Shown one piece after another: positions 1 to 64,000 of a stretch of DNA of 64,000 nt (positions within the stretch are counted from its first letter, which is position 1; the number at the start of each line of letters is the position of its first letter). The notes under the pieces were generated by a model that was not told the DNA's origin, ran no database searches, and was given only the letters and a program-made list of their open reading frames with translations. Origin of the DNA: Hormiphora californensis (taxonomy: Eukaryota > Animalia > Ctenophora); the NCBI GenBank assembly GCA_020137815.1, contig CM035360.1:992001-1056000 (forward strand). The letters are read 5' to 3'. The position numbers and the translations under genes are program-made.

Positions 1-399
1 TAGCCAATAGGAAGTCAGTATACAGGTCACGTGATCTGAATGAGCCAATCAGGATCCAGAAACAGTGCTAGACGTGCGATCTGTGTGTTGGTCGGTGGGT
101 TTCAAGAGGAAAGCAAAAGTGTATACAGCCGAATTACGCTCAATCCAGCGTTTTATTTCCTGAATGCACTCGTCAAATGAAGCCTCCTAAACAAGACCAT
201 GATTTATCATGTTTTTCCTCAGAAGTACCAGGAAGTTGCAGATATTATCCACCATGTACCCCGATATTATCAGACACGTGTATCCGAACCCATGTACCGT
301 GCTCTTTTACAAAGTTAGAAAGAAACGTGATTCACGTACCAAATTAATGGGTAACCACATGTTACAAACCATGAAACTAACATTCTCCCCTTTTTTCAG

Positions 400-18643
<18,244 letters not shown>

Positions 18644-19499
18644 CCAGCACAGAGAGCAAGAAAGAAATAGTTTTATCGTTTAGGAAAAAGACGCCATTGC
18701 ATGTTTTAATAGAGAGAAAGAGAGAAAGACTGTTTTATCAAGAATCTGTTTTATTATTTTGGGTCGATTCTAAGAGAGAGAGAGAGTGAGAGAGAGTGAG
18801 AGAGAGAGAGAAAGAGATTGGTATCGATCCAGCTCGCTTTCCTGATGCGTGTTTTGATGTGTGTATATCTTATTGTGTTTGAAAAGCTCCGTTTTATTCT
18901 TGTCACCCGTTAATTTGTTGTAATTTACTGTGTCCCTATCATGGCATTGTTTGAGGGAGAAAGAAGGATCGGTTACTCACCAATGACAGGCCGACCAAAC
19001 AGCCACTAAACAAATAAAGTATCGCTAGTTTTTAGAACTTGCTTATGGTGAAAGTACCCCCGCGCGGCGCGGTGAGCTAACGCGCACTATCCTTGCCACC
19101 CGCACGTGTTACTGTTATCTCATTTCTTTCGACGTCCCTTTTATTTCCATTTCGTTTCATTGGGTGACGCGGACGTGTGTGGTGTCATTACCTGTCTGGC
19201 GGTGCAGGACCCGATCTGATCAAAATGGCGGTTCTGGAGCCGCAAGATAGGACATTATCCGGTCACTCGAGACTGGTAACATGTGCCATGTCAAGGTGTG
19301 TGTCATGTCACACACTGTGTACTGTGTACATTGGCCTTGGCATGCATGTTCCGAGTGTGCTCCACTATGCAATGGATATGGTCCTTGTGAGTGTATTATG
19401 TAGCTATACCACATATTGAGGGTCGGACTAGGCAAACCAGATGTGCAATTTCCACATCTCCACTATCCAAATCCGATGGGAGCATATTTGGACCCTTTA

Positions 19500-19543
19500 T
19501 TTTTTTATCGGATTCGGACTTGAGTCCGAATCCGATAAAAAAA
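19500..19543. repeat. Perfect hairpin, probably the end of a small Helentron-like element (about 19428-19545)
   Basis: TTTTTTTATCGGATTCGGACT-TG-AGTCCGAATCCGATAAAAAAA. Confidence 0.6.
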
Positions 19544-19962
19544 GTATACATTGGTTGTGCTGTTGCAATACAATACATTGGCTGTGGGATGTATGATTAT
19601 AAATATTTATTATTTAAATTCCGTTTCAATTGTAGAGTGTATGTGGAGTGTAGATTACTTCCGAAGTCAAAAAGCGCTTCTTGAATTGAAAGACAATCAT
19701 GTACTTGAAATAAAAACAAAGTTCTAACTCGTACCAAATATCATACTCTCAAAATAATAGTTTGGTTTACAACAAAGAAGAACGAACTATACTATCCGAA
19801 ATGGTTTTATTTGGTCCCGAGTATCAATTTGCTTGGGTAGTAGGCTGGAGGCAAACCTTCCACTCAATTAAATATAAATTTTACACAGACACCAAAAGTT
19901 ACCAGTTCATCCCTGCTGCAGCCGTGACTTGTCACACAATGTCAGTCCAAATCTGCATCCTC

Positions 19963-20388
19963 TCACTCATACATGAGACCCTTGCTAGTATACAACATGG
20001 ATGGAAGACTGTAGTTATAGTACCTGTACCTGCTCTCCCTAATCCCCGGGTACATCTCAGCCTTCTCATGGTACCGCACATTCATATAATCATCAGCAGC
20101 TACCCTCCTTGGTCGGGCATATTTTCCCGCCTTTTTGTCGAGAGAAGGAGCGTGGTATACCCTGTCCGCGGCGGTAATGGCATCACTTCCAAATCCGTAT
20201 CGCTCACTGGGTGTTTGGTATCCAGAGGAGAGGTATTTGGAGGGACCGTATGCCTTTAGGAATGCTTTGTGAGCAGGGCCCTCGTAGGTAACTTGGTCGA
20301 CAATGAATCTGGTGTTGTTTGCGGTGGAGTGGGTTGCTAGAATTCGACGGTGCCGGTTCAGGATAATGCTATCACCTTGGAAATCCAT
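19963..20388 (-). CDS. Hypothetical intronless Tyr/Arg-rich protein (141 aa, MDFQGDS...), copy 1 of a tandem duplication
   Basis: Open frame from ATG 20388, preceded by an acceptor-like TATATTTTAG. A paralogous copy is interrupted by the Maverick-type element. No family recognised. Confidence 0.4.
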   Translation of the reverse strand: MDFQGDSIILNRHRRILATHSTANNTRFIVDQVTYEGPAHKAFLKAYGPSKYLSSGYQTPSERYGFGSDAITAADRVYHAPSLDKKAGKYARPRRVAADDYMNVRYHEKAEMYPGIRESRYRYYNYSLPSMLYTSKGLMYE

Positions 20389-21822
20389 GGGATGGTGGTG
20401 TGCTAAAATATACAATTGGGCGGGGTTTATAATTTGTATTTAAAATTAAAATTCATTTGAAATTCAAAATTGGAAGTAGACCAAGGGCTAGGACGACAGG
20501 GACAACATATTATTGTTCGTAGATATTGTTCTTAAAGAAGACAGGCCCTGACGGGGACAACAGTATTGTTCGTAAAACATGAAGATACAGGAAACTGTGC
20601 ACCAAGTTCGACAAATCGACAAAACAAAGAAGCAGGGCGAACAACACATGGGAGAGTCGGAGAAAAACCCCAGCGCAGCACGGGTTAGTTAATCCGTTTA
20701 ACATCGCAGCAGCAACACATGAACACAGACTAGACCAATGTCACACAGAACACGATTCATAGTGATAGAAAGGAAGTGCCGGGTGGGTAGTGGGTACTGG
20801 TAGTTCGCCACATGGTGCACCATGTCTGTAGAATAGCATGTCATTCGCAGTTTTCAGAAGGCCGCAGCCAGCTTCGCCCAATGGTTGCCATGCTACGGCG
20901 TAGCATGGCAACCTGGTTTCAAAGCGATTTTCGCGGCGTCTGCGCCAATTCCAGGAAGCAGTACAAGTGATTTCCAAACAACCAGGGCCTAGAAAAAGGT
21001 CTAGTCTATCGTTCTAGGGGGGCTCTTTTTTGAATTTTTTTTTTTCCACGAAGAGCCCTGAGCTCAGTCTATCAGTCCGGTGTGTGAGCCAATATACTGG
21101 GAGCACGTCAACCCTAGTCTTAATCTCCACTACCAAGACCCTTGCTAGTGTACAACATGGATGGAAGACTGTAATTATAGTACCTGTACCTGCTCTCCCT
21201 AATCCCCGGGTACATCTCAGCCTTCTCATGGTACCTCACACTCATATAATCATCAGCAGCCACCCTCCTTGGTCGGGCATACTTTCCCGCCTTTTTATCA
21301 AGAGAAGGAGCATGGTATACCCTATCTGCTGCGGTAATGGCATCACTTCCAAATCCGTATCGCTCACTGGGTGTTTGGTATCCAGAGGAGAGGTACTTGG
21401 AGGGACCGGATGAGTAGTATATGGTGTGCAGTTGGGACCCCCCTTTTCACGATAACCGGGGCCACATTCTGGCCTCTGATTGGCTGTTGACTATGGTCAC
21501 GTGACAAAACCCTGGCCTCTGATTGGCTGTTGACTACGGTCACGTGACGAAACCGATAAGGTCACGTGAGAATCCCGTGACACCACATGGTATCACGTGA
21601 TCATTTCCTTTGCTGTGATTGGTCGGTTGCTGTATCACGTGACCAATATCGGTAGATTTATCGGTCACGTGACGGTCACTGTAGTCACGTGGTAATCATG
21701 TGACCCATGTCTGCTGCTCTGATTGGCTGTCGACTATGGTCACGTGAAATCACATGGTATCACGCGACCTTTGACTACGGTCACGTGACAATCACGTGAC
21801 AATCACATGGTATCACGTGACT

Positions 21823-21886
<64 letters not shown>

Positions 21887-22110
21887 AAGAAGCATCACTA
21901 GACAAGAGAGGTGTCAAATGTGTGTTAGGTGTGTACCAGGTGTTTTCACTACACAGTCATATTATGGAATATGGTTTATGGGTGATCATTTGAAAATATC
22001 CAAGATATCCTTTTGATTATAAATGATCACTCGTAATAACGTGTAAGACGCATAAAGGAAAACAACCAATTTATGTATTCCAAAAGAAACAAAAATTTTG
22101 AATTAACTGT

Positions 22111-22888
22111 TCATCTAACTTTACGAAAATGCAAAACCATCGACGTAGGGAAATCTCTCGCATCATCTTCTGAAAACTCAAAAAACTTGCCCATATTGTC
22201 ACAAATTACAAACTGTATTTCAGTGAAGGAGACAAATCTCACTTTGAAATAAGAAGGGTTTACAAATTCATAATGATTGTATCCCATTTTTGCGTCGAAT
22301 GGAACATAGCGAAAAATCTCGAGTCATGTTCATTTATTTTGTCTATAGTCCGTGTGTGCTTGTGGTGCAATGTTTGAATAGATATGTCCAAGTTTTGCAT
22401 GCCTCGGAAAGTCCATCTTAGCCGCAATTTTCGATGGTAAAAGGTCAGTGCAATGGACTGTTTTCATGAAAATCTTAAAAAACTCAAAACACTATTTTCA
22501 CTCGTTGCAAATCCGTACTGGAATGATGATACGCCAGGTACATACATGTGTTGTTTCATCTGCAAAGTACTCTGGGATAGGCCAATGATCAGAACCATTC
22601 GCCAGATTTTCCGTTTCTTTGGAGTTTATAGCCTGTTGCATTGCTAGCAGCAACTGTGGTCCGTTTCGATAACACCCAGGTGGAATCGAGTAATCTCTGG
22701 ATTCATAATCATGTCCCTTTTCGGATACCAAAAAATGATTGTTACCCTCGGTTACATTAAATGTGATGAAGGAGCGTGAATAACACTTTTACAGCCACCT
22801 CATAGTTGTCATTCAAGTCTAAAGCATTCTCCGAACGAAAGACAAATTGACTGGGGTTTTGTTTATGGCTAGTAGCGATAAGGTACAT
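22111..22888 (-). pseudogene. Polinton/adintovirus-like minor capsid (penton) protein, disrupted
   Basis: Translated pieces: MYLIATS..LDLNDNYEVA, FNVTEGNNHF, IPPGCY..LLLAMQQAIN, IYSNIAPQ, RYVPFD..YEFVNPSYF, ICDNMGK, VLHFRKVR*. AACC precedes the ATG; frameshifts and stops present. Confidence 0.75.
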
Positions 22889-23016
22889 GGTTAAAACTAC
22901 CAGTGCGAGCATTGTTTTTATAGGAAAATGATCGTTGGTGACTTTTTTAGGGTGACAAAAGAACGAAGGTAAACACCAGTTTTCATGCGACTTAAAAATA
23001 AGAACATGCTAAACTT

Positions 23017-24302
23017 TCAAATAATGAAAAATTGTCTATTTTTATTCACTTCAATAACTTGTTCGTACCAAGCGAGTACCATCACTACTAGATCTCAGTT
23101 GGTTTGTCGCAACATTTCATGGATAATCTGACAGTTCACTTTGCATCAAGTGAGGCCATGCTGATTTTGTGTTTTATCTTGCGTGAGATCAAATGCCAAG
23201 GCTGGATACACCCTGTAATGGTGCATGACCATAGAGTCTCCCTACTACCAGTTCCGTTTACAAACTCTGCCATCCATGTTAGTCTCAAGATGATCGTAAT
23301 TTCTAAAGCTCGTGGGAAATGTTCTTTTCCATTTACATACAGCTGAGCTGGTTTTTACCAGATTCATGTGAAACGGGTTTTTACTCCTCTTTCTTCCTAG
23401 GGTCACTTCTGTCTTGTACACATACAAGGAAGAGAAGTATGGTAAGGACCATTGATAAGGTTTCAGCTGTATTGTGGGTGGAACGATCCGTCACTGGAAA
23501 AATATTCATAACTTTTTTGTCGGCATGATAGATGGCATTTTTCTTTGCAAGTCGCTCTTCAATTATACTGAGCACAGTATCCCGAGGTCTTTGAAAAGTA
23601 CATCTTAAGAATACCTTGTCAAAAAAACTTCATCGGTATTAGTGTCTGCCAGTAGAAGATAAACCCGGAGTAGTTTTTCGTCAGCTTAATTTGAATGTTA
23701 CTTCGTAGGAAGAGCTTTCCTTGTTTGAATAGAGGATGTTTAGATCTGAACTCAAATAGACAGTTTTATACCTTCTTCATAAATTTGGCTCTTTCTTGAC
23801 CGTTTACATTTTTATGACTCCCTGTAGCTGGATAAAACTCCAAGTTTTCACTATCTGTCTTATCACCCACAGAATCAAGATCTAATCCCTCAAGACGCTA
23901 GTAGTGCTCGGGAATCATGAATTATGATTACATCATCCCAAAATTGAACATGGAGTAGGAGTTGTCATAAGAGGGTTAAAGAAACCCCGCCAGCATAAAC
24001 CTCAACATTTCTCTCCACAAGTGGCCGCAAGATGAGGTGAGTGGAACATTTGTTGGCGTGGAATAGCTGCGGTGGATTAGCTCTACTCTCTGTAAGTACC
24101 CGCAGTTCTGTGAATATTTCAAACATTTCCAGCATATACCGCTCCATAGATGGAATGGTAAACGAAATCTCATCAGAGTTCTCGCGGGAGGTTAGTAGGT
24201 AAAGTCCCACCCTATTCGTTTCCTAATTATCCTTGTGTTGGTTGGGATCCCAAAGGTGAAGTTGCGAAGAAAACCTTCGGCAGACTTGATGTACTTTGAC
24301 AT
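23017..24302 (-). pseudogene. Polinton/adintovirus-like major capsid (double jelly-roll) protein, disrupted
   Basis: Pieces: SQLHLWDP, NSDEISFTIP, NVEVYAGG, NPFH..QLYVNG, LAFDLTQD, WYEQVIEVNKNR..*. About 430 codons; AACC precedes the ATG; many frameshifts. Confidence 0.75.
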
Positions 24303-24348
24303 GGTTAGCTATACAGAGATAACAATTCCCTTTTATAGGAGATACGTT

Positions 24349-24651
24349 TTAAGAGAGTTGGTCAACTTTCCTTTTACAACTTGTCAATTGATTCTTTGGC
24401 TCCATGCAATTTTGTTTACTGCATAGTTGCTTGCAGCACCAACAAGTTGATTTCCAGCATCTTGGAGACCAGGTTTCGCTAACTCAAAACCTTGTTTCAG
24501 TATCGTTTTTTCCAATGGTATAACCGATTAAAAATTTTCTTTAAAATCCGCCCAATCCCGCACCGTTGGTTCGAATAAACTCCGGATCCCTTCCTAATGC
24601 TTGTCGATAAACTTCAGGGTCGGGTGCAGCTTCTGTATAACTGACACGCAT
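24349..24651 (-). pseudogene. Polinton small core-like protein (PW/pVII-like), disrupted
   Basis: MRVSY...PDPEVY...NGAGLGGF followed by an amphipathic basic helix (KTILKQGFELAKP). The GxGLGG motif is typical of these proteins. Confidence 0.65.
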
Positions 24652-24745
24652 GGTTATAATATTTGCTACTATGAGACTTGTTGAATATCTCTCCTTCTCT
24701 CTCTATATTATATATAGGTTCATTGACCACTCATAATCATGAACC

Positions 24746-25177
24746 ATGGAGTGTATTCATTGTGATCGAACCTTTTCTTCCAAACATAGCTTAGCGACGC
24801 ATAAAAGTCGCTTCCAACCGCTCTGATTACAAATCAGATTTTGCTAACAACGAAGGGTTAATAAAGTTGATGATGAAGGCAGTTCTTGATGGAGAGATAA
24901 TTTTAACTCTAGAAGAAAAGAAGAAACTTCTTCCAGCAAGAGATAGTATAGAAGAAATAGTCTACAATGAAGCGAAGCTCACGATGTACGACAAAACTTG
25001 GAATCAGCAATTAAACTAATTGTCAAGTTTACGAAAAGAGATTTCCAAGTTTGGTTTTTAACAATCCGAGAAAAATCTCAAGATAGGGTTGAAAATGTGA
25101 CTGATCAGGAATTCGATAGTGAGACATCTGAGGATGATCAGAGTGGTGATGAACAAGAAAGTGAGGCCGATGTGTAA
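24746..25177 (+). pseudogene. C2H2 zinc-finger protein with an acidic tail, disrupted
   Basis: MECIHCDRTFSSKHSLATHKSRF...; ends SEDDQSGDEQESEADV*. Divergently oriented from the capsid genes. Confidence 0.6.
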
Positions 25178-26977
25178 TGCTACTGTAATATTAAATTTCC
25201 CCTACAACAGAGTCTCCCTTTTGCGTCTTATTAAAATGACTATCGAATGATCACTCATAATCACGAATGATCATCGATAATCACGAATGATATCTTGGAT
25301 ATTTTCAAATGATCACCCATAATCATTCCACAATATGACTAGTATAGTGAAAACACCTGGTACACACCCAAAACACATTTGACACCTCTCTACTCTAGTG
25401 TGGTGCTTCTCAATGTCTCTCTCTCTCTCTCTCGCTCTCTTCTCTCTCTCTCTCAGTCACGTGATACCATGTGATTTCACGTGATTGTCACGTGACCGTA
25501 GTCAAAGGTCGCGTGATACCATGTGATTTACGTGACCATAGTCGACAGTCATCAGAGCAGCAGACATGGGTCACTGATTACCACGTGACTACAGTGACCG
25601 TCACGTGACGATAAATCTACCGATATTGGTCACGTGATACAGCAACCGACCAACACAGCCACAAAGGAAATGATCACGTGATAACCATGTGGTGTCACGG
25701 GATTATCACGTGACCTTATCGGTTCAGTCACGTGACCGTAGTAACAGCCAATCAATCGAGGACCGGCCAGGTTTTGTCACGTGACCATAGTCAACAGCCA
25801 ATCAGAGGCCAGAATGTGGCCCCGGTTATCGTGAAAAGGGGGGTTCCAACTGCACACCATATACTACTCGTATGCCTTTAGGAATGCTTTGTGAGCAGGA
25901 CCCTCGTAGGTAACTTGGTCGACAATGAATTTGGTGTTGTTTGCGGTGGATGGGTTGCTAGAATTCGACGGTGTCGGTTCAGGATAATGCTATCACCTTG
26001 GAAATCCATGGGGTGGTGGTGTGCTAACTGCTAAAACACACAATTGGGCGGGGTTTATAATTTGTATTTAAAATTGTAAAGAACCATCTAGATGGAAATT
26101 CAAAATTGGAAGTAGACCAAGGGCTAGCATTCAAGGACAACAGTATTGTTCGTAAAACTCTGAGCATGAAGATACAGGAAACTGAGCAGTGAGCACCAAG
26201 TTCGACAAAACAGCAGGGCGACAAATCGACAAAGAAGCAGGGCGAACAACACATGAGAGAGTCGGAGAAAAACCCAGCGCAGCACGGGTTAGTTAATCCG
26301 TTTAACATCGCAGCAGCAGCACATGAACACAGACCAATGTCACACACACACAACACGATTCATAGAAAGGAAGTGACGGGTGGGTACTGGTAGTTCGCCA
26401 CATGGTGCACCATGTCTGTAGAATAGTAGTGTTCGCAGTTTTCAGAAGGCCGCGGCCAGCTTCGCCCAATGCAAATGGTTGCCATGCTATAGTGTCTGAC
26501 GGTGTATCATGCATGCGCATGGCAACCATAGGGCTACGCAGCTCAGTCTATCAGTCCGGTGTGTGAGCCACTGAGCCAATATACTGGGGTTCAGCACGTC
26601 AACCTTAGTCTTAATCTTTATCTACTTCTATATCTAGCTCACAAATAATTATACGAGTCGTATTATTTGTGTCCACTTGTCAAGACCACTACCAGCTCCA
26701 GAATCCTAACTCTGTCGAGCACTATACCTGGAATCCAGGTCCTGGGTCCCAGGACCTGGATTCCAGGTAAAGTGCTCAAATCAAATTGGGGTATGTAGTA
26801 CTAGTATGGGCGCCGCCATAACAGTGCACTTGAACTTTGCAGGCAGTGCAGTGTGCAGTGCGCTCAGATGGGCCCGGGCCCGGGCGGCGGGCCGGGGTCG
26901 CGGCGTCAGACAGCTCTAAGAGATCTCCCTGGGACGTCTCTATAAGGAGATCTCCGGAGGTGAAAGGGAGCACTATT

Positions 26978-27525
26978 ATTATTTGGCCACATTGATGCCT
27001 GAGTGAGATCGAGGTCGCGCAGCGACCGAGATCGATCTCACATACAGGCCTCCGCCCCGTTATTGATTTTAGAGCAAACTTTTTCAAAGACCTGGCTGCA
27101 AGGAACTACTGAACCGATTTGCATCTCGGTTATGCTCCTGGCAGATTTGTCTCTAGTTTTACGGAAAATACCCGCGAGTATCAGCATTTGAGGAATAGTG
27201 GGTCAAAATTGACGCTAAAATGAGCAATTCTTTAAAGACCTGGCTGCAAGCTCCTACTCGGTCCTGGGACAATCTGCTGGTACTGGGTGAATCATCATGG
27301 CTTTGTCATGTGAGGCGTGAGCATGGGAAAATACCCACCGATTCATCACGTTGCGAAATGAGGCGATAATTGACGTTTGAGTAGTGCTTGGTCAGCAAAA
27401 AAGGTCTAAAAACACGGTCTCAACCTGTCGCACGCGATTTGTTGAAAACGTGCTTTACATGGCACGCACGTGAGTTCTTGCTAGCAACGGGGCGGAGCGA
27501 GAATAGGTTGCAATGGATCCAATAT
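26978..27525 (+). mobile_element. Helentron/HINE-like element, copy 2 (longer), about 220 bp upstream of the ATG at 27744
   Basis: Matches 13288-13707 with an additional internal segment. Confidence 0.6.
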
Positions 27526-27743
27526 TATTATCGTATAGGAGATATGTAAAGGCCAGAAAGTAATTTTCGCTGCGGCGGCGAAAAATAAAATAAAGCGGTG
27601 CTTTTTAACGCCGCGCAACATTTGCGCGGCGCTAAACTTTGAATTTTATGAATTGCACGAAAACTAAAAAAATGCGACTTTTGACATTTTTAGATTTCAG
27701 TTTCACCGGTCTCTTCCCTCGTCGCCCCGGTTTCCCTATCAGC

Positions 27744-44792
<17,049 letters not shown>

Positions 44793-46132
44793 GGGTGACC
44801 TACAACTATGAGTTGAGCTAAAATAGTTGTGGGTAATCGGCAGTGGGTGGTTTAGGAGAGTTTTTAGGTGAATACTGGTTGTTCTTAGAGACTGACTTTT
44901 TGTGACAAACATTTTGTAAATATAACGAGACCTATTTTGACAAAGTTTACAAGTTTGAAATTGACTATACTAATTAGCATTCTTCCCTACACGCAAATAC
45001 TAAACAGTTTAACATAAGTTATCGATACCAGTTCAAACTGAAAACAAGCTTGCGAGTGAGCTCTATCTATAGTTTTCTATCACCGACGACAGACAGAAGA
45101 CGATCTGGTGATGCAGTGATTCATTCTATAAGGATGATCCGGCACTATCTCTCCCGGACTAGTTTGTCTTTACTCTTTACAGTCCCAGATCGATGACCAA
45201 GCATTCGCTATTTCACCATGCAGTATAACACTGTGGTCGCTAGGCTTTTGACAGGCCACTATAACACCCCACAATGTATATATCCCCTACTAGGCTTATA
45301 CTTGCGGGGCTACTGCTGTAGAGTTCACTAGAAACCGCCACCAGACCGAATCTAAATTTGATTTCTATATCCCCCACTCTCTGTACGCTCTCCTCGTACT
45401 GTAAATATTTGTTGGCTAGCATCCAAGATCATGTATTACTATACTGCTCATTCTTCGTAGTTGGGGGTGGCAGCGTCACAGCTGCTGTAGTGTTATAGCA
45501 TCAACTGAACTGCCCCCTTGTCACTTGACGGAGCGCGCGAAAACACATGACATGGAGGTAGACGAATGCGCGCGAATCGGACAGATACCTGCGCGCGCGA
45601 GACGTCTCCCGCGGGAGAAGATTTTGGGTGACAACGGAGACCGAGACACAAGACACTGGGCAGTGGACAGACGACTCACGACACCGAGCAGTGACGGACA
45701 AACAACCAAGAAGTTCAATGTTCAATATTTTCAGGGACGATTTCAGAAACCAGCTCCTCCCCCAAATAGGAGACGACCATCCCGTGACCACCTTCAGAGC
45801 AGAGCAAAAGGTGAATTATAAAGATTTAGAATTGAAACAGAGACATCACCATGACCAACAAGTGATTCACCCATGCCGACGTCCGCTTAACTCGCCACTC
45901 TATTCTTCAGATTCGGTGATATAAAGAGTGAATGGACCAGGACACAGTTTAAAGTTAAATAACCAGGATGATTGGCCGGATCCGCCACCATCGAGTTAAA
46001 AAATGAAGTTTTGAAATTGGACATTTGAGACTAGTTTGAGTGCGTTTTGTTTCAGTTTGTGCATTTGTTGCAAGATAAAGAATTGAATGCTGTTGAAGTA
46101 CTTCAGATATCGAGTTTTCAATCTTCAATCAA

Positions 46133-46233
46133 AGGGCTAGGGGCATGTTTTGTATCTTTACAGCGTGTAGGCGGATGTGTTCACTCTTTGGCACCTAGCT
46201 GGTAGCTAGATTCTAGTACATGCCCCTAGCCCT
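46133..46233. repeat. Short inverted repeat (16-bp arms), possible mini-MITE
   Basis: AGGGCTAGGGGCATGT ... ACATGCCCCTAGCCCT. Confidence 0.55.
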
Positions 46234-46714
46234 AGTTAGTTGGTTAACATCTAGGAAACACATTCATTTTGTTGCAATGCGATGAAGAAAAATTCACAAA
46301 CAAATCTGCATTCCGCATACAAATATATTCGTCAGTCGTCACATGTGTTATTCCGACAAAAAGTTCGTAATAATATAACGTCAGTAACGTCAAGTTACTA
46401 TTAGAATTATTATTAGTAGAGGTTATTGTAAAAAGAGTCTGTTAAAAAGTACTGGCTTGGTCAAAAGGTATGAGTTTATTACTTATAGAAAAGTCTTGCA
46501 CGTCGTCAGTCAAATCTATTCGAAATATCAACATCTTCGTCATAGCGAATCGATAGAATTCAGATAATCTTCGCCCAATTGAATTCATCTGACAATTCTC
46601 TCATTCAAGAAGGTCTAACAGCTAACAGTAACTAACTCTATTTGGATTTCTCATCCTCGTTCTAGTGTCTGTGAAGTACACCTTCAAAAAAAGCAAATAT
46701 TGTCCGTCTATATC

Positions 46715-59021
<12,307 letters not shown>

Positions 59022-59398
59022 CTGAACAGAGAGAGGGGGAGCGGGGTTAGTAAGAGTTGGGGAAGGGGACCGGGGATTAGTTTAATGCGTTTTATTGGGA
59101 TTCTTGGGGATGAAATTGGCAGTAAACTGTGGGTCGTAGACAGACAGTGAGACAGATCTTTATAAAATAATGATAAAAAACGATAGAATAGATTAGAAAT
59201 ACGTTCATTGGTAAAAATGACTGTAAAAACAACTTTAAAAACAACTTTTGTCTCCCCCTTTTTGCTCCCAATCAATTCAAATAAAAAATTAAGATATTTT
59301 CAATATGGTGTAAAAATATTTAATTTTAAAAAACCCGATGACGAAGGAACGTAATGTAGAATTGTGTGAGACTGTTCGATCAACTCATTGATGATGAG

Positions 59399-62300
59399 TT
59401 AACCTCCAAGAAACGGACGGTTGGGTATGACATTTACAAACGGGTCTCCGCCACCACCCTGTTGAACTTGTTGAGCTGGAGCTTTCGCTTCTGCTTTCTT
59501 TTTCTCCTTTTTCTTCTTTGCTTTTTTGGCAGGTGGTTTTTCAGGAGCAGATTCTGGATTTCTATCAGCTGCTTTCTGCTTCTCCTTTATCTTCTTTGCT
59601 TGTTTGGGAACAGATTCCTCTTCGCACCGGTAGGTATTTTGATGTTGATCCTGCCTTTGCTGAGCTGGAGTTTTCTCTTCTACCTTCTTTTTCTCCTTTT
59701 TCTTCTTTGCTTTTTTGGGAGGTGGTTTTTCAGGAACATATTCATCTTGGCGCCGGTAGGTATTTCGCAGAGGATAATACCCAGCATTGTTCATAGGGCG
59801 TCGGTAGGTTTCTCGAGAGTGCGAACCATTTGCCCACAGTTCTTGGCGCTGTGGCTCTTGGCGTTGTAGGTCTTGGCGATTTGATTCTTGAAGATTCGGT
59901 CCTTGGCGCTGTAGGTCTTGGAGATTTGATTCTTGAAGACTCGGTCCTTGGCGTTGTGGCTCTTGGCGTTGTGGCTCTTGGCGTTGTGGCTCTTGGCGCT
60001 GTGGTTCTTGGTTAGTCGATTCTTTCTGTAGATTCTTACTATTCACTGGTGTGATCAGAGCAGCCATTATCTTATCCGCGATCAATGCCTTTCTATCCTC
60101 CTCAGACGGGCCAGACGGAGGTTTCACTGGTTTCGAATTGGTCGCTTTTGGTGAGCCAAGCGTGCTAGTCGGCTTGGATTCCAGGCAGTTAGTACGAAGT
60201 TGATTCTGTGGTTCTTGCTGGTTACTTTTCTCAACAGCTTCTTTCTCGGGATCCTGACTTTTGGCTGCTGGTTCTTTCCCAGAACCCGTACTTTTGGCTG
60301 CTGGACCTTTCCCAGAACCCGTACTTTTCCAAGCAGGTTCTTTCTCGGGACCCTTAATTTTCTCTGCAGGTCGTAGAAGGGAGGCCATTATCGCAGCTGA
60401 GATCAGCGCTTCTTGTTTTCCCGCAGATGAACCAGTCGGGGGTTTCACAGGTCTTTGTAGATGCGAACTGGTCACTTTTGGCAAACCAAGGGCACCACTT
60501 GCCTTGGGTTTAGAACCACTTTTCGATGCTCCAGCTGGTTCTTTCCCAGAACCCTTAGTTTTCACTGTTGATTCTATCTCAGAACCCTTGATTCCATTTT
60601 TCATAGGTCTTAGAAGGGCAGCCGTAATCTTATCGGGACCCTTACTAGCAGCTCCCGGTTCTTTTTCAGGACCCTTAGTTTTTGCTGCTTTCCCAGAATC
60701 CTTAATTTTCTTTGCAGGTTCTCTCCCAGATTTCGCTGCTGGTTCTTTCTTAGGACCCTTAGTTTTCGCTACTGGTTCTTTCTTAGGACCCTTACTTTTC
60801 TTCTCTATCGGTTTCTTTTTTACTGGTTTCAAGAGAGCAGCCATTATTTTAGCTGAGACTAGTGCCTTTCGTTCCTCTTCAGACGGCGGTTTCACTGGTT
60901 GCGAATTGGTCGCTTTTGGCATACCAAGTGTGCTAGTCGGCTTCGATTCAGGGCAGTTAGTTGGAAGTTGCTTCTTTATTGGTGAATTCTTAGCCTTAGG
61001 TAAAGTGGATTTCGGCTTGATTTTCCTCGGAGGCTTGGCTGTTTTGACAACGTCCGACTCAAGAGCTACAGATTTTGGCTTAAGGTTCGGAAAATCAGAG
61101 GACATGATCATTGGACATCGCTGTTTTTCTTGGGCTGATTCGGGCACATTATTTGCACAGGTACTCATGTGATGCCCAAGCTCAGAATCAGGGAAGAAGC
61201 AGTGACAGAACACACATGATTTCCAGTGCAACTCGACATTCTTTCTCCCCCTTTTTTCAACTTGATCCAAGACTATTGCCGGTACAAGAAACTCGCCGAA
61301 GTAAATCGGGGGAAACTCAAGATTTCGTGGCTTGTCACACTTTGGAAAAGGATATTTTACCCTTTCCTTTGTTTTGTCGTCTCGTGTTCTGTAAGTTGGA
61401 AGTGTGCTATAAATGCCTCCTCTTTCGATGCACACCCGATAATGATTGGGCATGTCCAAGAGATCAACTTCGAAATTACACAGCTCACAAACGAATTTTT
61501 CGTTATCATCATCATCATCATCTAATGGATCCTCTGCGGTAGAGTTCCCATGGATATCAATTTCGGGAAACTCCTTCGGGCTTATCAATCCAATGTGCTG
61601 AAAATTGAATGCCGGTTCCTTCGATCGTGTTGGCATGTTCTGTGACCGGGCAGCAGCCTCCGCTAGATTCCTTGCCACTCTGGCAGGCGTCAATGCCTTC
61701 AATTTGTTTCCACCGCTAACTGTAACAGGAACTTGTTCGTCCAACTCATTCAGCGCATCAATGGTACGGACCATGTTATCGGAATGTGCAACACCTTGAT
61801 TTAGCGCTTCTAGAACCTTCGTATTACCACAAACTATGTGAACAGTTCGAGGGAGAGTTTGACAAGTTGATAGAACCTGTTGAGCAGCCAGCAACACAGC
61901 ACACAAGTCAGCTCCAAACCTTCCGACACCTCGAGGAGCGAGTCTTTGCGAGAATGTTTTAGGTTTTTGACTGCCCTGCAGAATAACGCCCGCACAGCCA
62001 CCTTTGCAGTCGAGTACCATCGACCCCGAAGTAAAGATTACCACGTCCCGTGGGAAGGAAATATCAAGAAGTCGGTTGAAGGGGTTAACGTTGAAGTGAC
62101 GGAAATCAGCCCAAGGAGTGGAAGAATTCTTACATCTTCCACGTTTGTGGAATTCCATCATGTCACGATTAGACCACTTGAAATCCTTTTTACATCGGGT
62201 ACACTTGACAAGCCTCTCTTTGCAGAATTTGTAGAGATGATCGTCCATGAAGGAATATCTCACCATCTTGTAGCACATGGGGCATCGTTCTTTCAGATGC

Positions 62301-62659
62301 TGGTTAGAAATAAATCGGCCCAAATTCCGATACTGCTTTCTCTCGTTGTAAAGTTTGGAGAACCTATATCTCATAACACTCCTAGGGGTAAACTTCCTCC
62401 TCTTCTTCTTCCATCCAGGACATGTTCTGCCTTTGTGTTTTAGAATCAGTTTGTGACACCTCTTACAAGTTTCCGGATCATCCGATTTAGCAGAATCCCC
62501 ACCGGTCGTCCCAATAACTGCTGATGTTTTATCATCAACAAATTCTGCGTACTCAGGCGGATATTTCTTGGAGTGAAAGAATCTTCCCAAGGTCGGAAGT
62601 TGATCTTGACGATCACTATTCTCGAGGTCAACCTCAATGACCCACTCAAAATTTACCAT
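59399..62659 (-). CDS. 1086-aa intronless protein: C2HC/TRAF-like zinc fingers, degenerate RNase H domain, K/P-rich repetitive tail
   Basis: Uninterrupted ORF. VVIFTSGS...FSQRL...FGADLCAV...VHIVCGNTKVLEAL...ALNEL...ARNLA follows the non-LTR RNase HI pattern. Several CxxC...H...C motifs. Confidence 0.75.
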   Translation of the reverse strand: MVNFEWVIEVDLENSDRQDQLPTLGRFFHSKKYPPEYAEFVDDKTSAVIGTTGGDSAKSDDPETCKRCHKLILKHKGRTCPGWKKKRRKFTPRSVMRYRFSKLYNERKQYRNLGRFISNQHLKERCPMCYKMVRYSFMDDHLYKFCKERLVKCTRCKKDFKWSNRDMMEFHKRGRCKNSSTPWADFRHFNVNPFNRLLDISFPRDVVIFTSGSMVLDCKGGCAGVILQGSQKPKTFSQRLAPRGVGRFGADLCAVLLAAQQVLSTCQTLPRTVHIVCGNTKVLEALNQGVAHSDNMVRTIDALNELDEQVPVTVSGGNKLKALTPARVARNLAEAAARSQNMPTRSKEPAFNFQHIGLISPKEFPEIDIHGNSTAEDPLDDDDDDNEKFVCELCNFEVDLLDMPNHYRVCIERGGIYSTLPTYRTRDDKTKERVKYPFPKCDKPRNLEFPPIYFGEFLVPAIVLDQVEKRGRKNVELHWKSCVFCHCFFPDSELGHHMSTCANNVPESAQEKQRCPMIMSSDFPNLKPKSVALESDVVKTAKPPRKIKPKSTLPKAKNSPIKKQLPTNCPESKPTSTLGMPKATNSQPVKPPSEEERKALVSAKIMAALLKPVKKKPIEKKSKGPKKEPVAKTKGPKKEPAAKSGREPAKKIKDSGKAAKTKGPEKEPGAASKGPDKITAALLRPMKNGIKGSEIESTVKTKGSGKEPAGASKSGSKPKASGALGLPKVTSSHLQRPVKPPTGSSAGKQEALISAAIMASLLRPAEKIKGPEKEPAWKSTGSGKGPAAKSTGSGKEPAAKSQDPEKEAVEKSNQQEPQNQLRTNCLESKPTSTLGSPKATNSKPVKPPSGPSEEDRKALIADKIMAALITPVNSKNLQKESTNQEPQRQEPQRQEPQRQEPQRQGPSLQESNLQDLQRQGPNLQESNRQDLQRQEPQRQELWANGSHSRETYRRPMNNAGYYPLRNTYRRQDEYVPEKPPPKKAKKKKEKKKVEEKTPAQQRQDQHQNTYRCEEESVPKQAKKIKEKQKAADRNPESAPEKPPAKKAKKKKEKKKAEAKAPAQQVQQGGGGDPFVNVIPNRPFLGG

Positions 62660-63149
62660 GGTGAAGAAAAGTTGTAGTTGCTGGTGATAAGAGCGTATCT
62701 ATGGCATGTCCTAAAGTGGAGATAGGAGGTTGAGTTAGAAGTTGATATTGGGTTAAAATTGCAGGTTTTAGTCGACCAAAAAACAACTTTTAGAAAACCT
62801 TTCATGTAAGAAACAGTTACAGAAGTTAAAAGATAATCACATTTAGCTCAAATGTTTAGCTTCAAAAATCAAGAGATTTTTCGGATAAAAAATTGAAAAT
62901 TAAATGAATCAAATCCAAATCAAGGGTCCGCATCACTCACGTTGATAGGTATCACAGCGATCGCAGTTCAATGAACACCAAAGAAATCGATTACAAATGC
63001 AACCCGTGCTTTTCAGTCATTTTCATTTTCGCCACTCTCCTAAAAACTCAAAAGCAAGCATGATGACAAAACGCAGAAAAGATAAAGCATCTGGAATCTA
63101 ATTAAACATTGAAAGTCGAAAGATCGGATCCTTGTTCATCCCACATTAA

Positions 63150-63599
63150 AGGTTGACAAGATACCTAAAACTTTTCGTATATCGTCTTATTTTGATTTAT
63201 CATTAATTTTCAGCATTTTTTCAGAATTTTTTGTCGGCTAGAAATATGTGCAAAATAGGGGGTCTACTGACAAATGAGTGTGCCTTTTTTAAAATTGATA
63301 CCGTAATATCTCCGGTTCCTGATGAGATACAGAAACCGTTTTGGTAGCGTTGGAAAGGTCTTATTGAGATCAATCCAACGCAACCAAGATCAAGTCTTTA
63401 TCTTTTGAGGAACCGGAAACGTGAATTTCAATTTGCGAGACGCAGTGAGTGTGCCCAGTAAAACCAGTGCTGACAATATCGGTAGACCCCCTATTTCGAA
63501 TTTTTTTCTAGCCGACAAAAAATTCTGAAAAAATGCTGAAAATTAATGATAAATCAAAATAAGACGATATACGAAAAGTTTTAGGTATCTTGTCAACCT
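63150..63599. mobile_element. Kolobok-type (TTAA) MITE, 450 bp
   Basis: TTAA|AGGTTGACAAGATACC ... GGTATCTTGTCAACCT|TTAA. Confidence 0.88.
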
Positions 63600-63668
63600 T
63601 TAACAGATTACTTTTTAAACTTTTTAATTATAAAATAAAGCTACGTAGTTTTTTGCCGAAACTACTAA

Positions 63669-64000
63669 TTAGGAGCCATAAGCCATGGCACGGGAGCAAG
63701 CTGGCCAGTATAACCTCAAACTAAAAAGTTTTTGATAGAATGGGATATTGGCAAAAGATTCGTACGTGCAAGACAACGGATATTCATGTCCTGATTTATT
63801 TAATAGGACTGCGCTGACATAACTAACAAGGGATGGGCTATTTTCATGCGAAACGCAGAATGGTATATCTCTTTGACTAACGGCGTCAAAGGAAATATTA
63901 ACTTTTGGCAGTTGTTCCCAAGCTTCTACCGTAAAGGTCACTTTAACTGCGACACCACAAAATTCTGGAGGATTATATCCACAGTTTTTACATTCTGGAT
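63669..64000 (-). CDS. 3' end of an unidentified ORF running off the window
   Basis: The frame is open from the window edge to the stop at 63669; non-repetitive composition; no family recognised. Confidence 0.35.
   Translation of the reverse strand, partial: PECKNCGYNPPEFCGVAVKVTFTVEAWEQLPKVNISFDAVSQRDIPFCVSHENSPSLVSYVSAVLLNKSGHEYPLSCTYESFANIPFYQKLFSLRLYWPACSRAMAYGS

Follow-up and report, generated by a model that had tools for sequence, protein, structure and literature searches.

The window analysed here is a stretch of 64,000 nucleotides from the ctenophore Hormiphora californensis (contig CM035360.1), and positions are counted from its first letter. It contains an element of 4,456 bp with exact bounds at 21413-25868. 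AGTAGT is read inward from either end, and each end is carried on a terminal inverted repeat (TIR), 625 bp long on the left (21413-22037, + strand) and 609 bp on the right (25260-25868, - strand, with terminal ACTACT). The two arms are 89% identical when gaps are included, with 4.2% substitutions and 18 gap openings. The left TIR holds 11 CACGTG and five CCAAT motifs, a 43-bp tandem repeat and a GA microsatellite. The copies of the 6-bp target site duplication (TSD), CGGATG at 21407-21412 and CGTATG at 25869-25874, match at five of six positions. A paralog of the flank, 1.2 kb away, has a lone CGTATG at 20247-20252 and no element, i.e. it is an empty paralogous site, and contigs with the empty site are present in genomic runs X5 and X8. 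The (AGT)2 end motif is described in PMC8097293 for Mavericks/Polintons (polintoviruses, adintoviruses); this motif on TIRs and a 6-bp TSD are hallmarks of the group, and both are found here, the TSD in an imperfect form backed by the empty site. The original prediction was thus right about AGTAGT termini, TIRs of about 600 bp and a 6-bp TSD. Eight other inverted-repeat elements within the window were checked for Maverick ends and none had them.

The interior between the TIRs is 3,222 bp, of which four gene spans occupy 2,818 bp, with gaps of 27-128 bp. A minor capsid (penton-type) gene, mCP (22111-22888), a major capsid gene, MCP, of predicted double jelly-roll type (23017-24302) and a putative 'core' gene for a small protein in the PW slot (24330-24651) lie on the minus strand, and a small gene with a C2H2-like finger at the N-terminus of its product, followed by an acidic tail, lies on the plus strand (24746-25177). 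The motif AACCATG occurs four times in the interior, once at each gene start (shuffled mean 0.37; four were reached in 0 of 500 shuffles). TATAAA is found 34 bp upstream of the mCP gene and 35 bp upstream of the MCP gene, and TATATA 35-37 bp upstream of the zinc-finger gene, in the spacer common to it and the core gene. The spacing of these boxes is as in relatives. Four genes, each starting with AACC-ATG, had been predicted and were found; the interior, which had been put at 3.3 kb tiled end to end, is slightly shorter and has the gaps given above. The predicted decay of this copy is evident, since all four genes are frameshifted. Its MCP gene has at least 11 frame changes relative to the intact natural homolog P0002 and 17 relative to P0022, and its mCP gene has at least seven. 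The damage is mostly indels, so assembly error could account for part of it. Other repeats in the window keep long gap-free arms, which runs counter to assembly error behind the element's indels.

The AF2 model of P0002 (pLDDT 70.6) gave Sputnik MCP as its best Foldseek match (E 2e-14), and by the modelled fold of this homolog the major capsid protein of the element is a double jelly-roll, in line with the jelly-roll capsid that had been proposed. No capsid family was recognised by Pfam in nine X-read frames or in seven intact MCPs, and the HMMER representative search gave 1,660 capsid-search matches at E ≤ 1e-10, all of them free of gene context. The mCP gene matched the mCP of related loci L003, L004 and L006 (tblastn, E 1e-15 to 5e-20) and is fused behind MCP in the Pleurobrachia gene model P0022. 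Its AF2 model (pLDDT 37) was too poor for a fold search, and its identity comes from these syntenic matches and from an Atlas lead, in which a Sputnik V18/19 cluster was matched by the L003 homolog (score 0.98; Pfam in 26% of the cluster's members). When the mCP alignment was searched against PDB sequences, a single chance match came back. The core product matched its L003 homolog at 42% over 40 aa (tblastn, E 7e-7) and is fused before MCP in the Pleurobrachia gene model P0010; 'core protein' is a label by position, for the PW slot. Minor capsid and PW genes are part of the Maverick/Polinton set, and here both are recognised by tblastn to syntenic genes of relatives. The finger has a Pfam match to zf-C2H2_jaz (E 0.0013) which falls under the cut-off, and homologs of its gene were absent from related loci and fetched proteins, with no usable match in the Atlas. 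The predicted core gene is a PW-slot homolog, and the predicted zinc finger a sub-threshold match.

The genes for enzymes are missing. In tblastn searches of the whole window (E ≤ 0.01), no match was found to the integrase (a 169-aa C-terminal piece), ATPase or protease of related loci, to their 107-aa and 73-aa proteins, to 120 protease homologs or to the pPolB-like part of P0285. The tiled 3.2-kb interior has no room for a protein-primed PolB (pPolB), and the RVE integrase, packaging ATPase, cysteine protease and PZ of Mavericks are absent from the element. The expectation that no leftover fragments of other genes would be seen agrees with these searches. An own capsid combined with absent replication genes, as found here, is one of two marks of a capsid-encoding satellite; the other would be an autonomous helper with no need of it, a part for which the sister capsid clade B of the same host is a candidate. 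Relatives in the outgroup are Mavericks of the ordinary kind, in which mCP-core-MCP, the order that had been given as common, is followed by the protease. The element has core-MCP-mCP, and the Pleurobrachia models likewise have core-MCP and MCP-mCP.

Four genomic runs (X1, X3, X5 and X8), which bear two organism labels, cover the interior deeply. All 30 interior bins are covered in X1 and in X3, 28/30 in X5 and 29/30 in X8. Depths of the listed contigs are about 140-1,950, while the shallowest ones given for X8 have 5-11; depth is not equal to copy number. Core and zinc-finger genes are bridged by at least one contig (X8 record 32), and core and MCP by at least two (X5 record 23 and X8 record 31); MCP/mCP and both TIR/gene junctions are unbridged among the contigs listed, under a 31-letter rule. 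The joint between the TIR and the mCP spacer has a depth of 837 in X3. Contigs which align to the stretch and continue into unlike sequence make up 21% in X5, 16% in X8 and 2-3% in X1 and X3. A diverged mCP subfamily departs from the stretch just 5' of the mCP start, and X5 contains internally deleted variants with joints that skip 280 and 902 bases. The element terminus continues into one other flank, and since X1 and X5 have this flank in common, it points to a second site of insertion. On depth and this second flank, the element resembles a MITE in being apparently multi-copy and mobilised in trans. In X5 the outer TIR has a depth of 646, against 677-1,179 for the interior (main contigs listed), a ratio of about 1x. 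There was no clear excess of TIR over interior depth in the runs examined, and for this reason the further size classes bearing these TIRs, which had been predicted, were not evident. A far more abundant family has about 40 bp of the TIR near the microsatellite in common and is then divergent. TIR patterns were absent from the collections of viral contigs and, in the case of an inner-TIR pattern, of metagenome contigs that were searched, and scans of viral and genome contig collections gave no match.

In a FastTree tree of MCPs, the element's capsid nests among Maverick capsids of ctenophores and marine metagenomes. Its clade, A, comprises seven clusters (support 98, identity 67-100%), includes Pleurobrachia gene models and has full-length, stop-free capsids of 431-437 aa in all seven; unconserved interior coding, the other mark of a MITE-like element, is thus not what was found. 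The P0002 cluster has an intact capsid on 25 contigs, the longest of which (4,436 bp) falls short of the element's length by no more than 20 bp. Contigs of other clade A clusters include those of P0006 (4,308 bp), P0007 (4,289 bp) and P0454/P0455 (4,778/4,857 bp). None of 30 clade A members exceeds 5 kb (maximum 4,857), and all eight of at least 4 kb span 4,087-4,857; of the outgroup contigs that reach 4 kb, 35/41 are longer than 5 kb (cluster-level p=0.044, members being non-independent). Lengths equal to those of protease-bearing contigs were found for 0/22 in clade A and 20/95 in the outgroup (chance mean 1.6), by a fingerprint which, seeded with proteases of the outgroup, detects about one in five true cases. 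Contig size alone can mislead, because L003 (4,385 bp) and L004 (4,327 bp) are similar in size and are fragments of full elements. The sister of clade A, clade B, also has Pleurobrachia members; its contigs (5,548-5,953 bp) reach at most 5,953 bp and have no length in common with protease contigs. All six Pleurobrachia capsid models seen (P0022, P0010, P0452, P0038, P0302 and P0460) belong to one or other of these two clades. We take the host of the family to be, in all likelihood, a ctenophore of Pleurobrachia type. Among the members of the 20/108 capsid clusters covered, Pleurobrachia yielded no capsid of the full type, though with this coverage one may have been missed, and no Pleurobrachia members occurred in the 10 protease clusters looked up. 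A protease tree made by a quick method had no tie to clade A. One protease cluster with contigs up to 8.3 kb, P0156, was considered as a partner and rejected; its 8,326-bp length is that of the contig of MCP P0266, so P0156 belongs to a full element with its own MCP.

Runs, clade and contigs agree with the original prediction of a self-contained, multi-copy capsid unit as opposed to one random deletion. That this is a single full-length Maverick whose interior was lost by one deletion after insertion is largely refuted, and we consider it very improbable. The age or damage of the copy, seen in its 89% alike arms, and the two TIR/gene junctions not strictly bridged among the contigs listed would suit it, but one deletion cannot turn the relatives' mCP-core-MCP into core-MCP-mCP, no truncated enzyme genes are present, and all four runs contain the layout in abundance, few of the contigs in X1 and X3 running on and the TIR-to-mCP-spacer joint in X3 being deep. 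Our tentative preference, held with some reserve, is for a stable, helper-dependent, multi-copy capsid element comparable to capsid-encoding satellites. Its starting points are observations: the anatomy, the integration scar, the absent enzyme genes, the high abundance in runs and the intact capsids of the family. An ancestor would have lost polymerase, integrase, ATPase, PZ and protease, and its minor capsid gene would have moved behind MCP, into the slot of the relatives' protease. The protein-primed polymerase of a helper would copy the element from its AGTAGT-ended TIRs and the helper's retroviral-type integrase would insert it; particles would be built from the element's own major and minor capsid proteins, expressed via the TATA-box promoters, and filled by the helper's ATPase. 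We propose that the capsid has been kept intact in the family by selection on particle formation. Clade B might represent a helper that makes its own capsid; its short, protease-less contigs weaken it as a full-length helper. Outer TIR depth near that of the interior fits better with a helper which has different ends than with a co-abundant, same-ended partner. No helper or partner element was found in the data searched.

A possible but rather doubtful reading is a Maverick split into segments, the element being the one for the capsid; capsid-less, TIR-bounded segments would hold polymerase, integrase, ATPase and protease, and the virus would function only with the full set. In its wider form, which we also rate on the unlikely side, one lineage of ctenophore Mavericks would have split its genome before clades A and B diverged, and the 4.5-kb unit would supply the double jelly-roll capsid of an integrating dsDNA virus with several genome segments. 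Consistent with this, every Pleurobrachia capsid model seen sits in the length-limited clades A (4.9 kb) and B (6.0 kb), neither of which shares a length with protease contigs; ATPase and protease must presumably fit the capsid, most simply if the partner has none; the abundant family matches the TIR over some 40 bp next to the microsatellite; and bidnaviruses provide a precedent for bipartite, pPolB-based genomes with matching termini (PMC8502044). Against it, the partner was not found, TIR depth is about 1x interior where an equally abundant same-TIR partner should give 4x, the sole candidate, the 8.3-kb protease contig class, carries its own MCP, and with 20/108 clusters covered, a full-type Pleurobrachia capsid was perhaps missed. 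It is unlikely that the element is a MITE-like non-autonomous derivative with passenger capsid genes, or that short-read contigs of full-length elements break near 4.5 kb. Full-element fragments (L003, L004) do attain this size, deleted variants occur in X5, the window copy is broken, and the clade A size limit comes from contig sizes, not contig sequences; however, neither version accounts readily for stop-free capsids across seven clusters on contigs below 4.9 kb, for a rearranged, gap-free gene order that retains promoter boxes, or for the nearest cluster's longest contig ending so close to element length.

Animal Mavericks/Polintons have TIRs of 46-1,447 bp and lengths of 12.7-24.6 kb (PMC8097293, PMC8502044). 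The element shares their (AGT)2 ends, TIR size, 6-bp TSD and MCP, mCP and PW-slot genes, and differs in being 4.46 kb long, in lacking pPolB, integrase, ATPase, PZ and protease, in having mCP behind MCP and in an extra zinc-finger gene. Satellite tobacco necrosis virus is a capsid-encoding satellite which specifies its own shell and little else, and relies on a helper for replication. By analogy, the element has its own shell and dependence on a helper would follow; unlike that satellite, it is linear dsDNA with TIRs and integrates, its predicted double jelly-roll capsid descends from the helper lineage itself, and enzymes for packaging and maturation would have to be supplied to it in trans as well. 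Bidnaviridae have ssDNA and a parvovirus-type capsid, and are not known to integrate. Their bipartite genome has matching termini and is built on a Polinton polymerase (PMC8502044, PMC11071308); they have two segments, whereas the element is known here as a single unit. Transpovirons, reduced helper-dependent descendants of Polinton-like viruses (PMC11071308), are a mirror image: they retain replication but have shed the structural module, and the element has done the reverse.

PMC8097293 treats infectious particles from Mavericks as a long-standing open question. An enzyme-free element with a clade-wide intact capsid hardly benefits except via particles, and so allows the question to be tested cleanly. 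With a partner that makes its own capsid, the element would be an animal Maverick's capsid-encoding satellite; with a capsid-less partner, the genome would be segmented, in a group of dsDNA viruses which has been described as monopartite. Neither was found described in the literature searched, in which subscription papers and Repbase were thinly covered and supplements might list short elements. Beyond the genomic runs, small shares were seen in a seawater metagenome (X11, 0.09) and a metatranscriptome (X13, 0.06).

The element at 21413-25868 is 4,456 bp long, with AGTAGT facing inward at each end and terminal inverted repeats (TIRs) of 625 and 609 bp, which are 89% identical; across 596 aligned bases they differ by 25 substitutions, and their alignment opens 18 gaps. 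The two flanking 6-mers are CGGATG and CGTATG. The flanking sequence is repetitive, and an element-free paralog of it carries a single CGTATG at 20247-20252, which proves that the element arrived by insertion and duplicated 6 bp of its target. The termini, TIRs of about 600 bp and 6-bp target site duplication (TSD) of the original prediction are therefore sound; an (AGT)2 motif and a 6-bp TSD are the Maverick signature according to an excerpt of PMC8097293. The target repeat family lies at 19976-20895 and at 21136-21412 plus 25869-26489, with a spacing of approximately 1.16 kb and a 158-aa open frame, and the empty site is abundant in its own right (depth 988 in the genomic sequencing run X5). 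Four gene spans take up 2,818 bp of the 3,222-bp interior, separated by gaps of 27-128 bp. AACCATG occurs there four times, always at a gene start as had been claimed, a number reached in none of 500 shuffles. The element is real and unusual.

The frame of the long minus-strand gene, translated with X at stops, was used to find intact homologs, the best of which was P0002 (431 aa). Its AlphaFold2 model (pLDDT 70.6) matched the major capsids of Sputnik, iridovirus, PBCV-1 and mavirus, with a top E of 2e-14; P0002 is therefore a double jelly-roll major capsid protein (MCP), the fold anticipated for this gene. The gene behind MCP matches the minor capsid (mCP) genes found in related loci, at 24-25% identity and with E between 1e-15 and 5e-20. 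The third Atlas match of the mCP homolog in one of these, L003, was the Sputnik V18/19 minor-capsid cluster (score 0.98), with the family on 26% of members and recognition slightly below the reliable level. The gene before MCP matches the small PW-slot protein of the relatives, "core protein" being a positional label for a putative function. The plus-strand zinc-finger gene (ZnF) has a C2H2 match below the Pfam threshold, and no homolog was found in the Atlas search, the related loci or the fetched proteins. Searches of the whole window for integrase, ATPase, the two small conserved proteins, 120 protease homologs and a pPolB-like piece found no remnant, in agreement with the claim that no pieces of other genes were left over. 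This copy is damaged: the MCP frame changes at least 11 times and the mCP frame at least 7 times, and this indel-rich damage may be partly assembly error. P0002 falls in one 90% cluster with a Pleurobrachia bachei gene model, which shares more exact 6-mers with the frames of the window (310 of 420 residues, compared with 252 of 431 for P0002). A Pleurobrachia-type ctenophore is the likely host.

A metagenome scan reduced 144 candidate stretches to ten related loci (L001-L010). The order in L003 is an integrase piece (a putative assignment from motifs), ATPase, proteins of 107 and 73 aa, mCP, core and MCP. Protease (PRO) comes next after MCP in seven of the ten (L002, L004-L006, L008-L010); L001, L003 and L007 stop before that position. 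Pfam support for the ATPase is weak, and the protease homologs carry precomputed PF00770. The ancestral order is therefore mCP-core-MCP-PRO, as expected from the usual Maverick order of minor capsid, core and major capsid. That of the element is core-MCP-mCP, and core-MCP and MCP-mCP fusions occur in the Pleurobrachia gene models P0010 and P0022, respectively. In the loci, 22 gene starts (mCP, core, MCP and protease) were checked, and each has a TATAWA box (TATAAA or TATATA) 32-44 bases upstream apart from one duplicated mCP (70 bases); these boxes possibly mark a late-promoter class. Distances in the element are 35 for MCP, 34 for mCP, 35-37 for ZnF and 63-65 for core, whose spacer is shared with ZnF; the spacing at the relocated mCP is protease-like, compared with 44 for other mCP genes. 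The ATPase and the two small upstream genes of the loci are without this box. Two minor-capsid genes, 69% identical, stand in tandem at L004:454-2078, in a full-type relative. Among Mnemiopsis gene models, P0285 has MCP fused to a putative pPolB-like C-terminal piece, and in P0470 and P0474 MCP is fused to a 212-aa protein unlike the mCP of the loci; the Mnemiopsis clade therefore has another MCP neighbourhood.

For a FastTree of 109 capsids, P0022 was omitted as a duplicated fusion, and P0010 and P0285 were cut down to their capsid portions. P0002-P0008 and P0010 make up clade A, with support of 98 and identities of 67-100%. The sister group, clade B, contains P0009, P0011, P0012, P0253, P0299 and two further Pleurobrachia models, and Mnemiopsis leidyi models are among the outgroup. 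The longest of 25 contigs in the P0002 cluster is 4,436 bp, 20 bp below the element. The maximum of 30 clade A lengths is 4,857 bp and the eight of at least 4 kb span 4,087-4,857 bp. Of the 41 outgroup contigs that reach 4 kb, by contrast, 35 are longer than 5 kb, with six assemblies over 50 kb excluded (Fisher p is 7e-6 across members and 0.044 across clusters). Co-location was sought as capsid and protease contigs of equal size, comparing lengths alone against 172 protease lengths. Matches numbered 20 of 95 for the outgroup (chance mean 1.6), 0 of 22 for clade A and 0 of 10 for clade B, with a fingerprint that detects approximately one in five true cases; 11 further lengths, compared by eye, gave no match. 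The short capsid form looks old and conserved. Four contigs with clade B capsids (P0012, P0039, P0040, P0461) measure 5,548-5,953 bp. None is longer and none matches a protease length, and the four may represent another short size class within this host.

Part of the interior was present in 13 of the 15 runs listed. In the four compared in detail (X1, X3, X5 and X8, from three studies with two organism labels), 28-30 of 30 interior bins were covered. The contigs listed for them have depths of about 140-1,950, compared with 5-11 for the lowest listed contigs of X8, although depth is not copy number. Under a 31-letter rule, two of five junctions were bridged among listed contigs (core/ZnF and core/MCP). 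MCP/mCP is supported by P0022 and a contig ending 8 bases before the mCP start, and left TIR to mCP spacer by a joint (depth 837) whose shorter side has 29 letters; no listed contig bridged ZnF/right TIR. Contigs continuing into unlike sequence made up a share of 0.03 in X1, 0.02 in X3, 0.21 in X5 and 0.16 in X8. An approximately 88%-alike subfamily departs directly upstream of the mCP start, and internally deleted variants occur in X5. The terminus of the element joins one other flank, identical in X1 and X5, which indicates a second insertion site. The element belongs to a multi-copy family; depth in four runs and the second flank bear out a repeated unit as opposed to one random deletion.

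Five of eight core genes are missing and, at 4,456 bp, the element is far under the 12.7-24.6 kb of autonomous Mavericks (PMC8097293, in excerpt); it is therefore not one of these. Transpovirons lost the structural module (PMC11071308), and the element is their mirror image, with structural genes only. Bidnaviruses provide a precedent for two segments with matching termini (PMC8502044, in part). Neither a capsid-only or segmented Maverick nor Pleurobrachia Polintons were found in the literature searched, which included parts of PMC11296320, PMC11131425, 10.64898/2026.10.13.758929 and 10.1101/2025.02.07.637071.

The element has an integration scar and a gene set that is structural only, and its family is abundant and keeps intact capsids. 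The reading that we prefer, tentatively and at somewhat under an even chance, is a satellite served by a helper with its own capsid. Derivation from a full-length Maverick by a single deletion is highly improbable, since core-MCP-mCP cannot be obtained from mCP-core-MCP-PRO in that way. It is rather unlikely that the element is an obligate segment of a multipartite Maverick. All six Pleurobrachia capsid models seen fall in clades A and B (members were read for 20 of 108 clusters) and clade B is also limited to 5,953 bp, which speaks for a split genome. However, an equally abundant segment sharing the TIRs would give a TIR depth about four times that of the interior, and the two depths are roughly equal. 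Outer-TIR depth was 646 in X5, where the main interior contigs listed have 677-1,179, and about 320-550 in X8, where interior contigs have 220-730, a crude comparison in which even the expected twofold is absent. The predicted partner segments were thus not evident, and comparison of TIR depth, protease classes and capsid clusters found no partner; the 8.3-kb protease contig class was ruled out because it carries its own capsid. Passive derivatives or contig artefacts are an unlikely explanation, favoured by L003 and L004, where fragments of full elements reach 4.3-4.4 kb, and by the low sensitivity of the length fingerprint.

As a satellite, the element would rely on enzymes provided in trans, as established Maverick biology suggests: a protein-primed polymerase would replicate it from its TIR ends, an RVE integrase would integrate it, and an ATPase and a protease would serve packaging and maturation. 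It would work in the manner of capsid-encoding satellites. About 40 bp of TIR beside a microsatellite (25458-25496) is common to a far deeper family in X1, X3, X5 and X8 which then diverges (depth 8,730 and 11,050 in X5, more than 10-fold); this family could represent a MITE or the end of a different Maverick.

The window also contains a 2.9-kb foldback-type element at 34415-37339. Its TIRs are 215 bp long and start with GGTAGT, its interior consists of 10-bp GGCGCC-rich arrays, and its TSD (TTGTTTTC) is 8 bp, a length that ruled it out as a Maverick. Two near-perfect palindromic elements at 49897-51207 and 55827-57229 (arms of 617 and 551 bp, 97-99%) have common ends, TTAAGGGTAC, and are likely a MITE family. 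A 1,099-aa minus-strand frame at 59399-62698 has Cys/His motifs, Lys/Pro-rich repeats, a weak CEP104_ZnF match as its only Pfam hit and a segment which we take to be a putative degenerate RNase H. The 264-aa minus-strand frame at 14741-15535, with no Pfam match at 0.01, presumably resembles the zinc-knuckle and restriction-like endonuclease end of a non-LTR retrotransposon. A single plus-strand frame of 607 aa at 53451-55274, likewise unmatched in Pfam at 0.01, has a signal-like start and Cys-rich repeats which we assume to resemble scavenger-receptor domains.

Follow-up and report, generated by a model that had tools for sequence, protein, structure and literature searches.

A low-copy ctenophore gene carrying a putatively inactive LINE-type RNase H domain between C2HC fingers

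The 64,000-nucleotide stretch of DNA that we analyzed (the window) contains, at 59399-62659 on the minus strand, an intact ORF of 1,086 codons (protein P0001). An earlier note on this DNA had described it as a 3.26-kb ORF encoding a dead retrotransposon RNase H fused to zinc fingers, and indeed it is free of internal stops. The locus raises the question of what an RNase H domain without its catalytic acids is doing in such a protein. The explanation that we favour, at a probability slightly above 0.5, is that the gene is low-copy and under purifying selection, and that its captured and disabled LINE RNase H core would bind nucleic acid but not cleave it.

Fold and lineage of the RNase H domain

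The dead LINE-type RNase H domain spans aa 205-340 (61640..62047, minus strand), in agreement with the non-LTR RNase HI previously claimed at ~205-335. When this domain and that of a paralogue from Pleurobrachia bachei were compared with five RNase H panels using hhalign, only the LINE panel matched (96.3%, E=1.5e-9, 131 columns); the scores were 20% for the phage/bacterial panel, 18% for the RVT_3-type, 1.2% for the LTR and 0.8% for the giant-virus/eukaryote-like panel, the comparison being one among panels that leave out DIRS-type and other retroelement RNases H. In eight subsamples of 8 sequences each, the LINE panel scored 88-97% and every other panel at most 47%. Panel labels were verified with Pfam. 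The LINE panel consists of 19 sequences, left from 111 motif loci after 92 with an incomplete or broken domain were discarded, and RVT_1 is present in 5 of the 10 scanned; a profile built from one RT-linked sequence had no discriminating power. The LINE RNase H match scores 21.0 bits, compared with at most 3.9 for shuffled sequences (1,000 shuffles, 828 scored) and 0.4 for the reversed sequence, and is thus above chance.

Three panel-independent comparisons give hints of an RNase H, namely: a Pfam scan, in which RNase_H is the top match (E=0.078), pairwise BLAST against E. coli RNase HI (E=4e-5), and the ESM Atlas, a single source, where RNase H/RVT_3 clusters score 0.92-0.93. Searching PDB, PHROGs, NCBIfam and phage genomes by sequence returned no RNase H matches, and the PHROG and NCBIfam matches at E ~0.01-0.1 were treated as chance. 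Structure prediction, which had been proposed as a check, yields an RNase H fold in an alignment-assisted model (pLDDT 90; Z 16.8 and rmsd 2.3 over 125 residues to RNase H1 3h08), which leans to this fold because the input alignment contained RNase H sequences. The single-sequence AlphaFold model is poor (pLDDT 43), its order of elements being similar but of low confidence, and a Foldseek search with it was uninformative. The 131-column profile and the alignment-assisted model both conform to the type 1 order, i.e. beta1-beta2-beta3-alphaA-beta4-alpha-alpha-beta5-alpha.

In a tree, the ctenophore pair falls on the LINE+LTR side (100/94) with a stem of 1.43 and tips of 0.4-0.5, a placement that supports the retroelement side only and does not separate a LINE from an LTR origin. 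Descent from cellular RNase H1, RVT_3-type or LTR RNase H was rejected on the hhalign panel scores. As judged from sequence profiles, the domain is closer to LINE RNase H than to these three, and was likely taken from a LINE jumping gene. The donor group is presumably the I/Tad non-LTR elements (ORF2 RNase H, Pfam PF00075), whose RNase H is the best of the five panels for this domain and resembles it in fold, in the L-P-x4-F-x-A-[E/D] spacing before helix A and in having no basic protrusion. In contrast to the I/Tad LINE domain, that of the ORF lacks three of the four acids as well as the WVPGH loop, has no accompanying RT or endonuclease, is flanked by fingers on both sides, and belongs to a low-copy gene under selection.

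Fingers, repeat tail and family range

The TRAF-like and C2HC fingers that the earlier note placed around the domain are found on both sides of it as C-x2-C-x(10-14)-H-x(3-4)-C spacings, with all Pfam matches below cut-offs; they lie at aa 126, 153, 391 and 482, with a shorter candidate at aa 65. A basic helix and the first TRAF-like C2HC finger (aa 91-150; 62210..62389, minus strand) are identical to a P. bachei paralogue at 36 of 60 positions, while the second C2HC finger (aa 153-177; 62129..62203, minus) is poorly preserved there. Fingers 3 (aa 391-410; 61430..61489, minus) and 4 (aa 482-501; 61157..61216, minus) follow the domain. The helix and first finger are matched by the TRAF6 finger region (E=0.01), and the weak Pfam matches are to zf-TRAF, CEP104_ZnF and XAF1, zf-TRAF reaching 15-20 bits in the paralogues, where the cut-off is 27. 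Pfam matches neither a RING nor a MATH domain; thus, the protein is not a TRAF proper. It shares with the TRAFD1/XAF1/CEP104 arrays the tandem C-x2-C-x11-H-x(3-4)-C spacing and the weak matches, but it differs from them in that these matches stay below the cut-offs, RING and MATH are not detected and an RNase H fold lies between the fingers. A UBZ identity was rejected, as the key Asp of the UBZ motif is missing.

The remainder of the protein is a Lys/Pro-rich repeat tail (aa 506-1086; 59402..61144, minus strand), containing three internally duplicated modules at aa 573, 717 (degenerate) and 829, as well as 11-aa and 5-aa repeats, with four copies of RQEPQ and two of KKAKKKKEKKK. The modules, the RQEPQ repeats and the duplicated KKAKKKKEKKK had been described correctly; however, the P. 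bachei paralogues have neither the tail nor its NLS-like repeats, which therefore do not define the family. From the sequences compared, the conserved unit is the basic helix, the C2HC/TRAF-like fingers and the dead RNase H domain.

The homologues found are all P. bachei EukProt models, namely: P001684 (P0002), and P003882 and P005644 (P0005 and P0006). They carry numeric model names only and show the same core of helix, finger, dead RNase H and finger, with 44% identity in the RNase H domain, but they are N-terminally longer than the ORF, contain additional fingers and lack the repeat tail. Between paralogues, up to 13 consecutive residues are identical (p=0.001). Word-based homologue searches are insensitive, and relatives outside Pleurobrachia may exist; one such search of proteins of 30-596 aa came back empty, and P0005 and P0006, which are of that size, were later found. 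Contigs of organism B carry the domain at ~90-93% and tail pieces at ~85-90% identity, none of them reaching the neighbouring gene, and no relative was found among the metagenome and viral contigs. The family range so far is pleurobrachiid-like samples only. The H. californensis annotation tables could contain an orthologue.

Gene structure, selection and copy number

As had been claimed, RT and endonuclease are absent. RVT_1 has no Pfam match in P0001 or P0002, no APE/RLE endonuclease is matched in the ORF, and no RT motif lies in or near it, the sole YxDD-like motif of the window being at ~7400. The 204 residues N-terminal to the RNase H domain are instead occupied by the basic helix and fingers. 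A word-based scoring of 7,994 candidates of 318-2,000 aa, which is weak evidence, identified no RT-fused form.

Differences between samples show that the ORF is under purifying selection: among the 40 listed of 79, 29 are silent and 11 are replacements (pN/pS 0.12, p=3e-10). All 17 of the listed differences within aa 204-276 are silent, and none of those listed alters the four residues at the catalytic sites. The bias is also present in run X5 alone (13:5, p=3e-5), and these differences come from the same locus, since the X5 contig also carries a neighbouring coiled-coil exon. One X5 contig is without ~1.5 kb that include finger 4 and the tail, and might represent an allele in which this loss is tolerated. 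The depth over the ORF in X3, which is a sum over contigs and not a copy number, is 49-124, similar to that of the unique flanks (41-100) and therefore single-copy-like, whereas repeats reach 8,700-346,000. What is found, as expected of a domesticated gene, is an uninterrupted ORF whose locus is fixed and which is under purifying selection.

Could the ORF instead belong, as an accessory gene, to a mobile element that is low-copy or extinct, with the selection signal arising from element replication? Such an origin would suit an intronless ORF with an element-derived domain and several paralogues, and a 13-nt direct repeat does flank the ORF at 59237 and 62779. This repeat is weak, however, and was rejected as a convincing target-site duplication, being AT-rich, chosen post hoc and enclosing a splice acceptor. 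Moreover, the silent-biased variation occurs within organism A and at one and the same locus, the depth is single-copy-like, the RT motif is absent in or near the ORF, and there are 0 A-runs of at least 6 between the ORF stop and the next exon. We thus regard an element gene as quite improbable. The absence of RT, the depth and the selection bear out the earlier proposal of a host gene rather than a mobile element; domestication is well supported by these sequence data, and a domesticated gene with a dead LINE RNase H is, in our estimate, highly probable.

The description of the ORF as a single exon holds for its coding part, but immediately 5′ of the ATG there is a splice-acceptor-like site, read by eye (62711..62740, minus strand), with a CTAAC branch-like motif, a pyrimidine tract and an AG at 62712-62711, 52 nt from the ATG. 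This acceptor would be used through either cis or spliced-leader trans-splicing. Downstream on the same strand lie four exons of a coiled-coil gene (57283..59021, minus), at 58695-59021, 58207-58369, 57659-57794 and 57283-57420, the first of which starts mid-codon and thus needs an upstream coding exon. As the ORF is located upstream of these mid-gene exons, it is probably nested in an intron of the coiled-coil gene. Nested genes on the same strand are common in a pleurobrachiid genome (PMC8527503).

Under another reading of this arrangement, the ORF would be a giant exon, either first or alternative, belonging to the coiled-coil gene. Both are on the same strand, the exon at 59021 requires a phase-1 exon upstream, and a GT in the matching phase, read by eye, overlaps the final ORF codon. 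Nevertheless, this GT reads GTTAAC, whereas all four donors in the host gene are GTA; the ORF ends in a stop of its own, with ATTAAA 75 nt downstream; and the P. bachei paralogue models do not end in a coiled coil. A giant exon is accordingly an improbable explanation. The RNA-labelled run X9 covers almost nothing of 56000-64000 and has no bearing on expression.

Catalytic site and possible functions

The ORF has FTSGS at aa 209, ADLCA at 250, VCGN at 276 and ARNLA at 329, so that the catalytic D/E/D/D reads S/D/G/R, namely: S211 (62027-9), D251 (61907-9), G278 (61826-8) and R330 (61670-2), all on the minus strand. The LINE panel has D in 19/19 sequences at the S211 and G278 columns and E in 17/19 at the D251 column; D is also present in 19/19 at the R330 column, which was fixed by the search motif. 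The earlier note had all four acids lost, and its motifs do sit on the catalytic columns; three acids are gone, while the second site stays acidic (E to D). The His loop (WVPGH, after beta5), whose placement was likewise fixed by the search motif, is replaced in both the ORF and the paralogue. The domain therefore has neither the full set of DEDD metal-binding acids nor the His loop of type 1 RNase H enzymes. In the P. bachei paralogue the sites read A/D/E/R, the third differing between paralogues (G or E). The paralogues share a non-acid first site, the E to D change, the D to R change and the loss of the His loop, which suggests that the metal site decayed prior to gene duplication; by these residues, the copies form a small family in which inactivation of the RNase H preceded their split.

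Retention of weak nuclease or metal binding through relocated ligands, such as D217, D251 and the conserved cysteines, appears very improbable. D217 and D251 are common to both paralogues and P0002 has a Glu at the third site; against this, Arg occupies the fourth site, the His loop has gone and the third site varies (G or E). In E. coli RNase HI, Asp10 contacts both metals (PMC8900815), and its equivalent here is Ser or Ala.

The best-conserved stretch is the loop before helix A together with the start of that helix (aa 240-259; 61883..61942, minus strand), identical to the paralogue at 18 of 20 positions. In RNase H, this loop and helix are substrate-facing. Arg243, Arg247 and Arg330 are common to both paralogues. 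Helix A is also the central helix of the fold, and its conservation may be partly structural, which we count against a binding role. The net charge of the domain, +4, lies within the LINE panel range (-10 to +9) and was counted in the same direction.

We propose that an I/Tad-like LINE RNase H would have been fused into a C2HC/TRAF-like finger gene in a pleurobrachiid ctenophore ancestor, and that selection, following decay of the metal site, may have allowed almost no change in helix A and the loop that once lay on the substrate side. The arginine surface and the upstream basic helix could then grip a duplex, either RNA:DNA hybrid or structured RNA, without metal, and the fingers, along with the repeat tail in this paralogue, would recruit protein partners, making the protein an adaptor or reader and not an enzyme. 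Given a domesticated gene of this kind, such a nucleic-acid-binding adaptor is the somewhat favoured role. E. coli RNase HI binds hybrid when metal is absent (PMC8042393). Three substrate-side positions conserved in the LINE panel are changed in the ORF (S/T to G246, N to A326 and Q to T280). With these replacements and the loss of the WVPGH loop, hybrid-specific binding by the domain is plausible but far from certain. The nuclear localization, R-loop binding and TE silencing put forward in the earlier note are likewise hypothetical.

The changed substrate-side residues would also fit a domesticated gene in which the dead RNase H has given up contact with nucleic acid and works as a folded scaffold or a protein- or ligand-binding module, within a protein with TRAF-like fingers that might act, for instance, in ubiquitin or ciliary signalling. 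Cys218, Cys222 and Cys253, present in both paralogues and absent among the top residues of the LINE columns, also favour this role, as do the weak finger matches to protein-interaction families (zf-TRAF, CEP104_ZnF, XAF1). It is less easily reconciled with the position of the best-kept stretch, on what is the substrate-facing side of RNase H, with the three shared arginines located in it or at the former metal site, or with the 60% conservation of the adjacent basic helix, and we consider it possible, though rather unlikely. More speculative still is a form of nucleic-acid binding in which the protein is a non-cutting sensor of reverse-transcription RNA:DNA intermediates or R-loops, signalling via the TRAF-like fingers; if true, it would amount to integrated-decoy immunity against retroelements in an animal lineage that branched early, the paralogues differing in their effector ends.

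L1TD1 is a domesticated LINE-1 ORF1. Mammalian gag, integrase and protease genes from Metaviridae are intronless, low-copy, element-derived host genes (PMC3670739). In contrast to both, what was captured here is the RNase H of a LINE, joined to a finger protein. Inactive RNase H folds with non-catalytic roles include Prp8, the retroviral tether/connection and the errantivirus ‘pseudo’ RNase H (PMC5603734, PMC13524379). Prp8 is pan-eukaryotic and spliceosomal, and the tether and pseudo domains reside within element Pol, whereas the domain of the ORF is of LINE type and lies in a lineage-restricted host gene. In the parts of the literature reviewed, the sources of domesticated retroelement genes are LTR-element gag, integrase and protease or DNA transposases, and we found no description of this family or of a host gene derived from a LINE RNase H, most subscription journals and supplements being outside this scope. 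A host family built on a disabled, then retained LINE RNase H would thus represent a new source part for domestication.

Engineered dead RNase H is a kind of reagent used for R-loop mapping, and the domain of the ORF is predicted to be a natural counterpart. Residues aa 85-345 offer a small, directly testable domain for what a pseudo-RNase H binds.

An RNase H domain of LINE type

The minus-strand ORF at 59399-62659 comprises 1,086 open codons in a single exon, as the earlier note had described, and every one of the motifs and tail repeats reported there was located in it. The Lys/Pro-rich repeats of the tail (aa 506-1086) are also duplications at the DNA level (96 nt at 86%, 87 nt at 91%, together with 15-nt and 33-nt units). 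In Pfam, the sole match of the whole protein (P0001) is a sub-threshold CEP104 finger, and the top match of aa 180-360 alone is RNase_H (E=0.078).

Five RNase H panels were built from fetched loci, with labels verified on 12 members: LINE-type (19 complete domains out of 111 motif loci; RVT_1 upstream in 5 of 10 scanned), phage/bacterial (n=48), RVT_3-type (n=23), giant-virus/eukaryote-like (n=48) and LTR-type (n=7). The LINE panel is the only one that matches, in agreement with the proposed non-LTR origin: the two ctenophore domains score 21.0 and 16.0 bits (shuffle maximum 3.9), and hhalign gives 96.3% (E=1.5e-9), while the other panels reach at most 8.8 bits and 20%. This ranking is unchanged under equal-depth subsampling. 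In an ML tree of 58 rows, which places the ctenophore pair only to the level of LINE and LTR domains together (100/94), the pair sits on a long common stem (1.43; tips 0.4-0.5). Independently of the panels, BLAST against E. coli RNase HI (E=4e-5) and the RNase H/RVT_3 clusters of the ESM Atlas (0.92-0.93) agree with the RNase H reading. AlphaFold yielded an RNase H1-like model of the domain (aa 205-340) with the LINE alignment (pLDDT 90, Z 16.8 to RNase H1) but a poor one without it; since the alignment leans to that fold, the result indicates compatibility only.

Relatives, active site and proposed function

Word-based searches returned three proteins, each a Pleurobrachia bachei EukProt model. 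P0002 (877 aa) aligns with P0001 at E=3e-58, with 33% identity across aa 64-505 and 44% within the domain. P0006 and P0005, 87-88% identical to P0002, appear to be the halves of a single further copy or divergent allele. The repeat tail is absent from all three, which carry additional fingers at their ends instead. These matches make a pleurobrachiid ctenophore the most probable source of the window. Contigs of organism B match the window at ~90-93% in the domain and ~85-90% in parts of the tail; P0002 is thus taken as a paralogue, not an orthologue. Separate contigs from sequencing runs X5, X6 and X7 match for only ~35 nt (61896-61931) and then diverge. Their hand-translated flanks are in frame and encode related helix-A sequences, those of X6 being unlike P0002. 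These short pieces suggest two or three paralogues per genome.

In the catalytic D/E/D/D columns, P0001 reads S211/D251/G278/R330 and P0002 A/D/E/R; neither protein retains the WVPGH loop. The earlier note listed all four positions as changed; in P0001 the acid is lost at S211, G278 and R330, whereas the second site is still acidic (D251). According to excerpts of PMC8900815, Asp10 of E. coli RNase HI binds both metals, Glu48 metal B and Asp134 metal A, while the H124A mutant is much less active. Given these roles, catalysis by the ORF's domain is, from its residues, very unlikely. The substitutions common to P0001 and P0002 would imply that the decay preceded gene duplication.

Identity between the paralogues peaks at aa 240-259 (18/20) and aa 91-150 (36/60), with 63/135 over the whole domain, and includes an identical 13-residue run (chance p=0.001). 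In RNase H, the loop and helix corresponding to aa 240-259 lie on the substrate side. Arg243, Arg247 and Arg330 are common to the paralogues, so the former acidic metal site is now neutral to basic. Together with the hybrid binding without metal described for RNase HI (PMC8042393, in excerpt), the conserved substrate-side stretch and shared arginines favour a binder that would hold nucleic acid without cutting it, while the fingers would recruit partners. A pure scaffold role is a serious rival: several substrate-side positions that the LINE panel conserves carry other residues here (G246, T280, A326), helix A has a structural part to play as well, and the domain is unremarkable in net charge. 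Overall, we give a nucleic-acid-binding adaptor roughly even odds on sequence grounds; specificity for RNA:DNA hybrid is a guess. Such a working mode would resemble that of the dead RNase H folds of Prp8, the retroviral tether and the errantivirus pseudo-domains (PMC5603734 and PMC13524379, both in part).

Host gene or mobile element

We regard the ORF as belonging to a domesticated family of dead LINE-type RNase H genes, with a probability of about 0.85. As had been claimed, Pfam detects neither RT nor endonuclease in it, and the 64-kb window holds no second copy. Summed contig depth in X3, which by the tool's own warning is not a copy number, is 49-124 for the ORF, 41-100 for unique flanks and 8,700-346,000 for repeats. 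Variation is mostly silent: among 40 listed of 79 differences in 61590-62110, 29 are silent and 11 replacement (128 and 388 sites; pN/pS 0.12, p=3e-10), and all 17 of those listed in aa 204-276 are silent. An X5 contig shows 13 silent and 5 replacement differences (18 listed of 22; p=3e-5) and also covers 58895-59554, including part of the neighbouring coiled-coil exon, which places it at the same locus. The lack of RT and endonuclease, the unique-like depth and the silent bias agree with the earlier preference for a domesticated gene over a mobile element.

Counting against this, the same X5 contig joins aa ~475 (61234) to the tail end (59554), skipping finger 4 (aa 482-501) and ~1.5 kb plus one 189-nt repeat; tail pieces are kept on other X5 contigs. 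The jump reflects either a haplotype that lacks the tail or an artefact of assembly. X3 and X5 also share an in-frame skip of 84 nt (60646-60731). A 13-nt direct repeat, AT-rich and picked after the fact, lies on both sides of the gene, with no A-tail beside it. The window contains three copies of the 12-mer AAAAACAACTTT and no more, all flanking the gene (59225-59249, 62779-62791); they could represent a GU-rich processing motif, a TSD relic or a coincidence.

The family is a member of neither the active RNases H nor the LINEs, and is grouped with domesticated retroelement genes (PMC3670739, in part). We found no description of it in the literature; a survey covering transcription factors of TE origin, with P. 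bachei among its species (PMC10027918, in excerpt), nowhere contains the word 'RNase', and the portions of PMC5718144 and bioRxiv 10.1101/572842 provide general background only.

Genomic context and other elements

Downstream on the same strand, four exons of a coiled-coil gene (within 57283-59021) splice into an open frame, the first starting mid-codon. The ORF probably lies inside an intron of this gene; less likely, it is the first exon. An acceptor-like site is present at 62712-62711, and ATTAAA 75 nt past the ORF stop. Excerpts of PMC8527503 report 2,357 nested intronic genes in Hormiphora californensis, many parallel to their host, so such nesting is ordinary for the group; spliced-leader trans-splicing is also common there. 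A single-exon 607-codon frame at 53451-55274 (plus strand) is probably nested as well, on the strand opposite to the coiled-coil gene. It opens with a signal-peptide-like sequence, contains repeated Cys-rich units that look SRCR-like by eye, and has no Pfam match. The open 3' end of another coding frame (63669-63998, minus strand) has unique-like depth and no Pfam match.

A MITE-like element at 63146-63603 combines very high depth with inverted arms of 125 nt (95%); one contig of X5 omits 63099-63597, as at an empty site. Read by eye, a 264-codon minus-strand frame (14741-15535) resembles the C-terminal part of a non-LTR element, with its finger and restriction-like endonuclease; it has no Pfam match at 0.01. 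Both strands of a repeat array at about 34750-37340 carry long, repetitive open frames. Finally, a short intronic repeat at about 58100-58195 reaches extreme depth (X5 bins up to 3 million), has hundreds of different flanks and is also found in organism B.
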